The notes under the pieces: generated by a model
Told to the model about the DNA's origin: nothing
Seen by the model: the letters and a program-made list of their open reading frames with translations, nothing else
Databases searched by the model: none
Translations under genes and position numbers: made by a program
Virus record (IMG/VR): IMGVR_UViG_3300027869_000006
Location: 45,769 to 109,768 of that record
DNA from: a virus
Length of the DNA stretch: 64,000 nt
Direction: 5' to 3' (one strand)
Shown: piece after piece, positions 1-64,000 of the stretch
How positions within the stretch are numbered: position 1 is the first letter of the stretch
Layout: every line of letters begins with the position of its first letter

Positions 1-11
1 AAACGCTCACC

Positions 12-2822
12 GTGCAGTGGACGATGCTGATGGATTACGGCGTGGCAAGTGGACTCACGACCTATTCAAGCGATACGATGACCCGCGCCAATCAAACCAA
101 TTGGGGCACCTCGTCCGGCGGGGAAACCTGGACGAAGACCGATGTAGTGGGGACGACAGCAGCCTCCATTGTGAGCAACATGGGGCAAGTCACCGCCTCC
201 TCCGGCAGCCCGTCAGAGGTCGCGCTGTTGGGGACACAAGTACAAGCGAATGCCGAGAGTTATGTCGAGTGGGAAGTCTCCAGCATCCTTGATCAGCCAA
301 GCCTCGTGCTGCGTGCGACGGCGACGAACACCTTCTATCGCGCCTGTGTGACCGGCGGCAATACGCTGGAACTTGATCGCAATGTGGCGGGCGCGGTGAA
401 TATGCTCAAGAACACGGGTGTTGCCATCAGTCCGAATACGCTCTACGCCATGCGTTTTCGCATCAATGGCTCTAATTATTATGTCAAGCATTGGCTGAAA
501 AGTGGGAGCGAACCGGCGGGTTGGTCAATCACCGGCACCGATAGCGGCGCGACTGCCATTACCGGCGCCGGGCAATGGGGCATCAGAACACGCGTCAACG
601 CCCCATCCGATACGATCAAGTACCAGAATTTCAGTGTGACCAACTTTGGGACGGGTGGTGGTGGAAGTGCCGGAAGTATTGGATTGCATGCAGCGACAGC
701 GCCAAGCGTCGTGGTGAGTCCTCCACCGCCTGGGCCACCTCCTCCACCTCCACCTCCACCGCTTCCCCCGCCGCCTGGACCACCTCCCGCGCCCGTGGTC
801 GCGATTGTGGTGAATGCGACTGATGCCAGTTCGCAGCCGTTTAAGGGCTTTGGCGTGCAGCAGGATGCGTATAACGGGTCCTGGCTGCATGTGGCAAACG
901 GGCAGATCGTCAACGATGCGGGAAAGCCTGTCTTCTTGCGCGGACTCAATACGGCAGGGTTGGAATATGGGAATGGGACGGCAGGTTTCACCCAGGCCCG
1001 CATCAACGCCTTTGCGAGCAATTTTTCGATGAACCTCTGGCGCGTGTGTATCAACGTCTCCTGGTGGAACAACAACGTGCTGATGCCTGATGGGATCACG
1101 CACTATAAGGATTGGATACAGACGGTCATTGGGTGGATGAAGGCGGCGGGGAACTACGTTGAGATTGACCCGACCAATTACTGTACCATTCCACCGCAAC
1201 AGAGCGGGCAGCAGTGTAGTGATCTTGGCAATCCGCCTTATTCGACCTCCGATATGTTCAACCGCGCAAATGCTACAAGCACCTGGGGGACGGCTTCCAG
1301 CGGGAAGGTATGGGTACAGAAGGCTGGGCTCAGTAGCTATCTCTCTCTCAGTAGTGGAGAGGGGGTCATTTCGACTGGTGTGTTTGACTTTGTTGACATG
1401 ATCCTGGGAACAGAGACGATTGCTGATACTGAAGCACTCGTGCGCCTGGCAATCAACGACCCGACGAATAACCCGTTCGCCGGTATTCTGCTCCGCTATA
1501 CCGACGAGAATACCTACTACTGGGCACAGATCAATGGCGGTCATACGTGGCTAGGGAAGCTGGTAGCGGGAGCGAATACCACTCTGGCAAATTCGGCTCT
1601 TACACACACGAGCGGCCAATTCTACTGGATGCGTTTCAACGTCACGGGTACGACACTCAAGGTCAAGACCTGGCCCGACGATGGGAGCCCAGAGCCAGGA
1701 AGTTGGGAGATCACCGTGACGGACAGCGCACTCACATCGGGATATATGGGCCTTACTGCATCCTCGAGCGTTTCGCCCAATGGGGCGCAGTTTGATACCT
1801 TCACAGCAGGCACACCGGTCACTGCCTGTATTACGAGCCAGGATACACAGAATAATCCACCCTGGACGGATGCGCAAAAACTGACGGCAACTACTGCCTT
1901 CTTTAGCGACTTCATTGCGAACTATTACCCGAGTGATCCCGCCATTCTGTTTGACTCGCTCAACGAGCCGACCGGCTTTGCAGACCAATACAGTGCCAAC
2001 GGGACGGTGATTGCTGCGATCAGGGCACTTCAGCCACATTCGCTCATCTTCATCTATTCGGCCTCCCTTGCCGGTATCTACGCCGGGGCAGAGCCAGATT
2101 ACCCTGAGCCCGACCTGGTATGGGATTATCACCTCTATGACGATTACCCGTCAAATACCTGGCAGAACAAGATCATCAATAATGAAGCGAGTGGCTGGCC
2201 GTTTGCCCAGGCACACAATAGAGGCGTGAGTATCGGGGAATGGAATGCCAACATCACCAATGACCCGGGTGGGTTTGCGGCAGCCATTGCCAGCCTTGCC
2301 ACCACCTCTGGCTTTGCGACGACGTACTACCAGGCGGGCAACGTCCTCTCTGGCGATAATGTGACCGTGACCGCCGAGGGCCTGCTTGTGCAAACACCGG
2401 CCTTTGGAGCTATTGCGACTGCCGAGGCGGAGGTGGCACCAGCATCCGGGACCGGCGTGTCGTCTGGTCCCGCGTCGCCGATTTCACCCACGCAGCGTGC
2501 CCTCATCAATAGCAGGCTGGCCTTTATGAACCCACCGATCATCAGGACAGCAGCCACCTCCGTCGCCTGGTGGTGCCCCACCGGCGTGGTCGGTACCTAT
2601 GATTTCACGAATGCGCTGATGCAGGAATGGTATGCCGTCTTTGAGAATGCCCAGGCCCAAGGTATCGATGTGATCGTGAGCGTGAACTCGCCCGCGCCCT
2701 TCACGCTCTTATCAAGTGGCTGGTGTACGGCCTTTGCCGATTTGATCGATCACCTGGTCAACACGCGTGGCTACACCTGTATCACGTATGTGAGCGGGCT
2801 CTCTGAGCCGGATACGTTCTGA
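12..2822 (+). CDS. Large virion/tail-associated glycoside hydrolase (GH5-like TIM barrel, repeated beta-sandwich, Pro linker); probably 5'-truncated by window edge
   Basis: GH5 motifs VFLRGLN, NLWRVCIN, FDSLNEP (acid/base), DYHLY, IGEW (nucleophile); two homologous D-x-x-x-RAN-x-x-WGT beta domains; poly-Pro linker; reading frame is open to the window start. Confidence 0.7.
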   Translation: MQWTMLMDYGVASGLTTYSSDTMTRANQTNWGTSSGGETWTKTDVVGTTAASIVSNMGQVTASSGSPSEVALLGTQVQANAESYVEWEVSSILDQPSLVLRATATNTFYRACVTGGNTLELDRNVAGAVNMLKNTGVAISPNTLYAMRFRINGSNYYVKHWLKSGSEPAGWSITGTDSGATAITGAGQWGIRTRVNAPSDTIKYQNFSVTNFGTGGGGSAGSIGLHAATAPSVVVSPPPPGPPPPPPPPPLPPPPGPPPAPVVAIVVNATDASSQPFKGFGVQQDAYNGSWLHVANGQIVNDAGKPVFLRGLNTAGLEYGNGTAGFTQARINAFASNFSMNLWRVCINVSWWNNNVLMPDGITHYKDWIQTVIGWMKAAGNYVEIDPTNYCTIPPQQSGQQCSDLGNPPYSTSDMFNRANATSTWGTASSGKVWVQKAGLSSYLSLSSGEGVISTGVFDFVDMILGTETIADTEALVRLAINDPTNNPFAGILLRYTDENTYYWAQINGGHTWLGKLVAGANTTLANSALTHTSGQFYWMRFNVTGTTLKVKTWPDDGSPEPGSWEITVTDSALTSGYMGLTASSSVSPNGAQFDTFTAGTPVTACITSQDTQNNPPWTDAQKLTATTAFFSDFIANYYPSDPAILFDSLNEPTGFADQYSANGTVIAAIRALQPHSLIFIYSASLAGIYAGAEPDYPEPDLVWDYHLYDDYPSNTWQNKIINNEASGWPFAQAHNRGVSIGEWNANITNDPGGFAAAIASLATTSGFATTYYQAGNVLSGDNVTVTAEGLLVQTPAFGAIATAEAEVAPASGTGVSSGPASPISPTQRALINSRLAFMNPPIIRTAATSVAWWCPTGVVGTYDFTNALMQEWYAVFENAQAQGIDVIVSVNSPAPFTLLSSGWCTAFADLIDHLVNTRGYTCITYVSGLSEPDTF

Positions 2823-2849
2823 GAGAGAGGAAGAAAGGAGGAAGCAAAC

Positions 2850-5357
2850 ATGTCGTATACACTCTTACCAGGGCAGTCATTCTTGCCATCGGGCATTTCC
2901 AACTATGCGTTAGGCATGGTCACCACCGGCCCCTATCTCTCGCCGAACTTCCTGGACTCAAGCGCGATCCAAAGCCTGGTCAAGGCGGCAGGCACGACCG
3001 TGGTGCGTGTCTTCACCGATGACCTGGGCACAGACTCGGATGCGACACTCGACACCTACTACACCGCCATCACTAACGCGGGATGTGTGATGCTCGTGAA
3101 CCTGCAACATCCGTGGGATGACGCCCGCTGCCAGCATATCGTCACCCACTACGGGTCGCGCTGCTTGTTGTATGAATTTGGCAATGAACCAAGTCTCTAC
3201 ACGTCCCCAACGGTCTCAACCACGCAGTATAACTCGTACTGGACTACCACCATCCCGCATTTACGTTCGATTAACGCGGCGGCAGCGTACATGGGTCCGG
3301 CCATCATCGTGGGGGACCCTGGTGGCTACCTGTCCAGTTGGCTGACTGCCGTCGTTTCTTCGGGTATCCTCCCTGATGCCGTCAGCTTCCATATGTACTG
3401 CTCAGATACCTCGGAAACAAAGGAGATGGCACTTGCCGCCTATTACTATGTCTATACCGAGGATATCCGGCAGCAGGTGACGACGGCACTTGGACACGAG
3501 GTAGCGATCTGCCTGACGGAATGGAACTTCGATAGCGGGTTTCCCCCTGGCGCATGGGGGACTGATCCCACGTTCATGATCCCTTTCACAACGAACGCCT
3601 GGGGGGCTATCACAGCGGCAGGCCCGGCCCTTGCCTGCATCTTCAATATCTGTAGCGGCGCGGGTGGAGGTGGTGGCCTGCTTGACCTGATTGACTCGGT
3701 GACCCAGGCCCCACGTCCCAATGGGCAATACAGCACGCTTGCTAGCCTGTTTGCCGCTGCCCAGCATGCGCCGGTGACGCCACCGCCCGTGCCGATCAGC
3801 GCCTACGCTTCCGTCATCCAGGCTGATACGCCGCTCTGGTACGGACGCGGGGATAGCCGTGATGTGAGCGGGAACGCGCATAACGGCACGATGGTCGGGT
3901 ATGTCGAACTGGGGCAAGCCGGACTCCTGCCCTACGATCCGATGACGAGTATGAACTTCGGGGGCAGTGGCTATATCAGCGTGCCCACAGCTACCCTGCC
4001 AACGGGGGCGCATGCCTGGTCAATGGAATGCTGGTTCTTGTGGCCAACACTCGAGCTCACCAACTACGATGGCTTGATGGACATGGGAACACGCGTTTCT
4101 ACAGAAGAGGTCTCCTTCTATTACGACCAGGTGAGCGGCAAGCTCTCCAATGGGACATTTGGGGACGTGGACGTAGAAGCAACGCCAGCAGTCGTCGCGA
4201 ACCAGGTCTACTACGGGGTCATTACCTACGATGGAACGACGAGCACGATTGATCTGTACAGTTCGCTCGGGCGTGTGAGCACATCTGCTGCACGCACCAT
4301 CAACCTGGTCCAGACCCATGCAGGCATCGGGGGGACGGCGAATGTGGCCGTGCCGTTTACCGGGCGCGGGCAGGAGTTCGCCTTCTATGGCTACGCGCTT
4401 TCGGGAACGCAGAAAGCGGCCCACTACGCGGCAGGCACGACACCGCCGCCGCCATCCTTTGGGTATGCGAACTACAAAAACATCATTGAACCCAACCTGG
4501 TGGCGGCACTTGCCGCGAAGAATCTCTTGAACGTGGTTTCCCTCATCGGGCCGGAAACGACGATGCAAAATGATGCCTGGCTCAGCAGTGCCGCCGCCGA
4601 TCTCTCCGGCACGCTGGAAGGCTACATCCGGCATGCTTTCCCGACGGGTGCCACCGATATCAGCAGTGGGGGCATTGAGGTGGCAATGGATACTCTGGTT
4701 CCGACCATCTTAGCGCATGACCCAACAGGCATCGTCCTGCAGGGTGAGATGGGGTCGGGCTACTACGGGCCTGGGCCGCAAGTCGCGGGCTATCAGTACG
4801 GCGTCGAAATGACCGATTTCGCGGTGCAGTTGGCACGTGCGAAGATGAGTGCCTTCATCGCCTACCTCCTCGACGATGACATGACGGGCACCATGTGGGG
4901 CATGTGGAAGCTCACCGATCCACTGGGCGGCGCTCCACTGCGTCCCTGGTTCTTCCCATGGTCGCTCTTGTGCAAGAGCATTGCCGAGGGAAGCACGCTC
5001 TACGCGCCAGCACAGCCCTCGACCAATGATCTGCGGGTGCTGGCGGCAGAGAGCCCACAAGGGGCCTGGACGTTTGTGCTCGTCAATCGTGCTGGTGGCG
5101 CCCGTACTCTCCGGCTGTCCGTTCCATTCGCGCCACCAGCCACTCAGACCTTGCAGCAGTACATCTATGCAGAGGCCGTGCCACGCGTAGTGGATGGCAA
5201 TGGCTTCCCGCTACCGGCAGGGACGATCACCGCGAACCTGGCGCGTGGGTTCAGCGTACCGATGGCGGGCAATTCCGTGCTCATTTTGACGCAGCAGACG
5301 GCGACGCAAACCACGATCTATAACGTGAAGCGTCCACCCCTTCAGAAACGGAGATAG
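2850..5357 (+). CDS. Multi-domain clan GH-A glycoside hydrolase plus LamG-like domain (tail/receptor-binding protein)
   Basis: YEFGNEP, VSFHMY and CLTEWN motifs; LamG-like WSMECW...YYGVITYDG; C-terminal half of a second GH barrel; AGGAGG RBS. Confidence 0.7.
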   Translation: MSYTLLPGQSFLPSGISNYALGMVTTGPYLSPNFLDSSAIQSLVKAAGTTVVRVFTDDLGTDSDATLDTYYTAITNAGCVMLVNLQHPWDDARCQHIVTHYGSRCLLYEFGNEPSLYTSPTVSTTQYNSYWTTTIPHLRSINAAAAYMGPAIIVGDPGGYLSSWLTAVVSSGILPDAVSFHMYCSDTSETKEMALAAYYYVYTEDIRQQVTTALGHEVAICLTEWNFDSGFPPGAWGTDPTFMIPFTTNAWGAITAAGPALACIFNICSGAGGGGGLLDLIDSVTQAPRPNGQYSTLASLFAAAQHAPVTPPPVPISAYASVIQADTPLWYGRGDSRDVSGNAHNGTMVGYVELGQAGLLPYDPMTSMNFGGSGYISVPTATLPTGAHAWSMECWFLWPTLELTNYDGLMDMGTRVSTEEVSFYYDQVSGKLSNGTFGDVDVEATPAVVANQVYYGVITYDGTTSTIDLYSSLGRVSTSAARTINLVQTHAGIGGTANVAVPFTGRGQEFAFYGYALSGTQKAAHYAAGTTPPPPSFGYANYKNIIEPNLVAALAAKNLLNVVSLIGPETTMQNDAWLSSAAADLSGTLEGYIRHAFPTGATDISSGGIEVAMDTLVPTILAHDPTGIVLQGEMGSGYYGPGPQVAGYQYGVEMTDFAVQLARAKMSAFIAYLLDDDMTGTMWGMWKLTDPLGGAPLRPWFFPWSLLCKSIAEGSTLYAPAQPSTNDLRVLAAESPQGAWTFVLVNRAGGARTLRLSVPFAPPATQTLQQYIYAEAVPRVVDGNGFPLPAGTITANLARGFSVPMAGNSVLILTQQTATQTTIYNVKRPPLQKRR

Positions 5358-5391
5358 TGACCACGTCAGAACAAGGCGAGAGGAGAGAGAG

Positions 5392-5985
5392 ATGCCACCA
5401 CAAGAAGAGTCGAGTCGAGTACTGGGTTCGCAAGACATCCGGCCAATCCCAGACCCGACCGTGCTCACAACGGCAGCGAGTCTGCGGTTGGAGGAGATGC
5501 TACGCAACTTGATACAAGTAGAGATAGCGCACCAGGCTGCCTTGTTTACTGAGAAACTAGCGACCATCGAGACAAAGTTTGAGACACGGTTTGCGATGCT
5601 TGATACCCGCACCGCCGAGCAGAAGAAAGACACGAAAGATGCTCTAGACGCGGCACTTTCCGCAGCCAAAGAAGCCGTCGCCTCGCAAACGGCTGCCAGC
5701 GAGAAGAGCATCACCAAATCAGAGACGGCGACGATTGAGCGGATTAAGGCAGTCGAAACACTGCTCGCTACCTCAACCAAGGCGTCAGACGATAAGAGCG
5801 ATGACTTGAAAAGCCGCATCGTCGCCATTGAGGCGGTGAAACTCGGCAATATGGAACAGACCACCGCGCAACGTGAGCGAGGTCTGGAGACACGTGGCAG
5901 CATGGCCAGCGTCATGAGTATTGTGATGGCCGTGATCGCCGTTGCCAGCATTATTATTGCGATTATTGTTGTACTCAAACCATAA
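5392..5985 (+). CDS. Coiled-coil protein with C-terminal transmembrane helix
   Basis: Helical K/E/A-rich body, hydrophobic C-terminus, RBS. Confidence 0.65.
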   Translation: MPPQEESSRVLGSQDIRPIPDPTVLTTAASLRLEEMLRNLIQVEIAHQAALFTEKLATIETKFETRFAMLDTRTAEQKKDTKDALDAALSAAKEAVASQTAASEKSITKSETATIERIKAVETLLATSTKASDDKSDDLKSRIVAIEAVKLGNMEQTTAQRERGLETRGSMASVMSIVMAVIAVASIIIAIIVVLKP

Positions 5986-6001
5986 GAAAGGAGTCATTCT
6001 C

Positions 6002-6181
6002 ATGCATCTTGACCTAGCTATCGCGTTCCAACTCGTGATCCTGGCATTCATCGCCTTATACTGCCTACTTGGTGCGGGCTACCCAGGCTACGTAGGGCGT
6101 GGAACAGGCGGGCATGGCTACATCCTGTGGTTCATCGTCGGGATTGCCGCCATTGTGACGGGCGTCTTGCTCGTCATCTGA
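6002..6181 (+). CDS. Small two-TM membrane protein
   Basis: AGGAG RBS before ATG 6002; two hydrophobic segments. Confidence 0.55.
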   Translation: MHLDLAIAFQLVILAFIALYCLLGAGYPGYVGRGTGGHGYILWFIVGIAAIVTGVLLVI

Positions 6182-6249
6182 GAGAGATTCCCTCTTTCCT
6201 TAGAAAGAGGAGAGGAAAGAAGTCAAGCAGTAAGGAGAAGAGGAAAAAA

Positions 6250-6690
6250 ATGGCAGGTTTAACGACACAGGCACAAAACAACATTTTAAATTGGATGAAA
6301 GGCACCACGTGGCCAACATCAGCCGCATGGGGCGCGGCACCGACCACTGTCTACGTCGGATTGTTCACGACCGCACCGACCACTGATGCATCAGCCTCCT
6401 ATACAGGAACGGAGGTATCGGGCAATAACTATTCGCGTGTGGCCGTGACCACATCCTCCGGCTGGTCAGCCATTAGCGGCGGCTCAACCACACCCTCGCA
6501 AATTAGCAATGCCGGTGTGATTACCTTCGCAACCCCATCAGGCTCATGGGGAACTATACTGGCAGTCGGTATATTCGATGCCGCAACGAATGGTAATTTA
6601 TTGTGGTGGGCGACTATTACTTCACAAGCAATTGCATCAGGAGTCGTTGCCAGTTTCGCAATTGGTGCTTTAGTTTTGACAATGGATTAG
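6250..6690 (+). CDS. Phage tail-fibre-associated structural protein
   Basis: VYVGLFTTAP...TEVSGNNYSRVAV...ITFATPSGSWGTI...IFDAATNGNLL pattern typical of a common phage structural family; start reassigned to ATG 6250. Confidence 0.7.
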   Translation: MAGLTTQAQNNILNWMKGTTWPTSAAWGAAPTTVYVGLFTTAPTTDASASYTGTEVSGNNYSRVAVTTSSGWSAISGGSTTPSQISNAGVITFATPSGSWGTILAVGIFDAATNGNLLWWATITSQAIASGVVASFAIGALVLTMD

Positions 6691-6720
6691 TTGATAATTA
6701 GTAGAATACAGAAGGTGGTG

Positions 6721-6891
6721 CTAGAACAGTCTACCGCCTTCTGTCCACTCATCTAGGGGCTTGTTGCAAGTTCGTGAGGAAAAGAGTTTCCGTATGAGGA
6801 AGATGATGCCGGTGAGCGTACCCGCTAGCAGGCAGAGAATGGCGAGCCAGCCAACGAGCCAGATGCGGAAGAGTCGCGTGTCTTCGTCCAT
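6721..6891 (-). CDS. Small membrane protein inserted antisense in the tail operon
   Basis: AAGGG RBS, MDEDTRLF start, one TM segment. Confidence 0.4.
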   Translation of the reverse strand: MDEDTRLFRIWLVGWLAILCLLAGTLTGIIFLIRKLFSSRTCNKPLDEWTEGGRLF

Positions 6892-6951
6892 GTCAGTTCC
6901 CTTCTGTGCCGTGTGTCTCGTACAGTATAGCAGTAGTGGGAAGGGGCACCT

Positions 6952-9900
6952 ATGACCGCGCTCACGACGAACGGTTCGGCACAAGCGGCAACCACGCTCG
7001 CTGCTGCTGGCAAGATGTTTGCGGCGACGGGTGGGACGGGTGGGAATACCTCAACCAAGGTCGCCAAGAACACGACCTATGTGCAGATATTTGCCATTGG
7101 TACGACGACGACACAAGCGGGGGTCGGGAGTATCCCTGCGCCGACGGATAGCAATTTCGCGGGTTGGATATGGGATGTGACGACCCTTGAAGGGCAGCGC
7201 ATCGCGGCGGGGACCTGGACGCCGACCTTCCACATGCTGGCCTCCTCTGCCGGCACGATTACCCCGACCGTCCAATGGTTCAAACGGTCATCGGCGGGTG
7301 TGTATACCTCCATTGGATCGGTCACCGGGTCCTCGCTCGTGCTCACTTCTTCCGCACAGGCACTTACCTTCACGCCCCCGTCCCTGGCACTCATGGACTT
7401 TGCCGTGGGTGACAAGTTCTGCATGTGGTTATGGGTCGATATTACCGTGGCCGGTGGGAGTAACTCTGGCACGATGTCGGTCGTGGAGGCGATCAGTGGG
7501 AGCACCACGGGTACCGCATCAGAGGCTCAGGCCGTCACACCGGGGTACGCCCCATCGCCAGTAGCACTCACGGCCACGCTTGCAGGAGTAGGGACGCTCT
7601 CATCGTCGTGCTATCGCACCACGATCCTGGCCGATAACCCGCTGTACTACAACCGCGCTGGCACGGCTGACTTGGGAAGTCTGGGACATACCGCCACCAT
7701 CCACGGCGGCGTCACGACCGGGCAGGCAGGCCTCCTGGTCAGCGATGTGCAGTCAAGCGACCTCTTTAATGGCTCGACCGGCTTTCTCACCGCGTCAGAT
7801 ACGGGGTTGCCGACAGGGGCCAGTCCGTGGAGTATCGAGATATGGATACAGTCTACCAATTTAACAGGTGACCATTCTATTCTCGACTTTGGGACAAGTT
7901 CGGGACTCAATTGGGCGGGTATCTATAGCGCCGCCGATCAATTCGTGGTGGGATCGTGGGCAAGCGGAGTCAATGCAAGTGCGCATGGCATCACGACTGG
8001 AACGACGTACTACGTCCTTGGCACATTCGATGGCACGAACACCTCCCTGTACGTGGGCAATCTCTCGACAGGGGCATTCAGTACCTACGGGCCTGTCGCC
8101 ATCGCGTTCAGTGTCGTGCTCTCTGGTCTCACCATTGGCGCAGATTCCGGTGGCGCCTATATCAGCGGGAATGCGCAAGAACGCGCCATCTATGGCGCAG
8201 CACTCACCGTCACGCAGGCAACGGCACACTTCCTTGCTGGCATCCAGGCGTTCACCCTCTCAACTGCGCTCGCCGACACCCTTGCTGGCGTGGGGACACT
8301 CACCGGGACGCTGTCGTTGTTAGGAGTAGCACTCACAACGACAGCGGCCGGGACTAGTCTTCTGACCGTCTCTTCCCCAACGCTTGCCACCGCGCTCACG
8401 ACGACAGAGGTCGGCAGTGGGACGCTTACCGGGACACTGTCGACCTCATTGACCCTGGGCGGTGCCACTGCCACCGGCGGTGGCACGCTTGCCGGCACGT
8501 GCTCGCTCTTCACGGCCCTCTCTATGACGATCATACCGGGTGCGGGCATCCTCACCCCAACGATGAAAGCCGCCTACACGCTGAGTGGGGGCACACTCAC
8601 CGGGTCGGGAACGTTGTCGGTCTCCGCCCCGACTCTTGCGACAGCCCTCGCGGTCGAGTGCGATGGGGTGAGCAATCTTACCCCAACCATGATCGCGAGT
8701 TTTACCTTATCCGGTACCACGTTGCCAGGCATCGGTCAGCTTTCCATCTCCGCACCATCCCTTACCACTGTACTGGCAGGTGAATGTGACGGGAGTGGAG
8801 CACTGTCCGGGCAGCTTGACGCTACCTACATGATGAGCGGTGGCACGATGGATGGTATGGGGCAACTGTCCGTCACGGTCCCCACACTCACAACAGCACT
8901 CTCCGTTGAATACGATGGGGTTGGGATGCTCTCACCGACCATTTGGGCGAGTCTCTCGCTCGCTCTTACAGAGATAGATGGCATCGGTATGCTCTCTGTC
9001 GCTGCGCCTGCACTCACGCCGCCGCTCATGGTGGAATGTGATGGGATTGGAACGTTCTCCCCTACACTCTCGGCTTCGTACACACTCTCCGGTGCGGAAA
9101 TGGATGGAGTTGGCACGCTCACGTGCATCACCAGCCTCTCGGCTGCACTGGCGGGTGAATGCGACGGCGTCGGGGCATTTCAGGCGACGCTGTCGGTCTC
9201 AGGGAGCAGTATCGCGCTGTCAGCTGAGTGTGACGGGGTTGGGACGCTTGTGGGCACGCTCTCCGCGACGGTTGCACTTGCGATTGAGTGTGACGGTAGC
9301 GGGACGCTTTCGGCCTCGCCTTCCCTCTCCACGGCACTCATGAGCGAATGTGGTGGGGTGGGTCGGCTTTTCGCCATAGTAGCAGTGACCACCGCACTTG
9401 CAGTCGAGTGTGATGGCATGGGGACCTTCACCCCGATACTCGAGGCATCCGTCCCGCTCAACCTGGCACTCACTGGAAGCAGTGCGCTCTTCCCCACGCT
9501 CTCACTGACGACCATTCTTTCCGTCAGTCTCGCGGGTGAGGGGATACTTGCCGGGACGCTCTCACTGCTGACCGCTCCACTGGGTATGACGCTTGCCGGG
9601 ACTGGCACACTCGCAGCCACGCTTGAAGCATCAACCGCCCTGACCGCGCTCATTTCAGGCAGTGGGCAGCTTGCCGGAACGCTTGCACACATCACGGCAC
9701 TCGCCTGTCTGTGCGCGGGAGTGGGCACACTTACCGGGACATACTCACTCTCGGTTGCACTGTTCCTCACGTGCGCCGCTCGCGGGACGTTCGCCTTCAT
9801 GGTCATTTCCAGGACGGGTGTGCTTGCCCAAGGCAGGAGTGGAAGTGGAACAGCGACAGGTCAAAGTGGAGTGCCTGGCGTGAGCAGTATCGGTGGGAGT

Positions 9901-9963
9901 GCTACGGCTCGTGGGCGCGATGGGAGTGAAACCGCTCTCGGTCGTAATGGCATACTTCATTAG
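6952..9963 (+). CDS. Tail fibre-like protein with LamG domain and approximately 20-aa Thr/Gly/Leu-rich repeats (ECDGxGxL)
   Basis: LamG-like WSIEIW...YYVLGTFDG; many L-x-x-x-(EC/LA)-D/A-G-x-G-x-L repeats. Confidence 0.7.
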   Translation: MTALTTNGSAQAATTLAAAGKMFAATGGTGGNTSTKVAKNTTYVQIFAIGTTTTQAGVGSIPAPTDSNFAGWIWDVTTLEGQRIAAGTWTPTFHMLASSAGTITPTVQWFKRSSAGVYTSIGSVTGSSLVLTSSAQALTFTPPSLALMDFAVGDKFCMWLWVDITVAGGSNSGTMSVVEAISGSTTGTASEAQAVTPGYAPSPVALTATLAGVGTLSSSCYRTTILADNPLYYNRAGTADLGSLGHTATIHGGVTTGQAGLLVSDVQSSDLFNGSTGFLTASDTGLPTGASPWSIEIWIQSTNLTGDHSILDFGTSSGLNWAGIYSAADQFVVGSWASGVNASAHGITTGTTYYVLGTFDGTNTSLYVGNLSTGAFSTYGPVAIAFSVVLSGLTIGADSGGAYISGNAQERAIYGAALTVTQATAHFLAGIQAFTLSTALADTLAGVGTLTGTLSLLGVALTTTAAGTSLLTVSSPTLATALTTTEVGSGTLTGTLSTSLTLGGATATGGGTLAGTCSLFTALSMTIIPGAGILTPTMKAAYTLSGGTLTGSGTLSVSAPTLATALAVECDGVSNLTPTMIASFTLSGTTLPGIGQLSISAPSLTTVLAGECDGSGALSGQLDATYMMSGGTMDGMGQLSVTVPTLTTALSVEYDGVGMLSPTIWASLSLALTEIDGIGMLSVAAPALTPPLMVECDGIGTFSPTLSASYTLSGAEMDGVGTLTCITSLSAALAGECDGVGAFQATLSVSGSSIALSAECDGVGTLVGTLSATVALAIECDGSGTLSASPSLSTALMSECGGVGRLFAIVAVTTALAVECDGMGTFTPILEASVPLNLALTGSSALFPTLSLTTILSVSLAGEGILAGTLSLLTAPLGMTLAGTGTLAATLEASTALTALISGSGQLAGTLAHITALACLCAGVGTLTGTYSLSVALFLTCAARGTFAFMVISRTGVLAQGRSGSGTATGQSGVPGVSSIGGSATARGRDGSETALGRNGILH

Positions 9964-9984
9964 AGAGAAAGGAAAAAGAAAACC

Positions 9985-10308
9985 ATGCCCATAAGTCCGT
10001 GGTATAAAACCACCCATGTCACCCAGACGGCTCCACTCTGGACAGAGAACATTGTCACTGATTCAGGAACCGAGAACCTGTTCGGTCTTGATGACGATGA
10101 TCTCTCTCTCTTTTTTACCAATACCAGTAACGGAGTCGAGACGCAGGGCGCGGGTACCCTGCACATCACCCAGGCCAATCCTGGCATCGTCACCTACCAG
10201 GTGGCCAGTGCCGATGTCGTGGTCGGGATGTACCGCGTCACGCTCTGGATCACCTTTACGAATGGCCCCCAGCCTTTCCTATTGGGCATCTGGGATGTCA
10301 TAGCATAG
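9985..10308 (+). CDS. Hypothetical phage structural protein (Ig-like/BppU-like)
   Basis: Follows tail fibre; GIVTYQV...GMYRV beta-rich pattern. Confidence 0.55.
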   Translation: MPISPWYKTTHVTQTAPLWTENIVTDSGTENLFGLDDDDLSLFFTNTSNGVETQGAGTLHITQANPGIVTYQVASADVVVGMYRVTLWITFTNGPQPFLLGIWDVIA

Positions 10309-10321
10309 TGCTGTTATGAAA

Positions 10322-11562
10322 GTCAAATACCCCATGAATAAATTCAGGGGCTTGCAGCTAGGCGCGTCCTGCTACAGTAGGCACTTTGACGGGTGCCCGA
10401 GAGATATTGATGGCAGCATTGATGTCAGCGTTCATCGACATGCCGCACTTGACACAACAGAAGGAGACTTGACTCTTGCGGTTCTCTTTCGCACAGTGCC
10501 CACAAGCAGAGCACGTTCGAGACGTATTGCGGGGGTCTACCGTGTGTAACGACACACCAGCAAGAGCAGCCTTATACGAGAGGAATTGACGAAGTTAAGC
10601 AAAGGCCCAGGATGTAAAGCGATTGCGCTGAGAACGTCTAACCGTGCTATCGGTGCGTTTCCGAATGTGCCTGAGTTCTTCAATCGCTATTCCTTGTTTG
10701 TTGGCCTTTGCTTTCGCAATGATCCGTTTGGAGATCACATGATTGGTATTGCGCTTGAACCTGGCTTCTTTGCCAGAGAGCTTCTTGAGATGCCGTTTGG
10801 CGGATTTCGTGCCGCGCTTTTGCAAACGTTGACGCAAGGCGTGCATACGTGTACGCACCTTCTCAACCTGCTCACCGCTAAAGGTGTCCCCGTCACTGTC
10901 GGTCGCCAGGTTGACGATGCCAAGATCGATGCCAAGCGTCTCAGTCACTTCATCGGGCGTAGGTTCTGGAACATCAAGCGTGACAGCCAGGTAGAAGGTA
11001 CCATCACGCCAAATCAAATCGGCCTGTCCTTTGATCTTGTCCATACGGGCTTGCTGATAGCCACCAATGCGGAAGGGCACAAGTACCCGTCCAGTGGTTG
11101 TCAAGAGGGAAACGGTAGTGAGTCCTTTGAAGGACATCACGCGGGGATCATAGACAATGGCACCTCTGGCATCAAACGTTGGCATGATACTCTTGTCGCG
11201 CTTGTAGGCTTCGGTCGCTTTGCTAATACAGCGGATGGCGAGTTGAGCAGGCAGATTGTACCACTTGCGCAAATAGCCATAGACCAGCTTTTGCAGTGCA
11301 AACTTATTGGCACTCTTCTCCAGAAAGGCGATTTGCGCCACATAGTTTGCCCCTGCATTGAAGCAATCCATCGTCAACAACAAGGCTTTGTATTGTTCTT
11401 CAGTTGGGGCAAGCTTCAAGAGCATCGTTTGTTTCATAGACATATTGTAGCATCATTGATGAAAGTTGTCAATAGGCGAGATGATACCCAACCCATCTTG
11501 CCCATAAGGAAGGGCTTGCTTACCCCATGCTTAAAAGACAGGGACTTCCGCAAGCCCGATTG
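10322..11562 (-). mobile_element. IS200/IS605-family (IS1341-type, tnpB-only) insertion sequence
   Basis: Minus-strand left end TCAC|CAATCGGGCTTGCGGAAGTCCCTGTCTTTTAAGCATGGGGTAAGCAAGCCC; right end GCAAGCCCCTGAATTTATTCATGGGGTATTTGAC; related subterminal hairpins; no tnpA. Confidence 0.8.
10358..11443 (-). pseudogene. tnpB: TnpB RNA-guided nuclease with in-frame premature stop
   Basis: LGIDLG (RuvC-I), IAIEEL (RuvC-II), then SWAFA-TAA(10595-10597)-LRQFLSYKA...CSACG...CVKCG...ADINAAINI in the same frame. Confidence 0.88.
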
Positions 11563-11614
11563 GTGAGAGAGACCTCCCTTGACAACCACGTACAATGGGA
11601 AGAAGGAGAGAAGT

Positions 11615-12658
11615 ATGCCTGATTACCCCCTGGCTGAGGAACACTTTGTACCTCGATCATATATGTTCGATAGCAATGCATGCAAAGTTTTGGTAATTCA
11701 CAAGACGGGTGGAGACGCAACCCCTGCGGCGATCCTTCAAACGTTTCTCACGAACCCGGATCGACCATCGGTCCATTATGGCGTAGGCACAGATGGGAGT
11801 ATCTGGCAGTACGTCCCTGAAGCACTCGGCGCGGGCGGGAACTGTTGCGTGGAACCGGGCTATGACCCATTCTGGGCACAATTTAACCCGATGGCTGTTG
11901 GGTCATCTTCTGGAACCAACCTGAATACAGTCACACTCTCTCTTGAGCATTGCGATGCGGCACTTGACAATAGTACGCCACTTACCCCAACTCAGCAAGA
12001 TGCGAGCTTCAAACTCATTGCCTACCTGGTCGCCAAGTATAGCATCCCCCTTTCACACATCAAGGGCCACAATACAATTGACCCACAGAGTCGCGCCCGT
12101 TGCCCAGGTAACTACCCCTGGCCCGCGTTATTTGCCTATCTACAAAATGGAGGGAATATGGCAGGAGTACCAATCGGCTGGCAATACGACCAGGCGACGC
12201 AAACATTGACGGACCCCAACGGTGGGAAGGTAGGTCCACCCTATAGCGCACACGTGTTAGCAAGTAACTGGGACCCGCATAACTTTCTTTGGATCGCCGC
12301 CTACCATACCAATCAGCTGGAAGCAGCGAACCCTGGCCTGGGTGCGGGGACACAAATCATCTTCTATGAGTCCATGCTGTGCGTGCCTGATAATCCCCCA
12401 GACCCGAACCTTGCGAACCTGAAGGGAAAAGTGGTCACGGAATATGTCGGGATTGAAGCGGCCTATGCCCGTAGTCAGTGGACCCGCTATTCGGGAATAG
12501 CCCAACAGTTTCAAACACAATTCACAGAGGAGCAGACAAAAAATACGGCCCTGACTGCCCAAGTCGCACAACTGGAAGCACAGATCGCCGCGCTCTCCCA
12601 ACCCACGGCGGATGCACAGGCGATTGTGCAGATCAAGCAGATTGTGGCGGCGCTATGA
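11615..12658 (+). CDS. Endolysin, N-acetylmuramoyl-L-alanine amidase (Amidase_2) with C-terminal coiled coil
   Basis: LVIHKT, SVHYGV, LSLEH, IKGH, CPG zinc-amidase motifs; AGGAG RBS before ATG 11615. Confidence 0.85.
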   Translation: MPDYPLAEEHFVPRSYMFDSNACKVLVIHKTGGDATPAAILQTFLTNPDRPSVHYGVGTDGSIWQYVPEALGAGGNCCVEPGYDPFWAQFNPMAVGSSSGTNLNTVTLSLEHCDAALDNSTPLTPTQQDASFKLIAYLVAKYSIPLSHIKGHNTIDPQSRARCPGNYPWPALFAYLQNGGNMAGVPIGWQYDQATQTLTDPNGGKVGPPYSAHVLASNWDPHNFLWIAAYHTNQLEAANPGLGAGTQIIFYESMLCVPDNPPDPNLANLKGKVVTEYVGIEAAYARSQWTRYSGIAQQFQTQFTEEQTKNTALTAQVAQLEAQIAALSQPTADAQAIVQIKQIVAAL

Positions 12659-12792
12659 AGTGGTTTTTCAGATGGGTCCATCAAGTGATGTCTTTGTTAC
12701 ACAAGAGGCGCAGCTATAGCGAAACGATCCTGGCTGAGAAGCCGATCCGTTACTATCGACTCGATGGAAGTGACACAACACGTGAGCAATGA
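12655..12792 (+). CDS. 45-aa ORF carrying only the N-terminal motif of the LamG modules
   Basis: ATGA overlap with endolysin stop; YSETILAEKPIRYYRLD resembles YRTTILADNPLYYNRAG and YASVIQADTPLWYGRGD in the tail genes. Confidence 0.45.
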   Translation: MKWFFRWVHQVMSLLHKRRSYSETILAEKPIRYYRLDGSDTTREQ

Positions 12793-13507
12793 AGAGTGCA
12801 AACTGATTGCATACCAACTCTATGATGGTGATCTCCCCATGCAAATCGTTCCGGCACCGCGCAAACGGCAGTGGATGGATCAGACGCCACAGAGTTTTGC
12901 GAACCGTTGCCTCCCGCTCTTACTGGGAAATGCGAGCGGCTGGTGGCTCTTGAACACGCACGAGATACAGGTGACCTGGAACGGCGGCACTGATCTCTCC
13001 GCGCTCACCATCGCGGGTCGGGGTAGTTCGGAGACCGGCTATGCACTGAGCCATTTTGGTAACGGTCTCTTAACTTGGAATATTCCCCTGCTCTTTTCCA
13101 CGCCCCCTGGATATAATTTGCTGGTACGTGGCCCTGCAAACTGGCCCAAAGACGGGGCATACGCACTGGACGGGCTTGTGGAGACAGATCACGCTGTGGC
13201 GACATGGACCATGAACTGGAAGATGACGCGGCCTGGCCTGACCGTCACCTTTGCCAAGGGCGAACCGATAGCACAAATCGTGCCACAGAAGCGTGGAGAA
13301 CTAGAGACATTCACCCCGCAAGTACGGAACATCAGAGAGGCACCAGAGTTACAAGCTGCATACAATGCGTGGGCATCTAGTCGCTCAACATTCAATATGG
13401 AACTGAAGAGACCAGGGTCAGAGGCAGTGAAGCGGCAATGGCAAAAGGATTACTTCCAAGCATCCCATCAAACAAAGGTCGCATTGAAGGAGTTCACAAC
13501 TCCATGA
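12764..13507 (+). CDS. DUF6065-family protein
   Basis: RQWMDQT..FANRCLPL..GN..GW, SHFGNG, GPANWPKDG, GLVETD, TMNWKMTRPG. Confidence 0.75.
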   Translation: MEVTQHVSNEECKLIAYQLYDGDLPMQIVPAPRKRQWMDQTPQSFANRCLPLLLGNASGWWLLNTHEIQVTWNGGTDLSALTIAGRGSSETGYALSHFGNGLLTWNIPLLFSTPPGYNLLVRGPANWPKDGAYALDGLVETDHAVATWTMNWKMTRPGLTVTFAKGEPIAQIVPQKRGELETFTPQVRNIREAPELQAAYNAWASSRSTFNMELKRPGSEAVKRQWQKDYFQASHQTKVALKEFTTP

Positions 13508-13543
13508 CATCTCTCTCTCATTTCTTAGACAGTTGGAGGACAT

Positions 13544-14128
13544 ATGGCAACGACACCGACAAAAACCCCGAAGCAGCAAGCCTCACTCGCAGGCGTCTGG
13601 CAGGGCATTGAGGCACCAATCATCGGTATCCTCCTCTCCCTTGCCGTAGCTATTCAGCAGTATTTTAGTACCCATAGTGCCCCAAATTGGGGAGAACTGG
13701 GAATGATCCTGTTCCCGACCGTCATTGTTGGTATTGTGCAAGCACTCAAGCAGTTCAATGCAACACTCGGGCAGGCATCAGTTCCCATCGTCACCGTCCC
13801 GCCGCCCGCACCGGTTGTCTCACCATCCGACATTGCGGCAGCGATACGACAGCAGGTACCAGGACTGGTCATACAACAGCCACCGGCACCACCGTCGTTC
13901 ATTGCGCCGTCAGTGCCACCAGGAGGATACGATACGACGCTGGTCCAACCCCTCTCATTCGCCCCTCTGACCACGCCTGCCCAGCCACAACAACCGTACA
14001 CGTGGTCACAGCCAGAACCATCCCCGACACTCACGACACCTGCGCCAGTAATTACGCCGGTATTGTCACTGCCAAGTACGTTTCCGCAAACACTCGATTT
14101 ACCAATCGTACGACCACAAATTGAGTAA
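13544..14128 (+). CDS. Holin-like membrane protein (2 TM) with Pro/Thr-rich tail
   Basis: Two TM segments, GGAGG RBS, located in the lysis region. Confidence 0.6.
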   Translation: MATTPTKTPKQQASLAGVWQGIEAPIIGILLSLAVAIQQYFSTHSAPNWGELGMILFPTVIVGIVQALKQFNATLGQASVPIVTVPPPAPVVSPSDIAAAIRQQVPGLVIQQPPAPPSFIAPSVPPGGYDTTLVQPLSFAPLTTPAQPQQPYTWSQPEPSPTLTTPAPVITPVLSLPSTFPQTLDLPIVRPQIE

Positions 14129-14129
14129 T

Positions 14130-14167
14130 AATAAAGGGTACTACATCTGCATGTAGTACCCTTTATT
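14130..14167. terminator. Bidirectional intrinsic terminator
   Basis: Perfect 17-bp stem AATAAAGGGTACTACAT-CTGC-ATGTAGTACCCTTTATT between convergent transcription units. Confidence 0.85.
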
Positions 14168-14170
14168 CAT

Positions 14171-14363
14171 CCCATACCATACCGCATCCCGCCGGACTGC
14201 ACCCCACCCAGCCTTGCCAGACATTACCCCGCATCGCCACGCCTTACCCCACCGAACTACACCTTACCAACCAGACCATGCCGAACCCGACCGGACCACG
14301 CTATACCGTACCTTACCTTACTGAACCCAGCCAAGCCGGACCTCACCATACCTACCGTGCCAT
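14171..14363 (-). ncRNA. Pentamer array A (NN-GGY units; putative gapped-code guide RNAs)
   Basis: Plus strand parses as RCC-NN: 19 units (14171-14265), 4-nt break, 16 units (14270-14349), 4-nt break, 2 units. Confidence 0.75.
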
Positions 14364-14581
14364 TAAGCGTATCGTGTTTGGTCTGTCTCCCAGTTCACTA
14401 AACGTACAGGTGTCACATCTAAGTCTGTGATAGGAATGCCATACTTTTCTTCAGCTAAACTCAGTCCTTCCTGAGCATCACTAGCGGTTATCTCACCCAC
14501 TATAGGCACCTGCTGCTTTCTTAGCTTGGCATGCACGGTAGTGTCATGTCCCTTATACCAAACATCGAACCTATGCAACAT
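14363..14581 (-). CDS. 72-aa accessory protein translationally coupled to the RAMP gene
   Basis: TAATG stop/start overlap at 14583-14579; stop abuts array A. Confidence 0.65.
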   Translation of the reverse strand: MLHRFDVWYKGHDTTVHAKLRKQQVPIVGEITASDAQEGLSLAEEKYGIPITDLDVTPVRLVNWETDQTRYA

Positions 14582-15129
14582 TACTTCACCTTTTCCCATG
14601 ACACAAGAGCAAATCTCCCATACGGCCCTTTCTTTGCAGGACGGAAGTCACCAATGCCAACAAGTCGCCCTGCATCGGTGAGTATGTCACGGATAAGACG
14701 TTCACCAACTAGATCGGTATCAATCTGAACATCAAACTCCATATTCCACTCATCGAACATTGGCCTGTGGCGTAGAATACGCCCCCCAGTCGCTTTAATG
14801 ACAACAGCCCGTGAGTCCACATGCCATTCCCCTACCAGAGGAATTTCAAATGGGCTAACATAGACCCCTGCCGCTACATCAGTTGTCGCAGCCCTCCGTC
14901 CAATTTTGTGTCGTGATGCTGCTGCAATCATTGACTGCCGAATATTCTCAGCCGGATAGAATGGGCTATGTTCATTGGTATACAGGCGACTTGCCGCATC
15001 TTCATGAGGAGCCGGATATTCTTTCCGACCATGTGTTCCTGAAGTTGCTTCCTCTGCCGCTGCCTCATGAAAACGATTCACGATGAGCGGCGTCAAACTC
15101 GTAATGTTGACCTTGTACGTTACAATCAT
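14581..15129 (-). CDS. Stand-alone Cas7/RAMP-like RNA-binding protein (Vipr-like), 182 aa
   Basis: N-terminal strand YKVNITSLTPLIV, PAENIRQSM helix, thumb-like DSRAVVIKATGGRILRHRPMF, C-terminal Gly-rich loop AGRLVGIGDFRPAKKGPYGRF; GAAAGGA RBS before ATG 15129; flanked by pentamer arrays. Confidence 0.75.
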   Translation of the reverse strand: MIVTYKVNITSLTPLIVNRFHEAAAEEATSGTHGRKEYPAPHEDAASRLYTNEHSPFYPAENIRQSMIAAASRHKIGRRAATTDVAAGVYVSPFEIPLVGEWHVDSRAVVIKATGGRILRHRPMFDEWNMEFDVQIDTDLVGERLIRDILTDAGRLVGIGDFRPAKKGPYGRFALVSWEKVK

Positions 15130-15160
15130 GTGTGTTATCCTTTCTGTGTGAGTAACTTGT

Positions 15161-15192
15161 GTGGTGCCCTGCCCCAGTGGTAGGGCTACCAC
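15161..15192 (-). promoter_or_regulatory. GC-rich hairpin between array B and the RAMP gene (RNA 3' end, processing or attenuation element)
   Basis: GTGGT-GCCCTGCC-CCAGT-GGTAGGGC-TACCAC. Confidence 0.5.
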
Positions 15193-15211
15193 GCGAAACA
15201 AAATGAACAAA

Positions 15212-15604
15212 ACCATACCAGACCGGACCTCGCCAAACCCGGCCTTGCCAGACCGGGCCTTGCCAGACCGGGCCAAACCCGACTACACTAGACCTCATCA
15301 TGCCACACCTCCCATACCATACCCATCCTTACCGAACTGCGCCAGACCGCAACGTACCAGACCGCGGCAAGCCGGGCCGGACCCAACCTAACCTATTCCT
15401 CAGCAAACCATGCTATACCCCACCTGACCGTAGCACTCCTTCCAAACCGCACCATACCCAACCAAGCAGGACCCCGCGTCACCGCACCTGATCGGGCCAT
15501 ACCCCACCTGACCAAGCCGTGCCTACCTTGCCGCACCAAACCTCACCTCACTCAGTCTTGCCTCGCTGGACCTAGTCGCACCGAACCTGACCTTGCCGTG
15601 CCAT
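15212..15604 (-). ncRNA. Pentamer array B (NN-GGY units; putative gapped-code guide RNAs)
   Basis: Segments of 19 (15212-15306), 16 (15311-15390), 8 (15397-15436), 16 (15441-15520) and 16 (15525-15604) RCC-NN units, separated by 4-nt (one 6-nt) phase breaks. Confidence 0.75.
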
Positions 15605-16237
15605 AATCCTGCTATAGGCCAATTTCACGCAGAACTCAACGTCATTCCATACCTGGGAGCCAGTGAAGCGAAGAACGTACCAGCCTTGATCTTCAATCGT
15701 ATGCTGTCGCATATAGTCTCTATTTCGGTCTCTCTTGTGACTATGGAACGCTTGCCCATCAAGTTCGATTACTATCTTTGCTTCAACATGGGCAAAGTCT
15801 ACACGATACTTACTAATCCGATGCTGTCGCTCAAGAGGGATATCTGGATACAGCAGGCACCATGCTTCATAAAAGGCTTCCTCGATGGGACTTCCATTCT
15901 TGACGGATTGCTGAATTTCCCGTAAACGATTACGAGCCTCATTAAGTGCAGCCTCACGTTGTTGATTAGCAAGTCGCAAGGCTTCTACTCGCTCTGCTTC
16001 TAGTGCTTGACGACGTTCTAGGGCCTGCTCTCGCTTCTCCCGAATGGTTGCTACTTCAATCTCTCTCTGGACAGATTGCTGATGCTCATTCGCACGACGC
16101 TTCAACTCCCTAGCTTCCTGAATCATACTAGCTTTCTCTGCCGCAAGTTGACGTTGTATGGCAAGTTCATGCTCTCTGTCAGCTTGAAGTTTTCGTTGTT
16201 GTTCTTGATAGTCGTTGAATGCTTGCCAGTCCATCAT
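15572..16237 (-). CDS. DUF559/Vsr-like PD-(D/E)XK endonuclease with long N-terminal coiled coil
   Basis: SPIEEAFY, ERQHRISKYRVDF, IVIELDG..FH, RDYMRQ..IEDQGWYVLRFTGSQV; the last codons overlap array B. Confidence 0.85.
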   Translation of the reverse strand: MMDWQAFNDYQEQQRKLQADREHELAIQRQLAAEKASMIQEARELKRRANEHQQSVQREIEVATIREKREQALERRQALEAERVEALRLANQQREAALNEARNRLREIQQSVKNGSPIEEAFYEAWCLLYPDIPLERQHRISKYRVDFAHVEAKIVIELDGQAFHSHKRDRNRDYMRQHTIEDQGWYVLRFTGSQVWNDVEFCVKLAYSRIMARQGQVRCD

Positions 16238-16239
16238 GC

Positions 16240-16413
16240 TTATTGTTCTCGTTTTGTAGGCTTTTGCTGTTTCTGTTGTACTCGTTCTAATTCTTGGTTC
16301 GCTAAACGGTCAAGAAGACTCACGATACTCTCCCCTGTGATGGCATGAAGCATACGCAAGGTGGTAAGTGTCCTTGTCCAGATGCGAGTTGTTTTGTAGT
16401 CATCGGTAGCCAT
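16240..16413 (-). CDS. 57-aa ribbon-helix-helix-like regulator (not in the ORF track)
   Basis: MATDDYKTTRIWTRTLTTLRMLHAITGESIVSLLDRLANQELERVQQKQQKPTKREQ; strand-helix-helix pattern; leaderless start 6 nt after the -10 box. Confidence 0.6.
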   Translation of the reverse strand: MATDDYKTTRIWTRTLTTLRMLHAITGESIVSLLDRLANQELERVQQKQQKPTKREQ

Positions 16414-16419
16414 GAAGTT

Positions 16420-16448
16420 ATTTTACTACAAACAAGTGTTCTTGTCAA
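16420..16448 (-). promoter_or_regulatory. Sigma70-type promoter of the RAMP/array operon
   Basis: TTGACA-17 nt-TAAAAT on the minus strand. Confidence 0.8.
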
Positions 16449-16508
16449 GAGGAAAAGAAGACGCCCTTGACACAAGCATATACTAAGAGCAGAAGGGGGA
16501 ATTTTTCT

Positions 16509-17069
16509 TTGGAACGCGGGTCCGTTATTCTTTTTGAGAAGGATGGCAGTCTCTTCAATTGGCTCATCACGAAAGCAACTCATGGTCCCTATGTCCATGT
16601 GGAAATTTGCCTGGGCGAGGAACGCCTGATCGGTGCTCACGGTAACCGTCGCGGCATCTATGAGCGTGATTGGGCCGATGCACCTTCGTTAGTGACGGAG
16701 GTCTCTCTCTCCCCCTATGCCGATGAAGAGCACATCGAGCAGGCCCTTACCTGGGCGCAAGAGCAACAGGGGCATCCCTATGGATGGTGGGATATCGCCA
16801 GTCAGTCCATCAAGTTCTTGTGGCCAACGACACCGCTCCGGTTCAGCAAGTCAGACGCATGGGGGTGTGCAGACTATGTGACCCGCTATCTGATACAAGC
16901 AGGGGTGGCCTTGCCAGAAGACTTCATGGACCCTGGGAAAAACTCGCCCAACGATATTGGACGGTTGTTCCATCTCGTTCCACAACGGCCACAACGCATC
17001 AGAAAACGGGAGAGAGAGTTGAGGAAAGGTCATGCCATTGCCGCATTTGCCGCCTCCAGACGAGGATGA
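16509..17069 (+). CDS. Permuted papain-like amidase (YiiX/YebB, NlpC/P60 superfamily)
   Basis: G-S-V-I-L-F start motif, His in YVHVEI precedes Cys in WGCADYV, GHPYGW, SPND; AAGGGGG RBS before TTG 16509. Confidence 0.75.
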   Translation: MERGSVILFEKDGSLFNWLITKATHGPYVHVEICLGEERLIGAHGNRRGIYERDWADAPSLVTEVSLSPYADEEHIEQALTWAQEQQGHPYGWWDIASQSIKFLWPTTPLRFSKSDAWGCADYVTRYLIQAGVALPEDFMDPGKNSPNDIGRLFHLVPQRPQRIRKRERELRKGHAIAAFAASRRG

Positions 17070-17268
17070 CATCTATCTCACATCGGCGGAACTCGAGCAA
17101 TTACTGGCCACGACCAAAGAAGTGGAGCAATTGCAAGAGGGTAATCCGACCGTCACGCAGGCACTTGCCGCCGATAGACAGCGCCGCAAACTCTTACGTC
17201 GTCTGCTCCACGGTGTTGCCAGGCAATGGCGTCACACGCTATCAAGTACCGAGCCAGGAAAGGACTAA
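17032..17268 (+). CDS. Hypothetical protein
   Basis: RBS and operon position. Confidence 0.5.
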   Translation: MPLPHLPPPDEDDIYLTSAELEQLLATTKEVEQLQEGNPTVTQALAADRQRRKLLRRLLHGVARQWRHTLSSTEPGKD

Positions 17269-17271
17269 CTC

Positions 17272-17655
17272 ATGTACAATCTCTTTGCTCACATCAAGTC
17301 TTTGTTCGCACACACACCAGCATCCGTCGTCCCCATGCCTGCCACCCCCTCGACAGGAGCCCTGACCACTCCTGTCTCTTCCCCTGACCTCGTTTCTGAT
17401 CCCACCCCTCCTTCGATGAGAGATGATTTGCACACACGTCCAGCAGCCTCCACTTCGGCAGCCTCGCCCTTGTCGTTACCGGAGACAGAGGCGTCTTCCG
17501 TGCAGGTACCTGCTGTTGTGTTGGATGAGCAGCAGGTGACGACGGCTCCCATACCAGAGACAGTCAAACCGAAACGAGCGAAACGACCACGCAAGCAGCA
17601 GATCGTTCCCATCATCGAGAGGGAAGAGTCGCCGCCGACTCGGCTAGGACTCTGA
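17272..17655 (+). CDS. Hypothetical low-complexity Pro/Ser-rich protein
   Basis: AGGA RBS and operon position. Confidence 0.55.
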   Translation: MYNLFAHIKSLFAHTPASVVPMPATPSTGALTTPVSSPDLVSDPTPPSMRDDLHTRPAASTSAASPLSLPETEASSVQVPAVVLDEQQVTTAPIPETVKPKRAKRPRKQQIVPIIEREESPPTRLGL

Positions 17656-17691
17656 TCTCTCTCTCCCTTTCTCGTTTGCCCGTCAGATTAC

Positions 17692-17720
17692 TTGACAAGC
17701 GGGTGCAGAGCTGATAGAAT
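17692..17720 (+). promoter_or_regulatory. Sigma70-type promoter
   Basis: TTGACA-17 nt-TAGAAT. Confidence 0.7.
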
Positions 17721-18027
17721 AGCCGAGGTTCCCATCCATTACATACATGCCCAGCATCGCCTCGTCTTCACAAGGGTGCTGGGCATGGTTATGTTGGTGC
17801 CGGTGGCAGGAAATGAGCCTGCGCCTCCGGGTTTGTAGCCCGGCGCTCTCTGAGCTTCACCGGCATAGGCTCTCCTCACCCCAGGTACAGGTAGAGGAAC
17901 GCGAGCACCGTGCGGAAGACGCCCCGCACAAACTCAGTAGGGATGCTATGCGGCCAGACGAGATACAGCAGAGTGAGAAGGATCAAGGTGATCCAGTACC
18001 AATAACGACGCAAAACTCCACGCATGG

Positions 18028-18537
18028 TTAGACTCCTTCCTGAGCAGGTGCTACTTCATCATTCAGTAGTTCAATACCTGCTTGTACGTATGCCTCTATC
18101 CAAGCAACTTCACGCCATCTAGGATTGACACCTTCATCGACAACTTCTAACGTTAACATCCAAGGAAGCATATGGGCATCTAAAATGGCTTGTATCCTAG
18201 CATGCTTGCGTTGATTATTATCAGAGAGCAAGAGGTGTTGCTTAAAACGAAGATAGAGGTTATTCGTCAATCCGATGTAGAAAACTTGATGGTCTCTTGG
18301 GTCAATGATCCCATAAATCACAGTGACATTTTCTTGGTAATATGCCCCTGTATTACCAGTAGATGCTATGCGACTATTGACACGATCCGATTTGTGACCA
18401 TCATAGAAGGAAAGTTTTTTAATGGGGTGCTTGCCATCCTGGGCATGAGGTGATAGAGTTGTCACGATGCATCTCCGATCTTTAGTCAGATGTATCAACC
18501 GTCTTGAAGGCGTACTCTCGCCTTCAAGACATAACAA
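18028..18537 (-). CDS. GIY-YIG nuclease
   Basis: VIYGIIDP...FYIGLT...RFKQH...REVAWI...LLN; start uncertain. Confidence 0.8.
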   Translation of the reverse strand: MLCLEGESTPSRRLIHLTKDRRCIVTTLSPHAQDGKHPIKKLSFYDGHKSDRVNSRIASTGNTGAYYQENVTVIYGIIDPRDHQVFYIGLTNNLYLRFKQHLLLSDNNQRKHARIQAILDAHMLPWMLTLEVVDEGVNPRWREVAWIEAYVQAGIELLNDEVAPAQEGV

Positions 18538-18563
18538 TTTACCCTCTCATTCTATCACATCGA

Positions 18564-18929
18564 TCAAGCTCCCTCGGCTTCTGAGGCGATTTCATTGGCA
18601 ACCTCCGTTAATGGAAAATCAAAGCCTTCTGTAGAACAGAACTGCCAGAGAGTGTTGACAAAGTCCCGCCTCACTTCGAGAGGCCACACGGTAATATCTA
18701 CGTCCTCTACCTCAGCCATTTCAGAGGCAAAGGCGTGAAACTGTTCAGGGGTACATGTCTCAACATCAAACGTTTGTTCCTGTCCTTCGAGACTGAAGGT
18801 CAATCGGTGCAGGTCCATGAGACTGAACTTTTTTATGTTTGCGGACTTTGCGGAAGTATTCTGGATATTCCCGTCGGTAGTATCGTCGCATTTGGTCTGA
18901 GACGTAGTTGTCATGAGGCCATACTCCAT
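18564..18929 (-). CDS. Hypothetical acidic protein
   Basis: ORF track, protein-like composition; start uncertain. Confidence 0.5.
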   Translation of the reverse strand: MEYGLMTTTSQTKCDDTTDGNIQNTSAKSANIKKFSLMDLHRLTFSLEGQEQTFDVETCTPEQFHAFASEMAEVEDVDITVWPLEVRRDFVNTLWQFCSTEGFDFPLTEVANEIASEAEGA

Positions 18930-19593
18930 TTCTAGACTGAACGAACGTTAATAAATCGATCACTTCTGCCTCTGTACGCTGTCTCCCCTTCTTCCCTTTA
19001 AACTGCATTTTTTTTGGCAGTTTATTCGCAGTCGGCGCGGGTGAAAAAATTAACGAAAAATTATCATCTTGAGGCGGCGGTGTTAAATTCTCATTAATTT
19101 TTTCATTTTCAGGGTGTTTAACGAGCGTTAATTCTTTTTCATTAACAGGCGTTAAACTTTTTTCTTCTGGCAAGCGTGGAAGAATGAACGGGTGCCTGGA
19201 ACGCCCAACTTCCGGTTTCGGTGCGGAAGCCTCGTGCGGAACTTCCGGTACAACCGAATGTACGATATGAATCTCACGTACCGGGTGCTGCTCCATAATA
19301 TGTACAAGGTGAACAGGTTCCGTCTGTTGTTCCACTGGCCGGAATGGTGGTACGACCGGTCGAGGAGGGGGCAGAGGTTCCCGTTGCGGCCGTGGTGCTG
19401 GGTCGAACGTGCGCTCCTGGACCGGACGTGCGGGTGGGTGGGTCAGAATGTCCGGTCTGCGTTCGGGGCCTCGGCCTTCCTCTCTTTCCAGCGGTGTTAG
19501 TTCCGGTGGCCGTTCTGGTGGCTCAGTTGGTCGGCCTGGCTCAACTGAGCGTCCTGAAAATCCCGTTGTCCAGTCTCCCGTGTGCGTTTCCAT
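18766..19593 (-). CDS. Pro-rich protein with possible C-terminal DNA-binding region
   Basis: Overlaps the end of the upstream gene; basic helical C-terminus. Confidence 0.45.
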   Translation of the reverse strand: METHTGDWTTGFSGRSVEPGRPTEPPERPPELTPLEREEGRGPERRPDILTHPPARPVQERTFDPAPRPQREPLPPPRPVVPPFRPVEQQTEPVHLVHIMEQHPVREIHIVHSVVPEVPHEASAPKPEVGRSRHPFILPRLPEEKSLTPVNEKELTLVKHPENEKINENLTPPPQDDNFSLIFSPAPTANKLPKKMQFKGKKGRQRTEAEVIDLLTFVQSRNGVWPHDNYVSDQMRRYYRREYPEYFRKVRKHKKVQSHGPAPIDLQSRRTGTNV

Positions 19594-20354
19594 GTCTCCG
19601 GCTTGAAGATGTTGTGTGCCATGCCTGTGGCGCGTTCATGCTGCTGCCGGGCTTCTTCATCAATGCGGCGGCGGACAAGTTCTTGTGTCGTTCTTTCCGC
19701 TTCCTCTTGTTCCTGGGCGCGGCGGCGTCGCTGCTCTTTCAGGTACTTTTCCTCCGCGACTTCCTCAACGGCGGAGGTATCACCGGCGACGAACCGTGCC
19801 TTTTGTTCGGGTGTCATATCATCCATGTAGTCAATCGCGTCTTTGACCAGGGAATGGCCAGCCCGATGCTGTGCGGCCATGAGGTCGTACTCAACCGGGC
19901 GATTGACACTGGCGTGGATTACCTTGGCCTGTGCATAGGCATACCAGAGGGCCAGACCACCGAAGACGCCGACGACGGTCGCTTGCAGATACTGCCCCTG
20001 GCCGATGACCACCAGGCAGCGGAAGGCGAGGGAGGAGACTTCCAGCCCACCGACAATCCACTGGATCGCCTTCCAATTGCGCAGATACGAACCATCACCC
20101 TTCGTGGTGGCCTCATAGGCGTTGACATGCTCCCGCATGTACTCCCCAAGCACAAAGGCTTGAAATGCCGCGCCAAAGATGAAGAGGGCCAGTATCCACG
20201 CGCCAATCGTCTGTCCACTTTTCCCGAGCACGATCTCGCCCAGGAACCCACCCAGCAGCAGCGCTCCGAAGGCAAACAGGCCGTGGACGACCAGTTCGAC
20301 GATGATGGCCCATGCCAGGGAGACATGCTCATTGTGCAAAAGTTTCACGTTCAT
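19497..20354 (-). CDS. Four-TM membrane protein with coiled-coil C-terminus
   Basis: Four hydrophobic segments, then a charged helix. Confidence 0.65.
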   Translation of the reverse strand: MNVKLLHNEHVSLAWAIIVELVVHGLFAFGALLLGGFLGEIVLGKSGQTIGAWILALFIFGAAFQAFVLGEYMREHVNAYEATTKGDGSYLRNWKAIQWIVGGLEVSSLAFRCLVVIGQGQYLQATVVGVFGGLALWYAYAQAKVIHASVNRPVEYDLMAAQHRAGHSLVKDAIDYMDDMTPEQKARFVAGDTSAVEEVAEEKYLKEQRRRRAQEQEEAERTTQELVRRRIDEEARQQHERATGMAHNIFKPETWKRTRETGQRDFQDAQLSQADQLSHQNGHRN

Positions 20355-21075
20355 TTCCTTCCTGTACCGTGTGTCTGGTACACTTCCGAAGAGGGAGATG
20401 ACCTTGACGCATCAAAAGTCGCAAGGTCACTCCCTTCTGTGCGTCTATGAATTGACAGACTACTTCAACACTGTTGGCGAGACTGCCAACAACAAGAGAA
20501 TGACCACCGCGAGCAGCACAAGCAGGAGGACCATATTTCCGGCCTGCGTACTCTGCCGACTGCGGTGGGAACGATGCTTCCGGTATCTCGTTCCGAATGT
20601 ATTCCAACTTCTGGGTGGGATATATGGCATACTCCTCCTCCTCCTTATGCCTGCCATTCTGCGTGGAAGGCGACGGCTGTGCGCCAGCCCGCGAGAAAGC
20701 CCTGGGCGAACTCCTCTTCTGGATCGAGATAGGCCCATCCCCGTGCGAGCAGTTCGTCACGAATGCGATGGGCTTCCGCCAGAATAGTGTCAGAATCGAC
20801 TGCTTCCAGGGGGTTGCTCTGCTGGTTCGCCTGCTCCCCACCGGCGACGACCCCGCGATACTCCGCTGTCATGGCCATCTCTCCCTCCTTTCTTCTCTAG
20901 GAAAAGTAGAACAAACGGTCTATAAAATGTCCTTATTTACAGAGTTGCTTGACGTATGACAGTAGTACATGGTATAGTAGAAACGTAGACAGTGTATAGT
21001 GTAAGTGATACTCTGCCCTTTGTCAAGAGAAGAGGAAATCAGGTCTATCATTTCACAGAAGCGAATGAGGAATGT

Positions 21076-21942
21076 ATGCCAGAACTGCATGGGCAACAGC
21101 GGTCTCGTGGTCATATCAAGACCGCTCCACCCGGATTTTATACAGCATCACAGGCGATGAAGTTACTCGGTCTGGATCGACGATCATTTTACAATTATGT
21201 CAATGCTGGGAAAATCAAGAAGCATATTCCCCCACTTAAAGTTGAGGGATTTTATTTAAAGAAGGAGATCGATCAATTGGCTGCTGAAATCGCTTTATTC
21301 TTTTCTACCCACGAGGAAGAGGAATCCCATACTGAAACACACATCGCAACCCCAGAAGATGCACAGGGTATTTATGACGTGCTCGAGAGCATGGGATGGA
21401 GGACAGCGAGTGTTGAGCAGCGCAAGAGGTGGTACCGAGCGAATCCACAGATCGACTATGTGGTCACTTCTAATGGGATCGTTCAAGGATACGCCGTGGC
21501 CATCCCTTACACTCCCTCTGCGCTCTTTGCCATTATGCATGGGGACAAACGAGCCTGGGATATGACCCCCGCTGATATTCTCCCCTACCAGGCTGGCCGA
21601 ACCTATGACGTCTATACTGGTATTGCGACGAGGAAAGATAGCCCGCGCCGTACCTGGATCGGGTTCCGTTTGATCGCCGGGTTCCTCTCTTTCCTGGAAG
21701 AGTTGGCGACCCGGCAAGGAGTCTACATCCGACAACTGTGCGCCGTCAGCGCGGAGGAGGACGGCAAGAAACTGTGCCATGCTCTTGGCTTTGTCGAACA
21801 ACCCGATGAACCAGAGGATGATCATTTTCCCGATACGACGTGGAAACGCTATATACTTAACCTGGAAACCTCTGATTCATCCTTTGCCCTGCGCTATCGG
21901 GAGGCCGTTCGTCAAGCAAACGGGTCGGCAGGAGCGTCGTAG
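21076..21942 (+). CDS. MerR/excisionase-type HTH fused to a GNAT-like domain
   Basis: YTASQAMKLLGL...YVNAGKI...YLKKEID HTH; C-terminal IATPED...EDGKKLCHALGF acetyltransferase-like motif. Confidence 0.65.
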   Translation: MPELHGQQRSRGHIKTAPPGFYTASQAMKLLGLDRRSFYNYVNAGKIKKHIPPLKVEGFYLKKEIDQLAAEIALFFSTHEEEESHTETHIATPEDAQGIYDVLESMGWRTASVEQRKRWYRANPQIDYVVTSNGIVQGYAVAIPYTPSALFAIMHGDKRAWDMTPADILPYQAGRTYDVYTGIATRKDSPRRTWIGFRLIAGFLSFLEELATRQGVYIRQLCAVSAEEDGKKLCHALGFVEQPDEPEDDHFPDTTWKRYILNLETSDSSFALRYREAVRQANGSAGAS

Positions 21943-24900
21943 GTCCGCCCTTCCTCCAAGACTCGCTTCACTCTCTCCCAAACCATATCACAAAACTCTT
22001 CCATTGAACTCTCTGGAAAGAGCACCGCCTTGTCATGGTCTACCAGGAAGTTCAACATCTGGGCAATGGACAAGAGTGGCAAGGACACCCGTACCCACGC
22101 GCCTTCTTCCAGCGTGACAAACTCTGCTGGTCCTTCCAGCAACCGCGTCGAGGACCATTCCGCCAACTGTAATCGTGCCGTATGCGAGAGACTTGCGACT
22201 TGCTCCTGGGTAATGTGTTGTTTCATGACTGTCTGTTCCTTCCTTGACCCGAAGGTCATCTTCTGTGTTCAAAATAAAAAGAGAGAGAGATTCTGGGTAG
22301 GGTGGCACGGCTGCTGGTCGCATGTGTAGCCTCTGAATGGCTATAGGCAATGTTGGGGTGTCCTGATGACCGCTCATGCTCTGCTCCTGTTCCATCTCCA
22401 CCACAGTGTTCCGCTAATGACGAAGAGACAAAACAATGCCGCACCTATCGGCGGGAGACTCACCGCGAGGATGAAGGCCACCAGTACCAGCATAATGAGG
22501 AAGCCACCGGTGACGAGTTGGAGAAAAGCACACAGGTACTCTCTCATGGTGTGCTCTCCCCTTCGTCATGGGCAACCGCTTCCCGATAACAACGGTTGAG
22601 GTGTGCTATGCCACGCTCCTTCTCAGCATCAGACAATGCCGCATCTTCACGAATCAGCACCATATTCTCGATGGTGTCATCTATACGCCTGATGCGACTT
22701 TCTAGCACGCGTAACTGTTGAGAAAGCCGGAAGTAGCGCACTGCGTGGAAGATAAGCAAGGGGAGCGAGAGACTGATTTGCATACCAAAAGGAATGATCC
22801 ATAACCACGGGAGATGATGCAGTTCTCCCTGCCATCCGAACAACGGAATGAGTGGCAGCATGGCAATGCATACCCACTGGAAGATGTCAGAGCGTTTGCG
22901 CTTCATAGCCGATATCTCTCTCACGAATGCCTCATTCCGTTCACTGCGGAGGCCATCACTTCTACCTGCGTGGTGAATTGTCTCTGTTGTTCCTCTTGGT
23001 ACTGCCTCTCTTGTTCGGCTGCTGATGCATCAAGCAGAAATGTACCCTGCTCCCATTCCTCATGAAGTCTACGAAGGAACTTCCGTTCGTCATAACGCAA
23101 GCGACTAATATCATCGCGCTCCTTGACGGGTAAGGTGTGATCTCCAAGTGGAGTCATACACTGTGTCTCCCAGAGATATGGGGGCGTAGAGCGTGCCTGC
23201 CCCCGTAGACGTTCTTCAAGCAGAGCCATTTTTGTCTGTGGCCGGAGCGATGGGCTAGGTCCTTCTTGTAGGGGTGCCGGTTGCTTTACTACAGGCGTCA
23301 CCGTGACATGCGGTTTATCGAGCCATCTCGTGATTTGTCCGACGCGAGCAATGGCAGTGATCCAGGTCTGTGGGTCGGTTAGATCAGATGCCTCATCTTC
23401 TTCGATGGCTCTAAGCAAGAGCCGACGGAAAATTTCAGCATCTACCTGAATAAGGAGTAATCCTTCGTACTTGCCCGTTGCCTGATTCAATGAGAGTATC
23501 GGGGGAGTTTCCTTGTGCTGACTACTCATGTGTTTTTCCTTTCCTGTTGTCCTGCTGTCGGTAGGATGTTCCCAAGATGTCCCCAGGATACTGCCGGAAT
23601 GTCCCCGGAATGTTCGACCAGGGTCACCACGATAATCTCCCTTGACCCAGGAATAATCGCCACCGTCTCCGGGGTGATGACTTCCCGTACCCGTACCGGC
23701 GTGGGGTACGTCGCAATGGTGACCTGAACCTGCGAAAATGCCATACCGTCTCCTGTCTAAAAGAGCGAGTGTTCCCACGATTGTTTCTTCGTCCTTCTCT
23801 GTTGTAGGGGCTTCTTACATAGAAAACCAGTCAGATGTCCCACAAGATACCTCTCTTTGATTTTCTATGCATGACACACACTACACACGTCAAAAACGCT
23901 ATGCGAGAAGATAGGCATCACTCTTCCCCAACGAACCGTTCCCGATTGGTTTCATGTGGGTGCTTTTTGCGCCATCGCCTCTGTGACTCGCCATCAATCA
24001 CAGAGATTACTTGTAAGTCACGTACAGCATATTCTTGCGCGATCTTCCCGAGAGAGAATTTGCTCCCAAAGAACAGTTCCCAAATTCTCTCGACATCGGC
24101 CTGTGTCAGCGTTGGCTCAATACGTTGATGTCCTTTTTCAAATGCCATGATTGTCCTGCTTCTTGTCCTGTCATTTCCGTATCCAAAAGTCATGCAATGT
24201 TTCTCGCTTGGGTGGAATGACGGCCAGTACTTCTGGTTCCGTCACTGCATACCACGTCCAAAAGCAGGTACAGAGCCATCTCTCCCGATCCTCGCAAAAA
24301 TCCCAATCTCTTCCATAACACCGAGCACAGGGTGGAAACTCATCAAGTCGTGCTGGCCACTTACCCGCCATAATCGTCTCCCTCATGGAGTAACGGATGA
24401 TCGACGAGCCAGTACTGCCCTTCTAACTCCGTCTCACATTCATTGCACCGTTCCCCATCCGCGCTTTCCAACGAGAGATGCGTACAGGTATACGTCTGGC
24501 AATTCGGGCAATAGAACACTTGATCGGTCGTCTGTGTATAGGGGGTAGATTTGCTACAGAGCTCACACAGCGTGTCATGTCCTCTCATACTCTTTCCCTC
24601 CTCAATTCCAAGCAGGCCAGTACATTATCCAGCCGGGCACACCATCCCTGGCGCACCGATGCCGCAAGGTGAAACATCTCTGGGTTGAGTTGCAAGCAGA
24701 GTTGCAATTCCCGTACGGTGAGCAGTGCCATCGAGACATTGGGCACCGGAGCGAACCGCAGATGGTGCGCAGGGATAGGCATATATTTCTTGTGGTTCAT
24801 ATGGTCATCTTCACCCCTTCTCGGCTTGCCGTCCGTTTGATGCGGCGCTTCCATTTCCACCGTGCCCGTTCGATGAACTTCCCATCCTCGCACCAGGAAG

Positions 24901-26893
24901 CCGTGCTCTCATCGAGAACGCAACACACGGAACATCCCCATTGGTGTTCCCAGAGGTGATGCGTGTTCAATTCAAGCAAGCCAATCGCTTGCTTGAGTGT
25001 GTAGTCAGGGATGGACAGGTGCTTTGTGTTGCTCATAGGTCTCTCTCTCCTACAACTTTTCCCTGCATAAATTGTTGGGCAGCAGGTTTCATTTCCCGTG
25101 CTTCAACCCGACTAATATGGGCTTTTCCAAAGGCAGGGACACTATGAGAATAGAAGGTCAAGGCAAACAAGACGGCACTTTCACCATCATGCAACTCGAC
25201 GATATACTCTTTCAGTCCATACTCACCTCGCTTGGTCACAGTCAGTATCTTTATTTCTGGCGCGTCCTGTCCGCTCATCATCTCTCTCCTTCTCCAAACA
25301 ACGCAGGTTGGGAAATCGTTCCTACCTTCTTGAGTGGTTGTCCTTCAAGCACCCGCATGCCAACAACCGTTGGATGGAACTTCGCGACATGTACCCGCCA
25401 ACACGTCCCACACATGACGCCCCGATGTTCCTGCCCGAGTGTACCACCACAGAAATTGCAGCACCTGGCCATGACATTCGAGGACGTGGCAGTATCCCGA
25501 CAGGCAGAGCACACCAGTCCTTCGAGAAGGGTAGCCGCACAGTGGATACAAAAGTACTGCATCGTCTCTCTCCCTTGCTCATAGCAATGCTGATGCCAGC
25601 AGTTTCCTCGCATCAGCAGGCTTCGGCGGGGAGTACAACAACCACGCCTGCCCGTTCTCTGTCGTCGGCTCCATCACCGTCACCTCAACGCCCTCGCGTG
25701 CGAAGGTCTGCTGATACCCCGTCAGGTAGTGCTGTGTCTTAGTGACCAAGGTGAGGAACGGGACATGGAATGGCTCCACGTAATAGATACCACAGCCGCC
25801 ATCGCCACGTGGTACAACCACGAAGCCACTTTGCTCCTGTCCACGGTCGGTCGTCATGCGTTCCTTCCAGCCATCACGGAACAGGGTATCGCGCAAAATC
25901 TCACACAATTCTTTCCATCGTTCATGCATCAGAGCGTTGTCTCTCCTTTCCCTAGATGCCAGGCCGGGGTATGTTCCTGCCTGTCCAGTGCGACAAACTG
26001 CTGCGGGGTCGTGATCTCTGGCTTAACCAGTGCGCATAGCCCCAACTCCGGGTTGGACAGGCGGTGCCACTGGATCAGCGTGTAGTCGCCGCGCCGCACT
26101 CCATCAAGGACAACCGCGAGTTCCTGCTTTTCTTTGGTGTTGAGGAACTGCGCGAGCCAGTAGAGTTGGTGTTCCTTGCATGAGTAATCAACCTGGTGGA
26201 CGACGTAGTTCCCCACCATCTGTTCGCGCATAGTATGCTGCCAGATGGTGTCCTCAAGGGCGGTCATGTCGATAATACCCCCGCGCTCGAATGCCTCCTC
26301 GATCAGTCGCTTATCCTCGTACTCCTCGATCAGGAAGGCAGCAGGCCGCGTGCACTGGTGGCGTTTGCATCCCTGATGTGGGTCGGTGCAGGGTTTGATC
26401 CAGGCCAGGATGAGCGGCAAGTCCTCCTGGTGGGGGATGGTATGGGTCATAGGTCTCTCTCCCTCTCCTCTGGCTGCTTGCTCCAATCGTATGGCTCCCA
26501 CGTACCGTTCCAATCGGGCAAGGTCTCGCGCGTTGGGTAGATCAGGCCAAGGGCGACCCCATTGCATGATTCCCACCGTGGGCTCCCACGCTCATTCAGC
26601 GCCTGTGCTACGCGAAGTGTCCGCAACTCTGCATCCTCCCCATAGTAGACGCCATCAACAATCCGTGAGAGCACGCGATCATAGACCACATAGCCATCCC
26701 CGCTATTGTGCAAGTGAAGGGCGGCGAAGCGGCAGAGGCTAACTGAAGGCTCTCTCTCGTGGGGCAATTCTAATTGTAACTCAACCTTTACCCATACGTC
26801 ATGTCCTTTGTTAGGACGCTTGTAGAGTCGCAAGGACTCCTGGTAACGGGCAACACCATGCTCATCTGTAAGAATACCATCATGACTACTCAT
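21912..26893 (-). other. Run of about 12 small hypothetical phage genes (e.g. 21912-22226, 22544-22924, 22921-23529, 25033-25281, 25579-25929, 25929-26450)
   Basis: Tightly coupled minus-strand ORFs with GA-rich RBSs; several CxxC zinc-finger-like ORFs. Confidence 0.55.
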
Positions 26894-26895
26894 AG

Positions 26896-28308
26896 CTAGT
26901 CAACCTCTCTCTCTTCTTCAAAGTCATCTGCATAGGGTCGTGCTACATGCGGAGGTGGTGGGGCAATACCCATCACGGACAGTGGGAAGAACCGCGTTGT
27001 CTCCTCCTGGAAATAGAGGGAGAAGGTCTCCTGCGGTCCCATACGGAACTTGGCCACGATCAGTTCCGCGATGTGCGTTGGAGTATAATTCTGGCGTCCT
27101 TCCTGCCTGGCATAGTGATCCTCACGGTAGATAAACCACACGTTCGAGGCATCCTGCTCGATGGTACCGCTCTCTCTCAGGTCGGATAACTGCGGGCGCT
27201 TGTTGGAGCGCTTCTCGTTCTCCCGGTTCAGTTGCGCCAGCGCGAGCACGGGTCGGTCGAAGGTGCGGGCGAGAGCGAGCAACCCCCGGCTAATCGCGGA
27301 GACCTCCTGCACGCGGTTCTCATAGCGTTTGCCCTCCGTCTCAGGGGTACCAATGAGTGAGAGGTAGTCCACCACGATCAAATCGGGCATGTTCCCCTCA
27401 CTGGCCATGCGCTGTAATTTCATCTGCATACTCACGAGGGGGCTCCCGGTCGTGTCATCGATCCAGAGGGGGAGGGAGGCCAGTTCCATCCGGGCCGCGA
27501 TGATACGCTCCCACTCGTGATCCTCGATGTAGCCGTTGCGCAGCCGCACGGTATCTACCTTAGAGAGCATAGAAACAAGCTTCAGCCCAAGTGCCTCCGA
27601 CCCCATCTCCAGACTGAAGATGATCACCTTGTTCCCGCGTTTGGCCGCGTTATAGGCCATGCATACCCCTAGGGAGGATTTACCGAGTCCAGGACGGGCT
27701 GCCAGGATCGTGACCTCTTTCTTCTGTAAGCCATTGGTAAGCGTGTCCAGGTCATCGAAGCCCGTCGGCACGCCCAGGATGGTACCCCGATGCTCGTGCG
27801 CGTAGTCCAGGTTGGCCATCACGCGGTCAAGGATGAGGTCAATATGCTCCGGCCCCTTAGCTGAACACCGTAGCCCGATATCGAGCACTAACTGGTTCGC
27901 CTTCATCAGTGCCGTATCGGCATCCCCCTCCTCGTAGGCAATGGCCGCGATCTGGCCTGCCGCCCAGATGAGCCTGCGTAGGATGGCCGTGCGCTCCACG
28001 ATGCGCCCATAGTGCTCGACGTTTCCGCTCGTCGGAACGTGGTTGATCAATCCGGTGATGTAGGAGGCCCCACCTACGTCATCGAGCTTGCCGCGACGTT
28101 CCAATTCGTCACAGATCGTGATAAAGTCAGCAGACTCGTGTGCATTGAAGAGGGCGATGATCACCTCAAAGATGGCACGGTGGGCATCACGGTAGAAGTC
28201 CGCCGGGCGCAAGAAGTCACCCACCTGTAAGACGGCTTCCGGGTCAATGATGATGCTGCCAAGCACCCCTCGCTCAGCTTCGACATTCTGTGGGAGCATT
28301 TTTTCCAT
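26896..28308 (-). CDS. dnaB: Replicative DNA helicase
   Basis: LPQNVEAERGVLG, GVPTGF..LD, AARPGLGKS Walker A, FSLEM, VVDYL, LAQLNR, SDLRESGTIEQDA. Confidence 0.95.
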   Translation of the reverse strand: MEKMLPQNVEAERGVLGSIIIDPEAVLQVGDFLRPADFYRDAHRAIFEVIIALFNAHESADFITICDELERRGKLDDVGGASYITGLINHVPTSGNVEHYGRIVERTAILRRLIWAAGQIAAIAYEEGDADTALMKANQLVLDIGLRCSAKGPEHIDLILDRVMANLDYAHEHRGTILGVPTGFDDLDTLTNGLQKKEVTILAARPGLGKSSLGVCMAYNAAKRGNKVIIFSLEMGSEALGLKLVSMLSKVDTVRLRNGYIEDHEWERIIAARMELASLPLWIDDTTGSPLVSMQMKLQRMASEGNMPDLIVVDYLSLIGTPETEGKRYENRVQEVSAISRGLLALARTFDRPVLALAQLNRENEKRSNKRPQLSDLRESGTIEQDASNVWFIYREDHYARQEGRQNYTPTHIAELIVAKFRMGPQETFSLYFQEETTRFFPLSVMGIAPPPPHVARPYADDFEEEREVD

Positions 28309-29537
28309 TAGCCGCCCCCTTCCGCTTTCGCGGTATAGTGCGCACGGAGGGCGGCCATGCGCTGCGATCCCTCGGTTGGCCCTATGAGTGGAGGCGCGTG
28401 CCTAATGCCCTGCACCTTCGCCTTCTCAATTTTCTCCAATTGCTCTTTGATGGCCCCGGCAACCTCACAGATATCAATGCTCCGCTGACACCAATACTCA
28501 TCAATAGTCAACATGCGGGTACGGGCGGCAATCACCTCAGCCTGTGTATAGTTTTTCACCATGCGATAGGCACATGTATTCGCCTGGGCAATTTGCCGAT
28601 CCGTCAGTAACTCCTTGCCCCCGCGCCACATCTGGAAGAGGTGCAGGCAGGCAGGAACATCCCACTTCACGGGTGATGGGGCAGTAACAGGTACCCCATC
28701 CCGCAGGACCGTGTGCTTGATACCCCCTGTCGGTTGCAAGGAAGCCGCGAGCGACACAGCTACCTGCTTGTCCGTCGGTGGCCCTTCGTCTTCTCGCTCC
28801 TCTTCGGTCTCAGGTACAGGGGATGTATCTTCAAGAGGTGAGAGAGGGAGAACAGGCTCAAGTTGTGAAAATGTTGGAACAACCGGAATCTCTCTCTCTA
28901 AGTCTAAAGAAGATTCTGTAATAGATTCTAATAAGAGGTTAGAATTTTCAACCTCCCCAGGTTCAAAATCTGAAGGTGGGATGTCCGAATTTTCAACCTC
29001 CCCACTTTCTAAATTAGAACCTGGGAGGTTCGGAATTAGAACCTCCCCCCCACCTTCGGAATTAGAACCTCCCTTGAGGAAGAAGCTAAATGTATCCTTG
29101 GGTAACTGGCTCATTGCCTCTTGAATGAGTGGACGGTTGAGGGTATAGAGCGGCGCACCAAATTCCTCCCCTGGTTTACTCCGTGTATAAATCAATGTCT
29201 TCTTAATGAGGGAGTTGATAGCCAGGCGGAGCGTCGTCTTCGAGAGAGAAAGGGGATGCTTTGCTCCTACTTTTTTAGAGTCGAATCGGTAGAGTCGGGC
29301 CAGGATTTGTGTATAGGAGAGACGTACCCAGTAGACCTTTGGTTCAGGTGGGGGAGTGCGTTTTTCTTCAACTGCCTTCGCTACGCGGGTTTGCCAGTTC
29401 TCTTTCTGCTTGACCATATCATATTCAATGATACGCATAATCTTGGCTTCCAGTTCGTCCTGGCAAATGAGGACGAACTCAAGTCGCTCCATAAGAAAAA
29501 GGTTAAAGGGAAATTCAAAGACCGTTGCTTCACTCAT
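28308..29537 (-). CDS. Phage replication initiator with internal iterons
   Basis: Directly upstream of dnaB; wHTH-like LSKTTLRLAINSLIKKTLI; internal direct repeats. Confidence 0.7.
   Translation of the reverse strand: MSEATVFEFPFNLFLMERLEFVLICQDELEAKIMRIIEYDMVKQKENWQTRVAKAVEEKRTPPPEPKVYWVRLSYTQILARLYRFDSKKVGAKHPLSLSKTTLRLAINSLIKKTLIYTRSKPGEEFGAPLYTLNRPLIQEAMSQLPKDTFSFFLKGGSNSEGGGEVLIPNLPGSNLESGEVENSDIPPSDFEPGEVENSNLLLESITESSLDLEREIPVVPTFSQLEPVLPLSPLEDTSPVPETEEEREDEGPPTDKQVAVSLAASLQPTGGIKHTVLRDGVPVTAPSPVKWDVPACLHLFQMWRGGKELLTDRQIAQANTCAYRMVKNYTQAEVIAARTRMLTIDEYWCQRSIDICEVAGAIKEQLEKIEKAKVQGIRHAPPLIGPTEGSQRMAALRAHYTAKAEGGG
28935..29073. repeat. Iterons (putative replication origin)
   Basis: GAATTTTCAACCTCCCCA at 28942 and 28987; TTCGGAATTAGAACCTCCC at 29029 and 29055; AATTAGAACCT at 29012. 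Confidence 0.7.
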
Positions 29538-29965
29538 TTCACATCCTCCACCACAGTAAATGAAGTCATTTCTTCACTGAAACATTCTTGGAAAGTCTCT
29601 GTGTTCTCATAGAAAATCCCTTCCTCATAGACTTCTTGAAAATAGGTCTGATCGTCAATGCTTAATGCAGCTATGGCTGGTGGGAGAATTTGTTCAAGGT
29701 CTATCCATCCATGTGGTCTGTTAGATTGATACTCTGCTAATAGCGATTTATCCCAGTGATGAGTACCATTCTCAAACCAGCTCGAAAGGAGATAACGACA
29801 ATAGGCATTAAGAACATGTTCATTGTTGAGGACAGCTAGGAAGAGGCGGTGTTGCCGCTCATTGTAGGTGTGCTCATCACTATCAGCGCCCGGTGGTATG
29901 GCATCTTCATCGATGGTGATAGTAAAGTCGAGGGTAACGCGAAAGCGTTTTGTTGTTTTGCTCAT
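29534..29965 (-). CDS. Hypothetical protein
   Basis: GAGGAG RBS, MSKTTKRF start, overlaps the rep start. Confidence 0.55.
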   Translation of the reverse strand: MSKTTKRFRVTLDFTITIDEDAIPPGADSDEHTYNERQHRLFLAVLNNEHVLNAYCRYLLSSWFENGTHHWDKSLLAEYQSNRPHGWIDLEQILPPAIAALSIDDQTYFQEVYEEGIFYENTETFQECFSEEMTSFTVVEDVK

Positions 29966-30293
29966 CCCGCTCCTCACTTTCCCATCCACAAAAGAGCATC
30001 GAACTCTAGTACACAATACGGGTACTGTAACGTTTTACTCATAGATACCCCTTCTACTCACCCACGCCCTTGACCATACCTGAAATTTCAGGTACACTTA
30101 GAGCAGAGTGAGACCGTAATAACGTCTCAATGACCGTGAGCAAAAGTTTTGCCGACCGTAGCTCGCGGTCAAACGCATTTTGGAGACATACTCTTTCTTG
30201 TCTCGTGTTTATAACCATTTTAGCACATAATTTCGCAAATTGCAAGCCATTGGTACAATTTGATACAGTAGTTATCTTGATATTATTTGCTTT

Positions 30294-30551
30294 TTGTTGT
30301 ATGCTATGAAAAAGGCTGACAGGAAGGCGGAGCATTTTATGAAAACACGATTGGCATACTGGCGCAAGAAACGGGTACTCTCGATACAAATGTTGGCAGA
30401 TCGAGCTGGGGTTTCCCCAGCTACTATCGTCAATATTGAAAAGCAGAAACACGATCCGAATCCCGAAACACTCCATAAACTGGCAAATGCCCTGAACATC
30501 ACCATAGATGAACTGGTTGTGGATGAGAGCGAAGCGGTACCTGCCGCATGA
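30294..30551 (+). CDS. XRE-family HTH regulator
   Basis: LAYWRKKR.LS...LADRAGVSPATIVNIE...P...TLHKLANALNI. Confidence 0.85.
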   Translation: MLYAMKKADRKAEHFMKTRLAYWRKKRVLSIQMLADRAGVSPATIVNIEKQKHDPNPETLHKLANALNITIDELVVDESEAVPAA

Positions 30552-30628
30552 CGTATGATTGTTCATGAAGGATTGAGAGAGAGACCCCTGGCCCCGTGTG
30601 CTGGCGCCTGCCCCTGCAGGTGGTGTGG

Positions 30629-30985
30629 TCATGGTGTCTGCTCCTGTTCTGTGCTGTCCCTTCCTCCTACCCAGCGCTGCGGACTCGTCACCATTACCGT
30701 GACATCATCGGCCAGGAGAGGACATCCTACCTCATCGAGTGTCGCGTCCACTTCTGCCTCGCTGAGAGAGAAGGTGCGTGCAATATGCTGGACCATCCGT
30801 GTGCGCTGCTCCGGTGTGAGCGTGGTGAGATCGACCTGGTAAAACAGGCCAGCCTCGACACCAGGCGCCTGTGCCCATACTGGAATGGGTGAGAGGATCG
30901 GCACCATTCTCCCACCGAAGACGCGCATCCAAGCGACTGCTCGCTCGCTTGTCTCGCGGATGGTCGCTATATACTCATTACTCAT
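30629..30985 (-). CDS. Hypothetical protein
   Basis: Coupled ORF with RBS. Confidence 0.55.
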   Translation of the reverse strand: MSNEYIATIRETSERAVAWMRVFGGRMVPILSPIPVWAQAPGVEAGLFYQVDLTTLTPEQRTRMVQHIARTFSLSEAEVDATLDEVGCPLLADDVTVMVTSPQRWVGGRDSTEQEQTP

Positions 30986-31413
30986 GGTTCACCTCGCAAG
31001 AGTAAGGCATTGACATCGATGACGGCTGTTGGTCGCTTCCAACTGGCATCGAATGAAAATTCCGAGGCCGTCACCGGACGCCGGACGACCCACCAGTGCT
31101 CAGGTTGCCCGAATGCCTCAAGATCGGCAACGACCTCTTTAGGTGCCCTCTGTCGAATATCCCTCCACTGGACTACTGCCTTACACTGCACGCGATACCG
31201 ATAGGTCAGGCGGTCGCATGTCACATACATGGATTGCAGTCCCACGCTCTCCGGTGTAGGTGGCTCCGCGAAATCAGTCAGCCAGAGCACGGGGCCGAGT
31301 GCAGGCATGAAGGGATGCAGGTTGGGCAGCAGTGTCCCTGTTCGCGTGATCCCGGTGTGTCCGTGGTCACAGGTAAAATGATAGAGCGTGGGTGGCACGT
31401 GTTTGCTGTTCAT
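30982..31413 (-). CDS. Possible ADP-ribosyltransferase-fold protein
   Basis: LYHFT...GI...G.L.P...VLWLTD pattern; start MNSKHV. Confidence 0.45.
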   Translation of the reverse strand: MNSKHVPPTLYHFTCDHGHTGITRTGTLLPNLHPFMPALGPVLWLTDFAEPPTPESVGLQSMYVTCDRLTYRYRVQCKAVVQWRDIRQRAPKEVVADLEAFGQPEHWWVVRRPVTASEFSFDASWKRPTAVIDVNALLLRGEP

Positions 31414-32506
31414 GGCATATCCTCTAGGCTTGTTTTGACTTCCCACAGTTCGGCCATGATTGCACGTGCCTCTGCTTCCTCCTCGGCCTCTGTTCGCTGT
31501 AATTCCCACAGCACCTCTTGTGGGGGAGCAGGCCAACCCCGTGCCTGTCTCACCGGATCAACATCTTCGGGTCGGTGGAAGGTGACGATGAGTTTGACCC
31601 GTTTCTTCTGCTTGCCAATGATCTCGAGTCGTTGGCTATAGAGCATGACCCCGATGCGACCAGGAACCTCTTGCTGTTTCTCATGACTGTAGGTGGCAGG
31701 CCACACTTGCCAGAGCCAGCCACGGGTTGGTTCCCAGATACGCGCTTGCCCATAGAGCGGGAGCGAGGGAATGACCTCGACTTCGCCGACCTCGTGGCCC
31801 AGATACCAGCTCTGGGTGCGGGCAGTAGAGGCATATCTCTGGACGGTGGCCTGCTGCCTTTCAAGTAATGTCAGGGGCATGGTGTCTCTCCCTCGCTTTC
31901 CTCTTCCGGTGTTGCGGGCAGGGGATGTTCGATGAAGTCACGTATGCGCAGCCAGGCACAGAAGACGGCTGGTTGAATGTGAAACCCACTCAACTCTGTG
32001 AGGAGATCGAAGAGAGGAGACAGATGAGGCAAGGCATGCCACTGCTCCTCGGCAATCTCAAGGAACGCGGTAAGGTGTCCATTGTGGACACCTAAGTCAT
32101 ACCAGATGAGAGCGAGAGAGAAATCATGGTCATCCTCCTCGCTCGTGATGAAGACCTTGTGCCGGATGTTCCCGACCGGCCAGGGGACGCTCGTGAAATA
32201 CAAGTGGTCACTCATAAAGTCTCTCCTTTACGTGCTTTGGCCATGCCGACCAACGTCTCGTGTTCGCGTGCCAGCCACACGAGTGCGTGCAGTGCCTCTT
32301 CTGGCGAGAGGAAGAGATAGCCATACTCAACACTCTCGATGAGAATGCCGTCGCCACCTGGGGCGTAACGCAGGGTGTAACGGTTCTTGGGTACTGTGCG
32401 TTTGGGTGTGGTCATGGGAGTTGCCCATTCCAGGGTTCGTAGAGGAGCAGGTGACCGGGGAGGTACCACACGGCCCATGGCCCTACAATGATGTAATACA
32501 TGAGAG

Positions 32507-32860
32507 TCACAGCGCAGACACCTCACTTTCTTTGGGGAGAGCGAGTGCATCGAGAAAGGCACGCAGTTGCACAAATGCCTCGTGCCGGATGGAATAGTAA
32601 TGCTCGGAGCCTGATGATGTCTTGTGACGTTCATAGGTGACTAATCCCGCACGATATAAGTGCGAGAGATGGTACGAGAAGGTTGATTGTGCCATGAGTT
32701 CCTCGCTCCCGGCTTTCCAATAGGTCTGGAGATAGCGTTCGATCAATTTGTATTGCGAGAGCATTCCGTCACTCTGGTGAATCAGGGTGAGGATGCGGAC
32801 GCGTTCGGGCGATCTGATCGCATCGAGCATGTGGGCAATGCGTGTCTCATCATCGGTCAT
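32507..32860 (-). CDS. ArsR-family winged-HTH regulator
   Basis: AIRSPERVRILTLI...MAQSTFSYHLSHLYRAGLV...YYSI. Confidence 0.8.
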   Translation of the reverse strand: MTDDETRIAHMLDAIRSPERVRILTLIHQSDGMLSQYKLIERYLQTYWKAGSEELMAQSTFSYHLSHLYRAGLVTYERHKTSSGSEHYYSIRHEAFVQLRAFLDALALPKESEVSAL

Positions 32861-33411
32861 CAGGCCGCCTCTCCTTCCGCAAAGTAGCGTTGTGCATCGT
32901 GCAGCCAGTAGTAGATTGTTTTGGGACTGACCCCAAAGGAAGGTGCAATCTCACGGGCGGTATACCCGGCGGCTCGTAACTCGATGACGTGTCGGTAGTG
33001 CCTCGGCATCTCTGCGAGAATGAGAGAGAGATCGTGCCGTGCCCCTGCTTCTTCTGGGGTACCGGAGAGAGCGACCTGTTCTTCAAGGACAGCGGTCCAG
33101 CCATCCTCTGTTAACTGGGGGCATAACTCATAGCCATAACTTGTCCCATGCCGTTTTGCATCGAGGGTGACGCGGATGGCGATGGTGAGGAGCCACTTGA
33201 AGAGTGTTCCCTGCTGCTTCACCGTCCCCCACCCTTTCCAGGCCCGCAGGTAGGTTTCCTGTGTCAGGTCACGCGCCTGCTCGCGGTCATGAGTCGTGCG
33301 GTAGAGGATCAGGTAGATTTGCCAGTAAAACCGCTCGACCAACTGGTCATAGGTGATATTCGTATAGCCACCAGGGACTACATCCTCAGTCCGTTCTTGT
33401 GTTGTCTGCAT
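32860..33411 (-). CDS. ECF-type RNA polymerase sigma factor
   Basis: Region 2 ARDLTQETYLRAW...KWLLTIA; region 4 MP..YRHVIEL...GYTAREIA..FGVSPKTI. Confidence 0.85.
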   Translation of the reverse strand: MQTTQERTEDVVPGGYTNITYDQLVERFYWQIYLILYRTTHDREQARDLTQETYLRAWKGWGTVKQQGTLFKWLLTIAIRVTLDAKRHGTSYGYELCPQLTEDGWTAVLEEQVALSGTPEEAGARHDLSLILAEMPRHYRHVIELRAAGYTAREIAPSFGVSPKTIYYWLHDAQRYFAEGEAA

Positions 33412-34396
33412 AGTAGTTTCTCCTCATCCTTCCCCCGCCTGGTGTCTCTGCTGTCCTGATGCTTGACATACCATGATACATCTGGTACAGTGGAGACAAA
33501 GAGGGGAGTTCCTTGAACAGCACTTCCTCTTTGGAAGCAGGTGTATGAGCGACCTTCTCTTCCCCGGAGGTCGCTCTTTGCTATAACTCGCCTCGTTGCT
33601 TCTTCCCATAACAGGATGGGCAATGCGTGCGGAGTGCGATACAGGGACTCATATACTCATGTGTATGCCTCTTACAAATAACCTTCTCGCATGCTTCACA
33701 CTCGGTGTAATGCCGTCCGCCACAAATGTAGCAGGCTTCTTCCTCCGGGGCTTCTACCTGTTCGGGGAGTACCTCGACTTCGGGCAGAGCGATGACGGGT
33801 ACTCTAGTAAGGGTTGCTGTTGTCAAAATAGGTTTCCTTTCTCTTTTAGAGTAGTGGTGTCGTCAACAGTTTCACGACCGTCGCGACATTCACCGTGTCC
33901 AGTTGATCTTCCCGTAGAACAACGGTGACTCCCGCGCACCAGAACACGTGGTCCACCCACTCCCACGGTCGTCGATAGGGAAATGCGGGTGTCCCGACCG
34001 CGACCGCGCTGACCATATTCACATCCCAGGTATGGGCTTCATGCGGGAAGGAGCGACCCAGGATCGGCGTCATGTCAAAGATACCCCACGCCGTTGTTGG
34101 TTCGCTGTCAAGCGAACGGTTCTCACGCGCCGCCTCGCGCACCAATGCACATAATGCCTCCTCCTCAGTGGGTAAGGTCATTGGCCCAGACTCAACACCG
34201 ATCCCGCCAATCTTCTGCATCATGCATTCCTCGCTTTCTCTCCCGCACTTCCCTCTTGCATAAAACAAAATACTATGGTATCATTATACGGTAACAACGT
34301 GATAATGTCAAGATACTCCTGAATATTGACGAAAGGAAGGAAAGAAGGTACCATATGAACATGATAAGAACGCACCATATTTTTATTGGAGGTCTT

Positions 34397-34606
34397 ATGA
34401 GTTCCGAAGACAGTATGGGTGGACAGGAAACAGCAGACTACCTCGGTGTCAGTTATGCCCGTTTGTATACCTTGATGCGAGAGGGAAAGCTGACCCGTTT
34501 GGATGAACCCGATGCACTCCACCGTAAGGCACCATTGCGTTTTCAACGTTCCGAGGTGGAGAAGTTGAAACGCAACGCTGGAAAAAAAAGTCCTGATGCG
34601 GCATAG
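34397..34606 (+). CDS. Excisionase-like HTH protein
   Basis: ETADYLGVS..RLYTLMREGKL...RFQRSEVEKL; GGAGG RBS. Confidence 0.7.
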   Translation: MSSEDSMGGQETADYLGVSYARLYTLMREGKLTRLDEPDALHRKAPLRFQRSEVEKLKRNAGKKSPDAA

Positions 34607-34621
34607 TGAGAGCACATTTCT

Positions 34622-35218
34622 ATGTACTTCATCTATGCACTTGCTGATCCTCGCACTGGCATCATCTGGTATATCGGTATTACGACGGACATGCATCGAC
34701 GCTTTATGCAGCATGTGGGGTGTCAAGGGAATAATCTTGAGAAGAATACATGGATACGAGCATTGAGAAGTGAAACCTTGCTGCCTGCATTGAAGATTCT
34801 TGAGAGTGTCCCGACCAATCAACAAGCCAGGGAACGAGAAGACTATTGGATACAATGGTACCTGGGGGAAGGGATGCCTTTGACAAATATTCTGCAAGAA
34901 AAAGGCGAGCAGCAATCTTCCATGAAATCTTCCCCAAAGACTCCTAAAAAGCCAATCATGAAGTCGGTAGAAGAAGAGGATAGAAAGAAACCGGAACTCA
35001 AAGAGACGCAGCGACGGCTTCACTACTGGCGCACGAGGCGATTTTTTTCGATGGATGACCTGGCAGAACGTTCGGGAGTAGACAAGGGTACTATCTACAA
35101 GATTGAAACGAAGGGTGGTAGACCCAGATATGAGACGGCTGAGAAACTGGCGAAGGCATTGGGTATCACACTTGACGAATTGTACGGCGACGAGGGTCAG
35201 GAAACGAACAGCGCCTAA
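34622..35218 (+). CDS. GIY-YIG nuclease fused to an XRE HTH
   Basis: FIYALADP...WYIGIT...RFMQH...REDYWI...LTN; C-terminal LHYWR..R.FSMDDLAERSGV.KGTIYKIE...KLAKALGI. Confidence 0.8.
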   Translation: MYFIYALADPRTGIIWYIGITTDMHRRFMQHVGCQGNNLEKNTWIRALRSETLLPALKILESVPTNQQAREREDYWIQWYLGEGMPLTNILQEKGEQQSSMKSSPKTPKKPIMKSVEEEDRKKPELKETQRRLHYWRTRRFFSMDDLAERSGVDKGTIYKIETKGGRPRYETAEKLAKALGITLDELYGDEGQETNSA

Positions 35219-35304
35219 ATTGTGAGAGAGATTCCTGTTGGGGCGCATCGAATGATGCCCCATGCTCTGTGCTTGTGTTCGCTGTCGTCTCTCTCTCAGT
35301 TGCT

Positions 35305-35577
35305 TCATGCGCTTTCCTCTGCTCGTTTTCTTCGTGTGGCACTGCCCTTTTTTCCGGCTGCCGAGGCTTCTTCTTTCGTCCAGCAATGCGCGGTACCAGC
35401 AGCATGTGAGGCTGCGCCGCCCATTGCCGCGATCCTCTTGCGCTGTTCGACGGAGAGTGCAGCAAAGCCCTTGTGCAGTTTTCCTTGTGCTGCCGATGGG
35501 GGGGAAAGCATCGGCACCGGAGGAATGTCCTGGGATGGGTCGTGTGGGCGTGCTTTCGTAAAAAATGGTAACTTCAC
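35305..35577 (-). CDS. KGG-repeat (stress-induced, YciG-like) protein
   Basis: GFAALS.EQRKRIAAMGG...EASAAGKKG. Confidence 0.7.
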   Translation of the reverse strand: MKLPFFTKARPHDPSQDIPPVPMLSPPSAAQGKLHKGFAALSVEQRKRIAAMGGAASHAAGTAHCWTKEEASAAGKKGSATRRKRAEESA

Positions 35578-35616
35578 GTGTTTCTCTGCTCCCTTGCCAC
35601 ATGGCTTGAATTGTCT

Positions 35617-36057
35617 CTAGGTGTCCTGTTGTAATTCGGTAAGTATCCCTTTGAGGAGTTCCAGTGCGAGTTTTCCTGCCTCTTCTTTGCTGAAGGTGAA
35701 GCGTGCGACGGCAGTAAACAGATCAAGGCTGGCATCCTCGACCAACGGGACACACGTCGGGAGTTCCGTGAGATCGATCAGTTTCCCAATCTCGCTCGCT
35801 GCCTCTTCAGCGATGAGGATATCCAGGCGTTTGCCTTGCTTCTTCAGCAGTGTGAGGTGATCGGGATGTAGAGCGATTTCCTGTGCCCAGAAGCCCCAAC
35901 CCTTCAGAAAGAGACCAGAGAGACGTTGTACCTGCCGATACATACTGGTTTCGTCTTCTTTGTTGCGAAGGGTGAGGAGCAGCTCGTCTCCCGGCTCAAT
36001 CGTGTATTTGTGTAAACACATCGCGACGAGTTGTGTATACGTGAGTTTTTGTCTCAT
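35617..36057 (-). CDS. Hypothetical protein
   Basis: GAGG RBS. Confidence 0.55.
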   Translation of the reverse strand: MRQKLTYTQLVAMCLHKYTIEPGDELLLTLRNKEDETSMYRQVQRLSGLFLKGWGFWAQEIALHPDHLTLLKKQGKRLDILIAEEAASEIGKLIDLTELPTCVPLVEDASLDLFTAVARFTFSKEEAGKLALELLKGILTELQQDT

Positions 36058-36062
36058 TTACC

Positions 36063-36584
36063 TCAGATGGTTCCTTTCTTGTTGTTGTGTTGTTGAGAGG
36101 CAGTTCGTGCCTCCATCGGCGTCGCGTAGACCGTGAACTTGACCTCGTGCTCCGCGAGCAAGTTGAGGAGTGCCCATCGTTCTTCTTTGTGCCAGGTCGG
36201 ACCCTGTTCCTGGATGTCCCACAGTGCCCGGAAGAGTGCAAGCTTTTCCTGGCCCGTTCCCCTGGAAGAGAAGAGTGCCTCCTCGACCAATGGTTGAGTA
36301 AAGCGAAGCCAGTCTCGTGGCAGTGGGGAATCATACATCTGGATATCCCACAGTGCCCGGAAGATGTCTACCCTGCCGTTCATGGTCAACTTGGAGAAGA
36401 ACAGTGCCTTTTCCAAGAGTGGTTTCATCCAATTGAGCCAATCCGTACGCGTGCAATCACGCACGCGCCGAGGTGTCCCGTCTTCCCCCAAAAAATACCA
36501 GCGTAATTGTTCCTGTGGAAATGCAACGGTAATCCCTGATTCCTTGAAGTATCCACTCCTCGGTTGCTCAATTTTCGTAATCAT
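36063..36584 (-). CDS. Hypothetical protein with internal repeat; N-terminus duplicated beyond tnpB
   Basis: DWL...PL.E.ALF...FRALWDIQ occurs twice; N-terminus homologous to 37855-37949. Confidence 0.7.
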   Translation of the reverse strand: MITKIEQPRSGYFKESGITVAFPQEQLRWYFLGEDGTPRRVRDCTRTDWLNWMKPLLEKALFFSKLTMNGRVDIFRALWDIQMYDSPLPRDWLRFTQPLVEEALFSSRGTGQEKLALFRALWDIQEQGPTWHKEERWALLNLLAEHEVKFTVYATPMEARTASQQHNNKKGTI

Positions 36585-36644
36585 CGTATCCTTCCCCCTT
36601 GTGATACACTAGCAGTCCCTTTGGCTTGTCAGGCCGCTTTACTC

Positions 36645-36673
36645 TTGACATGAACTCCACTATATGGTACAAT
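36645..36673 (+). promoter_or_regulatory. Sigma70-type promoter for leaderless tnpB
   Basis: TTGACA-17 nt-TACAAT, ATG 6 nt downstream. Confidence 0.75.
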
Positions 36674-36679
36674 AGTTCT

Positions 36680-37831
36680 ATGAGAACGTATGAATACCGT
36701 CTCTATCCGAATAAAAAGCAGTACCACTTGCTCATGCAGTGTTTGATGGAGTCTCGCATGCTCTATAACGAGATGTTGAAGACAATCAAGGCACAGTATG
36801 AACAGGATGGTACATTTCCAAGTAAATATGATTTGGATAAACTGTTTCAAGGATGCAGTGGGGAGCATGTCCCTGCTAGTACGGTACAAATGCTTTCTGA
36901 CCGACTCTCCAAGTCCCTTAAACGCTTTCTTAAAGCCCGTGAGTTGGGTATTCCTGATGTAGGCTTTCCGCGATTCAAGAAGCCGAATCGGTGGCATTCC
37001 ATTCAATTGCGACAATACGGTGATAAACAAAGACATCGTAATGTTTGGCTGGATGAAGAGAAGAAACGCTTGTGGGTTCCTAAGAAATTGGGAACCTCTC
37101 TGAAAATTAAGTTGCACCGTAAGATCGAGGGGACCCCCAAAACTGTCCATCTCGTACTTCGTGCAGATGGGCACTGGTATGCCCTGATCGTCTGTGAAAC
37201 AGAGCCACAAACAGACCGTCTTCCAAGCACGTGCGAGCATCCTGCTATTGGTATCGACGTGGGCTTGAAGTCTTTCTTGACTGATAGTGAAGGTCATACC
37301 ATAGCAAATCCGCGCTATTATCGCAAAAGTCAATGCACGCTTCGACGCAAACAACGCACGATGTGCCGACGTAAGAAGGGTTCTCACCGCCGCCGCAAAG
37401 CTGCAAAGAGTACGGCACAAACCCATCTGAAGATTAAACGACAACGCCGTGACCATCATTTCAAGGTTGCCAAACAGTATGCAGAGTCCTACGGGCATAT
37501 TGCCGTGGAAGACCTTCAGATTTTCACTATGGTGCAAAACCATACTCTTGCCAAGAGCATTATGGATGCTGGCTGGGGACAATTCCTTCGTATTCTTGAG
37601 GCCAAGGCTGTAAGTGCCGGACATCAAGTCATTCGAGTGAACCCCCGCTATACCACACAGGCATGCAGTAATTGTGGGGAACTTGTTCACAAGTCCCTCA
37701 GTGTTCGTACGCATATCTGTACCTCCTGTGGCTATATTGCTGACCGTGATGTCAATGCTGCACAAAACATTTTACAACGGGCCGGGCACGGCCTTCAGGG
37801 ACGGTCTCCGTTGGGAGTCCGGTTGAACTGA
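36680..37831 (+). CDS. tnpB: Intact TnpB RNA-guided endonuclease
   Basis: MRTYEYRLYP HTH, GFPRFK, GIDVG, AVEDL, CSNCG/CTSCG zinc finger, DRDVNAAQNI; catalytic D-E-D intact. Confidence 0.92.
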   Translation: MRTYEYRLYPNKKQYHLLMQCLMESRMLYNEMLKTIKAQYEQDGTFPSKYDLDKLFQGCSGEHVPASTVQMLSDRLSKSLKRFLKARELGIPDVGFPRFKKPNRWHSIQLRQYGDKQRHRNVWLDEEKKRLWVPKKLGTSLKIKLHRKIEGTPKTVHLVLRADGHWYALIVCETEPQTDRLPSTCEHPAIGIDVGLKSFLTDSEGHTIANPRYYRKSQCTLRRKQRTMCRRKKGSHRRRKAAKSTAQTHLKIKRQRRDHHFKVAKQYAESYGHIAVEDLQIFTMVQNHTLAKSIMDAGWGQFLRILEAKAVSAGHQVIRVNPRYTTQACSNCGELVHKSLSVRTHICTSCGYIADRDVNAAQNILQRAGHGLQGRSPLGVRLN

Positions 37832-37875
37832 GAAGCCCGTAAGGGAGTTGCCACCAGCGTAACCGCTCCTGTGGG
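37740..37875 (+). ncRNA. Putative TnpB omegaRNA (scaffold to about 37854, guide from 37855)
   Basis: Typical 3' overlap with tnpB: ...GTTGAACTGAGAAGCCCGTAAGGGAGTTGCCAC|CAGCGTAACCGCTCCTGTGG; 5' boundary approximate. Confidence 0.6.
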
Positions 37876-37949
37876 AAGGCGACCGTGCTCCCGCCGTCCT
37901 TGAAATAGCCTGTTCGTGGTTGTTCGATGTCTCGTGATTCTGCTGCCAT
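37855..37949 (-). pseudogene. Orphan 5' fragment of the gene at 36063-36584
   Basis: MAAESRDIEQPRTGYFKDGGSTVAFPQERLRW versus MITKIEQPRSGYFKESGITVAFPQEQLRW; both have an AAGGGGGAAG RBS. Confidence 0.75.
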
Positions 37950-37986
37950 TGCTCTTCCCCCTTTTGGCAATGCTGACTGACAGAAG

Positions 37987-38493
37987 TTAGTGGTCCATGT
38001 GCTCCTCTACGGGTCCTCCGATTTCTGTAGCAAACACCACCCGCCGCTTTTCCGTTTGTTCCGGGTCAATCTCCTCCTCATAGACCTCCCAGGCGTCTAA
38101 TTCCACGACCTCGACCTCCCCAGTATCACAGAGAAGAGAGAGAGATGCTGGTGTTGGGATAGGTACCACCACGGTCTCGGTCTCTGCCAGGTCGCCGCGC
38201 TGCTGGTGTTCCTGCCAATCGGTGATAGGATTGTCGGTCGTTGGCCCACCGGGGCGAAACCAGAGACGCTCGGCCATGCGCAGCGGGTCACTCGGCGCAA
38301 GCTCCTGTCTGCGTGGATAGAGGAACATCTCCCGGTGGATCGCTCGGTAGTAGTCGCCCGGGTTCTTGACGTAGTCCGGGAGTCCAAGTGTCTCTTGTAT
38401 GGCACGCCAATGTGCGCGGCCTGATGCACTCTTCCAGTAGAGCGCACGGGTCTCTTCCGGCAACATGGCCGGATCAAGTGCATATCGTTGCAT
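37987..38493 (-). CDS. Hypothetical protein
   Basis: TAATG coupling to rusA. Confidence 0.6.
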   Translation of the reverse strand: MQRYALDPAMLPEETRALYWKSASGRAHWRAIQETLGLPDYVKNPGDYYRAIHREMFLYPRRQELAPSDPLRMAERLWFRPGGPTTDNPITDWQEHQQRGDLAETETVVVPIPTPASLSLLCDTGEVEVVELDAWEVYEEEIDPEQTEKRRVVFATEIGGPVEEHMDH

Positions 38494-38996
38494 TACCTGT
38501 TGCCCGCAAGCGCGGGTTTCCCCTTTCTTCGTGAGTGTGGGCGAGCTACATCTGGGGGGAGAGGACGTAGCTCTAGGATGTAGAGAGTGATTTCAATGCG
38601 CGGATTGGCCTTGTCGATACGACGGTCAACATGCGCAGTTTCAAATTTATTATCATTGAATCCAAGAACCGTTGCGATCAAGTCAAGGGTCGCCTTCAGC
38701 CGATTGAGCACATCGCTTCTTCTTGAAGGCACATACACCCAGGCATCACATCCAAGCACGGAGGCCCGCGCCCAATCAGGATGGTATATCCCTTGACTGA
38801 GGAGAATGTAGCCAGCATCGTGTTGCCAATCGCGGAGCTTTCGGCTGCTAATGAAGCGGGTCCCCAGTGAGCCATCCTTTTTCCTGAAGGAGATAGGAGT
38901 GTACATCTCATTCTCGGAAGGCGGCAATGGGAGCTCGAAGGTTGCCTCCTTCAAACGAAATCGTGTGAGAGGTGCGTTTGGAAGAATGAGCTTCAT
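38493..38996 (-). CDS. rusA: RusA-like Holliday junction resolvase
   Basis: LPLPPSENEMY...RRSDVLNRLKATLD...NDNKF...NPRIEI; start reassigned to ATG 38996. Confidence 0.75.
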   Translation of the reverse strand: MKLILPNAPLTRFRLKEATFELPLPPSENEMYTPISFRKKDGSLGTRFISSRKLRDWQHDAGYILLSQGIYHPDWARASVLGCDAWVYVPSRRSDVLNRLKATLDLIATVLGFNDNKFETAHVDRRIDKANPRIEITLYILELRPLPPDVARPHSRRKGKPALAGNR

Positions 38997-40013
38997 TGGT
39001 TGAACTATGATGCGTACTCCCTTCTTTCCCTCGCCCGTCTCCGTTGTCGTGCCCGTACTCGCATGATGATCCAGGTGATCCACAGGAGGATCAGGATGAT
39101 CCAACTTGACGCATACACGTACAGATAGCCAACATCGTCGTGCCATTTCATCGGACCGTCTCCTCCTCTCCCCTATCCATTGTTCCAGTATAGGCAGCCT
39201 GATAAATCTTGTGAGCAGCCGAGAGCGAAGGGGGCACAGAGAGGCCAAGATCATGGGAAAACAGCAGGCGATACTCGTCATACCACGCGAGAAAGTCCTC
39301 CGCTTCTTGCAGCTCTTCACTCACCGCTTGCCGCTCGCTTGCTTGCTGTGATGAAGCAGCAGAGGAGATAGGTATGCGCTTGCATGTGCTTTTGACAAGG
39401 GGAACGAGCCAATCGAACAGGAGCAGGAAGACAATACCCAGACCCAGGAGGAAGCCAAACATGAAGAGTATGAGAAGTCCACAGAGCGTCAGGAGCAGGC
39501 GCTTTGTCCTGTGAAGAGAAGATGAAACGCGGCGCGACCGACGTTCAAACGGTGTTCCATGGAAAACGTTCCACATTACCCCTCCCCCTCCCCTCATCGC
39601 TTTCTCGCTCACACCTCCTGCTCTGATGGCATACCCGTCGCGTTCTCGTGTAAATACGAACTCAACCATACCAGAAGAGCAACAGTGGAGTTACCCAAAT
39701 TATAGAGAATACATCGTAAAATTACAAGCCTTTTTTCTGACAATTCTTTCATAATTTATACGGTGGAGTTCATATTGCTACTTCTCTCATATCACGTGCG
39801 TATTTACAGTAGAGTTCGTCTTGTACAACATGGACTCACTTCAATTACGAAAGCAATAGAGCAGAGATGGCATGACGGGCCAGGCATCAGCAAAAAGGTA
39901 CAAAGGTTACTTATGTCACAAAAGGGTATGTTACACTGAAAAGAGAACAAAAGAAGTGTAACATATAGATGCTATTTTAGCATCTATTGTGGTAGAATAG
40001 GAAAGGAGTACTA

Positions 40014-40355
40014 ATGGCTGATGTCGGTCGCAAACAAGAAAGGGAATTAATTTTGTTTGGGCGCTATATGCGAGTTGCCAGTAAACTCAAGGCCAGGAAA
40101 CTAGGAGTCAGTCGCTATACCTGGGAACAGATCAGCCTAGAGACTGGAAAAGACCCTTCCTTGCTAGTAAAGGCAGTCAGCGGTGAAACAAAAAGACCGG
40201 CGGTTGAAAACGTCTGGGCATGGATCAGAGTCCTTGAACCTGGAGAGAGATTGGAACGGCTTATTTGTAGTAGTTTGAGGTACTCAACCGAGAAGGATTT
40301 CACTGATGCTGAGACCTCTATCGATGCTTTGGAACAGGAAGAAGATATCCAGTGA
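40014..40355 (+). CDS. Probable HTH repressor-like protein
   Basis: FGRYMR...TWEQISLETGKDPSLLVKAVSG..KRP; divergent orientation; AAGGAG RBS. Confidence 0.55.
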   Translation: MADVGRKQERELILFGRYMRVASKLKARKLGVSRYTWEQISLETGKDPSLLVKAVSGETKRPAVENVWAWIRVLEPGERLERLICSSLRYSTEKDFTDAETSIDALEQEEDIQ

Positions 40356-42149
40356 GAGAGACGAGATAAAATATCTATGAAAGTGTGTGAAATTATGTAC
40401 AGAAGATATGTATCATAGCCTTGCATAGGGAAGAGCGAGATGGTATGCTTCCCCTTGTCCCCTCCAGGGGGAGACCGTCCAGGTGCGTAGGTACGCGAAA
40501 ATGTATACACAACGGAGATGGTGCGTACTGAATGCCTGGATGCCGGGCTAGGGGTGGAAGTACCATTACCACACTCCTAGAGCTACCGGAGAGAAGGCTA
40601 GAAACGTAAGATCGACGTTTCTAGCCTGTATCATTTTTGGGGTATTTCTGCTACACTAGAAGTCCAGCACAACCGCCGCAGGAGGTTCACCAGAACCGTA
40701 AGTACGGCAAAGCCTCCTGCACCCACACATCTCATGACGCCTGTTCCCCCTGCAAGCATTCGAGCGTGATGCTCCGTAACTGATCGACTATGTGCGAGAG
40801 GCCGACGCGGTTGTTGCTATACTTGGTATACGGCTCGCTCACCTCTACGGCATAGAGTCCGATGTCTGCATTGAGTGAGGTGAGGGTGACGGTGATCCCC
40901 TGCGTGCCCAGGTAAGCAACCAGCCTCGTGATCTCGTTGAGCCAGCCTGTGAGCTCGGCGGTGCGTGCCTGCTGGCGAGGCGGATGGACGGGTGAAGGTG
41001 AGAGGGATCGGCGCGAATACTTCGATGGCATGATCTTTCTCTCTCTCAATGACACCACCCGTACAGAGATGCGCGTGCCTGCTCGATGGTTACACCACGC
41101 TCGCCTCTGCGTAATTGCGCCACATCCTCATCAGTTTCATCGGCCATCGGCTGACTCAGGATGCGGCAGGGACACCATGCCTCTGTGCAGATGTGCGTTC
41201 CACCGTAGACGGCCTCAAAGACTGGGCCTGTCAGGGTCCGCACGAGATCAGCGAACGTGCCAGCGCGGTCCGTGTACCATTCCTGGATCGGGAGATATAC
41301 TGCTGTTTGTGATCCCTGTTGGCAGGATTCCGCGATGACAGAACAGATGAAACCCGTAAACACCGTTTGTCGGAGATCAAGCACCTCTACCAGTACATCA
41401 ATTTGTGCCTTGATCTGGGCGCGATTGTCTCCTTCCGCATCATAGGGATAATTGGCGAGATAGCCTTCCGTGTTATCATAGGCTAGAAACAGTTCTCGCA
41501 ACTTTGCCTCAATACGCTCTTCAATTGTCATGCTTGCTCCTTCTTTTCTGTAAAGTCTTGCGGGAACGTCACCCTGATAATGGCTTCAGATTCCTGCTCT
41601 AGCGCTGCATGGTACGCCTTGACTGCCGTAATCCGCTCGACGGGCCAGCAGCCATGTTTGTAACCAGGGAGGGCTTCAATCTCAGGAGGCAACGGGCGGG
41701 TTGTGAAGCTGCCGAGCCACTGTCCCTCATAGGTCGTCATGGTCGAGTGTCCTTGATAGGGCTCATAGACCTCGTAGGCCACGATGGGTGTCCCGATGAT
41801 ATCGAAACGGTGGGCGATCTTCCCATCTGGGAGCCTGACCCACTCGCTGATATCACTATGGGTCGGGTTGATGTTTCTCGTGAGGTTCATGCCACCTGGC
41901 TCCCTTCTCTCAAGGCGGGGACGAGCACTAGTGCCTCGGCATAGGTGCTGACTCGGTACAACGTGCGACTGACGATCCCTCGAAGGGTCGAGGTAAAGCG
42001 GACAACTTCAAACAACCCCGAACTTGGCTGATAAATAGTTTGGTATCTCATGCTTGTTTCCTTCCTCATAACGAACGCTCTTACTACTATCTAGTATAGT
42101 TCATTTAAAGAGCAAAGTCAAGAGGAAAAGGGGGCAAAACGTACGAGTT

Positions 42150-42503
42150 TTAGGCAGGTCCAGAAACTGCCTGTTGCTTTCGCTCTCGGTAGACTTTCTG
42201 GAGTGATTTGGCCCGTTTAGGAATAAGGCGTATGGTAAACGGTTCACGGTAGGGGAAGAGTGAGGTACGCAGGTGAGGTTTCCCATTCTTCGGGTTGACT
42301 GGGTGTCGAGCGTGTAGCAATTTCTCGTTGACATGGTGCTGCACGCTCTTATTGGTGTACTTTACATCAGGTACCTGGTACTCATGCTCTGCTCGCCAGG
42401 TATAGATAGCCGCAACGTCATGTACGGTAATCTCTCCGCCTACCGGCTCGATATGCAGATCAGCGAGAATACCCCGTATTTGCTTCTCGTCATAATAATG
42501 CAT
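42150..42503 (-). CDS. Putative DNA-binding regulator divergent from the early operon
   Basis: Basic helical ORF with RBS opposite the promoter at 42604. Confidence 0.45.
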   Translation of the reverse strand: MHYYDEKQIRGILADLHIEPVGGEITVHDVAAIYTWRAEHEYQVPDVKYTNKSVQHHVNEKLLHARHPVNPKNGKPHLRTSLFPYREPFTIRLIPKRAKSLQKVYRERKQQAVSGPA

Positions 42504-42603
42504 GGTGATCTCCCTCTTTCAAAAACGAGTATTGCTCCTTTATAGCACAAACTATGAATTTTCCGCAAGGGGTGAAATTTCCTACAAACTCATGGGAAAA
42601 CAC

Positions 42604-42632
42604 TTGACTTTGAGCCTTATATAAGCTATAAT
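42604..42632 (+). promoter_or_regulatory. Sigma70-type early promoter
   Basis: TTGACT-17 nt-TATAAT. Confidence 0.75.
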
Positions 42633-42962
42633 TGAACTTAGAAGATGAGAAAAGAAAGAGCGAGTCACAACGACCCGCTCAGACATCCAAAGCGAGAGGC
42701 ACCGAAACCTTCACGTGTAAGTACCTCTCCACCTGAAAGGATTGTAACACAATGAAGACAACGATGACACAAGCCATCCGCACAGAGCAGACAGCGACCA
42801 GTGGGTATGTGGGTCGGTTCCTCCGTGAGCGGCAGGAGGCCGAACGATTAGAGCGCGAGTACGCCGTACAGTTGGCCTGGTACCAGAGCCTCTCGGAAGA
42901 GCAGCGCCGGGCGTACCATGTACAGTTAAATAGCATTTACTGTTAAGAGAGGGAGAGAAGCA

Positions 42963-43799
42963 ATGTATCAATACAGTATCAGTGATCCACGCGGGTTAGA
43001 GGAGGAACAGATTCGGCGTATCGCTCCCTCGGTGTTTGCAGGGGCTGCGCATGAGAGCCGATCAACACGCTATGCCTACATCCCAACCAGCATGGTGTTG
43101 GCGGGATTGGCCCAAGAAGGATTTGTCCCGACCGCTGCGATGCAATCTCAGTCTCGCATTGAAGGAAAATCTGAGTTTACGAAACACCTCCTGCGGTTGC
43201 GACACCGCGATGACCTGGGCATGACCAAGCCTGATGTGCTTGAAGTCGTCCTCGTCAATGCTCACGATGGTTCATCGGCCTATAAGCTCTATCATGGTAT
43301 CTTTCGCATGGTCTGTTCCAACGGCCTGATCGCCGGGGACTTCAGTGATACCATGAGCGTGCGCCATACGGGCAATGTGGTGGATGAGGTCATTGAGGGA
43401 ACGTATAAACTGGTAGAAGAGGGTGAAAAGGTGATGGGTCACGTTGAGGAAATGAAGCAGATTGAACTCGACCGACCTGAACAGTTGCTTCTTGCTCAGT
43501 ATACCCTGAAAGCCCGTTTTGACCTGGACGACTCCGAGGATGGTGAGCAAAAGAAAGAAGTCATCTATGAGCCATCCGACTTCCTGCGTCGCCGTCGATC
43601 AGCCGACGTGGGAGATGATCTTTACACCGTGACCAATGTGGTCCAAGAAGCCGCGATCCGGGGTGGGGTGAAACGTCTCGATGGTCAAGGTCATCGCCAT
43701 AGTACTCGCACTATCCACGGAATTGATCAGACAGTTCGTCTCAATAAACTCGTCTGGCAGTTTGCTGAGGAGTTGCGGAAGTTCAAACATAGTCAGTAG
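42963..43799 (+). CDS. DUF932/DUF945-family protein
   Basis: APSVFA...HESRSTRYAYIPT...EGF.P...FTKHLLRLR...NAHDGSSAY....GIFRMVCSNGLI. Confidence 0.85.
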   Translation: MYQYSISDPRGLEEEQIRRIAPSVFAGAAHESRSTRYAYIPTSMVLAGLAQEGFVPTAAMQSQSRIEGKSEFTKHLLRLRHRDDLGMTKPDVLEVVLVNAHDGSSAYKLYHGIFRMVCSNGLIAGDFSDTMSVRHTGNVVDEVIEGTYKLVEEGEKVMGHVEEMKQIELDRPEQLLLAQYTLKARFDLDDSEDGEQKKEVIYEPSDFLRRRRSADVGDDLYTVTNVVQEAAIRGGVKRLDGQGHRHSTRTIHGIDQTVRLNKLVWQFAEELRKFKHSQ

Positions 43800-44133
43800 T
43801 GCCATGTTTGACGAGGAGGATGAGTTGCTCCTGGTAGAAGATTACTTCTTATCAGGAGCAGCCTATGAAGACAGCGAGGCTGTGATGACGATATGGAGTA
43901 CAATCATGCCAAGTGAGTGCTTAACACTCCTAGCATTCCTCAGAGAAGGGAGAAAACAGATGCATACCTATGACATCTATTACGAGCCAGCGGATACCGA
44001 TGATCCGCGTATTCCCCTTGGTACCATACAGGCTGAGAGTATCAGTGATGCACTTGACAAGGCCGCACAATGGTTTGAATATGATTCTGCCGATTTAGTG
44101 GCTGTATTCGTTGTGAAAGAAGAGGAGTAAGTC

Positions 44134-44919
44134 ATGAGTGCGCAACAGGAGACAGAAGAGAGAGCACGCCCACGTGCATTCAATCCACGAGAGCACCTCA
44201 TCGAGATTAAGAATCGGGGTGGAAGTGCTGAATATCTTCCTGTCCAATACCGCCTAGTCTGGTTCCGAGAGCAGCATCCGCAGGGCACGATAGAGACTGA
44301 AATCGTGCAACTTGACCTTGACCGTGAGACTGAGGAGGAAGTCTTTGCCTGGAATAATGACACTCGCCGCAGTGAGAAAGTAGTGAAACGTGCCAATGGC
44401 TTTGTGATCTTCCGGGCAGTCGTCAAAGATGGCAAGGGTGGCATGGCAACCGGCACAAAATCAGAGAAGGCGGCAAGTTTTCCAGATTATCTCGAAAAGT
44501 GCGAATCGGGCGCGATAGGCAGAGCTTTAGCAGCACTTGGATACGGCACACAATTCGCCCCAGAGCTCAATGAGGAACATCGTATTGTGGACTCCCCGGT
44601 TGATCGGACTCCCTCGTTATCTGATGGGGTCCGTGCCTCCATTCACTCGACCTCCTCAACCGAGGATCGCAGCGCGGGTGGACCTACCCCTGATGGGAAC
44701 GGTCGCAAGCCCCTGGTGAGTGTGAGCGTGACCCCACCTACCGAACAGAAATCCCCGGATGCCAGGGCGACTGAGCAGCAATTGACGAGTATTCGTAAAC
44801 TTTGTCACAGTTTGGGCAAACCTGAGCCTGAGAACCAGGAAACCATGACGTATCAGAGTGCGCGTGAACTCATACAACGCCTGAGCATTGACTATCGGCA
44901 GTCCAGAAAAGCAAGTTGA
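44134..44919 (+). CDS. Phage single-strand annealing recombinase (Rad52/Sak/Erf-like)
   Basis: YLPVQYRLVWFR...IETEI...EKCESGAIGRALAALGYGTQF; C-terminal ATEQQL..I...A.ELI..L domain. Confidence 0.65.
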   Translation: MSAQQETEERARPRAFNPREHLIEIKNRGGSAEYLPVQYRLVWFREQHPQGTIETEIVQLDLDRETEEEVFAWNNDTRRSEKVVKRANGFVIFRAVVKDGKGGMATGTKSEKAASFPDYLEKCESGAIGRALAALGYGTQFAPELNEEHRIVDSPVDRTPSLSDGVRASIHSTSSTEDRSAGGPTPDGNGRKPLVSVSVTPPTEQKSPDARATEQQLTSIRKLCHSLGKPEPENQETMTYQSARELIQRLSIDYRQSRKAS

Positions 44920-45468
44920 GAGAGAGATGTACCATGCCACAACTGACCGGGGAACTTGTCTATCGTGCCTTCGTCTTTGGGGTGTCTCATCGCGTTCCTG
45001 CCACACCCACGAAACGCTGGCTGGAACTGACTGATGGGGGCCGCGCACTCTATGAGGGAATGGCCGCCTGGTTGAACTCTCTGCTCGAAGAGGCCGAGGG
45101 AATTGAACGTCTGGAGCAGATCACTGATAGTGAGGCAGAGCAGGTATCTTGATCTAAGCCCAATTGCTAGAAGTCAAAACAAGGAAGGAAAATACGGTGA
45201 ATGACCATGAGGAGCCGAAGGAGCGAACCTTTACCTTTACGGGGACATCTGCTGAATTACAACGTCTCCAGGAACTGGTGTGGGAACTACGGGAAATCGA
45301 GACGATGCCTCTTGATGCTATTCCCCCACGTACCTTGTTCTATGATGCGTGGAGGAATGTCTATGTTCTCCTCAACGGGGAACAGTTGACCCCAGAGCAG
45401 GTACTACGAACAGGGATGTTCTTCGGCATGGTATCAAAGATGCTCAAGGAACAGAAAGAAGGGAGAGT

Positions 45469-46227
45469 ATGACAAAGAAGCAGTTTATTGCAGAGGTGGC
45501 CTCTCTCTCAAAAGAGGTGGAGTATGTCGCAGCTGGTGGAGGTAGTCTCTTTGACCCTGGGGAGATTGCAGTCCGTGTTCTGCCCAACCTGCGCGGCGGA
45601 CAACTGGTCGCTTACCTCTTCCGGCGCTTCGGGTATCCGAGTTGGAGATGGGATGAGTACAAGGAACTTACTCACTATCTCATTACGACGCCTATGAAAG
45701 ATGTGTTTCTAGAAGTCCGTCCCTACATGGGCGGTGATTCTCCGCAACCATCTTCCTTTGACCATACCGTCCTTATGTTTGGCTATTGTGTGGATAAGGC
45801 TATCGAAGAGGAGAGTTACTACCCGCTTCTGATGGAGGGAAAGCGAAATGACTGGTATGAACATCCTCGCTACAAGGAGTGTAACCAGGCATTTGAAGCA
45901 GCGATGCGCGATCTCTTGCGCCCGGTCTACGTGCGTGATGTCCCTATCAATTGCTATGGGTTGGTTCTCGATGACGACTTGGGAACATGCCCATCGCACG
46001 TCGAGCCATATCATGCAGCGGGCTACCCTATTCCGCAAGCCTTTCTCAGGGATACTGATCGGTATGTACAATTCACCGATGCGCTCTCTACCCTAGGTGA
46101 CGGTTCTATGGACAAGGGCATCGACCGCGTTATCAAGAATGCGGCGACGCTCAAACTGTACACGAGTGCGACGAGAGCAGAAATAGAGGCCGCCCTCGAA
46201 CAGGAAGGAACGGAAGAACATGGATAA
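45469..46227 (+). CDS. Hypothetical protein
   Basis: GGGAGAG RBS, MTKKQF start. Confidence 0.6.
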   Translation: MTKKQFIAEVASLSKEVEYVAAGGGSLFDPGEIAVRVLPNLRGGQLVAYLFRRFGYPSWRWDEYKELTHYLITTPMKDVFLEVRPYMGGDSPQPSSFDHTVLMFGYCVDKAIEEESYYPLLMEGKRNDWYEHPRYKECNQAFEAAMRDLLRPVYVRDVPINCYGLVLDDDLGTCPSHVEPYHAAGYPIPQAFLRDTDRYVQFTDALSTLGDGSMDKGIDRVIKNAATLKLYTSATRAEIEAALEQEGTEEHG

Positions 46228-46975
46228 GCCATTACACTCCGTCCAAAGTACGCTTACCGACTCTGAGTGGGTGAGCCTGATAAACAAAGAGAGAGGGGGT
46301 TTACCTGAGTGCTGCGGGAATATCAGCGAACTCCGTGATCGCGTGATTGCTCTTGCTCGTGAAGGTGGATTGCTTCCTGCATGGGATAGTATGATGCTTC
46401 TACGTGCCTATCGGGTGGCACGTGATGGGCACGATTTTACTGAGGAGGAGCATCCTGCCTTGCTCAAGTTGGTACGGGAAGTAGCCGAAGCATCGGGGTA
46501 CACCTTAGAGCAGATACACGAGTTCCCTCATGAAGGAAATGGAGAAGTATGAGTAGGGTAGAATTGTTATTGACCCGGCGACTCGCCGCCATGTGGGAAC
46601 AGATTGAAACACTTGACCTGCTACGGAACCTTGAACCCACACCGACACAGGAAGCATTTGAGGAGCAACGGAAGCGTTGTCTGAAGGAGATACGTGCTGC
46701 CCGCTCTATTTTCAAGGATATTGAAGGGCAGGTCAAGTTCTTGCAACTTCCTGCAAAGTCGCCTGTCGAGCAGGAATTTACCATCGGTCAACAGGTACGC
46801 ATTACCCGATCTGAGACCTGGCAGGGAGATATCTGTACCATCACCAAAAGGAGCAAGCGCGACCCGCATATGTACTGGCTCAAGGAACATGGGTGGCGAA
46901 GGTCAGATGAGATTGAGCCCGTCGAGCCTGTGTAGTTCTATGCTGATTGAGCAGTAAACTAAGGAAGGAAGCACG

Positions 46976-47557
46976 ATGAAGAAGCTAGCAATAATCGATA
47001 TGGATGGGATTGTGGCGAACCGTGATGCTCGTCTGGAAAAGGCACGGCAAGCCTATCTCGAACGCATGGAAGTAGAAGGAAAGACACCGGAACCTCTCTC
47101 GTACAGAGGGGGCTTTGAGTATGACGTGCTATTTGATCCGGTACTTGTGGAGTTGGATACATTGATTGACGGCGTGAAAGAGGCGCTAGAAACGCTACGC
47201 TATCAGTATGATTATGCTCTCCTGTTTTTGACGAGTAGGCCAGAACGAATGCGAGAGGCAACGATAGCATGGCTGTTTGCACACAACATTCTGTTTTATC
47301 AGTCGAATGGATTGCCCGCATTGGTGACAAAGCCACCTGCCTTCCAGTACATGAAGACGAGGGTATGGAAAGCTGGTATGGTGCAGACGTTGGCAAACTG
47401 GTATGGTGCAAGTATTGTTAAGTTCATTGACGACCAGGAAGAGAATTGGCAGGAACTCTTGAAGCACACACCCTATACAGCATACTCACTTGAGTGGTGC
47501 AGTTCACTGGCACAGACTGTTGATCGCCTGCGTGAGGGTGCTCAAGAGAGTCTGTAG
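46976..47557 (+). CDS. HAD-superfamily phosphatase (polynucleotide-kinase phosphatase-like)
   Basis: IIDMDG, LTSRPE, FIDD motifs. Confidence 0.8.
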   Translation: MKKLAIIDMDGIVANRDARLEKARQAYLERMEVEGKTPEPLSYRGGFEYDVLFDPVLVELDTLIDGVKEALETLRYQYDYALLFLTSRPERMREATIAWLFAHNILFYQSNGLPALVTKPPAFQYMKTRVWKAGMVQTLANWYGASIVKFIDDQEENWQELLKHTPYTAYSLEWCSSLAQTVDRLREGAQESL

Positions 47558-47615
47558 AGTCAGTTTACCCATATGCGCGGAAACTAGTAGTTCAGAAAAA
47601 AGGGAGAGAGAAAAA

Positions 47616-48956
47616 ATGGAACGTAACGTACTACTTCAGGGAGACGCTCTCTCTCTTTTGAAAACCTTGTCAGATGCAAGCATTCAGTGTTGTATTACCT
47701 CGCCTCCCTATTACGCGCTTCGTGATTATCAAACGGAGCCACTTCTCTGGGATGCCGATCCATCCTGTACTCATGAATGGGAGACCATTCTCCAGAAGGA
47801 CGATCACGGTGATAACGGGATGAATGGTTCTGGTCTCAAGGGAGGATTGGAAACACAGGGGCAAACACGCTTTGAGAAGCGATCTGCTTTCTGTCTTCGG
47901 TGCGGTGCATGGCATGGTAGCTTAGGATTAGAACCTACCCCTGATCTCTATATCTCTCACCTCGTTCAGATTTTCAGGGAGGTCCATCGCGTGTTGCGTA
48001 AAGACGGAACGCTCTGGGTAGTCATCGCAGATAGTTACGCGGGATCGTGGGGGAACTATGCCCCCGGCGGTATTAAAGGGATACAACGAAAGCGAACAGA
48101 AGAGGGAGAGCGGTGGGATCGTCGAGCCTATAGTGATACGACTTTCTTACCTCCATCGGCAAAGAGCTCGAGTATGGGTCTAAAAGATAAGGATTTAATC
48201 GGGATTCCGTGGATGCTTGCTTTCGCTTTACGGGCTGATGGTTGGTACTTACGTCAAGACTTGATCTGGAATAAGCCCGCGTGTATGCCTGAGAGTGTTC
48301 TGGATCGATGTACAAAATCCCATGAATACATTTTCCTCCTGGCAAAGAGTGAGAGATACTATTATGACACTGAGACAATCAAGGAACCTGCACGCAATTG
48401 GGGTACCCGGGACCGCTCTCACTTCCGTAATGGCACAAACGATCCATTCCTCAAACATCACGGTTTAACCGATTCCAATAGTGAAGCGACAGGGAGAAAT
48501 AAGCGGTCTGTTTGGACGGTGAATCCGCATCCATACAAGGAGGCTCACTTTGCTACATTTCCTCCTAAGCTAGTGGAGCCGATGATACTTGCAGGAAGTT
48601 CACCTCGAGCGTGTGAACAGTGTGGTGCTCCGTGGAAACGGGTGATAGAACCTACTGGACATATGAATCACCGTGAAGCAGCTCACGTCCCGAACAATAC
48701 GCCAACGAAGGTAGATAGTACAGGATGGGCACCAACACGAATAGCCACGGCTAACTTTCAACCGACCTGCTCCTGCAAGATGAATACAGGGACGGGAAAA
48801 TGTGTGGTTCTTGACCCATTTGCAGGAGCAGGAACAACCTTACTTGGTGCCTCACAGTTTGAGAGAGATTGGGTAGGGATTGAATTGAACCCGACCTATG
48901 TGAAACTGATCCAGAAACGTATTGCTGAGGTGCAGCCCGTACTCTGGTTAGAATAA
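47616..48956 (+). CDS. Orphan N4-C/N6-A DNA methyltransferase (beta class) with Cys-rich insertions
   Basis: TSPPY, IWNKP, HEYIF, HFATFP, VLDPFAGAGTT, GIELN. Confidence 0.9.
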   Translation: MERNVLLQGDALSLLKTLSDASIQCCITSPPYYALRDYQTEPLLWDADPSCTHEWETILQKDDHGDNGMNGSGLKGGLETQGQTRFEKRSAFCLRCGAWHGSLGLEPTPDLYISHLVQIFREVHRVLRKDGTLWVVIADSYAGSWGNYAPGGIKGIQRKRTEEGERWDRRAYSDTTFLPPSAKSSSMGLKDKDLIGIPWMLAFALRADGWYLRQDLIWNKPACMPESVLDRCTKSHEYIFLLAKSERYYYDTETIKEPARNWGTRDRSHFRNGTNDPFLKHHGLTDSNSEATGRNKRSVWTVNPHPYKEAHFATFPPKLVEPMILAGSSPRACEQCGAPWKRVIEPTGHMNHREAAHVPNNTPTKVDSTGWAPTRIATANFQPTCSCKMNTGTGKCVVLDPFAGAGTTLLGASQFERDWVGIELNPTYVKLIQKRIAEVQPVLWLE

Positions 48957-49119
48957 AGCTCGAGCTGTGAGAGTGAGAGAGATAGGCTTCGCCCCTCTCC
49001 CCAGGTGGCTTTATCTATCTTATGATATCGGTGCTTCTGATTACTTAGAATACCTGAGCTAGAACGTAAATGAGTTTTCATGAGTTGCTGAAAACTGGTG
49101 TCAAAATGGCTAAAATCAC

Positions 49120-49148
49120 TTGACATTATTATGGATATACATTATAAT
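49120..49148 (+). promoter_or_regulatory. Consensus sigma70 promoter
   Basis: TTGACA-17 nt-TATAAT. Confidence 0.75.
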
Positions 49149-49623
49149 TAAGTATAAGAACAAAACAAATATGAAGGAGATCAAAGAGATGACAAAGCGA
49201 CAGATGGAAGCACTTGATAGGCGTGAAGAGCAGATCGCAGCAAAGAGCAATCGCACAAACTATAGTCAGGGTATTATCGGCGGACACTATGCAGGGTGCA
49301 AGGCTGCTGCCTACATCAAAACGCATACCCGTTGCACAAAGGGGCATGGCTGGACCGTTCGTAGTGAGTTTGGCGGCTGCGCAATCTGCGAACAGGAGGA
49401 GGAATAAATGCAGCAAACGACTTCTCTCATTATCCGCAATATCCCGTCCATTGATGAACTCAGAACGGACATCAATGGACTCATCGGGCGGGGTATCGCC
49501 CATTGGACTGAGCCAAATATGGTTATTTATGACGTGCGCTCGGTCGCAGTAGTTCCGCATAAGTCTGATGATGCATTTGATGTCCTGGTTCTCGTTTCTT
49601 TGGAGCCAGAAAGCGAGGAATAA

Positions 49624-49845
49624 ATGCCAGAACAGCAAGCAAAGCGATCTGTAGGACGCCCTCCAATTGAGGGCAAGGAACCGATGCAGGATATACACTT
49701 GCGTATTCCAGTCAAACTTGTAGAGGCTATTGATGGGTCGAGAGGGAAGAAAAGCCGCACAGAACTGATTAGGGAGGCAATTGAGTTACACGGTGATATC
49801 TCTCTCTGGATACGCTATTATGGAAAGAAGCAGGCGAATGGTTAG
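49624..49845 (+). CDS. Ribbon-helix-helix regulator
   Basis: GRPP...IHLRIP..LVEAID...SRTELIREAI. Confidence 0.75.
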   Translation: MPEQQAKRSVGRPPIEGKEPMQDIHLRIPVKLVEAIDGSRGKKSRTELIREAIELHGDISLWIRYYGKKQANG

Positions 49846-50203
49846 GTACGTCTAACCGCTCTACAGGCTTGAGTAGACATATTCGACGTTATCATGAGTA
49901 ACACAGCCTGGGGAGCAGAGCGAGGACAGTCTCTTTCACTCTCCAAAGAAGGAAGGAACACGACAATGACACAGGGAACAATGAAAGCCGTTGTTGATTT
50001 TGGCTATGGAACCGGAGCACCGAAAGAGGTCGAACTCTACAATTTGCAACCCACCGGCATCCCAGGGACACAGTTTGCCCAGATTGTAGGGATGCCCTCC
50101 TTACGAGCAGTGCAGCAGGAAAGTGGAAAGTGGGTAGCACAAAGAATCCCAGATCACAGACCACATACGAAGTGGTCCCATCGTGATATCGACTATTAGT
50201 AGC

Positions 50204-50236
50204 GAGAATGACCAGGCCCTTTACCTGGTCATTCTC
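50204..50236. terminator. Hairpin / probable terminator
   Basis: GAGAATGACCAGG-CCCTTTA-CCTGGTCATTCTC. Confidence 0.55.
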
Positions 50237-51475
50237 CTGATATGGTTCTTGTGGGTAGTTTACAAAAGGAAGGAAGCACAACTATGGCAAATATGATAAG
50301 AACGTCATGGACATCACTGAGCGCAATCCCAGAGGAGCATCAATTTCTGATGCATCGTATGTATGAAGATAGCGATCTTGAAGGTGCAGGAGCCGCTGAG
50401 GCAACGTTTGACTTCATCGAGCAAGAAGACCCAGGACGTTTTGTTGTTATCCTGGCAAATGATAGCGTGACGCCTCCCTGCTGCACGAGTGAGGGACACT
50501 ATCGGTGTGATTATTATGCTGAATACTGGTATACCGTACTTGTCAAGAAAGCTACTTGGAACCTCTACAAAGAGCGAGTGATGGCAGCAGATCAGGAACA
50601 TAAGGCTGCTCACCAGTGCAAGCTAGTCACGAAAGGAGCAGGAGTATGAGCCATTGGAAACTACAGCACGATGCATCAGGAGCATATTGGCAGTATGATA
50701 CTCCCTATCCAGGAACACAGATTGAAATGCGACAGGTGCTCCGAGATGAGGATGCCTGGTCTGCCTGGCTTACGAATATCCAGACGGGTAAACAGATTGC
50801 TCTTGAGAGTTTTGGGACACGGGCGAAGGTGAAGCGAGAAGTGGAACAAAAGGTGACTGATCCTTTCGCGCCATTCTATAACGAGAAGCTACGCAAGATT
50901 GGTATCGTTCCACATGTTTCTTTCGACGCACTTCATAAACAGGGAGCAGATCACTATAAGGAGACATGGCTCAGTGCGAACCTTGTTATCTCTGAAGTGG
51001 CACAGGACTACGGACTTGATACCTTTGCTCATCGCGAGATGTTGTCTGCCATTGCGTGGCGGGTTTGCCGACTGCTTGCGGAGCCTGTTGGGGAGCCGTC
51101 TGAACTATAATCAATGTATCTTCTGATTACTTAGAAAGCAAGAGATCATATGCAAGAGCAGGAGCAGGGACAATGGGAGTATATATGTGCCTTCTGTAAG
51201 AGAGCACAGTCACTCAGAGAAACGAGGCAACGTGTCCTCCGTTTGGGGACAGAACCGATTTGCACCACCTGTTGTGACAAAGCATTACGTGCCATAACGG
51301 CTGATATCATACGTGAGCGCGGTGCTTCTTCCATCTCTGAGGAGTCCTTATTTGATATCGATGAGCAATCGCGGCCATTGTCTGATGGCTGATATCCCGG
51401 CATATATCTACTCTATAAAACCCAACAATAAAGAGAGAGAAGAGAGGCATCGTTGACAAGAAGAGTACAATAACA

Positions 51476-51623
51476 CGTGAGATGAGCCGAAGATTTGCGT
51501 TATCGCTTTTGGAGCCGGCGTCGAAAGACATGTGAGTTCGAGCCTCACTACTCCGCAATCGCGGGGTATGGCGGAATGGTAGACGCACCGTAACAATGCA
51601 GATCGTCCCTTGCCCATCTCACG
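51476..51623 (+). ncRNA. Y RNA 1 (YrlA-like, permuted tRNA module with long variable arm)
   Basis: Terminal helix CGTGAGATG/CATCTCACG; Ro-site-like AGCCGAA...CTTGCC; T arm GTGAG-TTCGAGC-CTCAC; closed acceptor stem; D arm. Confidence 0.85.
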
Positions 51624-51630
51624 CACTTAT

Positions 51631-51773
51631 TGAAGCGAGCCGAATGAGATGGGTTATCATGGAAGTTCGATTCTTTCTCCCTCCGTCTGCTATTGCCAAC
51701 ATGGAGGGATAGCCTAATGGCAAGGCAACGCACTATCAATGCGTCTACCCAGATCAGTCCCTTGCCCGCTTCA
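51631..51773 (+). ncRNA. Y RNA 2 (permuted tRNA module with intact anticodon arm)
   Basis: TGAAGCG/CGCTTCA; AGCCGAA...CTTGCC; T arm GGAAG-TTCGATT-CTTTC; TCCCTCC/GGAGGGA; D arm; ACGCA-CTATCAA-TGCGT. Confidence 0.85.
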
Positions 51774-51783
51774 TCGCACTTAT

Positions 51784-51852
51784 TGTCCTGAGCCGAAGTT
51801 TGTGGGTTATCGCTTCACTGATGTACCCATGGACACTCACTTGCCCAGGACA
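51784..51852 (+). ncRNA. Y RNA 3 (minimal, no tRNA module)
   Basis: TGTCCTG/CAGGACA; AGCCGAA...GGGTTATC...CTTGCC. Confidence 0.8.
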
Positions 51853-51863
51853 TCGGTCTTATT

Positions 51864-51980
51864 GCAGCGATGCGAGCCGCAGCTTAAGGGTTATCGTTTG
51901 GATCGAAAGCAGGAGTAACCCTCTTGCCTAGCACGTTCAAATCGTGCAATCCCTTGGCAATCCTTGCCCGCATCGCTTGC
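51864..51980 (+). ncRNA. Y RNA 4 (non-permuted cloverleaf on the Ro stem)
   Basis: GCGATGCG/CGCATCGC; AGCCG...CTTGCC; D-like, anticodon-like (GCAGGA/TCTTGC) and T arm GCACG-TTCAAAT-CGTGC in canonical order. Confidence 0.8.
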
Positions 51981-51999
51981 TTTTCAGGGAGGGAAGTCA

Positions 52000-53616
52000 G
52001 TGCATACCTATTCTAACTTGGGACCTCGTACAACTGTAACCCCACAGACTGAGGCTATTCCAGGAACAATGCAGACACCGAATAATGCCGGGGGCTTTTC
52101 ATGGTCAGTTGATGACTGGACACGATTGTCACGCTTTCTTTGCCTGGGCAGTATTGGAGGGACCTATTACGTCGGAGAGCGACAACTTTCCAAGCAGAAT
52201 TTAGATGTGGTAGAACGTCTCCTCAAAGCTGGTGAAGGGACGAAGGTCGTTGAGAAGATCGTAGAGATTTCTGATGCTGGTCGCGCCGTCTCTAATGATC
52301 CAGCCTTGTTTGCATTGGCTAGGTGCACTTCAGCCGATGACGTAGCTGTACGTCGTTTGGCACTTGCTGCATTGCCGAAGGTTGCCAGAACAGGGACCCA
52401 TCTACTGCACTTTGTGCATTTTTGTAAGCAGTTTCGCGGTTGGGGTCCGGTCTATAAGCGAGCGGTTGCTGACTGGTTTCAATCGAAAGATGCAAGTCAA
52501 CTCGCATATCAGGTAGTCAAATACCAGCAACGGGACGGCTATGCACAGCGTGACCTCTTGCGACTTTCACATCCCAAAGCGATTGACCAGGAACACCAGG
52601 CACTCTACCATTGGATGACGAAAGGGTGGGATGCTTTACCTGATAGCGTGCCTGCTGAAGCAGCGATGCGGTTGGTTTGGGCATTTGAGCGAGCCAAGCG
52701 CAAGGAAGATGCAGAGGAAATTGCAGAGCTCATTCACCTCTACCGTATGCCGCGTGAAGCCGTCCCAACGACGGCTTTGCACTCTATCAAGGTATGGGAA
52801 GCCCTGCTTGAAGAGATGCCTATGGAGGCTATGACCCGTAACCTGGCAACGATGACCAAACATGGGGTACTTGTTCCGATGGGAGCAATGACCACAAAGG
52901 TAATAGGGCGTCTGCGTTCGCAAGAGGCCATTCAGAAAGCACGCTTGCACCCGATTAAGCTCCTTGCCGCTCTGACGACCTATAGTAGTGGGAAGAGCGT
53001 ACGAGGGGATTCCACCTGGACGCCGCTGCGAGAAATCATTGATGCCTTGAATGATGCCTTCTACCTGGCCTTTGCCAATGTTATACCGACAGGGAAGCGC
53101 ATCCTTATTGCAGTGGATGTCTCAGGCAGTATGCATAATACGCTGCTCAATGGTATTCCTGGCATGCAGTGCCACACGGCAGCGGGCGCACTCGCTATGG
53201 TGATCGCACGAACAGAGCAAAACTGGCATGTCATGGCTTTTGACGAGAGGCCGCATGCACTCACCATTTCACCCACACAACGGCTGGATGACGTGGTGAG
53301 GACGATCACCTCTGCTGGCAACGGTGGAACGGATTGCGCGGTTCCATTTGCCTATGCTATACAACAGAACCTGGACGTAGACGCTATTCTCACGATAAGC
53401 GACTCTGAGTCATGGTTCGGCAAGGGCGGCCATCCTACCCAGATACTTACCCAGTATCGCCAGAAAGTAGGGCATACGGTGAGGGCAATCAATATCCAGA
53501 TGACTGCGACCCATGTCACCAACAATGACCCGAACGATGCTGATGCGCTTGAGTGTATTGGCTTTGATACCAATGTTCCTGATGTGATCCATAGTTTCCT
53601 GGTAGGGAACATTTAG
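52000..53616 (+). CDS. rsr: Ro60 / TROVE-vWA RNA-binding protein
   Basis: NNAGGF...RLSRFLCLGS.GGTYY, KYQQRDG...RDLLRLSHPK, RLHPI, vWA MIDAS DVSGSM, GGTD, SDSE, IGFD; GGAGGG RBS before GTG 52000. Confidence 0.93.
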   Translation: MHTYSNLGPRTTVTPQTEAIPGTMQTPNNAGGFSWSVDDWTRLSRFLCLGSIGGTYYVGERQLSKQNLDVVERLLKAGEGTKVVEKIVEISDAGRAVSNDPALFALARCTSADDVAVRRLALAALPKVARTGTHLLHFVHFCKQFRGWGPVYKRAVADWFQSKDASQLAYQVVKYQQRDGYAQRDLLRLSHPKAIDQEHQALYHWMTKGWDALPDSVPAEAAMRLVWAFERAKRKEDAEEIAELIHLYRMPREAVPTTALHSIKVWEALLEEMPMEAMTRNLATMTKHGVLVPMGAMTTKVIGRLRSQEAIQKARLHPIKLLAALTTYSSGKSVRGDSTWTPLREIIDALNDAFYLAFANVIPTGKRILIAVDVSGSMHNTLLNGIPGMQCHTAAGALAMVIARTEQNWHVMAFDERPHALTISPTQRLDDVVRTITSAGNGGTDCAVPFAYAIQQNLDVDAILTISDSESWFGKGGHPTQILTQYRQKVGHTVRAINIQMTATHVTNNDPNDADALECIGFDTNVPDVIHSFLVGNI

Positions 53617-53629
53617 GGACAACTAATAG

Positions 53630-53672
53630 AATACAAAGCCGCCTGGGAAGACTACTCAGGCGGCTTTGTATT
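53630..53672 (+). terminator. Intrinsic terminator after Ro60
   Basis: AATACAAAGCCGCCTG...CAGGCGGCTTTGTATT. Confidence 0.8.
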
Positions 53673-53941
53673 GACTTTGTAGTTTGCAGAAATATCTCAA
53701 GACTCCAGACTTTGCCTTTCTTCATAATCCCCCACTAACTACTCATATCCCATGCCTTTAGCCCCCTAAAACGTGTTATCCCCCTTCACGAGCCATATGA
53801 GGCAACTACTCATATTATGAGTTATAATCACTTTCTATTTTTAATTGACTCCATTATAATATAGATGCATCAGAAAACGAAACGAGCGCGGTATCGCTTC
53901 TTATACCCGCGCTCATAACGTAGAAATGGAGTCAGCATCTC

Positions 53942-54361
53942 ATGGAAGATAGTATACCACAAGAACCGTTCCCTGGCTTTTCCTATCCAGATGACAACGG
54001 GTTTACTCGTTTCCCGAACGATTGGTTTAATGTCTGTGCGAGTGTAATGAATATGGCAGAACTCAAGATACTGCTCTATCTTGCCCGTCATACCTGGGGC
54101 TTTCAAGAGTATGGCAAGTGGAAGCGCATTTCTATCAATGAGTTCGTGAAAGGAAGAAAGCGCAAAGATGGGTCACGTATGGATGACGGTACAGGAATGA
54201 GTGAGATGTCTGTCCGTCACGGGTTAAAGTCTGCGATGAAACATGGATATGTAATCTGTGGGGAAGATCGCCGTGATTTGGCACGCATTGAAAGATATTA
54301 CTACTTGAAGATGCGATACCGTCAAGAACCTGAAGAGTCAAAGGAAGAGGCAGAGGTCTAA
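53942..54361 (+). CDS. Phage replication protein (lambda O-like N-terminal wHTH only)
   Basis: NGFTRFPND...AELKILLYLARHTWGF...RIS...TGMS...VRHGLK...GYV. Confidence 0.7.
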   Translation: MEDSIPQEPFPGFSYPDDNGFTRFPNDWFNVCASVMNMAELKILLYLARHTWGFQEYGKWKRISINEFVKGRKRKDGSRMDDGTGMSEMSVRHGLKSAMKHGYVICGEDRRDLARIERYYYLKMRYRQEPEESKEEAEV

Positions 54362-54613
54362 AGTTTAGACCCTCTAAACTTTAGGGGGTGAGGTCTAGGA
54401 TATATGGGCAGTTCATAGATGTTAGACCCCACATTATAGAGAGTAGACCTCGTACATAGAAGAAACTCCTTGAAAGAAACCTGGGGAAAGAAACTGAGAG
54501 GGAGAAACGCTCCCTCTCTCACCTCTTCTTTTCATTTGCTTGTTTCATTGTGATTATAGCCAATTTTTGCTCGTGGAGACTCTTGTTATGTGATGCATTT
54601 CCTGGTAAAATGA

Positions 54614-55543
54614 ATGCAACAGAAGTATCGTTCTGTTGCATTGGAGAAGAGGAATGACAAGGCTATGAAACTTATCCCCTGGTCAAAAAAGCGCGAAAAT
54701 ACGACCTTACCGGAAAATGCGACCGATGATATGGTCATTGCTTCCTGGTTAGATGGCAGACCCCCTTCCACGCAACAAACCTACCAGATTGATATAGCTA
54801 TGATGCGAGCGTACCTACAGAAGCCTCTCCAACAGATCACCCTCATTGATTTGCAGCACTATATGCATAGTTTAGAGAGAGATCACGCTCCCACCTCCAT
54901 CGCCCGTAAGCTCTATGCTGTCAAGTCCCTGCTGACCTTTTGCCATGAAGCAGGGTATACCATTGTCAATGTTGGGGTAGCATTGCGTGTACCCAAGACC
55001 CAGGAGCATCTTGCGGAGCGGATTGTACCAGAAGCAGCCATTCAGCGTCTCCTGGCCTTAGAGACGGGTCAACGCAATCATGCTATGTTACGACTGCTCT
55101 ATAATGCCGGTGTGCGAGTCTCTGAGCTTGTTCAATTGACTTGGAAAGATATACAGGAGAATAGCCAGGGTGGACAAATCTATGTCATTGGCAAGGGTGG
55201 CAAGGAGCGTTATATTGTTATCTCAGCAGAGACATACCAGGAACTTCTGGCTATGCGTCAGGGTGCTATCGAGGATGCTCCTGTATTCCCATCACGTTCT
55301 CACGGTGGCTTTCTTAATAGAAGCCAAGTTAATCGTATTGTAAAGCGAGCAGCAAAGCGAGCTGGTGTGACTGAGAAAATGTCACCTCACTGGTTTCGAC
55401 ATGCCCATGCCTCCCATGCTATTGTACGTGGTGCTCCTGTAACACTGGTGCGAGATACATTAGGGCATGCTTCTATAGCAGTGACAAATAAGTATAGTCA
55501 TGCTCATCCTGATGATTCATCGGGTCGATTTCTACCAATTTGA
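54614..55543 (+). CDS. XerC/D-like tyrosine recombinase
   Basis: YNAGVRVSEL (R), GKGGKER (K), SPHWFRH (HxxR), LGHAS...TNKY (H, Y). Confidence 0.9.
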   Translation: MQQKYRSVALEKRNDKAMKLIPWSKKRENTTLPENATDDMVIASWLDGRPPSTQQTYQIDIAMMRAYLQKPLQQITLIDLQHYMHSLERDHAPTSIARKLYAVKSLLTFCHEAGYTIVNVGVALRVPKTQEHLAERIVPEAAIQRLLALETGQRNHAMLRLLYNAGVRVSELVQLTWKDIQENSQGGQIYVIGKGGKERYIVISAETYQELLAMRQGAIEDAPVFPSRSHGGFLNRSQVNRIVKRAAKRAGVTEKMSPHWFRHAHASHAIVRGAPVTLVRDTLGHASIAVTNKYSHAHPDDSSGRFLPI

Positions 55544-55576
55544 ACTACAAATATGTTTTTGGAATAGGAGAGTAAG

Positions 55577-56363
55577 ATGATCGTTGGAATGATCTTTGAA
55601 GAGCAAAAAGAGCAACTTCTTGCAGACCCGCACTACCTGGCATTAGAGCAGAAACTCCTGTCCCTCGGTGGCCGTGAGATGGTCTACATGCCTGTCATGC
55701 CAGAACTGCTGGACTACATTCGGGTACGAGGACAGTCCTTTGATGCCGCTACTCTGAGACAGGTGAAGGGCCAGCCAAGCAACTGCCATGAGAATGTGGC
55801 GAAACGGTATAAGCAACGGAAAGGCAAGGAGCGTATGGTACATGGCTATGGACTCTCCGATGATGGATTGTGGCGGTTACATAGCTGGCTGATTGATGGA
55901 TCAGATGGGGTAATAGAGACAACTGTTTCCCGTATAGCGTACTATGGTATTGTGCTTGAAGGGCCGCTTGTAGAATGGTTTCTGGGATAAGCATATGAGA
56001 GAAGTATTGAAAGAGCAAGAAGGTATTCGTTCCACCTTTAGGGGCACCGTGGCACGCTTTGGCACGAAGCCAGCCTATAGAGGCTATCCCATTCCCACGG
56101 TCATGCTCAGTGATGTGAAGGATAAGACGGGCAAGGTTGTTGCAGATCACATTTGGTTCGTGATCGGGGTTCAAATGCAACGGCTCAACTTGCAAGTAGG
56201 GGATGAGGTGATATTCGATGCCCGTGTCACTGAGTACGAGAAGGGGTACAAGGGGTATCGAGAGGATGTGTATGATGCCCCGATTGAGGTAGACTATAGA
56301 TTGAGCAACCCGACAAAGGTGCGTAAGGTGACGGAGGTAGATCGTGAATACTGGACAGCTTGA
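55577..56363 (+). other. Two hypothetical genes (55577-55990 and 55995-56363)
   Basis: RBS and tight spacing; the first has NCHEN...HSW motifs. Confidence 0.55.
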
Positions 56364-56757
56364 GATTGAACGAAGAGAGGGATGCCATGAGTGACATCAC
56401 TGAACTTTTCCCGATCACGGAAGGCGATACCTTCGTGATAGGCCCAGATCACTTTGTTTGCATAGGATGGGAAAATGGACGTATCAAGGCGATGACACAT
56501 GACCGGCATGGATTGTACACGTATGCTTTCAGCCCAGATTTTCTCCTTAGTCCGGGGTTTCGGATGCTGAATACCTACTATCCCAAAGAATTGCTTGCAC
56601 TGGCAAAGGCCAGAGGCGTCGATGAAGAACAACTCATTCGAGATATAGAGTGTAATGCCGCTATTCAGCATTGTCATCCTAGCGAGGTGGCTCGAGCTCT
56701 CCTTGAGGTGCTACAAGCGGACTGGGGAGAGAGTACCTTTCCAGGTGAGAGTATCCC

Positions 56758-57189
56758 ATGAGTGAGCAGAGATATCGAGCATACCATAAGAAATACGGCA
56801 TGATTCACCCAGATGAATACTTTACCTTGGAAGATGCCATCAATGGTGATCTTACCTTCTTTGGGAGTCCTGCCAAGGATTACGATACACGCGATTTTGT
56901 CTTTATGCAGTCCACTGACCTGAAAGACAAAAATAAGCACGAGGTCTATAATGGGGATATTCTTCAGGAAACCTTTATGGAGAAAGTGCTTGAATGGTCG
57001 CTCTGGCAAGTGACCTATGAGCAGGGTGCATTTGGCGTCCGTCCACTCGCTTCAACAGGGGAAGAGCCTACTTTTCGCGTTTTTCACGATGGCACTGAGG
57101 AAGTATTCGATCTTGACAGGTATTCAGTTATTGGGAACATGTATGAGAATCACTCTCTAGTAAAAGGTGGGGAGCTTCCCAATGAGTAA
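56758..57189 (+). CDS. YopX-family protein
   Basis: YRAY...FMQSTDLKDKN..EVYNGDIL...VIGNMYEN. Confidence 0.8.
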   Translation: MSEQRYRAYHKKYGMIHPDEYFTLEDAINGDLTFFGSPAKDYDTRDFVFMQSTDLKDKNKHEVYNGDILQETFMEKVLEWSLWQVTYEQGAFGVRPLASTGEEPTFRVFHDGTEEVFDLDRYSVIGNMYENHSLVKGGELPNE

Positions 57190-59852
57190 GACTGAACGTA
57201 TCGGGGAGTTACACACGGGTATATCTGCTATCCGTCTCTTTAGCGGTGAGAAGGGTGTTCATGTCGAAGTGAAAACCGCAGGTATCTGGTATGAGGTACT
57301 TTTTGAGCGGGATAGACAAGGGACATTCGATCAAACGGTTGGAGCGGAAGAAATTAGGCGGCTCTATCTCGAAGAGAAAGGCATCAAAGACTTTAATGGA
57401 TAGAGACATGCTAGGCCGAATTGTGAGGGAGGCATGGGTAGCATGGGCAAGTGAGCAACCTGAGCCAAAACCCTCCTGGCTGGTACCCTGGGACGAGTTA
57501 AGCGAATCAGATAAAGAAGCAGATCGGCGTATCGGGGAAGCAGTCGCTCTCTCGGTGAGGCGAGACTTTGATTCCCTGAAAATGAGCGGAACGTTAACGC
57601 TGAATGTCGCGCGATTAATGCCCTTGCCGTAAAGACAAAGTCACAACGGAGTCGCCCAATGAATGACCAGTTCCCACTTTGGAGAAGTCTGTACTCACTC
57701 GTCGGAATTCAGGTCATCCCTTCCGAAGATATTCCAAATGGATTCAGGCACACTGTAGGGGATACTATTTTTGTGAGTCCCCAAAACTATGAATATATGA
57801 GACCGCTCAGCGCGAAGGAAACTATTATCATGCTAGGGTTTTTGGCTGAAATGGTTCCAAAGGAGTCGCCCAATGAATAAGTTCCCTTATCTCTGGATTA
57901 CTCTAGCACGAGATGGTGAGTGGCAAGCTATTCCCATAACCGAAGAGCAACGGTGGCTACTAGTACAACTCAGGCTTGATCTTGTTCAGTTAGACATCCA
58001 TGCTCCAACGGGGTTGCCTGACGGGTTCTCTATGACCGATGAAATCAACACAATGAGACCTAACCTACCCAGAGCGTTTGATATACTAGAAAATGCCAGG
58101 AAGTTTCCAACGGAGAAACAGGGAGAGAAGAATGATTAAAGCACTGCGACGGTTATACCGCTTAGCAACCTGTACCCATATCAACCGGCAAAAGTATCTG
58201 GGTTCACTCCCAGTAGTCGGGCCTATGGCACGCCCCATTGGTATGCGGTTTCGGCCTCATAGCAGTGTAGCTCATCGGGAGAAACTGTACCGATGAGAAA
58301 CGTGAAGAAAGACTATCCAGCGAGTGTCATCCGCAATAGTGGGAAGCCGCTGGATTTTCAATCCAAGCGGAGTGTCACTGACGAGGGCACCCGCCGACAC
58401 AATCCGCATACGTTGGGAGATGGATTGGATAGTTAAAAAATGAGCAAGGTCATCTGGGTACAAGACGAAGATTGTTGTGAAATGTGTAACGAACTACTCG
58501 ACTACTTTGGGCAATGCCCGCATTGCGGGTGGGATAGCGTCTATGGCTTTGATTGGGATGACTCTGACGAGGAAGACTGGTATCCTGGTTGGGGAAGTGA
58601 TTGGGATGTGCCAGAAGAAGAGAGAGGGCAGGTATGAAGTGGAGACGTTATCGATTTTATACGAAGTCTGTGGATGACGTACGACCACTTGTCTTCAATC
58701 CTGCCTATCCCTGGTGGCATAGCGGAACTGCCGGGGATGACAGTTTTGCCATCATCGTGGCATACTTACCTCCTGATGAGCCACTCTTGCGATACTGGGA
58801 TGATGCTTACGAGATCGAGTACACGGAAGAAGAAGCGATCACGTTTTCATCACGATTCCCAAAGCCAGCCTATTATCACGAAAAGGGGGTTGAGGATGAG
58901 TGAGCACTACCCAACACCGGCAGAGACGAAGGCGTGGCTCGATGAAATCTGGTCAACTGACCCCGACTTGTGGGAATATCTGATGTTTTACGAGGATGAA
59001 GAGCCTGCTTTACTCGATGCACTTGAGGAACAGATGTATCTGATGGGAGAAATCGATGCGCCAGAGAACGTAGCAGATTCCCCCGACCACGATAGGAGAG
59101 AGTGAATACGATGGATGAAGCAATGGCCCGTGACCTTGCGCGGCAACTGAGAGATCACCTGCGAGCAAAAGATGTTATTCAGTTGACGAGTGAGGAACAA
59201 TTCGATGTGGAAGTGCTTGCCCTTATCAAAGTGGTGGAAGATCAGTGTGCGAAGGTCGTTCTTCAAACGCCAACACAACTCTTCCTGGTATCGAAGCCAG
59301 AAAGTCTCCTGGGTCTCATTGCCGCATCAGTACGAGGAACGATATGAGTGAGAATGAACGTGATAGTCACTTTGTCGGCTGGGCTTCATCCCTGTGGGGT
59401 GAGATCGAAGATAAGATTATTGTCGTCGATGACAGTATGGCAAGACACTATCACCCATTAGCATCACAGGTAGCTAAAGAGATACAACTGCTCATTGCCC
59501 GCCGTGCTTATGACCTGGCTCTCCATATCACAGGGCATGTCGCCGCAACAATGATGGATGAGGCCCTTGTTCTAAGATATGTACCTGATCTCGCTACAGG
59601 TGAAGTGACTCAGACTTTGTTGAGTGAACCGTACAAAGAGGATGGGGATCAGCAAATCACCGTCGAGTGGCGCACCGGAGCCTATAGCGGTGAACGCTTC
59701 GTCCATCTTGAGAATACGGAGCGCGGCCCCTACAAGAATTTTGTCGGCTTGTCACCGCGTGAGGCAATCAGGCTCCTGGAATGGTTAGAACACAACCGCT
59801 CCCAACTCATGGGTTTGATACGAGAAGAGAAGGATGTGAAGCAAGATTGAGG

Positions 59853-60380
59853 ATGAAAACCATTCTATTTCTTGATGTAGATGGAGTGTTCTCCATTCCA
59901 AATACCGCAGATAAAGATGAGCGTCTTGAGCGTATCCCGCTCGGCGATGGACACCATATCGTTTGCTGGCCTATCCCGATGTACAAGCGGCTCTTATATG
60001 CCATTGGCATGGAGAAACGTCTTCATCCCGTCTGGTTAACTGCCTGGGGAGACGCTGCGCACGTACTGACCAATCGGGCTATGACTCAAGCCTTTCCGGT
60101 GGCCTATCCGCTTTCAAGGCAGCAGACCCGCTATGCCCATATGCGCTTTTCACACCCTGAGCAGAGTGACCGGAAACTTATTGCGGCGGTCTATTATCTT
60201 GTGAAACACCACGGCCCAGGTCAGGTGATTTGGGTGGAAGACGGCTTTGCGGAGGAAACGAAGGAATGGGCGGCGGCGGTAGATGTACGGTTGATTGATA
60301 CAACAGATGAGACTATCCGCGAGTTACTGCTTTCTCGTGAGGAGCAGGCCGTGCAGAAATTTATGGAGTTGTTGGTATGA
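59853..60380 (+). CDS. HAD-domain protein (RNA-repair HAD_SAK-like)
   Basis: LFLDVDGV, VWLTAW, K, IWVED motifs. Confidence 0.7.
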   Translation: MKTILFLDVDGVFSIPNTADKDERLERIPLGDGHHIVCWPIPMYKRLLYAIGMEKRLHPVWLTAWGDAAHVLTNRAMTQAFPVAYPLSRQQTRYAHMRFSHPEQSDRKLIAAVYYLVKHHGPGQVIWVEDGFAEETKEWAAAVDVRLIDTTDETIRELLLSREEQAVQKFMELLV

Positions 60381-61543
60381 GGCCGCTCCCCAGGCTAGTC
60401 TACTGGCAAGGGCGGTTACACAAAGTTAGAACAAACCTGGAACGCCGTATCACAAATATGTGAGTTTTCCCCACTTTCCTAAAATTGCCTCTGAAAATGT
60501 CCTTTCCCACTTGTATTATCATCTACCATAGTGTATAATTAACTCAGATGAAGAAACAAGTGAGAAGTACAAAGGAGACAAGACAATGGCATTATCATCC
60601 GCACAGCAAAAATGGCTAGAAGAGATGAAGCAAGTAGAAAGGGCACAAGAAGCAAAGCGTTTAGCATCTCTAGCAAATCGCACACCCGAAGAGGTAGCAC
60701 GTGATGAAGTCACTCGACAAATCCAGATTGAAACGGCACAGCGTCGTTCGCGTCCGGTACCTCTAGAGAAGCAAGCAGACCCAAACCGTATTGCCAGATT
60801 GAATGCGGAAGAAGAGTGGGATGCCTAGTCTACGAACAGGAAGGGAATGATCCATGAACGATCACGAAAAGTATGCATTGTCCAGACAAGCGCAAAAAGA
60901 TGGTGGCCCGTGCCCCATCTGTGACTGGGAGGATGGAGATGGAGTACGTACCTGCTTCTATTCCAGTGAAGTGGGGATCGTGACTCACCAGAATAGTGAA
61001 AAGGGTATCATGGCAGAAATGACGCCCGCACAAAGGCACCTCTACCAATTACGACAGGAGCTCGTCTATATTAGCGAGGAGATGCGAGAGAAGGCAATCG
61101 AACTCGCCGCCTATGACCACCATAACTACGTCGAGCGTATGTTGACACAGAACCCCAACCGTTACCCGACCCAGGATGAGCATGGTAATCCAATCAGTGA
61201 AGAAGCCTGGATCGCACGTAATCGGGCACGCCAAGAAGAAAAGCCGCTTGCCACTGATCCACAATACTATGGATGGCTTCAAGAGTATTGGTGGGTACCC
61301 GTTGAACGCCCAGGCTCCGGGCCTATTCCACTTGAATTGCGTGGCCCTACGAAGGGCACTGGCACTTGGGATGACATTCTGTTTACCGCCTATATGACCC
61401 ATATCTATGAGCCGCATTCTTGCGGGAAGGGGCATCAATACCAGAAAGAGCCGTATCACCTCGCTTGTACGGGATGCCGTACGGAGATCAAGTTGTGGGA
61501 GCATGGCGTCGATTATGATATGGGTTAGTCTTGGAGGAGAAGT

Positions 61544-61765
61544 ATGCTTACAACAGTTGAAGCCTCCGTCATTCTAGGTCTTCAACCCAAGACGGTTACC
61601 CGCTATATCGGGCATGGGTTGATTGCCGCTGAAAAGAAAGGCCGTGACTACCTCATTGCATCCGATGAACTTGAACGGTTCCAGCGAGAGCGAAGGAAGG
61701 CTGGCAGGCCAAGAAAGAAAACGAGTTTTCCACGAGTTCCTAAAACTGCCTCGAAAAGCGGCTAA
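61544..61765 (+). CDS. Excisionase-like HTH protein
   Basis: MLTTVEASVILGL...TV.RYI..G.I.A.K.GRDYLI...EL.RF...GRP. Confidence 0.8.
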   Translation: MLTTVEASVILGLQPKTVTRYIGHGLIAAEKKGRDYLIASDELERFQRERRKAGRPRKKTSFPRVPKTASKSG

Positions 61766-62460
61766 AACACTTGCAATATTATCTACCATAGTGTATAATA
61801 TAAGAGTAGTAAGAAAGAAAAGGAAACGAAAATGCTAACCATTGCCATTATTGCACTCATGATTTTTGTGATTGGACAAGTGACTTTCTGGTACAACTGG
61901 TAGCAGCGAAGGCATCAAAGTTAACTACTCAGAACGCGACTTTCAAGTAGTTAGAAACATAATAGTGAGAGAGAAAAGACCATGATAGAGCAAAAAGAGC
62001 GAGTAGAAACGGCCACTTGCCAGGTGTGCGGGCGTGCAATTAAAGCAAGCACCGGACTCATTGCCCATCATGGCTACAGGCGTCCATATGAGGGGTGGCA
62101 AACTGCTTCATGCGAAGGGGCGAGATATGTCCCGTATGAGGTCTCGTGTGATCGTCTCCATGAAGTAACGGAAATGGTAAGAGGCTTCATTGCCTCTCAG
62201 GAAAAGATGTTGGCAGACTTCCTGGCAATGCCTCCGCAAACGCTTATTGTGTATGAGCGGCGTTCGGCATGGGGCAATGAGGAGAGGGTAGAATATACGC
62301 GCCCCGATGATTTTAAGATTGACGGCGGCTACCTCCGCTTTAGAACCTATGAAAATGCCTATAGTAACCGGAAATACAACTACGAACAAACAATCAAAAT
62401 GGCAAAGGCAGATGTATCAAGCATGGAGAGACGCCTGAATGAGTGGAAGCCAGCATTGGA

Positions 62461-63442
62461 AGGAGCACGATCATGTTAAAGAGCAATGTGTTTACAGAGG
62501 CAACCGTCCTTGAGTTGGCACAATTCCTGTTCAATTGCGGGTATGAGGAGTTAACTGCGACTGACCCCCGCAATCAAGAGCCTGGCTGTTATGCATGCTT
62601 CTGGCGGCAAGATGATATGCAGGTCTGTCACAATCTGGAAGAGGTACGCACGTTGGCGGAGGCAATCTATGATGGGTCGCATGTCAAGCACCTCTTCTTC
62701 CCTCTCTCTCAAGAGAAGGTCCATCCTGAGTGGTGTCTGTGTGATCGGTGTGCATCTGAACGCTTTGCGTTTTGCGGCTATGAAGACTGAAGGAGCACGA
62801 TCATGCCACGTGAAACGACGCATGTCCTCTATGAGTGGGAGCCAACTGTTGAGGTTGAGATCATGGGTCAGCTTCGTCACTACCCTGGTGAGTATCATTC
62901 CCTGATTGTGCATCGGCTGGATGACCTTCCCTCCTTTCCACAGATACCGACGACTGCACTGAAGACGCCAGTCTGGTATAGCGGCTATCTTGAAGCATGG
63001 TATCTGGCTAATGGGCAACCGTTACAGTTGCCTTACAAACTGAGATAGGAGTACGATCATGCCAGAAGTAATCAAAAAGTGGATTGTAAGTTGGATTGTC
63101 GATTTCTATCTAGCAGACGAGGAAGGCAAGCCGGTCGGAGCAAAGATTGATACGCAAGAGATAGAGCGGGCGAATGCTCCGACACGTTGGGCTGCTAATC
63201 ATGCCTTTTCATTAAAGCGCAAATACCAGGGCGCGAAGATCACTTATAGTATAGAGCGTATGGGCTGAGGAGCACGATCATGAACCAGACCTGGGAGACA
63301 CGAGAAGTGGTGCAAGAGAGCGAAGAGGCACGTGCATTAGAGAGCGAAGGATGGAAGTATTATCGTACCTTTCACAACTCAGATAAGCGTTCTGTCACCT
63401 ATGGCAAGCGGATCGATATCTACCGGAAGGAGCACGATCATG
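62461..63442 (+). repeat. Five copies of AGGAG(C/T)ACGATCATG at consecutive gene starts
   Basis: Copies at 62461, 62791, 63047, 63268 and 63428. Confidence 0.85.
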
Positions 63443-63726
63443 ACGGAGCGAAGAACATTTACCTACACCCAGATTGATGTGGAAGAACTTGTTGCTACTG
63501 ATTTGCGACAGGAAGTCATACAAGCGAATGATAATGACCACGTCTCAGCCTATTCTATCCGTATCGGTGACATGGCAGAAAAGGCAGAGGCCCTCTATTT
63601 TCCCATGCAGCATCGCCTGGGTATTGCCTGGGGTGCAGATGCGACCTGGGCCGATGTAGAGACGCTGGAGTCGGGGATTGAGATGTATGTCAATGATGGC
63701 GAAGCCTGGAATGCTCGCAACTAAGC

Positions 63727-63773
<47 letters not shown>

Positions 63774-64000
63774 ATCATGGCAACTGATGGTCAAATGCCA
63801 CCTCCATGTGATGGAGACATTTTTCGTGAAGGCAAGCCTGTTGCTTTTATCAATGGACGTTCTAACGCAGTTGAGACCTGGGTGAAGGCTGTGGCTACTG
63901 CTCGTATAGACTGGCATTATAGCAGTGGAGTGGCACAGGTCTTGTACCTGGGGGATGAGAGTGACAAGACGCGGATTATACTCGCAATGAGGAAACTAGC

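What the first reader, a model, noticed from the sequence alone, without database searches (positions are those of the whole stretch)
14057..16553. Self-avoidance by Ser/Leu codon-family swaps and a possible RNA-guided homing cassette
Seen: where the decoded guides and the resident genes agree on Ser or Leu, the resident gene uses the other codon family in 6 of 7 cases (guide AG/TT/TC/TT versus TCA, CTG, AGT, CTC in A1; TT/TC versus CTT, AGT in A2). Established: apart from Arg, these are the only synonymous changes at codon positions 1-2, so they are the only silent escape from a wobble-skipping guide. Free-standing homing endonucleases (e.g. T4 Seg enzymes) spread by cutting polymorphic sites in neighbouring genes of cassette-less relatives. 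Inference: the guides direct the DUF559 nuclease to both flanks of the empty locus in a co-infecting relative, giving exclusion and/or copying of the cassette, while the recoded resident flanks are immune. Caveat: AG could be Arg and TT could be Phe.
Basis: inference. Interest (0 to 1): 0.92.

Follow-up and report, generated by a model that had tools for sequence, protein, structure and literature searches.

The report
VIPR guides aimed at neighbour-gene alleles
This soil phage carries a VIPR system, a CRISPR-like RNA-guided DNA binder first described in 2026, and two of its guide RNAs spell variant versions of the two genes on either side of the cassette, so it probably attacks sibling phages while its own mismatched copies stay safe; spread by homing is not shown.

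Summary
The cassette (window 14130-16450, minus strand) is a VIPR locus. It holds a Cas7-like Vipr protein, staggered GGY-NN guide arrays and a DUF559 nuclease gene, with its own promoter and terminator.

The two guides of array A1 are real protein-level images of the end of the left gene and the start of the right gene. They are the top hits genome-wide, and 0 of 3000 shuffles reach them. The resident copies match only 63-67% of guide letters, below the published 80% target threshold.

Across 86 VIPR loci, near-matches to a locus's own neighbours are enriched 18-fold (P=3e-6). In one relative (L097) the guide matches 22/26 letters of a cassette-free sibling's flank gene (L111).

The 6-of-7 Ser/Leu count is correct but weak: P=0.24 under independent codon choice, 0.003 against real homologue pairs. 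Most mismatches change the amino acid, and the validated pair shows no local recoding.

Homing and guide-dependent cutting are untested, and no cassette-free relative of this phage was found. This scan has noted the same weapon-beside-immune-allele pattern on other DNA.

The parts
13544..14128 (+). Left flank gene ('holin-like': hydrophobic N-terminal half and a Pro/Thr/Ser-rich tail). It follows an amidase and a DUF6065 gene. The near-cognate guide site lies at 14057-14095, 33 nt before the stop.
   Evidence: ORF. No Pfam, PHROG or NCBIfam hit and no homologue in 5.8 billion proteins. The site matches guide A1a at 7/13 dinucleotides, 17/26 letters and 11/13 compatible residues; the next best anywhere in the window is 7/13.
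14130..14167 (.). Perfect 17-nt inverted repeat. It probably acts as a two-way terminator, ending both the left gene and the cassette transcript.
   Evidence: I1, 100% complementary, 4-nt loop
14164..14268 (-). vrRNA A1a: about 20 GGY-NN units. The first 13 units in RNA sense (14268 down to 14204) spell a variant of the left gene's end. The 3' units are degenerate and end in a motif (GGTAT GGTAT GGGA) also seen at 15329-15310.
   Evidence: score 57 genome-wide best, next 46; 0/3000 shuffles reach it
14268..14352 (-). vrRNA A1b: 17 units, joined to A1a by a 1-nt overlap (staggered array). Fifteen units spell a variant of the first 15 codons of the right gene. The unit facing the resident TTG start reads ATG.
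   Evidence: score 58, next 40; 0/3000 shuffles reach it
14363..14599 (-). Small ORF (78 aa) after vipr. It has no family and is not conserved in relatives.
14581..15129 (-). vipr: a 182-aa stand-alone RAMP/Cas7-like protein.
   Evidence: phrog_4652. 120 homologues. AF2 model pLDDT 87. Foldseek matches Csm3/Cas7 at E 2e-7. tblastn matches Felix-O1-type phages including SUSP2 at E 3e-6.
15185..15602 (-). Array A2: five staggered runs of 25, 16, 7, 16 and 16 GGY-NN units. Their targets are unknown.
   Evidence: For the two A1 runs and three of the five A2 runs no self match reaches 80% at full length or over 12 units; the exception is a 12/14 match of the 7-unit run. The runs 15439-15518 and 15523-15602 were not scored, because the script crashed.
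15572..16237 (-). Accessory gene: an N-terminal coiled-coil-like charged half plus a C-terminal DUF559 (Vsr-like) nuclease domain.
   Evidence: Pfam PF04480 at E 1e-15 and PF18741 at E 4e-12. Conserved beside vipr in L001, L002, L081, L083 and L084, with 29 invariant columns that include the D-F-x-H and I-E-L-D-G motifs.
16240..16413 (-). Small first ORF of the cassette (57 aa), unassigned.
16420..16448 (-). Promoter-like site (TTGACA, 17 nt spacer, TAAAAT; 11 of 12 matches) that would drive the cassette.
16509..17069 (+). It has a TTG start at 16509 behind a G-rich ribosome site. The near-cognate guide site is 16509-16553.
   Evidence: the database gene call starts at this TTG; only 4 homologues at 40-48% identity. 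Guide A1b matches 6/15 dinucleotides and about 20/30 letters.

Best explanation
The cassette is a VIPR locus of a clade that carries a DUF559 nuclease gene. Shown elsewhere: Vipr protomers polymerise on GGY-NN guide RNAs. Each NN pairs with two target bases and every third target base is skipped, usually the codon wobble base. Inferred here: the two 3'-terminal guides (A1b and A1a) are tuned to variant alleles of the two genes that flank the cassette, as carried by sibling phages. The phage's own copies differ at about a third of the guide-read letters, by amino-acid changes and by Ser/Leu family switches, so they fall below the match needed for binding. Weapon and immune alleles are therefore tightly linked. 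Recombination in a mixed infection cannot easily separate them. The likely outcome is exclusion of siblings that carry the sensitive alleles, by silencing, or by cleavage if the DUF559 protein is recruited.
For: Membership: the Cas7-like fold; GGY-NN arrays on the gene's strand, found nowhere else in the 110-kb genome and beside the homologue in nearly all of 80 viral loci; the published rule. Flank link: A1a and A1b give the two best hits in the whole genome in six frames, both in frame, both on the sense strand and in genomic order. 0/3000 unit shuffles reach them. The matches start at the 5' unit of each staggered guide. Replication: the terminal guide of L083 matches its adjacent holin-like gene at 11/13 residues. 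That guide is 98% identical in L084 and Vipr is 98% identical, yet the holin-like gene is only 56% identical. Family-wide: scores >=52 occur in 9/282 guides against their own neighbourhoods and in 3/1692 against other loci's neighbourhoods, P=3e-6. Direct case: the L097 guide matches the cassette-free sibling allele in L111 at 22/26 letters, at the homologous site of the flanking AAA_24 gene. No self match reaches 80% in the five guide runs scored, as published.
Against: No allele matching A1a or A1b was found anywhere, so the targets of this phage's own guides are inferred, not seen. The closest DUF559-bearing relatives, L001 and L002, show no flank match. Silencing a holin-like gene or a small enzyme of a co-infecting sibling has no obvious benefit, because those products act in trans. 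Expression and processing of the guides are not shown here.
Confidence: 0.7

Rival explanations
1. RNA-guided homing. Vipr-guide complexes bring the DUF559 nuclease to both flanks of the empty site in a sibling genome. The break is repaired from the cassette-bearing genome, which copies in the cassette and its immune flanks.
For: A nuclease gene with intact conserved motifs is fixed beside vipr in six loci of this clade. The two guides bracket the insertion point in genomic order. The module sits in different neighbourhoods in relatives: lysis genes here and in L083/L084, replication genes in L001, an integrase in L002. A presence/absence polymorphism with a guide-matched empty-site allele exists for another VIPR cassette, L097/L111. 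The layout mirrors free-standing homing endonucleases of T4 (my own knowledge).
Against: No cleavage, recruitment or transfer is shown. The one validated cassette-free case (L097) has no nuclease gene next to vipr. No empty-site relative of this phage was found. L083 and L084 share a near-identical vipr and guide but have very different flank alleles, whereas homing with co-conversion would tend to make them alike.
Confidence: 0.2
2. Self-regulation. The partly matching guides dampen the phage's own flanking genes, for example to time lysis.
For: The sites lie at a start codon and near a gene end, next to the cassette. Over a 12-unit stretch the terminal guide of L083 reaches 20/24 letters on its own neighbour.
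Against: The resident matches here are 63-67% of letters. Published natural targets are >=80%, and disturbing NN pairing abolished silencing. In L097 the guide fits the sibling's allele better than its own.
Confidence: 0.06
3. Chance resemblance, or guides that are decayed copies of neighbouring sequence with no present target.
For: At the plain nucleotide level many equal or better 3-periodic matches occur elsewhere in the window. Fifty-nine other loci gave no own-flank signal with the cruder scores.
Against: 0/3000 shuffles reach the observed scores, and the hits are the genome-wide top. The pattern is enriched family-wide at P=3e-6. The L097 guide is an exact 11-unit match to a sibling allele, not to its own.
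Confidence: 0.04

Closest known systems
VIPR systems (Vipr + vrRNA + vap). The experimental exemplars are the type II systems of Escherichia phage SUSP1 and a Pseudomonas fulva prophage (bioRxiv 10.64898/2026.04.26.720920, .720927 and 10.64898/2026.10.15.759431).
   Same: A small stand-alone RAMP protein. GGY-NN pentamer guide arrays on both sides of the gene. Staggered arrays with 1-nt overlaps. A target read with one skipped base that falls on the codon wobble position. Phage-borne and aimed at other mobile elements. No self match of 80% or more.
   Different: The accessory gene is a DUF559/Vsr-like nuclease with a coiled-coil arm. The term DUF559 does not occur in the discovery preprint. 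Two guides mirror the genes that flank the cassette itself. The words allele and homing do not occur in the October preprint, and homing does not occur in the discovery preprint. Nothing here is shown experimentally.
Nuclease-bearing VIPR types III and V (same discovery preprint)
   Same: Vipr is combined with a predicted DNA nuclease, which suggests target destruction rather than silencing.
   Different: Those types are described as enriched in host defence islands and aimed at viruses, with an HNH example shown. This locus lies in a 110-kb virus genome beside lysis genes, and its nuclease is DUF559. I could not assign a type because the classification tables are not held.
Free-standing homing endonucleases of T4-like phages (Seg and Mob enzymes; my own knowledge)
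   Same: A selfish cassette sits between conserved genes. The recognition site lies in a neighbouring gene of relatives that lack the cassette. The resident allele is protected by polymorphisms.
   Different: Recognition here would be by a programmable RNA filament, not by the nuclease protein. Cleavage and co-conversion have not been observed.
Cas7/Csm3 backbone of type III and type VII CRISPR complexes
   Same: The fold is shared (Foldseek E 2e-7, TM about 0.55). The protein polymerises on a guide with periodic base displacement.
   Different: There is no CRISPR repeat-spacer array and there are no other cas genes. The guide has a 5-nt period and the target a 3-nt period. Sequence identity is only 10-15%.

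Membership tests
VIPR system | Small stand-alone RAMP (Cas7-like) Vipr protein | tested here: met
   182 aa. AF2 pLDDT 87. Csm3/Cas7 are the top Foldseek hits at E 2e-7. tblastn matches the SUSP2/Felix-O1-type phage protein at E 3e-6.
VIPR system | Tandem GGY-NN pentamer arrays on the vipr strand, flanking the gene | tested here: met
   Lag-5 autocorrelation is 0.5 against 0.25 background, and these are the only such places in the genome. The same layout is seen in relatives.
VIPR system | Guides of roughly 9-16 units with defined ends (tail, or staggered 1-nt overlaps) | tested here: inconclusive
   Runs of 16-25 units are separated by 4-nt junctions that fit the published staggered type. No RNA data are available: the only run holding this DNA is the source metagenome, held as contigs.
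VIPR system | Targets follow the 1-nt skip rule at >=80% NN match, with the skip on the wobble base | tested here: inconclusive
   For this phage only 63-67% in-frame near-matches to its own flanks were found, and no natural target. In the relative L097 the rule is met: 22/26, in frame, in L111.
VIPR system | An accessory (vap) gene in the operon | tested here: met
   A DUF559 gene lies upstream of the array and vipr, and is conserved in six loci. Whether it equals one of vap1-6 cannot be told.
DUF559 / Vsr-like nuclease (PF04480) | Pfam match above the gathering score, with conserved acidic and His motifs | tested here: met
   57.6 bits against a cut-off of 20.6. D147, H150, E158, D160 and H165 are invariant in six clade members. 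No solved structure is found by sequence. Activity is not tested.
Free-standing homing endonuclease cassette | The cassette is absent from close relatives, at the same site | not testable with these tools
   The left gene has no homologue and the right gene only 40-48% ones. No empty-site contig is in the one run that holds it. It is shown only for another VIPR cassette, L097 against L111.
Free-standing homing endonuclease cassette | The nuclease cuts the cassette-free allele of a neighbouring gene, and the resident allele is resistant | not tested
   Only the layout fits: near-cognate sites in both flanks. This needs an interference assay.
Free-standing homing endonuclease cassette | The cassette is copied into the cut genome, with co-conversion of flanks | not testable with these tools
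   This needs mixed-infection crosses.

The most novel reading that the evidence does not exclude
The DUF559-bearing VIPR clade is an RNA-guided homing element. Guides that read the empty-site alleles on both sides of the insertion point bring a Vsr-like nuclease to a sibling genome, and repair copies in the cassette with its immune flank alleles. Six-fold codon switches in the resident flanks would then be selected escape marks.
Probability: 0.18. Interest if true: 0.9.

Novelty: new variant of a known kind. Interest (0 to 1): 0.55.

Why it matters
VIPR has so far been shown to silence satellites, prophages and rival VIPR loci. This locus, the family-wide enrichment and the L097/L111 pair point to a further, selfish logic. 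A guide sits next to the phage's own mismatched copy of the gene that it attacks in siblings. That makes a linked weapon-and-immunity unit, much like free-standing homing endonucleases. A nuclease partner in a phage-borne locus makes RNA-guided exclusion or homing directly testable. It also shows that searches for self-targets at an 80% cut-off miss informative near-cognate self sites, and that these sites can be used to predict a guide's real target gene.

Tried and rejected
- Plain nucleotide scoring of 3-periodic matches: the flank hits are not outliers. Only residue-aware scoring separates them.
- Reading each unit as a codon NNR, and 13-unit compatibility counts, on 59 loci: no own-flank excess. 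These scores were too crude, and the NN-set score later showed the excess.
- TRAP-like spacer and G-quadruplex readings of the pentamers: dropped once the VIPR papers were found.
- Natural targets of A1a, A1b and the L083 guide by exact 11-unit patterns in viral contigs: none. The L063 guide: none.
- Close relatives of the flank genes: viral contigs gave none, GenBank phages gave none for the right gene, and the protein collection gave none that were close.
- Other loci's guides against this genome: nothing at >=21/24. Two 20/24 hits come from clade members.
- The sequencing run holding the locus: only the source contig was found, with no joint that skips the cassette.
- Complex prediction of Vipr with the DUF559 protein: no verdict.
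- The genome search does not draw relatives for a virus record.
- No target-site duplication at the cassette ends.
Full report
WHAT IS THERE. The window belongs to a single 109,768-base virus record. Between a left gene (13544-14128, +) and a right gene (16509-17069, +) lies a minus-strand unit with these parts:
- a promoter-like site at 16448-16420 (11 of 12 consensus matches);
- a 57-aa ORF;
- a DUF559 nuclease gene (15572-16237; Pfam E 1e-15);
- array A2 (15602-15185);
- a 182-aa gene (15129-14581);
- a 78-aa ORF;
- array A1 (14352-14164);
- a perfect 17-nt hairpin (14130-14167).

Both arrays have a strict 5-base period. Lag-5 identity is about 0.5 against a background of 0.25, and these are the only such places in the genome. 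On the gene's strand the unit is GGY-NN.

WHAT IT IS. The 182-aa protein has no Pfam family but belongs to phrog_4652. It has 120 homologues in the protein collection and 250 loci in viral contigs. In nearly every fetched locus the gene is flanked by the same pentamer arrays. Its AlphaFold model (pLDDT 87) matches Csm3/Cas7 of type III and type VII CRISPR complexes (Foldseek E 2e-7). It also shows weak sequence homology to a protein of Felix-O1-type phages, including SUSP2.

A literature search showed that this is the VIPR system, described in bioRxiv 10.64898/2026.04.26.720920.
- Vipr is a small RAMP.
- vrRNAs are GGY/NN repeats.
- NN pairs with double-stranded DNA while one base is skipped, and that base generally falls on the codon wobble position.
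- Natural targets are rival phages and satellites.
- Natural targets match at >=80% of NN positions, and no self-targets were found at that level.
- Cryo-EM structures explain the geometry of 5 bases on the RNA per 3 on the DNA (10.64898/2026.04.26.720927).
- The published 'staggered arrays', with 1-nt overlaps, fit the 4-nt junctions that separate runs of 16-25 units here.

THE LINK TO THE FLANKS IS REAL.
- Thirteen units (14204-14268) laid on 14057-14095 give 7/13 identical dinucleotides and 11/13 compatible residues. The next best site in 128 kb of both strands has 7/13.
- Each unit can be scored by the best BLOSUM value among the residues its NN can encode. On that score guide A1a reaches 57 at that site (next best in the 110-kb genome: 46).
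- Guide A1b reaches 58 at 16509-16553 (next best: 40).
- None of 3000 shuffles of unit order reaches either value within the two flank genes.
- Both hits are in frame, on the sense strand and in genomic order. Each starts at the 5' unit of its staggered guide.
- The unit facing the resident TTG start codon reads ATG.
- Plain nucleotide scoring does not single these sites out. The likeness is that of diverged alleles, not of a working self-target: 17/26 and about 20/30 guide letters match, below the published 80%.
- No other self match reaches 80% at full length for the five runs scored. The last two A2 runs were not scored because the script crashed.

IT RECURS.
- In L083, a relative with 66% Vipr identity and the same DUF559-array-vipr-array module next to an amidase and a holin-like gene, the terminal guide matches the adjacent holin-like gene at 11/13 residues and 24/34 letters.
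- L084 carries the same guide (98% identical) and a 98% identical Vipr, yet its holin-like gene is only 56% identical to that of L083. The endolysin next door is 81% identical.
- Across 86 non-redundant VIPR loci, guides score >=52 against their own +-1.5-kb neighbourhood in 9 of 282 cases. Against the neighbourhoods of other loci the count is 3 of 1692 (odds ratio 18.6, Fisher P=3e-6).
- The neighbours hit are ordinary phage genes: an SF2 helicase, an AAA_24 ATPase, a PDDEXK-like exonuclease and an SNase homologue.

A DIRECT CASE.
- An 11-unit pattern from the L097 guide has one exact match in 2.9 million viral contigs; my rough estimate of the number expected by chance is about 0.01.
- That match (L111) lies in frame in the orthologue (79% identity) of L097's own neighbouring AAA_24 gene, at the homologous site, with 22/26 guide letters.
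- In L111 the two flank genes abut, with no vipr and no arrays. In L097 about 1.25 kb of arrays plus vipr lies between them.
- The resident L097 allele matches 18/26. It differs from the sibling allele in the core by a Ser TCT-to-AGC switch, a Thr-to-Ser change and a Leu-to-Ile change.

THE CODON-SWITCH CLAIM.
- The count of 6 of 7 is exact.
- All four Leu cases have guide TT. This genome uses CTN for 82% of Leu, so three CTN partners are what is expected. With independent codon choice the whole pattern has P=0.24.
- Real homologue pairs of this clade at 43-75% identity switch family at 28-30% of conserved Leu/Ser. Against that baseline P=0.003.
- TT may stand for Phe and AG for Arg. Unambiguous cases over eight loci give 7 of 11 switches (P=0.02).
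- Of the 15 mismatched units here, 9 change the amino acid.
- In the validated pair the target window carries 4 mismatched letters in 11 codons, which is the gene-wide median. No local recoding is needed there. A guide may simply sit where two alleles already differ.
- I therefore read the switches as a weak, suggestive signal. Self-tolerance by mismatch is a logical need in a system without a PAM.

HOMING.
- In favour: a nuclease gene with invariant acidic and His motifs is fixed beside vipr in six loci. The guides bracket the insertion point. The module sits in different neighbourhoods in L001 (replication genes) and L002 (an integrase).
- Against or missing: there is no evidence of recruitment or cleavage. 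The validated cassette-free case has no nuclease. L083 and L084 share the cassette but not the flank allele. No relative of this phage lacks the cassette in any collection I could reach.
- The preprints state that nuclease-bearing types lie mostly in host defence islands. They do not mention DUF559 or homing.

VERDICT. This is a known kind of system in a new variant: a phage-borne VIPR locus with a DUF559 partner, whose two terminal guides mirror the cassette's own flanking genes. The sibling-allele reading is well supported. Silent recoding is weakly supported. Homing is open. Other agents of this scan reported the same weapon-beside-immune-allele layout on at least six other genomes. I did not check those reports.

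Noticed in passing
L083:1507-1557 (minus strand), against the L084 guide at L084:3583-3667: A guide of L084 matches 21/24 letters over 12 units (23/34 overall) of a site in L083. The site is in wobble register with a 150-aa plus-strand ORF (1292-1744), in a segment that L084 lacks. It is a possible case of one sibling aiming at another.
   Followed up: partly
Genome coordinates 31436-31480 (outside the window), against the L084 guide at L084:2898-2972: A relative's guide matches 22/30 letters, in frame, in a 1147-aa ORF of this phage. The two best hits of any foreign guide on this genome both come from the small DUF559 clade.
   Followed up: partly
L083:4119-4376 and L084:3797-4048: The holin-like gene is an island of divergence (55-67% nucleotide identity). 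It lies between a 92-100% identical vipr with a 98% identical terminal guide on one side and an 80-98% identical endolysin end on the other.
   Followed up: partly
L009:280-2275: About 2 kb holds some 15 guide modules. Each follows a TATAAT-like box and ends in a T run, so they look like separate small transcription units.
   Followed up: no
window 15218-15274: A 15-nt higher-order repeat (3.8 copies, 85% matches) lies inside array A2. Guide units seem to multiply by local duplication.
   Followed up: no
window 10595-11443 (minus strand): A 282-aa ORF just upstream of the amidase looks like the N-terminal part of a TnpB/IS605 OrfB-type protein. This is judged by eye and was not run against any library.
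   Followed up: no
window 12764-13507: A DUF6065 protein (Pfam E 8e-84) sits between the amidase and the holin-like gene. Its role in a lysis module is unknown.
   Followed up: no
control comparisons: A few guides scored very high against unrelated loci (11/13 for an L101 guide; a score of 66 for a 14-unit guide). These may be true cross-targets rather than noise.
   Followed up: no
window 5356-5466 and 30618-30743: Weak 5-base periodicity (0.44) lies away from the cassette. Solo guides were not excluded.
   Followed up: no

Follow-up and report, generated by a model that had tools for sequence, protein, structure and literature searches.

VIPR systems are virus-borne loci that combine a small RAMP protein (Vipr), an accessory gene (vap), and guide RNAs (vrRNAs) made of 9 to 16 YNNGG repeats (10.64898/2026.04.26.720920). 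The NN bases of a vrRNA pair with double-stranded DNA, skipping one target base that is mostly the wobble position of a codon (10.64898/2026.04.26.720920), and the same wobble-aligned 1-nt skip rule is reported in 10.64898/2026.10.15.759431. Each repeat is bound by one Vipr protomer, with N4-N5 of the repeat pairing antiparallel with N1-N2 of the target (10.64898/2026.04.26.720927). Target calling requires an NN match of at least 80%, and own contigs are never targeted; when NN pairing is perturbed, silencing is lost, and the VIPRs characterized to date silence transcription without cutting (10.64898/2026.04.26.720920). The vipr genes of rivals are often vrRNA targets, and guides against repetitive host DNA have been described as decoys (10.64898/2026.10.15.759431). 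In addition, the legend of fig. S18 in the VIPR discovery paper mentions “staggered arrays” with a 1-nt overlap (10.64898/2026.04.26.720920).

We analyzed a window of 64,000 nucleotides at the right-hand end of one viral contig, 109,768 bp long, that had been assembled from soil metagenome data. The window contains an operon with a vipr homologue and arrays of five-base units, and its features are listed in Table 1. On the minus strand, the operon runs in the order promoter-like site, 57-aa ORF, DUF559 nuclease gene, arrays, vipr, a doubtful 78-aa ORF, array, and hairpin. This cassette is inverted relative to both of its flanking genes and has its own predicted promoter and terminator; the hairpin probably acts as a two-way terminator. 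The 57-aa ORF had no family match and was found in none of the relatives. The 78-aa ORF, which overlaps the end of vipr and occupies the 220 nt ahead of the downstream array, likewise matched no family and was absent from relatives; in the nearest relative, L060 (identical to L068), the array follows directly after vipr.

Table 1. Features of the VIPR cassette and its flanks (window coordinates), with one guide from related loci (coordinates of those loci)
Feature	Position	Strand	Description
Left-flanking orphan gene, 194 aa	13544..14128	+	Two hydrophobic segments, Pro-rich tail
Resident site mirrored by the guide under review	14042..14095	+	A-P-V-I-T-P-V-L-S-L-P-S-T-F-P-Q-T-L, C-terminal codons of ORF 13544-14128
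Perfect 17-bp hairpin	14130..14167		Between left gene and VIPR operon
Guide (vrRNA) under review	14171..14265	-	19 GGY-NN units; distal, last of downstream array
Junction unit, 4 nt	14266..14269	-	ACCA (transcript GGT-T), from unit parse
Sister guide	14270..14349	-	16 units; mirrors right-flanking gene near its start
78-aa ORF between vipr and downstream array	14363..14599	-	Doubtful as gene
vipr, 183-aa RAMP protein	14581..15132	-	PDB 36pp match, AF2 fold
Upstream vrRNA arrays	15203..15610	-	About five guides of 8-19 units; 4- or 6-nt junctions
Coiled-coil + DUF559 (Vsr-like) endonuclease, 221 aa	15572..16237	-	Pfam PF04480, E = 1.3e-15
First operon ORF, 57 aa	16240..16413	-	From ORF list
Promoter-like site TTGACA-17-TAAAAT	16420..16448	-	11/12 consensus matches; consensus match only
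Site mirrored by sister guide	16506..16553	+	Near start of right-flanking ORF 16467-17069 (phrog_1128)
10-unit guide upstream of vipr in related loci	L083:3373-3422, L085:3836-3885, L086:3381-3430		Matches rivals' vipr

To the left of the cassette, the 194-aa ORF closes a lysis block on the plus strand, where it is preceded by an amidase endolysin gene and then a gene for a DUF6065 protein. Its product matched no Pfam or PHROG family. The preliminary description of this DNA had called the gene holin-like, a guess from its position and its two hydrophobic segments that no family match backs. Farther afield, we observed a 169-aa ORF on the minus strand (18028-18537), 1.6 kb to the right of the cassette, with a GIY-YIG catalytic domain (E = 1.1e-5); its product is likely a free-standing homing endonuclease. 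The window also contains a 45-nt tandem repeat of 2.5 copies at 28935-29048 and, at the end of the contig, a perfect (GA)20 microsatellite at 63730-63769.

The Vipr protein of this phage matched PDB 36pp, “SUSP1 Vipr protein,” in a phmmer search (E = 6.7e-8), with the similarity confined to residues 111-175. We modeled its structure with AF2 using 34 homologues as input (pLDDT 86, pTM 0.81), and the best folds retrieved by Foldseek were Cas7-family RAMPs, namely Csm3, Cmr4, and type VII Cas7 (E about 1e-6). PADLOC returned no match for vipr, and Rfam returned no family across 13900-16700. In the DUF559 protein, the D...E-x-D-G motif is retained in an alignment with PDB 3hrl; given its place in the same operon as vipr, this gene is a candidate accessory (vap) gene. 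Two earlier ideas for the arrays, a TRAP-like protein-binding RNA and a DNA-phasing repeat, were dropped once Vipr homology had been shown.

Homologues of Vipr are numerous (237 in the protein collection), and the loci encoding them share the architecture of this one. GGY-NN arrays were present on both sides of vipr, on its strand, in all eight of the first relatives from IMG/VR, and beside vipr in 55 of the 81 loci scanned after a profile search. The Vipr proteins of these relatives are 29 to 70% identical, and their arrays carry unrelated NN strings, with almost no cross-identity among 182 guides from the 55 loci. The closest Vipr relatives, at 72 to 75% identity, are on long metagenome contigs; one relative of this phage is on a contig labeled Ktedonobacteraceae. 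Guide junctions of 4 nt also occur in the nearest relative, L060, and a DUF559 homologue is located upstream of vipr in the two nearest relatives, L060/L068 and L069, in different genomic contexts.

Several features therefore identify the locus as a VIPR: a Vipr homologue, YNNGG repeats of at least four units that flank vipr on its strand, a linked accessory gene, a GGY scaffold that is conserved among relatives while NN is hypervariable, and an NN match to its own contig below 80%. The closest characterized systems are the type II VIPRs of Escherichia phage SUSP1 and a Pseudomonas fulva prophage. Like these, the locus is virus-borne, encodes a RAMP homologous to SUSP1 Vipr, has GGY-NN pentamer arrays on either side of vipr and on the same strand, has a putative decode with one skipped base in wobble alignment, and has no self-target at 80% or above. 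It differs in guide length (16 to 19 units, compared to 9 to 16 in the exemplars), in the extent of identity to SUSP1 Vipr, which is limited to the C-terminal third, and in its accessory gene, which encodes a coiled-coil DUF559 nuclease rather than the DNA-binding vap of type II. In addition, its guides abut via 4-nt junctions with no conserved 3' tail or pseudoknot, whereas type II guides of 9 to 16 units are each followed by a structured tail. Because there is no 3' tail between guides and the accessory gene encodes a nuclease, the locus is probably a VIPR of a type other than type II. We carry the skip rule over to this Vipr by analogy with the distant type II proteins. The 4-nt junctions look like the “staggered arrays” mentioned in the fig. 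S18 legend of the discovery paper.

The structural matches also invite comparison with the Cas7 backbones of Class 1 CRISPR-Cas systems (Csm3, Cmr4, and type VII Cas7). In those backbones, too, each protomer holds one segment of the guide and bases are flipped at regular intervals, but their period is 6 nt with 5 read bases, compared to 5 nt with 2 read bases in VIPR. Tandem Repeats Finder (TRF), repeat searches, and inspection of neighboring genes revealed no CRISPR repeats, spacers, Cas1/Cas2, or other cas genes at the locus; its neighbors are lysis genes, a nuclease gene, and unknowns, and we do not class it as CRISPR-Cas.

We parsed the arrays into units by dynamic programming. In a reading of 13400-16500, a strict five-base period occurs in three stretches (14171/14172-14365, 15203-15401, and 15437-15610). 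Together, the arrays at 14171-14365 and 15203-15610 comprise 113 full units, of which 85 have an exact GGY and 28 are one letter off. Single 4-nt units, and in one place a 6-nt unit, divide the arrays into runs of 16 to 19 units, apart from one run of 8. No further GGY-NN array was found elsewhere in the 110-kb phage genome. Within guide 15212-15306, there is an internal 15-nt tandem (TRF 15218-15274) in which the NN pattern TT-AG-GG is repeated, so its target would be read as a 9-nt tandem repeat.

The guide at the center of this study is the last one of the downstream array. Given the homology and fold of Vipr, and the GGY-NN arrays beside vipr in relatives, 14171-14265 is one vrRNA guide of a phage-borne VIPR system. 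Its units start at 14171 + 5k and read R-CC-NN on the plus strand and GGY-NN in the transcript; the 4-nt junction shifts the register between it and the next guide. In plus-strand order, its NN values are AT AT GC CC GG GC CC CA TT AG TT CC TC AC TT CC GA AC TT, exactly as given in the preliminary description when the guide is re-parsed into 19 units. Its GGY scaffold is no less intact than that of the remaining array. The two 3'-most units (AT AT) fall inside a 14-nt motif (transcript GGTATGGTATGGGA) that ends two guides, at 14171-14184 and 15311-15324, and these two units may not be guide letters at all. The shared motif may be a short common 3' end or may stem from recent duplication; no such motif was seen in L060.

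We decoded the guide by taking each NN as codon positions 1 and 2 and sliding the guide along both strands in all frames. The last 13 NN units match 14057-14095, which is in frame with ORF 13544-14128 and has the resident codons CCG GTA TTG TCA CTG CCA AGT ACG TTT CCG CAA ACA CTC, which encode P V L S L P S T F P Q T L. In this alignment, 11 of 13 residues are compatible and 7 of 13 dinucleotides are identical, which reproduces both counts first reported for this site. The 11/13 match is the top amino acid fit in the window over both strands and all frames, and none of 500 order shuffles equaled it (maximum 9). To avoid dependence on those 13 units, the genome-wide test did not pre-select them and instead applied a local +1/-1 score to all 19 units across the 109,768 bp in four orientations; the same site was again the best, with a score of 9 that was reached by 3 of 2,000 order shuffles (P = 0.0015). 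A BLOSUM-weighted local score of 45 gave P = 0.003. If a one-codon gap is allowed, the similarity extends upstream, with GC CC GG aligned to GCG CCA GTA at 14042-14050. The gene with this fit is only 76 bp from the guide. Since the alignment keeps to the frame in which a real ORF is read, each skipped base falls on a wobble position. The gapped guide (NN.NN.NN) with a skip at the wobble position, as proposed from the sequence in the preliminary description, is the same as the published VIPR code (10.64898/2026.04.26.720920; 10.64898/2026.10.15.759431).

The nucleotide match behaves differently from the amino acid match. Identity at 7 of 13 dinucleotides was reached by 43% of shuffles, so NN identity is at chance level; of the two measures, only the amino acid fit exceeds the shuffled-NN null that had been called for. 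A resemblance by accident between a CC-rich guide and a proline-rich tail could draw on this chance-level identity and on the low complexity of the region. We consider such an accident hardly credible, given how rarely composition-preserving shuffles reach the score genome-wide, the position of the match in the adjacent gene and in frame, and the independent match of the sister guide to the other flank.

That second match came from the same type of decode. The sister guide aligns with 16506-16553 with a BLOSUM local score of 46, which none of 300 shuffles equaled. Its spelling adds three Ser/Leu swaps relative to the resident codons, and the seven residues that it changes are all replaced conservatively. 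For the four larger upstream guides, the BLOSUM local decode detected no mirrored site in the phage genome.

None of the guides is a good match to the genome that carries it. Against their own genome, the six guides reached at best an NN identity of 7 to 9 of 15 to 20 units (top 9/20), and self-targeting at 80% NN or above was absent. For the guide under review, the resident match of 7/13 (7/19 over the whole guide) is far below 80%, so the phage should be immune to its own guide, and at 7 of 19 units the resident gene is no target. We therefore regard it as very unlikely that the guide regulates its own genome by pairing partially with the resident 3' end and tuning a lysis-block gene. Its position is suggestive of such a role, since it adjoins the left gene, is convergent with it, and is antisense to its mRNA; however, the 7/19 match is no better than that of shuffled guides, and published VIPR silencing is lost on NN perturbation, with no self-hits at 80% or above (10.64898/2026.04.26.720920).

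The mismatches between the guide and the resident gene are not distributed like random changes. Of the six NN mismatches in the 13 units, four are swaps between the codon families of Ser (TCN/AGY) or Leu (CTN/TTR): TCA/AG, CTG/TT, AGT/TC, and CTC/TT (resident/guide). The amino acid is kept at all four of these sites. The other two mismatches are residue changes, V versus H/Q and Q versus D/E. Under the genetic code, a random different dinucleotide keeps the residue at a six-fold site with a probability of 1/15 per site. Because the mismatches preserve amino acids to this extent, we read the guide as spelling a real alternative coding of the left gene's peptide and not a decayed copy of it.

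This pattern bears on the idea that the guide is a relic, which once matched an ancestral or donor neighbor gene (for example, if the cassette arrived by recombination together with its flanks) and now has no living target, leaving a fossil similarity. Such a history would account for the partial similarity, for the gap needed by the 3' units, for the orphan status of the left gene, and for the failure to find a target in the public collections searched. However, random decay would not keep the amino acid at four of four differing six-fold sites, the GGY scaffold is as intact as in the other guides, and mirroring is seen again in independent relatives, in one case alongside living targets in rivals. 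On balance, we judge a relic to be improbable.

Whether the codon-family swaps were selected is a separate matter. For guide 14171-14265 alone, the excess of swaps has P = 0.08. Taking both flank-directed guides together, the carrier uses the other codon family at seven of nine conserved six-fold sites (P = 0.016 given the phage's codon usage, 0.09 with the most lenient null). With these values, we rejected the swap excess as proof of selected self-immunity; it is only suggestive as a sign of it. We also observed that the allele spelled by the guide has TT (TTR) at all three Leu positions, although TTR accounts for only 18% of the Leu codons of this phage. A rival of different base composition would fit this pattern as well as selection would.

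The preliminary description proposed that the true target is a homologous allele of the left gene in a related phage, so we searched for such an allele in several ways. The 194-aa left protein retrieved only itself from 5.8 billion proteins in a word-seeded search, and full HMMER detected no homologue among 1.84 billion representatives; the homologous-protein search covered the intermediate length band. IMG/VR contained no relatives of the left gene or the right-flank gene, and blastn found nothing matching 12700-16500 among 50,697 phage records. Among sequencing runs, the only one listed as containing this DNA is the probable source soil metagenome, with no RNA run listed, and no variants of the region were found among the contigs of that metagenome. 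We also searched for the gapped guide pattern itself. In IMG/VR, an 11-unit seed gave 0 matches and three 8-unit seeds gave 36, 14, and 9; a 10-unit seed gave 1 match in the metagenome collection and 8 in GTDB genomes. All of these matches stop at the seed, and the best (12/19 units) is at chance level, so the pattern search across the three collections with seeds of 8 to 11 units, suggested earlier as a decisive check, yielded only chance matches. These scans require an exact seed, and a target with scattered mismatches would escape them. Comparing guides with loci gave the same result in both directions: none of the phage's six guides reached a 72% NN match in 154 fetched loci, and no relatives' guide matched this phage genome at 72% NN. 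Of the earlier proposal, then, the gapped wobble-skipping guide is supported, and the homologous allele is absent from the collections searched.

Related phages were examined for the same arrangement in their own loci. We decoded 176 guides of related loci against their own 10 to 16 kb, using a cutoff of z >= 4. At this cutoff, 12 guides (about eight of them independent) mirror an ORF in their own locus, mostly 0.1 to 1.6 kb from the cassette. As in the soil phage, the NN identity of the own copy is low at the mirrored ORFs (50 to 64%), with further Leu, Ser, and Arg swaps. A decoy control, in which guides were compared with unrelated loci, gave 0 of 151 guide-decoy pairs at z = 4. Mirroring guides with z from 4 to 10 were seen in L139 (8623-8707 versus 7553-7603) and also in L102, L089, L075, L090, L130, and L091. 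No rival alleles were found for the guides of these seven loci.

In one case, rival alleles are in hand. The 10-unit guide of L083 matches the first vipr codons of eight other IMG/VR loci at 8 to 9 of 10 NN in wobble alignment, whereas against the vipr of its own locus this guide, which L083, L085, and L086 share, reaches only 7 of 10 NN, with one of the differences being a CTA/TTR Leu swap. It follows that a guide spelling the allele of a rival while mismatching the carrier's own copy does occur in this Vipr family. The finding agrees with the published targeting of rivals' vipr genes by vrRNAs (10.64898/2026.10.15.759431). The sister guide and these relatives with the same arrangement, including the one with rival alleles in hand, make a homologous allele in a related phage plausible as the true target of the guide, by analogy.

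Building on the observed array and operon, the homology and fold of Vipr, the significance of the decode, and the absence of a self-match, we consider it probable that the guide is aimed at the copy of the left gene carried by closely related, competing phages and that the carrier is immune through its own coding. In this mechanism, 14171-14265 would be expressed from the minus strand and processed as the last vrRNA of the VIPR operon. One Vipr protomer per GGY triplet would present two variable bases, as established for SUSP1 and P. fulva, and by the same analogy these bases would pair with double-stranded DNA, skipping every third target base. The guide would thereby spell the wobble-aligned, differently coded C-terminal codons of the gene directly to its left, and the left-gene copy of sibling phages, as the rival allele, would be silenced or cut. 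The carrier's copy would be spared by its Ser/Leu family swaps, two amino acid changes, and one-codon indel. Codon-family swaps are the only silent changes visible to a wobble-skipping guide.

This mechanism resembles that of the vrRNAs described in 10.64898/2026.10.15.759431, which aim at competitors' coding sequence with a skip at the wobble position, so that ordinary silent mutations provide no escape. The targets in that study are satellites, host repeats, and rivals' vipr and vrRNA genes, whereas the genes mirrored here are two ordinary phage genes that flank the cassette. Moreover, the carrier's own copies of these genes differ by six-fold-codon swaps, which would be a loophole in the published wobble logic.

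The arrangement of two guides directed at two flanks also raises the possibility that the cassette spreads by RNA-guided homing, or marker exclusion. The two guides would bring the DUF559 nuclease to the flanks of the empty site in cassette-free kin, and in a co-infection the cut genome would be repaired from the carrier, with both the cassette and its recoded, immune flanks being copied across. This reading refines the one aimed at competing phages, and the two can hold together. Free-standing homing endonucleases of T4-like phages, Seg and Mob, are known for intronless homing and marker exclusion. The comparison with them concerns anatomy alone: in both cases there is a selfish intergenic cassette, a target in the neighbor gene of cassette-less relatives, and a carrier flank that is polymorphic and immune. 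Unlike in Seg and Mob, recognition here would be by an RNA guide and not by the nuclease's own DNA-binding domain.

Several observations are consistent with homing. The guides point at both flanks, about 35 to 100 bp from the cassette ends, and the inverted cassette is self-contained, with its own predicted promoter and terminator. The DUF559 motif is kept, and the gene's position upstream of vipr is shared by the two nearest relatives despite their different contexts. The mirrored sites of relatives also cluster close to the cassette, within the 0.1 to 1.6 kb noted above. On the other side, no cassette-free (empty-site) kin genome was found in IMG/VR or the 50,697 phage records, characterized VIPRs silence and do not cut, and four of the six guides of this phage mirror nothing nearby. 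In the two nearest relatives, which share the nuclease gene, flank mirroring is unconvincing: the best of six guides in L060 has P = 0.03, and L069 reaches only z = 2.96, below the cutoff of 4. We therefore hold homing to be a tentative proposal, less probable than the action against competing phages that it would refine.

The gapped-guide reading corresponds to the VIPR code published in 2026, so the mechanism is known, and because its class is already described, the locus is best seen as a distant new VIPR from a soil phage. What goes beyond the literature we searched is that its guides point at both genes flanking the cassette, in a coding that the carrier avoids. That literature contains no description of guides that mirror the flanking genes of their own cassette, nor of DUF559 or homing in connection with VIPR. 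Related phages show this arrangement again in about a dozen of their guides, and in this sub-clade it is accompanied by a nuclease. If our reading is true, VIPR cassettes would be linked units of weapon plus immunity, or RNA-guided homing elements, and the pressure that guides once exerted on phage genomes could be read from the scars left as codon-family swaps. If homing is true, VIPR would be a natural RNA-guided gene drive among phages, with swaps at six-fold-degenerate codons as the escape route from a wobble-skipping guide.

Follow-up and report, generated by a model that had tools for sequence, protein, structure and literature searches.

The locus lies in a 64,000-nucleotide window (the whole stretch of DNA analysed, positions 45,769 to 109,768 of IMG/VR virus record IMGVR_UViG_3300027869_000006) of a 109,768-base phage genome, and consists of a minus-strand cassette situated between two plus-strand genes of the lysis region. 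The cassette contains a gene for a small Cas7-like protein (Vipr) with an array of five-nucleotide units on either side of it, a gene for a protein with a DUF559 nuclease domain, and two small open reading frames. The coordinates of these and the other features discussed are shown in Table 1.

Table 1. Features of the cassette and of the genes bordering it, in window positions.
Feature	Position	Strand	Basis or remark
Left flanking gene, holin-like	13544-14128	+	lysis region
Resident image of guide A1 (13 units)	14057-14095	+	left flanking gene, close to its 3′ end: codons PVLSLPSTFPQTL
Perfect 17-bp hairpin, 4-nt loop	14130-14167	.	between the stop codon of the left gene and array A; sequence reading
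Array A, guide A1	14169-14268	-	20 units, closing GGTAT GGTAT GGGAT; pentamer parsing
Array A, guide A2	14268-14352	-	17 GGY-NN units, exact GGY in 15/17; pentamer parsing
78-aa ORF	14363-14599	-	ORF list; 19-nt overlap with the end of vipr; sits where a vap gene would
vipr, 182-aa Cas7-like RAMP protein	14581-15129	-	phrog_4652 (PHROG 4652), no Pfam family; between the two arrays
Array B, five GGY-NN guides	15205-15602	-	pentamer parsing
Guide B5	15309-15205	-	array B
Guide B4	15393-15309	-	array B; same ending as A1
Guide B3	15429-15395	-	array B
Guide B2	15523-15439	-	array B
Guide B1	15602-15523	-	array B
221-aa coiled-coil + DUF559 (Vsr-like) nuclease-domain protein	15572-16237	-	PF04480 E 1.3e-15, PF18741 E 3.9e-12
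57-aa ORF, first cassette gene	16240-16413	-	ORF list
Promoter-like TTGACA-17-TAAAAT, head of cassette	16420-16448	-	11/12 consensus matches; putative by consensus alone
Resident image of guide A2	16503-16553	+	right flanking gene: two triplets before the start, the TTG start and 14 further codons
Right flanking gene, YiiX/NlpC-P60-like permuted cysteine peptidase	16509-17069	+	fold match; TTG start

The lysis region in which the right flanking gene lies also has an Amidase_2 endolysin, and between the latter and the holin-like gene is a gene for a DUF6065 protein (12764-13507, plus strand; Pfam E 8e-84). The right flanking gene had been labelled a YiiX-like amidase from the sequence alone, and the label stands at the level of the fold: the protein model (pLDDT 82.5) is matched by Foldseek to the cysteine peptidase 3kw0 (E 5e-4, TM 0.53) and to YiiX (2if6, E 8e-3), and His25 and Cys120 are invariant across three homologues. 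There is no family support for it in Pfam or NCBIfam. A tRNA-Cys gene with the anticodon ACA instead of the usual GCA is located about 700 bp to the right of the peptidase gene (17795-17864, minus strand; ARAGORN, and Rfam tRNA at 60.5 bits).

The segment from 14270 to 14349, read on the plus strand, is made of 16 ACC-NN pentamers in which the triplet is ACC, GCC, GCT or ACT, i.e. (A/G)C(C/T), and on the minus strand it reads GGY-NN; the list of NN dinucleotides drawn up in the sequence-only reading was recovered exactly when the units were parsed again. Autocorrelation at a period of five exceeds 0.5 at just two places in the whole 109,768-base genome, ~14165-14355 and ~15190-15600, which are arrays A and B. 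The arrays are divided into segments of 16, 17, 7, 17, 21, 17 and 20 units, separated by 1-nt overlaps or short breaks. Abutting guides overlap by a single nucleotide (GGTTG/GTAA and GGTAG/GCAC), the last unit of A2 being GGTTG with a G that doubles as the G of the first unit of A1, and several of the array B junctions are 4-nt or 1-nt-overlap breaks. The same guide grammar is present in loci L003 and L004, which contain the closest Vipr relatives among the loci fetched, and the layout is consistent with the staggered arrays of fig. S18 in the description of the VIPR system (10.64898/2026.04.26.720920).

Several smaller features of the arrays are seen. B1 (15523-15602) and B2 (15439-15523) both start with GGCAC-GG, the units GGCAC GGTAG before array A (14352-14365) resemble an 'empty' two-unit guide, and B4 and A1 share the ending GGTAT GGTAT GGGA; these shared starts and ends and the 'empty' guide may be processing or capping signals of a staggered array. 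B5 (15205-15309) has an internal 15-nt repeat, GGCCC GGTCT GGCAA twice over (Tandem Repeats Finder period 15, 3.8 copies, 15218-15274), and is therefore partly duplicated. Elsewhere in the window there is a (GA)20 dinucleotide run at 63730-63769 and a 45-nt tandem repeat in 2.5 copies at 28935-29048. As a tRNA was the sole Rfam match in the window, the guides do not appear to be separated by ribozymes. A CRISPR-Cas assignment was rejected, there being no repeat-spacer arrays (the pentamers are the only repeats), no Rfam CRISPR repeat family and no other cas-like gene in the cassette. A TRAP-like or CsrA-like protein-binding RNA, a G-quadruplex repeat and a coding pentapeptide repeat were likewise dropped; no ORF spans the arrays.

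Arrays of this kind belong to VIPR, a phage RNA-guided DNA-binding system described in 2026 in which a RAMP protein, Vipr, is used with vrRNAs of alternating GGY and NN (10.64898/2026.04.26.720920), and for which structures have been reported (10.64898/2026.04.26.720927). Each GGY-NN pentamer of the RNA is covered by one Vipr protomer, with GGY hidden and NN presented (10.64898/2026.04.26.720920; 10.64898/2026.04.26.720927); NN pairs with double-stranded DNA, on either strand and with no PAM, passing over one target base between dinucleotides, in most cases the wobble base of the codon (10.64898/2026.04.26.720920). The decoding used in the sequence-only reading, dinucleotides with one base skipped at the wobble position, is thus the published rule.

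The protein encoded between the two arrays corresponds well to Vipr. Its AlphaFold model (pLDDT 87) has Csm3, type VII Cas7 and Cmr4 as its best Foldseek matches (E 8e-8 to 1e-5), and it is 32% identical over 65 aa, the C-terminal third, to SUSP1 gp039 (E 2.8e-13, tblastn and blastp), the gene located between the SUSP1 GGY arrays and taken here as the published Vipr. A G-rich C-terminal motif is conserved among 49 Vipr relatives, and the metagenomes contain about 120 relatives, some of them 60-75% identical. Pairing of the protein with arrays is also conserved: about 60 of 82 fetched loci have GGY-NN arrays directly beside the vipr homologue and on the same strand, some of them extending to ~1.9 kb, and Pseudomonas phage LESphi2 and Escherichia phage SUSP1 are among these array-bearing loci. 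In one IMG/VR contig (L009, 321-2235) vipr is preceded by a GGC-NN array of ~1.9 kb comprising at least 14 guides. With a minimal RAMP Vipr, tandem same-strand GGY-NN pentamers, and defined segments of the kind expected (about 9-16 units per vrRNA), whose boundaries are parsed from DNA and are predicted RNA ends, the locus is a VIPR system, a class already known, and the segment at 14270-14349 is one of its guides (vrRNA segment A2).

Among the remaining genes of the cassette, that for the DUF559 protein is a candidate VIPR accessory (vap) gene; in both L003 and L004 a homologue of it lies just upstream of array and vipr. The 57-aa and 78-aa ORFs have no family match in Pfam, PHROG or NCBIfam and no relatives in related loci; L004 has an unrelated ORF of 101 aa in the same vipr-overlapping place as the 78-aa ORF. 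The hairpin at the left end of the cassette is likely to be a two-way terminator. The phage backbones of L003 and L004 are unrelated to the present one and the right flanking gene is present in none of the four related-VIPR genomes (0/4), and since the same cassette sits in unrelated backbones from which the right gene is missing, we regard the cassette as mobile.

Guide A2 resembles the beginning of the right flanking gene. As had been noted from the sequence, the NN dinucleotides of A2 agree with codon positions 1 and 2 of 16506-16553 at 20 of 32 positions, ungapped and in the frame of the gene. The identity had been estimated as borderline across the window; taken as a raw count, it is at the level of chance. 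Four window sites reach 20/32, and the 17-unit form of A2 scores 21/34 at two other genome sites, with the maxima of shuffled guides averaging 20.8. The count stands out when the comparison is confined to coding positions in frame, as the sequence-only reading had proposed: among 52,097 in-frame sense codon starts (in ORFs of at least 100 aa), the A2 site is the single best and the sole position with 19/32 or more. The skip rule matters as well, in that the flank sites are genome-wide maxima with a skip of 1 nt and fall below the maxima with skips of 0 or 2 nt; the maxima with a 3-nt skip are the arrays matching themselves only. Significant images of A2 and A1 arise solely with the 1-nt skip and in frame, and the searches found no target at 80% or above for any of the locus's own guides.

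A score that considers the codon structure separates the site much more clearly. In this codon-aware score, the target residue is compared by BLOSUM62 with the residues that each NNx can encode, at all positions on both strands; the metric was picked after the alignment in the sequence-only reading was known. A2 scores 57 at 16503, which is the best in the genome, with the next site at 39 and the remaining guide-sense combinations topping out at 28-46. None of 3000 shuffles of the unit order reaches this score (maximum 56), and the 176 guides borrowed as decoys from other VIPR loci stay below it (maximum 52). With local scoring A2 reaches 58, equalled in 0 of 400 shuffles, and A1 reaches 57 at 14057-14095 in the left flanking gene, also the best in the genome and reached by 1 of 400 shuffles. 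None of the other 12 guide-sense combinations of this locus is significant in the local codon-aware test, and in 14 tests of the same kind in the L003 and L004 genomes no guide beat all of 100 shuffles. The permutation test suggested earlier is therefore significant once it is codon-aware.

Because two neighbouring guides each have their best match in one of the two bordering genes, in frame and with the same polarity, we judge the relation of A2, and with it A1, to the flanking genes to be very probably real, and the resemblance of A2 to the first codons of the right gene first seen by eye holds up statistically when the codon structure is considered. The polarity observed by eye is also confirmed, as both array A guides match where minus-strand RNA complements the coding strand. 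The further suggestion that the RNA might pair with mRNA is unsupported; published VIPR binds double-stranded DNA.

The differences between the guides and the resident genes are informative. The two non-coding triplets before the start are mismatched in the A2 image, and all 15 of the 15 coding positions are identical or conservative. Against the resident gene, A2 reads M (ATG) at the TTG start, E, R and G as in the gene, T for S, I or M for V, V for I, and L or F for L; then F and E as in the gene, H or Q for K, K or N for D, G as in the gene, S (TCN) for S (AGT), and I or M for L. Altogether 12 of the 32 read positions differ, and the differences include ATG versus TTG at the start, Ser TCN versus AGT, Leu TTR versus CTT, and six conservative replacements. 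The A1 image has 17 of 26 NN identities and 11 of 13 compatible residues, and its differences include two serines (AGY in the guide for TCA in the gene, and TCN for AGT) and two leucines (TTR for CTN). This pattern of codon-family switches and conservative replacements is what would be expected of a guide that images a different allele. The switch between serine families is seen in 3 of 3 cases over A1 and A2 (p ~0.1 under independence). The leucine switches carry less weight as a sign of escape selection, since CTN makes up 81% of leucine codons genome-wide and they may simply be ordinary codon usage. Recoding to escape is thus a lead and not a finding.

It is unlikely that the resident gene is itself the working target, as might be supposed from the sequence-only reading. 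Natural VIPR targets are called at an NN match of at least 80%, and the published source contigs are without a self-hit above that line (10.64898/2026.04.26.720920); the resident match is 62.5% (20/32), or 22/32 by hand count when G:U-type pairs are allowed.

Searches for a better target were conducted in several collections. Gapped patterns of A2 units 1-9 and then 8-16 (of the 16-unit list) gave one chance match of 25/34 and then none in IMG/VR; in the JGI metagenomes units 2-11 gave none and units 7-16 gave three matches, all 24/34, in which the units not forced by the pattern are at the random level. The expectation that the A2 pattern would recur at the 5′ ends of YiiX-like homologues was thus disappointed, the 24-25/34 matches being those of chance. 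Ten A1 units had no match in IMG/VR, so that IMG/VR yielded no variant allele with an A2 or A1 match of at least 80%, and the JGI metagenomes none for A2. Comparison of all seven guides with the full genomes of the four nearest phages that carry VIPR, and of the guides of those phages with the present genome, gave nothing at or above 80%, and the array B guides have no significant image or target within their own phage genome. Relatives of the right gene were absent from IMG/VR, from a phage collection and from the same four genomes, and the DUF6065 neighbour likewise had none in IMG/VR. Among 5.8 billion proteins the right gene has just two distant homologues (P0122 and P0123, 43-49% identical), whose N-termini fit A2 less well than does the resident copy. 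The sole public run with the stretch (contigs of a DNA soil metagenome, probably the source) shows the assembled contig alone, free of variants and of any cassette-free joint, and no RNA run is listed. Phages with this backbone are almost unsampled, so the missing target says little.

Other VIPR loci do show guides that resemble their own genomes imperfectly. The clearest case is a 10-unit guide in a Desulfocapsa-MAG locus (L090, 4906-4955), which under the one-base skip matches 20/20 the gene for an AAA_24 ATPase beside vipr in two other loci (L086 at 4213 and L031 at 1232), and matches its own 88%-identical orthologue (L090 at 4197) at 16/20 with three non-synonymous changes (TFRIFTKQTD against TFRIYTRQMD). 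This is a clean case of discrimination between self and non-self. A guide of 21 units in L029 (4663-4767) has a diverged image (27/42, codon-aware z 7.8) at L029 4479, in the 3′ part of a 309-aa gene immediately upstream, the same pattern as that of A1 and A2. The guides of L003 and L004, the closest fetched relatives with DUF559, have no self-images, and images of the flanks are therefore not a rule of the clade. There is also a published precedent for guides with a lower match to self than to rivals (10.64898/2026.10.15.759431, section 8).

The best explanation, in which we have moderate confidence, is that A2 mirrors the start of the neighboring gene codon by codon in a diverged form and is aimed at a variant allele in rival phages, sparing the resident one; it is this divergence from the resident gene start that makes rival versions the probable target. 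Transcription would proceed on the minus strand from the putative promoter near 16448 through the small ORF, the DUF559 nuclease gene, array B, vipr, the 78-aa ORF and array A, and would end at the hairpin at 14130-14167. The 16-17 dinucleotides of A2 spell in frame the beginning of a homologue of the right gene, from its start codon through the 14 codons that follow. The resident copy would be spared and most likely not bound, because 12 of the 32 read positions differ. The guide would then bind and silence, or with the nuclease damage, the corresponding gene of related, competing phages, and A1 may act likewise on the 3′ end of the left flanking gene.

A more elaborate proposal, which we think unlikely, is that the cassette serves RNA-guided homing or marker exclusion. 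Here A1 and A2 would direct Vipr and the DUF559 nuclease to cut the cassette-free flank alleles of co-infecting relatives, with the guides aimed at the border genes of the empty site, and repair from the cassette-bearing genome would copy both the cassette and the recoded flanks. The resident flanks would have been recoded through the Ser and Leu family switches, the only silent changes visible to a wobble-blind code, leaving the proteins intact while escaping their own guides; these further steps are equally doubtful. The arrangement has some appeal: the gene ends imaged by the two array A guides abut the cassette, at about 35-75 bp and 50-100 bp from its edges, the DUF559 gene has the same orientation and is retained before the array in L003 and L004, the occurrence of the cassette in unrelated backbones indicates that it moves, and the nuclease-bearing VIPR types have been proposed to destroy their targets (10.64898/2026.04.26.720920). 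However, the guides of the two closest DUF559-bearing relatives image none of their own flanks, and no cassette-free allele was found in IMG/VR, the phage collection, the protein search or the public run. Both the nuclease activity of the DUF559 protein and its coupling to Vipr are predictions, free-standing DUF559 genes are common in phages, and a text search of the VIPR preprints finds no mention of such a role.

It is still less probable that A2 is a genuine guide whose real target is an unrelated gene elsewhere and that its likeness to the flank is a post hoc coincidence. The raw count would permit this, as it is tied by three other window sites and equalled by shuffled guides, many guides, registers and senses were open to choice when the alignment was first made, and the codon-aware null distributions of some other guides are heavy-tailed (maxima 59-66). 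Nonetheless, no shuffle and no decoy attains the codon-aware score of A2, its site is the best of all in-frame positions and falls exactly on the start of the adjacent gene, an independent second guide best-matches the other flank, and there are no false positives among the 12 other guide-sense tests here and the 14 in relatives. Self-regulation, in which A2 would bind the resident gene start in spite of the mismatches and delay or tune the phage's own peptidase gene, is very improbable. The NN match is well short of that of natural targets, the mismatches are spread along the whole guide, and disturbed NN pairing abolished silencing in a published reporter (10.64898/2026.04.26.720920). The image does cover -6 to +45, the promoter-proximal place where VIPR repression works (10.64898/2026.04.26.720920), and self-directed guides may exist, because in three other loci (L014 3373-3427, L016 3836-3890 and L017 3381-3435) the 11 units of a guide lying shortly before vipr agree with the opening codons of that same vipr at 18/22 (82%), a match not below the 80% line at which the published work reports no self-hits. 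Least probable of all is that A2 is a relic, which once matched an allele of its neighbor and was left without a target by drift of guide or gene. The failure to find a target in IMG/VR or the JGI metagenomes and the imperfect GGY in 2 of 17 units are compatible with decay, but the scaffold is exact in the other 15, the unit count is the canonical 16-17, and absence of a target is little informative for so sparsely sampled a backbone.

A diverged image aimed at rivals can be compared with what is known of related systems. The locus is similar to the type II VIPR of SUSP1 (10.64898/2026.04.26.720920; 10.64898/2026.04.26.720927) in having a phage-borne Cas7-like protein of ~180-195 aa, GGY-NN arrays on the strand of the gene both upstream and downstream of it, 16-21 units per guide, and images that are codon-phased under the one-base skip. 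It differs in that there is no conserved 3′ tail or pseudoknot between guides, that the guides abut with 1-nt overlaps in the 'staggered' layout shown only in a supplementary figure of that paper, that the neighbor is a DUF559 nuclease gene and not the DNA-binding vap1, that the phage is from a soil metagenome, and that the 32% identity of its Vipr is confined to the C-terminal third. The solo vrRNAs of SUSP1-family phages, which target Vipr/vrRNA and match rivals' versions better than their own so that autoimmunity is avoided (10.64898/2026.10.15.759431), share with A2 the resemblance to sequence of the same genome, the targeting of early codons and the placing of the skipped base on the wobble position. 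In contrast, the genes imaged here are the non-VIPR borders of the cassette, the end of the holin-like gene and the start of the peptidase gene, and the better-matching rival allele is predicted. The Vipr fold itself has the RRM, glycine-rich loop and thumb of Class 1 CRISPR Cas7 proteins (Csm3, Cmr4 and type VII Cas7), and like the Cas7 backbone it has one protomer per RNA repeat unit with target bases displaced periodically, but 2 bases pair in each 5-nt unit rather than 5 in each 6-nt period, and there are no CRISPR repeats or spacers, cas genes or adaptation module.

Free-standing phage homing endonucleases such as those of the T4 seg and mob genes act in marker exclusion, and TnpB/IscB transposons use guide-directed retention. 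The present arrangement resembles these in having a mobile nuclease cassette beside sequences recognized in relatives, with the resident copy protected by nearby polymorphisms; recognition would here be RNA-guided through Vipr, and the likeness is one of logic only.

With this locus VIPR, described mostly from enterobacterial and Pseudomonas phages, reaches a soil phage of 110 kb whose array is staggered, lacks tails and has a DUF559 nuclease gene as its neighbor. For the prediction of VIPR targets there is a practical lesson, in that raw NN identity missed a relation that the codon-aware score sees at z ~6. Two adjacent guides are codon-phased images of both genes bordering the cassette, with the resident copies matching at 63-65%, and this clean case from a distant clade lends support to the published view that guides tell the alleles of rivals from those of self. 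It also draws attention to codons with six-fold degeneracy (those for Ser and Leu, and by extension Arg) and to alternative starts, which offer a silent escape from a wobble-blind code, a point absent from the VIPR preprints. Guides at the flanks of their own insertion, together with a nuclease, could if true drive the spread of the cassette, which those preprints do not consider either.

What the first reader, a model, noticed from the sequence alone, without database searches (positions are those of the whole stretch)
15212..15604. Array grammar: 84-nt units (16 pentamers plus a 4-nt break), 19-unit terminal segments, conserved leader and tail
Seen: phase breaks at 14266/14350 and at 15307/15391/15437/15521 define four segments of exactly 16 pentamers. 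The 3'-most segment of each array has 19, and one segment has only 8. Both arrays start (minus strand) with ATGGCACGGYA, and two segments end GGTATGGTATGGG. Segment 15212-15306 contains an exact 15-nt tandem duplication (GCCTTGCCAGACCGG twice). Inference: about seven individual guides whose boundaries are set by the register shift, with a fixed filament length; slippage may diversify the guides.
Basis: partly seen in the sequence, partly recalled or inferred. Interest (0 to 1): 0.78.

Follow-up and report, generated by a model that had tools for sequence, protein, structure and literature searches.

The report
Phage VIPR staggered guide-RNA arrays
The five-base repeats are the guide-RNA arrays of a phage VIPR system, a CRISPR-related DNA-binding system first described in 2026; the one-base register slips do mark guide boundaries, but guide length is not fixed, so this is a clean new example of a known kind.

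Summary
Two minus-strand arrays of GGY-NN pentamers (15604-15210 and 14363-14172) flank a 182-aa gene. Their period-5 signal is about 50 times the window median and occurs nowhere else in the window.

The gene is a Vipr protein (profile match to the solved SUSP1 Vipr, E 7e-17; Cas7-like fold). The locus is therefore a VIPR system (bioRxiv 10.64898/2026.04.26.720920), and the layout matches the "staggered vrRNA array" of that preprint's Fig. S18.

The breaks are 4-nt units that shift the register by one base.
- In eight related loci, 50 of 54 breaks are of this kind, with consensus GGYAW-GGWW|G.
- Sequence identity between two sister loci starts and stops at or just before the breaks.
- This supports "about seven guides bounded by register shifts".

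The fixed 84-nt length is not supported. Across relatives, segments run 44-129 nt (mean 83, sd 20). 84 nt is only the most common value (8 of 44).

The 19-unit terminal rule is not conserved, and the "leader" is a boundary mark placed at the array start. In-register tandem duplications recur in relatives, which fits slippage.

No targets and no RNA data were found.

This scan has already noted staggered VIPR arrays in at least 13 other genomes.

The parts
16420..16448 (-). Promoter-like site, TTGACA-17-TAAAAT, upstream of the operon
   Evidence: 11 of 12 consensus matches. This is a consensus match only; function was not shown.
16240..16413 (-). 57-aa ORF, first gene of the putative operon, function unknown
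   Evidence: no significant family match. No relatives in the fetched loci.
15572..16237 (-). 221-aa protein with an N-terminal coiled-coil-like region and a C-terminal DUF559 / Vsr-like nuclease domain. It is the candidate accessory (vap) gene. Its last ~11 codons run into array B.
   Evidence: Pfam DUF559 E 1.3e-15 and REase_MTES_1575 E 3.9e-12. Homologues sit directly upstream of the vipr-proximal array in L028, L029, L108, L110 and L111, at 42-48% identity.
15524..15604 (-). Array B, guide B1: AT, then 15 GGYNN units starting with GGCAC, then the 4-nt unit GGTA
15440..15523 (-). Array B, guide B2: 16 units plus the 4-nt unit GGAA (84 nt)
15394..15439 (-). Array B, short segment B3: 8 units plus the 6-nt unit GGAATA (46 nt). 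Units 3-5 are identical to units 3-5 of B2, so it may be a truncated paralogue of B2.
   Evidence: Repeat family D1 has copies 84 nt apart.
15310..15393 (-). Array B, guide B4: 16 units ending GGTAT GGTAT, plus the 4-nt unit GGGA (84 nt)
15210..15309 (-). Array B, guide B5: 20 units, holding the 15-nt (3-unit) tandem duplication at 15242-15271. Its last units, GGTCT GGTAT GG, resemble the 11-nt closing piece GGTCA GGTAT G of relatives.
15177..15192 (-). Small hairpin GTGGTAG-CC-CTACCAC between array B and the vipr ribosome-binding site
   Evidence: Read directly from the sequence. L110 and L111 carry a different hairpin at the same place.
14581..15129 (-). vipr, 182 aa: a minimal RAMP / Cas7-like protein expected to polymerise on the guide RNA
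   Evidence: PDB 36pp_D 'SUSP1 Vipr protein' E 6.6e-8 with the single sequence and 7.4e-17 with a profile. phrog_4652 E 7e-17. AlphaFold2 pLDDT 87.8. Top fold matches are Csm3 / type VII Cas7, E 1e-7. R122, D161 and R163 are invariant and F162 nearly so; they align to SUSP1 R138, D177, R179 and W178.
14363..14599 (-). 78-aa ORF between vipr and array A. It is lineage-specific, or not a real gene.
   Evidence: No family match. No homologue in any fetched locus. In relatives the downstream array starts within about 10 nt of the vipr stop.
14353..14363 (-). Array A opening mark: AT GGCAC GGTA, a 9-nt piece that ends in a 4-nt break
   Evidence: The same opening is seen in L111 (GGCAC GGTA), L029, L110 and L108.
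14269..14352 (-). Array A, guide A1: 16 units plus the 4-nt unit GGTT (84 nt)
14172..14268 (-). Array A, guide A2: 19 units plus GG, ending GGTAT GGTAT GG
14133..14164 (.). Perfect 14-bp hairpin with a 4-nt loop. It looks like a terminator closing the operon on the minus strand and also the converging + strand gene 13544-14128.
   Evidence: Read directly from the sequence. L110 and L111 have hairpins at the same place with changes on both arms.

Best explanation
This is a VIPR (Viral Interference Programmable Repeat) locus in a soil phage of about 110 kb.

Gene order. One minus-strand operon runs: promoter-like site, 57-aa ORF, DUF559-type nuclease gene, guide array B, vipr, 78-aa ORF, guide array A, terminator hairpin.

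Mechanism, inferred from the published SUSP1 system.
- The arrays are transcribed.
- One Vipr protomer binds each GGY-NN unit and hides the GGY.
- The NN pairs are left exposed to pair with double-stranded DNA, reading two bases and skipping one.

Array type. The arrays are of the 'staggered' kind, with no tail, ribozyme or repeat handle between guides. Each guide instead ends in a semi-conserved 9-nt mark, GGYAW-GGWW. Its last unit is one base short, so the next guide starts one base out of register.

How the break works (my inference). The 4-nt unit breaks the 5-nt spacing that protomer-protomer contacts need. Its third base is a purine in 17 of 50 cases, and the published Y pocket excludes purines. 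The filament would therefore stop there and a new one would start on the next GG, with host RNases trimming the junction. By this reading the window encodes seven guides of 8 to 20 units.

Guide length. Length is not set by a ruler. It varies between relatives in whole units, apparently through in-register duplications and deletions. The four 84-nt segments here sit at the modal length of the clade.

What is shown: the anatomy, the protein homology and fold, the conserved break grammar, and the cassette-like evolution of segments. What is inferred: transcription, processing at the breaks, DNA targeting, and any role of the nuclease.
For: Protein:
- Sequence and profile matches to the solved SUSP1 Vipr.
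- Confident model with a Cas7 / Csm3-like fold.
- The published GGY-contacting residues have invariant or near-invariant counterparts: R122, D161, F162, R163.

RNA:
- 113 units in the window, 86 of them GGY. The period-5 signal is found only here.
- In 107 related loci, 176 arrays lie on the vipr strand and 9 on the other.

Boundaries:
- In 8 loci of the clade, breaks are 4 nt 50 times, 6 nt 3 times and 9 nt once. Random indels would give +1 and -1 about equally.
- At all 50 four-nt breaks the short unit starts GG and the next base is G. The two bases before the break are A/T in 46 and 48 of 50.
- The last full unit has exact GG in 48 of 50 cases against 552 of 711 for inner units (Fisher p 0.001). 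Its NN is A-biased (chi-square p 2e-4).
- 42 of 44 segments are 4 mod 5 in length, with a coefficient of variation of 0.24. Random placement would give about 1.
- L110 and L111 are identical in the flanks and in one whole guide each. Identity starts exactly at GGCACGGTA| upstream and at GGCAAGGTA| downstream. The other guides share only the GG scaffold.

Published description: staggered arrays whose vrRNAs overlap by 1 nt. One protomer per repeat and the two-read, one-skip code.

Setting: the record is a virus record.
Against: - No RNA data exist for this phage, so transcription and RNA ends are untested. The preprint states that staggered arrays were not among the architectures confirmed by small-RNA sequencing.
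- No target was found for any guide in the phage's own genome, in 113 fetched loci, or in IMG/VR for three guide cores.
- Counterparts of SUSP1 H17 and K33 could not be aligned.
- One break in the window is +1 (GGAATA), and segment B3 is only 8 units. Neither fits the rule cleanly.
- Array B opens without a break after GGCAC.
Confidence: 0.9

Rival explanations
1. A molecular ruler sets a fixed guide length of 16 pentamers plus a 4-nt break (84 nt). The other lengths are terminal or defective guides.
For: - Four of seven segments in the window are 84 nt.
- L111 has three 84-nt segments.
- 84 nt is the mode in the clade, at 8 of 44.
- Given the frequency outside the window (5 of 39), three or more of five internal segments at 84 nt has a binomial probability of about 0.02 (my calculation).
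Against: - Segments in the same clade run 44-129 nt with every step of 5 nt represented: 59, 69, 79, 84, 89, 94, 99, 104, 109, 114.
- Sister loci differ by whole-unit indels inside an otherwise identical guide.
- Other staggered clades have 39-64-nt segments.
- Published vrRNAs have 9-16 repeats.
Confidence: 0.05
2. The breaks are neutral indels in a long, decaying repeat tract. Each array is one guide, or has no function, and the breaks carry no boundary role.
For: - Some units are degenerate: 24 of 113 lack GG.
- One break is +1 and one segment is short.
- No targets were found.
Against: - There is a strong bias to -1: 50 of 54 breaks.
- The break sequence is conserved, and GG conservation is highest at the breaks.
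- Spacing is regular, with a coefficient of variation of 0.24.
- Identity blocks between L110 and L111 end at the breaks.
Confidence: 0.03
3. The breaks separate filaments but not RNAs. The array stays as one long transcript carrying several Vipr filaments in a row, each reading its own target, with no cleavage at the junctions.
For: - No ribozyme, hairpin or known processing element lies at the junctions.
- No Cas6-like gene is in the locus.
- Staggered arrays have not been confirmed by small-RNA sequencing.
Against: - The preprint's Fig. S18 legend speaks of 'individual processed vrRNAs' whose ends coincide.
- In SUSP1 the arrays do give separate RNAs of about 100 nt.
- A naked junction between filaments would be open to host RNases (inference).
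Confidence: 0.15

Closest known systems
VIPR systems with 'staggered' vrRNA arrays (bioRxiv 10.64898/2026.04.26.720920, Results and Fig. S18 legend)
   Same: - A small RAMP-like Vipr gene flanked on its own strand by GGY-NN pentamer arrays.
- Guides abut without tails.
- Neighbouring guides are offset by one base (a '1-nt overlap').
- The system is phage-encoded.
   Different: - The type number (I-VII) could not be assigned, because the figures and data tables are not held.
- Guides here reach 19-20 units, and 25 in a relative, against the 9-16 repeats quoted in the preprint.
- The locus carries a conserved DUF559-type nuclease gene, although the preprint says predicted nucleases occur only in the defence-island types III and V.
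Type II VIPR of Escherichia phage SUSP1 (structures: bioRxiv 10.64898/2026.04.26.720927; PDB 36pp)
   Same: - Homologous Vipr protein with conserved thumb arginine and G-loop D-aromatic-R.
- One array upstream and one downstream of vipr.
- The same GGY/NN scaffold.
   Different: - Each SUSP1 vrRNA ends in an invariant tail of about 40 nt with a pseudoknot. Here there is no tail, only a 9-nt mark and a register shift.
- The SUSP1 accessory gene vap1 is a predicted DNA-binding protein, not a nuclease.
- Only residues 40-177 of the profile align to SUSP1 Vipr; the single-sequence match covers residues 110-174.
Class 1 CRISPR-Cas backbone (Cas7 / Csm3 filaments on crRNA)
   Same: - RRM-core RAMP fold. 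The top structural matches are Csm3 and type VII Cas7.
- Protomers polymerise along a guide RNA, with a thumb that disrupts pairing periodically.
   Different: - The period is 5 nt with only 2 pairing bases, not 6 nt with 5.
- There is no repeat-spacer array, no Cas6 or Cas5 handle recognition, and no adaptation genes.
- The guide scaffold is interleaved with the specificity letters.

Membership tests
VIPR system | The Vipr protein is a minimal RAMP (RRM core, G-loop, thumb) homologous to characterised Vipr | tested here: met
   PDB 36pp_D SUSP1 Vipr, E 6.6e-8 and profile E 7.4e-17 over profile positions 40-177. AlphaFold2 pLDDT 87.8. Foldseek top hits Csm3 / Cas7, E 1e-7, probability 1.00.
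VIPR system | Conserved residues that hold the GGY motif (SUSP1 R138, D177, W178, R179; also H17 and K33) | tested here: inconclusive
   R122, D161 and R163 are invariant and F162 nearly invariant in 35 homologues. They align to R138, D177, R179 and W178. The N-terminal region holding H17 and K33 did not align.
VIPR system | Tandem YNNGG / GGYNN repeats with constant GGY and hypervariable NN, next to vipr on the same strand | tested here: met
   113 units, 86 GGY. The period-5 signal is unique to the two arrays. Both arrays lie on the vipr strand. In relatives, 176 arrays are on the vipr strand and 9 on the other.
VIPR system | Arrays are expressed as small RNAs that co-purify with Vipr | not testable with these tools
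   Only one DNA run holds the stretch and no RNA holder is listed.
VIPR system | Guides match natural DNA targets under the two-read, one-skip rule | tested here: inconclusive
   No match above shuffled-guide controls in the phage's own 109.8-kb record or in 113 loci totalling 0.8 Mb. No exact 10-unit core match in IMG/VR for B2, B4 or A1.
VIPR system | A conserved accessory (vap) gene in the locus | tested here: met
   The DUF559 nuclease gene is conserved directly upstream of the vipr-proximal array in 5 close relatives. Whether it equals one of the published vap1-6 could not be checked.
Staggered vrRNA array (Fig. S18) | Guides abut without a tail, ribozyme or repeat handle | tested here: met
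   Continuous pentamers across the junctions. No Rfam family in the arrays.
Staggered vrRNA array (Fig. S18) | Successive guides are offset by a 1-nt overlap (a -1 register shift) | tested here: met
   Five of six breaks in the window are 4-nt units followed by G. In the clade, 50 of 54 are.
Staggered vrRNA array (Fig. S18) | Processed RNA ends coincide with the register shifts | not testable with these tools
   No RNA data. The preprint itself did not confirm this architecture by small-RNA sequencing.
   Segments run 44-129 nt, mean 82.6, sd 19.8, n=44. 84 nt accounts for 8 of 44.

The most novel reading that the evidence does not exclude
In this clade the one-base-short unit (GGWW|G) would be a self-sufficient 'comma'. 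It would partition a single transcript into separate Vipr filaments and guides without any tail, ribozyme or dedicated endonuclease. The conserved, co-transcribed DUF559 nuclease would make this phage-borne VIPR cut its targets rather than only silence them. The first VIPR preprint assigns target cutting only to host defence-island types.
Probability: 0.3. Interest if true: 0.5.

Novelty: new member of a known kind. Interest (0 to 1): 0.27.

Why it matters
The system itself is no longer news. VIPR was described in three 2026 preprints, and this scan has met staggered arrays in at least 13 other genomes.

This locus and its relatives add detail to an architecture the preprint shows only in a supplementary figure and did not confirm by RNA sequencing.
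- The guide boundary is a conserved 9-nt mark ending in a 4-nt unit.
- Guides evolve as cassettes delimited by that mark.
- Guide length drifts in whole units through in-register duplication and deletion, so it is not fixed.
- Arrays open, and in some relatives close, with the same mark.

The locus also shows a phage-encoded VIPR clade with a conserved nuclease partner. If that nuclease acts with the guides, target destruction would not be limited to host-domesticated types.

Tried and rejected
Early ideas dropped:
- A TRAP-like attenuator, where a ring protein binds triplets spaced 5 nt apart. Dropped once the neighbouring gene proved to be a Vipr homologue.
- A coding reading. The arrays hold only short frames; ATGGCACGG... 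stops after 11 codons.
- A known RNA family. Rfam finds only a tRNA at 17798-17864.

Target searches under the two-read, one-skip rule:
- Own genome and 113 loci: nothing above shuffled-guide maxima.
- Three IMG/VR scans with 10-unit cores of B4, B2 and A1: zero hits.
- Cores of B1, B3, B5 and A2 were not scanned.
- The earlier notes that A1 and A2 mirror the flanking genes at the amino-acid level were not reproduced at the nucleotide level. A1's match at 16552-16503 scores 20 of 34 and is not above the null. I did not test the amino-acid claim.

RNA evidence: no RNA holder is listed. One soil-metagenome DNA run holds the stretch and may be its source.

About 90 close Vipr homologues could therefore not be placed on DNA, and the clade sample is 8 loci.

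A pattern scan for the boundary mark in IMG/VR gave only 4 further loci, from other clades.

The VIPR type number could not be assigned, because the preprint's figures and data files are not held.

Full report
**What is there**

Read on the minus strand, window 15604-15210 and 14363-14172 are runs of five-base units with constant GGY and variable NN.
- Of 113 full units, 89 begin with GG and 86 are GGY.
- A sliding Fourier measure of period 5 for CC on the + strand gives 1.7-3.1 inside the arrays against a window median of 0.04. Every value in the top 0.5% lies in these two tracts. The opposite strand shows nothing comparable.
- A phase-aware Viterbi parser finds exactly these two arrays in 64 kb, both on the minus strand.

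The tract is real and far beyond chance.

The arrays are interrupted by short units:
- GGTA at 14356-14353
- GGTT at 14272-14269
- GGTA at 15527-15524
- GGAA at 15443-15440
- GGGA at 15313-15310
- one 6-nt unit, GGAATA, at 15399-15394

The spacings agree: 84 nt in array A, and 84, 46 and 84 nt in array B. A first segment of 79 nt from GGCAC becomes 84 nt if the preceding TATGG is counted.

The 3'-most segments have 19 units plus GG, and 20 units. ATGGCACGGYA, GGTATGGTATGGG and the exact 2 x 15-nt duplication at 15242-15271 are all present.

**What it is**

Between the arrays, on the same strand, lies a 182-aa ORF (15129-14581).
- It has no Pfam, NCBIfam or PADLOC match. It belongs to phrog_4652.
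- It matches the solved 'SUSP1 Vipr protein' (PDB 36pp_D) at E 6.6e-8. A profile of 35 homologues raises this to E 7.4e-17.
- An AlphaFold2 model is confident (pLDDT 87.8). Its best structural matches are the Cas7-family subunits Csm3 and type VII Cas7 (E about 1e-7, probability 1.00).
- The residues that hold the GGY motif in SUSP1 have invariant or near-invariant counterparts here. These are the thumb R138 and the G-loop D177, W178 and R179, matched by R122, D161, F162 and R163.

The literature search led to three 2026 preprints on VIPR systems. They report the following:
- A Vipr protein polymerises on vrRNAs made of GGY/NN repeats, one protomer per repeat.
- The NN pairs read double-stranded DNA with one base skipped after each pair.
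[quoted passage not shown] A 4-nt unit followed by G is exactly such a one-base overlap (GGTT|G read as GGTTG / GGTAA). The preprint adds that only the ribozyme and single-guide architectures were confirmed by small-RNA sequencing.

**Locus and setting**

The window is part of a 109,768-base IMG/VR virus record, estimated 85% complete, from soil. On the minus strand the order is:
- a promoter-like TTGACA-17-TAAAAT
- a 57-aa ORF
- a 221-aa protein with a DUF559 / Vsr-like nuclease domain (E 1.3e-15)
- array B, then a small hairpin
- vipr
- a 78-aa ORF
- array A
- a perfect 14-bp hairpin

The nuclease gene is conserved in the same position in five of the close relatives. The 78-aa ORF is found in none.

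**Do the breaks mean anything?**

I fetched 107 loci encoding relatives of the protein, five more from metagenomes, and parsed all of them. Arrays lie on the vipr strand 176 times and on the other strand 9 times.

The close clade comprises eight loci at 63-75% protein identity: the window, L028-L030 and L108-L111. It shows a clean grammar.
- Of 54 breaks, 50 are 4-nt units, three are 6 nt and one is 9 nt.
- At all 50 four-nt breaks the short unit starts GG and the next base is G.
- The two letters before the break are A or T in 46 and 48 of 50.
- The last full unit has exact GG in 48 of 50 against 552 of 711 for inner units (Fisher p 0.001). Its 'variable' letters are A-biased (chi-square p 2e-4).
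- Segment lengths are 4 mod 5 in 42 of 44 cases. Their coefficient of variation is 0.24, far from the value near 1 expected for randomly placed indels.

Two sister loci, L110 and L111, give the most direct evidence.
- Their flanks are identical.
- One upstream guide is identical from exactly GGCACGGTA| onward.
- Downstream, identity resumes at GGCAAGGTA| and runs through the whole last guide.
- The guides in between share only the GG scaffold.

Segments therefore behave as exchangeable cassettes bounded by the breaks.

**What is not supported**

- Internal segments run from 44 to 129 nt (mean 82.6, sd 19.8, n=44), with nearly every 5-nt step represented.
- 84 nt is merely the mode, at 8 of 44 overall and 5 of 39 outside the window.
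- Other staggered clades have 39-64-nt segments.
- Terminal segments in relatives are 68-92 nt, or an 11-nt closing piece, not 19 units.
- The 'leader' ATGGCACGGTA is the ordinary boundary mark placed at the array start. L111 opens with the same GGCAC GGTA|. L029, L110 and L108 open with GGCGA GGTA|, GGTAA GGTA| and GGCTA GGCA|.
- Array B of the window opens with GGCAC GGCAA and has no break there.

There may still be a mild preference for 15-16 units. Three or more of five internal segments at 84 nt has a probability of about 0.02 under the clade frequencies (my calculation).

My reading of B5, as inference only: its first 17 units correspond to a normal 84-nt guide whose closing unit has regained a fifth base (GGTCC). 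It is followed by the conserved closing piece GGTCT GGTAT GG.

**Slippage**

The 15-nt duplication in B5 is three whole units. Relatives show the same thing:
- 15 nt in L029 and L108
- 10 nt in L028
- 35 nt (seven units) in L110 and L111

The longest segments are the ones that carry such duplications. L110 and L111 also differ by a four-unit indel inside an otherwise identical guide. In-register duplication and deletion is therefore a recurrent source of length change. Whether it creates useful new guides is unknown.

**Mechanism**

- Shown: the protein family and fold, the scaffold, the boundary grammar and the cassette behaviour.
- Inferred from the SUSP1 work: transcription, one protomer per unit, and DNA reading by NN with one base skipped.
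- My own inference: the 4-nt unit breaks the 5-nt spacing that neighbouring protomers need. It often offers a purine where the pyrimidine pocket excludes purines (17 of 50). The filament would then end there and a new one would begin, with the junction trimmed by host RNases.

**Limits**

- An unprocessed transcript carrying several filaments is not excluded.
- No target was found for any guide.
- No RNA run holds the stretch.

**Verdict**

This is a well-formed new member of a known kind. The boundary reading is supported by comparative evidence. The fixed-length and terminal-segment rules are rejected. This scan has already reported staggered VIPR arrays in at least 13 other genomes, and on this same genome in other notes.

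Noticed in passing
window 15572-16237 (-); L029:2820-3461, L108:1074-1583, L110:1862-2449, L111:2007-2618, L028:3331-3672: A DUF559 / Vsr-like nuclease gene with a coiled-coil-like N-terminus is conserved directly upstream of the vipr-proximal array in this phage-borne clade. Its 3' end runs into the first units of the array. The first VIPR preprint says predicted nucleases occur only in the defence-island types III and V.
   Followed up: partly
L110:2478-2941 and 3542-3727 versus L111:2621-2941 and 3542-3707: Two sister loci have identical flanks and one identical guide in each array. All other guides are replaced, with only the GG scaffold shared. One shared guide differs by a four-unit in-register indel.
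   Followed up: yes
L029:3705-3833, L108:1592-1690, L028:3749-3840, L110:2491-2599, L111:2753-2846; window 15242-15271: In-register tandem duplications of 2, 3 or 7 units (10, 15 or 35 nt) recur inside guides, and the longest guides are the ones that carry them. Under the two-read, one-skip code they would match 6-, 9- or 21-nt periodic targets, that is 2-, 3- or 7-residue protein repeats.
   Followed up: no
window 15439-15395 versus 15523-15480: The short 8-unit segment B3 shares units 3-5 (GGTCA GGTGG GGTAT) with B2, exactly 84 nt upstream. B3 may be a truncated duplicate of B2.
   Followed up: partly
window 14363-14599 (-): A 78-aa ORF overlaps the vipr stop and separates vipr from array A. 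It has no family match and no counterpart in any related locus, where the downstream array follows vipr within about 10 nt.
   Followed up: partly
L030:4548-5737; L115:1211-1803 (-); L116:3328-3753 (-); L066:3143-3946; L117:7183-7580: Other Vipr clades use other 'commas'. Examples are GGAW|GCY (L030, 16 guides in 1.2 kb), GGCA|GG with 39-64-nt guides (L115, L116), a constant +2 / -3 shift with 62-87-nt guides (L066), and 7-8-nt GGATCNN units (L117).
   Followed up: partly
window 17798-17864 (-): A tRNA gene (Rfam RF00005, 60.5 bits) lies about 1.4 kb from the VIPR operon in this phage record.
   Followed up: no
window 12764-13507 (+): A 247-aa protein gives a strong DUF6065 match (E 8e-84). 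It lies just upstream of the proline/threonine-rich 194-aa gene that converges on the VIPR terminator.
   Followed up: no
L110:3728-3770 versus L111:3708-3750: The terminator hairpins after the downstream arrays differ at several positions on both arms (G/T, C/T, G/A and C/A changes). This looks compensatory; the pairs were not counted formally.
   Followed up: no

Follow-up and report, generated by a model that had tools for sequence, protein, structure and literature searches.

The window, a stretch of 64,000 nucleotides of DNA from a soil phage, contains a tnpB gene with its omegaRNA, set between a complete phage gene and a displaced second copy of the beginning of that gene. The features, in order along the stretch, are as follows.

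36063-36584, minus strand: complete resident gene of 173 aa, an ORFan, with a AAGGGGGAAG ribosome-binding site
36494-36498, plus strand: TAM-like motif AATAC, adjoining the resident protospacer-like site on its 5' side
36499-36518, plus strand: resident target copy, identical to the guide at 17 of 20 positions, with mismatches at 9, 10 and 12
36585-36640, no strand assigned: junction in place of the IS left end, comprising the resident ribosome-binding-site region to about 36600 and then about 40 bases without assigned origin
36645-36673, plus strand: tnpB promoter, TTGACA-17-TACAAT with an extended TG, matching 11 of 12 consensus positions
36680-37831, plus strand: tnpB, 383 aa, intact, with the RuvC D-E-D triad and a zinc ribbon
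37729-37854, plus strand: predicted 3' part of the omegaRNA scaffold, with a trimmed terminal hairpin at 37836-37845
37855-37874, plus strand: guide template, the first 20 bases of the right flank, its position set by the right-end boundary
37855-37965, minus strand: displaced (orphan) gene head, with ribosome-binding site, ATG at 37949 and codons 1-32
37987-38493, minus strand: upstream phage gene of 168 aa, an ORFan, forming the right homology arm

An earlier note on this locus had proposed an intact TnpB, and the protein bears this out: the Pfam domains HTH_OrfB_IS605, OrfB_IS605 and Cas12f1-like_TNB follow one another in order (E 4.6e-9, 3.7e-21 and 1.4e-24), the full length aligns to ISDra2 TnpB (8exa/8h1j; E 2e-47), and the motifs GIDVG, AVEDL and DRDVN are all there, together with a CxxC...CxxC zinc ribbon. 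The RuvC residues D193, E277 and D357 are invariant in an alignment of 14 sequences and align with the ISDra2-type motifs. At otherwise invariant columns the phage protein carries 7 private changes, which is comparable to most host copies (2-6) and below the 16 of one of them (L027). In the tree it falls inside the host IS clade, among the host copies, and is not sister to the other phage-borne copy (L033, for which no relatives were found in viral contigs), so that there is no evidence of a phage-adapted lineage. In the host copies the tnpB promoter, CTCTTGACA, is found at the corresponding place. A long antisense ORF over tnpB (36629-37765) was set aside as an effect of codon usage, since the frame is likewise open in most relatives and reappears when the order of the codons is shuffled.

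The ends of the element were defined by comparison with 21 related copies from Chloroflexota/Ktedonobacteraceae (Ktedonobacteria) genomes, with 66-77% amino acid identity. The right end of these host copies closes with the terminal motif GAGTTGTCAC in 18 of 21 cases and with one- or two-base variants in the other three (GCCAC in L023), and directly past this motif their flanks are unrelated. The right end of the phage cassette reads GAGTTGCCAC, and its last base, fixed in this way at 37854, is the one at which the omegaRNA had previously been taken to end. The consensus structure predicted from 22 copies comprises 24 pairs, 8 of them with compensatory changes, and its helices are kept in the phage copy. 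No Rfam family matches the omegaRNA. An IStron, that is, a group I intron combined with IS605/IS607, was also looked for and rejected, there being no Rfam match in 36400-38100 at the gathering threshold, nor any with E relaxed to 1.

Both substrates of TnpA are lost. The right-end hairpin (CCC-GTAA-GGG, 37836-37845) has a stem of 3 bp against 7-9 bp in the host copies; the left-end hairpin GCCCCTGGCTTCAGCCATGGGGATGAA, conserved in the host copies, has no match in 36585-36640, and homology to these copies begins only at the -35 box, at about 36641. Likewise, no Y1 tnpA (PF01797) was found in the 109.8-kb record, which is about 85% complete; the host-lineage genomes contain 12-16 PF01797 matches each. 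The shortened hairpin, the missing left end and the missing tnpA had all been pointed out from the letters of the stretch, and these observations hold. Two other tnpB elements of the same phage have kept both hairpins and show no flank duplication. Judged from its sequence, the cassette is no longer able to function as a TnpA-mobilised IS.

Beyond the right end, the 95 bases at 37855-37949 (minus strand) are a copy of codons 1-32 of the resident gene 36063-36584. The orphan head shares 72% amino acid identity with the resident protein over 29 residues (E 7e-10), the local DNA alignment of the two scores 40 against a shuffle maximum of 24, and a screen for flank duplication gives z = 14 and a tblastn value of 1e-12 at the tnpB 36680-37831 locus. 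Past codon 32 the orphan frame continues into the antisense of the omegaRNA, forming an ORF of 65 to 72 aa that ends at 37752. On the plus strand CTTCCCCCTT precedes both gene heads, which corresponds to AAGGGGGAAG upstream of each ATG. Beyond the ribosome-binding site, no significant continuation of the duplication into the upstream gene's end was found (6/200 shuffles), and between 36585-36640 and the orphan upstream region the match is limited to the segment CTTCCCCCTT(G/T)TG. At the other side the homology stops at the right end of the cassette, save for two extra bases: AC closes the right end (..CAC) as well as the resident site (..TAC) and is therefore common to both. Codons 1-29 of the resident gene lie between the TAM-like motif and the TnpB cassette, and the nuclease gene is enclosed by an inserted terminus that completes the ORF and a displaced native terminus. 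In these respects, namely a diverged orphan 5' end, the same ribosome-binding site before both heads, homology stopping at the element end and a gene restored to completeness while its orphan head is displaced across tnpB, the earlier note had read the locus correctly. Among the 38 TnpB loci tested, the one at 36680-37831 alone has a flank duplication, and the layout is missing from 15 other viral TnpB loci in the screen.

The arrangement could be the fossil of a one-off accident, in which an IS entered the gene and one illegitimate recombination event, involving a co-infecting relative, or else a deletion, made the gene work again and removed the left end, leaving behind an intact TnpB and guide that have no current target or role and will decay. 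Such a history is possible, albeit on the unlikely side. The absence of the layout from the 15 other viral loci speaks for it, as does the position of the phage TnpB among host copies, which is expected of a separate capture. Yet tnpB, its promoter and the omegaRNA are all intact, although premature stops occur in 5 of 22 host tnpB copies, and it was both TnpA substrates that were lost while the RNA-guided parts were spared.

The inserted and the native head have diverged from one another as coding sequence, their differences being distributed 2/4/16 over the three codon positions (p = 4e-4), with dN 0.12 and dS saturated. Since the differences are mostly at third codon positions, the two heads represent old coding alleles or paralogs and not a decaying in-place duplicate. 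Identity between the heads is 85% in the target 20-mer and 71% over the 25 aligned codons; the changes are thus not concentrated on the target, and they resemble what two coding alleles ordinarily accumulate as they diverge. With the target better conserved than the remainder of the duplication, nothing points to selection for escape. The description of the resident 5' copy as 'recoded' was in this sense overstated, and changes that are not focused on the target are also what a mere accident would leave. The saturated synonymous divergence and the dN of 0.12 fit old paralogs as well as alleles. The phage might once have had two adjacent tandem copies of the gene, the IS hitting the upstream one and a deletion then removing the rest of that paralog together with the IS left end, such that the orphan would be a paralog remnant and not an allele; in a single genome the outcome would be identical. 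We nevertheless regard such an origin as improbable: the deletion would have to run from inside the IS (between hairpin and -35 box) to just before the next ribosome-binding site, the roughly 40 bases without assigned origin contain no paralog remnant, and besides the orphan head the 109.8-kb phage record holds no other copy of the gene.

The guide predicted from the right flank is CAGCGTAACCGCTCCTGTGG. With up to three mismatches allowed, it matches two sites only in the 109.8-kb record, the template and the resident copy, and the three mismatches to the latter, at the positions that the earlier note had given, all lie within the TAM-proximal 12 bases. ISDra2 TnpB no longer cleaves when positions 1-12 contain double mismatches (PMC10097598). 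The TAM of the family is (T)YTAC, as judged from a logo of 20 host copies with T(12) Y(20) T(19) A(18) C(18). The motif AATAC, put forward earlier as the candidate TAM and presumably the one that would be used, agrees with it at 3 of 5 positions (-3 to -1, the TAC core) and departs at -4 and -5; the proposal holds for the core, but at -4 the phage has A where all 20 host copies have C or T. The TAC is both the near-invariant core of the family TAM and the resident sequence at the homology breakpoint. A canonical YTAC at the resident site would create a TAR stop right after Trp29 and is impossible in frame, from which it follows that TnpB tolerates RTAC or that cutting would be weak. In SisTnpB7, TAM positions -5 and -4 are relaxed, and weak TAMs raise specificity (PMC11043419). 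A non-canonical TAM also fits a TnpB left over from an accident.

The identity of the guide to the resident gene at 17 of 20 positions could alternatively suggest an RNA-guided regulator, in which TnpB binds the mismatched resident site, or another site, without cutting and tunes expression in the manner of TldR; phages are known to encode TnpB relatives by which a competing gene copy is repressed (TldR; PMC10705468). The chances of such a function are very small: the mismatches fall where the R-loop has to form, and the RuvC D-E-D triad is intact, unlike in the nuclease-dead TldR proteins. An identification of the phage TnpB as a TldR was rejected for the same reason, its RuvC catalytic residues not being lost.

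No relative of the 173-aa gene was found in IMG/VR contigs or in a set of 5.8 billion proteins, nor any match in Pfam, PHROG or the ESM Atlas, and a full HMMER search of 1.84 billion representative proteins returned the protein itself, the orphan ORF and three weak matches only. The latter were judged spurious, the two that Pfam can place being Kelch/BNR-type propeller proteins. A six-frame search was negative in 5 host-lineage genomes and 169 genomes of their class, a codon-degenerate 30-base pattern for the empty site had no match in viral and metagenome contigs, and no relatives of the upstream 168-aa gene were found. That the naive allele is absent from all databases searched again favours a single accidental event. 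A second contig encodes the same 173-aa protein. Of the public runs, only one DNA run, probably the source sample, holds the stretch, and no RNA run is listed for it. The record being a metagenome assembly of one sample, the layout might be a chimera of two strain variants. However, a 61.5-kb Logan contig of that run, which may be the window's own source, spans 35600-38500 in one piece with even depth, and on either side of tnpB the junction consists of unique sequence. As the contig agrees with the whole stretch at every base, we regard an assembly artefact as unlikely, and a chimera of strains as the least probable of the explanations considered here, bordering on the negligible.

The reading that we prefer, and to which we assign roughly even chances, is that of a TnpA-independent TnpB-omegaRNA cassette derived from a host tnpB-only IS200/IS605 element. 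The IS would first have entered a phage gene at codon 32/33, on the 3' side of a ..TAC motif, and its left end would later have been swapped for the head (ribosome-binding site and codons 1-29) of a diverged allele of the same gene, making the gene whole again and leaving the original head only as guide template. Transcription from its own promoter would supply TnpB, while the omegaRNA would bear a guide of 16-20 nt taken from the displaced head. Upon mixed infection, the TnpB-omegaRNA complex would cut relatives with an uninterrupted allele of the orphan type, in which ..RTAC would be joined directly to CAGCGTAACCGC; homing would ensue if repair from the cassette-bearing genome copied the cassette into the cut rival, the other outcome being loss of the rival genome. 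The resident copy would be spared by its three mismatches inside the TAM-proximal 12 bases. That the cassette is represented by a single sequence without relatives counts against this reading, as regards activity at the present day. Taken as a whole, the interpretation given in the earlier note stands for the anatomy and the loss of TnpA mobility, is weakened by the partial TAM fit and the overstated recoding, and goes further than the evidence with 'domesticated'; a selfish homing cassette fits at least equally well.

TnpB is known to hold its own transposon in place. TnpB-driven, TnpA-independent spread of IS has been shown in plasmids (PMC11870625) and, between co-infecting phages, has only been proposed (PMC13565253). 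With the IS200/IS605 TnpBs that have a right-end omegaRNA (ISDra2 type; Karvelis 2021 PMC8612924, Nakagawa 2023 PMC10097598, Mears 2025 PMC11870625) the phage cassette shares the protein family, the domain order and the intact RuvC. In contrast to these IS it lacks a left end and tnpA and its right-end hairpin is trimmed, and so it has ceased to be a transposon; it brings a replacement gene head that keeps the target gene functional, and it would tell self from target by substitutions instead of the presence or absence of an insertion. The TldR repressors (PMC10705468, PMC13418256) are likewise phage-borne TnpB relatives without transposon ends, and their guide targets a second copy of a gene of which the phage itself supplies one; they have lost the catalytic residues and repress host promoters, whereas the TnpB described here keeps its triad and would presumably be directed at the allele of a rival phage.

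Two further systems come close in layout, and we consider it an evenly balanced proposition that the cassette is the RNA-guided counterpart of the mORF cassettes of fungal mitochondria and of phage intronless homing. In the mORFs (Allomyces macrogynus atp6; Glomus atp6, atp9, cox2 and nad3; PMC3630166) a nuclease gene similarly lies between a diverged terminus that completes the ORF and the displaced native terminus, and, as in the phage, these termini differ mainly at synonymous sites, with 63-81% nucleotide identity (PMC3630166). The mORF enzymes, however, are of the protein-guided LAGLIDADG or GIY-YIG types, and it is the 3' end of the gene that a mORF replaces; the phage cassette, with an RNA-guided nuclease, replaces the 5' end and has its targeting RNA templated by the displaced terminus. 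The free-standing homing endonucleases SegF, SegG and MobE of T-even phages (intronless homing, localized marker exclusion; PMC13565253) are also encoded between phage genes, and they cut the neighbouring gene of a co-infecting relative while substitutions protect the home copy, as is predicted for the cassette; the latter differs by its descent from an IS and by a specificity residing in an RNA templated by the retained target relic. In the literature searched, we found no description of this layout for TnpB.

More tentatively, and at somewhat less than even chances, we propose that phages harbour a class of TnpA-independent RNA-guided homing cassettes, consisting of TnpB, omegaRNA and a replacement gene terminus, in which the displaced native terminus serves as guide template. 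If this is true, such cassettes can occupy needed genes harmlessly and exclude or convert rival alleles in mixed infections, and would be the RNA-guided counterpart of mORFs and Seg/Mob endonucleases; they could plausibly represent a step from selfish IS elements towards programmable weapons between viruses. The natural design would be one that keeps the guide in the form of a target relic and whose self-immunity amounts to a few mismatches beside a possibly weak TAM. A cassette that has lost both TnpA substrates, retains its nuclease and guide RNA intact and repairs its gene would show the passage from an IS to a free-standing RNA-guided element of homing or competition, and would connect three literatures, those on TnpB homing, phage intronless homing and the mitochondrial mORFs.

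The cassette, which comprises tnpB and its omegaRNA, belongs to a linear IMG/VR phage record (109.8 kb, estimated to be ~85% complete), of which the window is bases 45769-109768. It occupies the plus strand, whereas the surrounding phage operon runs on the minus strand, and is placed between a complete resident gene and an orphan head, a displaced copy of the 5' end of that gene whose first 20 flank bases would template the guide. The features of the locus are as follows.

35617-36057, minus strand: ORFan, 146 aa
36063-36584, minus strand: ORFan, 173 aa (resident gene)
36680-37831, plus strand: tnpB, 383 aa, with three Pfam domains of IS605 OrfB/TnpB
directly past 37854, minus strand: orphan head, consisting of a ribosome-binding site, ATG (37949) and 32 codons
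37987-38493, minus strand: ORFan, 168 aa, between the resolvase gene and the cassette locus
38493-39005, minus strand: RusA-like resolvase

Close by, and likewise opposite in strand to its neighbours, a gene at 34622-35218 (plus strand) encodes a 198-aa protein in which a GIY-YIG nuclease domain at the N-terminus is combined with a Cro/C1-type HTH at the C-terminus; this could be a homing endonuclease of the free-standing kind or a regulator derived from a nuclease.

The placement of the omegaRNA end at 37854 in the earlier note is confirmed by comparison with 21 related IS copies from Chloroflexota/Ktedonobacteraceae genomes (the host copies), with which the final ~125 bases before this position can be aligned. 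All 21 share a right-end terminal motif, GAGTTGTCAC in 18 and one- or two-base variants in 3, and immediately beyond it the flanking sequences are unrelated; the window motif, GAGTTGCCAC, ends at 37854, and the GCCAC variant recurs in one host copy, L023. The predicted consensus fold of the omegaRNA contains 8 compensatory pairs, and no Rfam family matches the region. At the left end the host copies carry, in order, a (T)YTAC motif, a ~25-30-base spacer, a conserved hairpin (GCCCC..GGGG-ATGAA), a variable spacer and a promoter, whereas homology of the window to them starts only at CTCTTGACA (~36641), both hairpin and motif being absent from the cassette in this comparison. The right-end hairpin is CCC-GTAA-GGG as against 7-9 bp in the host copies, and a search of the phage record yields no Y1 transposase, the host-lineage genomes giving 12-16 matches each, such that the shortened right hairpin, the missing left hairpin and the lack of tnpA noticed earlier are all borne out.

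Two further tnpB elements of the same phage, L002 and L003, have canonical ends, which implies that the phage does acquire ordinary IS copies. L002 (G000:C1:4777-8859, tnpB at locus 1492-2613, outside the window; 40% aa identity to the window TnpB) possesses the canonical TTTAC target motif, a full left-end hairpin, its own TTGACA promoter and a right-end hairpin of 8-9 bp ending GTAGTCAC, is located ~30 bases past a gene end without flank duplication, and looks like an ordinary, still mobilisable IS. L003, a third, more distant tnpB-like gene (locus 1462-2547; window ~10358-11443, minus strand) has a repeat-rich, tail-fibre-like gene on one side and an amidase-like gene on the other; an in-frame TAA divides it into 282 aa + 65 aa, and similar hairpins (AAGYCCCTG..CATGGGGTA) flank it at both ends. 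The studied cassette differs from these ordinary copies by the loss of exactly the parts required by TnpA. Its nearest phage-borne relative (L033:2888-4290, in IMGVR_UViG_3300025910_000137; 60% aa identity) also lacks left-end hairpin and promoter, has a right-end hairpin of just 5 bp and shares the orientation of its neighbour genes; it seems to interrupt a small ORF, of which 38 codons precede and 44 follow it, with no replacement copy, and no relatives of the phage carrying it were found.

The orphan head and the resident gene correspond over codons 1-29 of the latter, with 72% aa identity (E 7e-10; tblastn 1e-12), and AAGGGGGAAG precedes both start codons, in agreement with the earlier description of a diverged 5' copy that adjoins the omegaRNA end and has the same ribosome-binding site. 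No other flank duplication occurs among the 21 host loci, 15 other viral TnpB loci, L002 and L003. Over 25 aligned codons the 22 differences are distributed 2/4/16 among codon positions 1/2/3 (chi-square p = 4e-4), with dN 0.12 and dS saturated, indicating that both heads remained protein-coding during most of the time since they diverged. Judged from this pattern of substitution, the heads are two old alleles (or paralogs) that have been brought together, as opposed to an in-place duplicate undergoing decay; the same pattern is reported for native and inserted termini in the mORF cassettes of fungal mitochondria (PMC3630166). Neither the target gene nor its neighbour has a relative in any viral, protein or host-genome collection searched, and the one public DNA run containing the sequence, which may be its source, is identical to the contig and adds nothing further.

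In a maximum-likelihood tree the window TnpB falls within the host IS clade and is not sister to L033, the only other phage copy there. The simplest history has two steps. An IS from a Ktedonobacteria-like host would have inserted at ..TAC|CAGCG of an orphan-type allele, and a single illegitimate crossover, within the IS between hairpin and promoter, would then have joined the sequence upstream of the ribosome-binding site of a diverged allele to the IS, thereby making the gene whole, removing the left end and turning the old head into the template of the guide. Tandem paralogs followed by a deletion, in place of two alleles, would give an identical picture in one genome, and we consider this origin improbable.

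The TnpB protein can be aligned over its entire length with ISDra2 TnpB (E 2e-47). Its RuvC D-E-D residues and both of its CxxC pairs are conserved without exception when it is aligned with 13 relatives. At 7 columns that do not otherwise vary it has a change of its own; this count is 2-6 for most intact host copies and 16 for host copy L027. Its promoter (TTGACA-17-TACAAT, extended TG; 11/12 consensus) occupies the same position as those of the host copies. That the cassette is a functionless fossil seems to us rather unlikely, and that it is a regulator or an artefact very improbable indeed. A weak promoter-like sequence on the minus strand (36659-36686; TTCTCA-16-TATAGT, 9/12), with a score within chance expectation, diverges from the tnpB promoter towards the resident gene and could drive the restored gene from inside the cassette. 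The host-genome flank just 5' of the IS copy L006 (L006:2860-3000) matches the tnpB promoter and leader of the window at 29/36 bases (CTTGACATG..TATGGTAC..GTTCT), which may reflect a nested insertion into another family copy or a shared promoter type. Antisense to tnpB there is an open frame of 378 codons (36629-37765, minus strand). As the same frame is open (>300 codons) in 14/19 relatives and is reproduced by codon-order shuffles (mean 284 codons), it is explained by avoidance of TTA/CTA/TCA codons and does not represent a gene particular to the phage. According to the claim of one preprint (10.64898/2026.02.14.705889), a frame of this kind in the tnpB of a cyanophage gives rise to a product.

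Across the whole record the 20 guide bases recur once, in the resident gene (36499-36518), with the mismatches at positions 9, 10 and 12 reported earlier. Since ISDra2 TnpB no longer cleaves when double mismatches fall anywhere within positions 1-12 (PMC10097598), immunity of the resident copy to the predicted guide is plausible by analogy. The copy is indeed diverged, as the term recoded implied, but the target is less so than the rest of the head (85% against 71% identity), and selection is not needed to account for the mismatches. The proposed TAM, the motif directly 5' of the target, likewise stands in part: AATAC, which precedes the breakpoint in the resident sequence, retains the TAC core of the logo from 20 host copies (T12/20, Y20/20, T19, A18, C18; chance ~1 in 64), supporting an original TnpA-type insertion at this spot, yet its A at -4 is found in no host copy. 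In the minus-strand reading, a YTAC at this position would place a stop codon (TAA or TAG) directly after Trp29, so that any functional Trp-Tyr allele must carry RTAC; either a purine at -4 is acceptable to the window TnpB or it cuts inefficiently. This A is the main weakness of the homing reading. For SisTnpB7 the requirement at positions -5 and -4 is relaxed; recombination still takes place with weak TAMs, which also sharpen mismatch discrimination (PMC11043419).

With both TnpA substrates lost, the unit could increase only through RNA-guided action. TnpB-omegaRNA would cleave uninterrupted orphan-type alleles, after which the cassette would be copied in from the genome that bears it or, alternatively, rival genomes would be destroyed; from the sequence we give this role roughly an even chance. 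Non-restorative homing by TnpB has been shown for plasmids (PMC11870625) and proposed for phages (PMC13565253), and the same process is proposed here, where replacement of a gene terminus, as in mORFs, and substitution-based self-immunity, as in the T-even Seg/Mob endonucleases, would accompany it.
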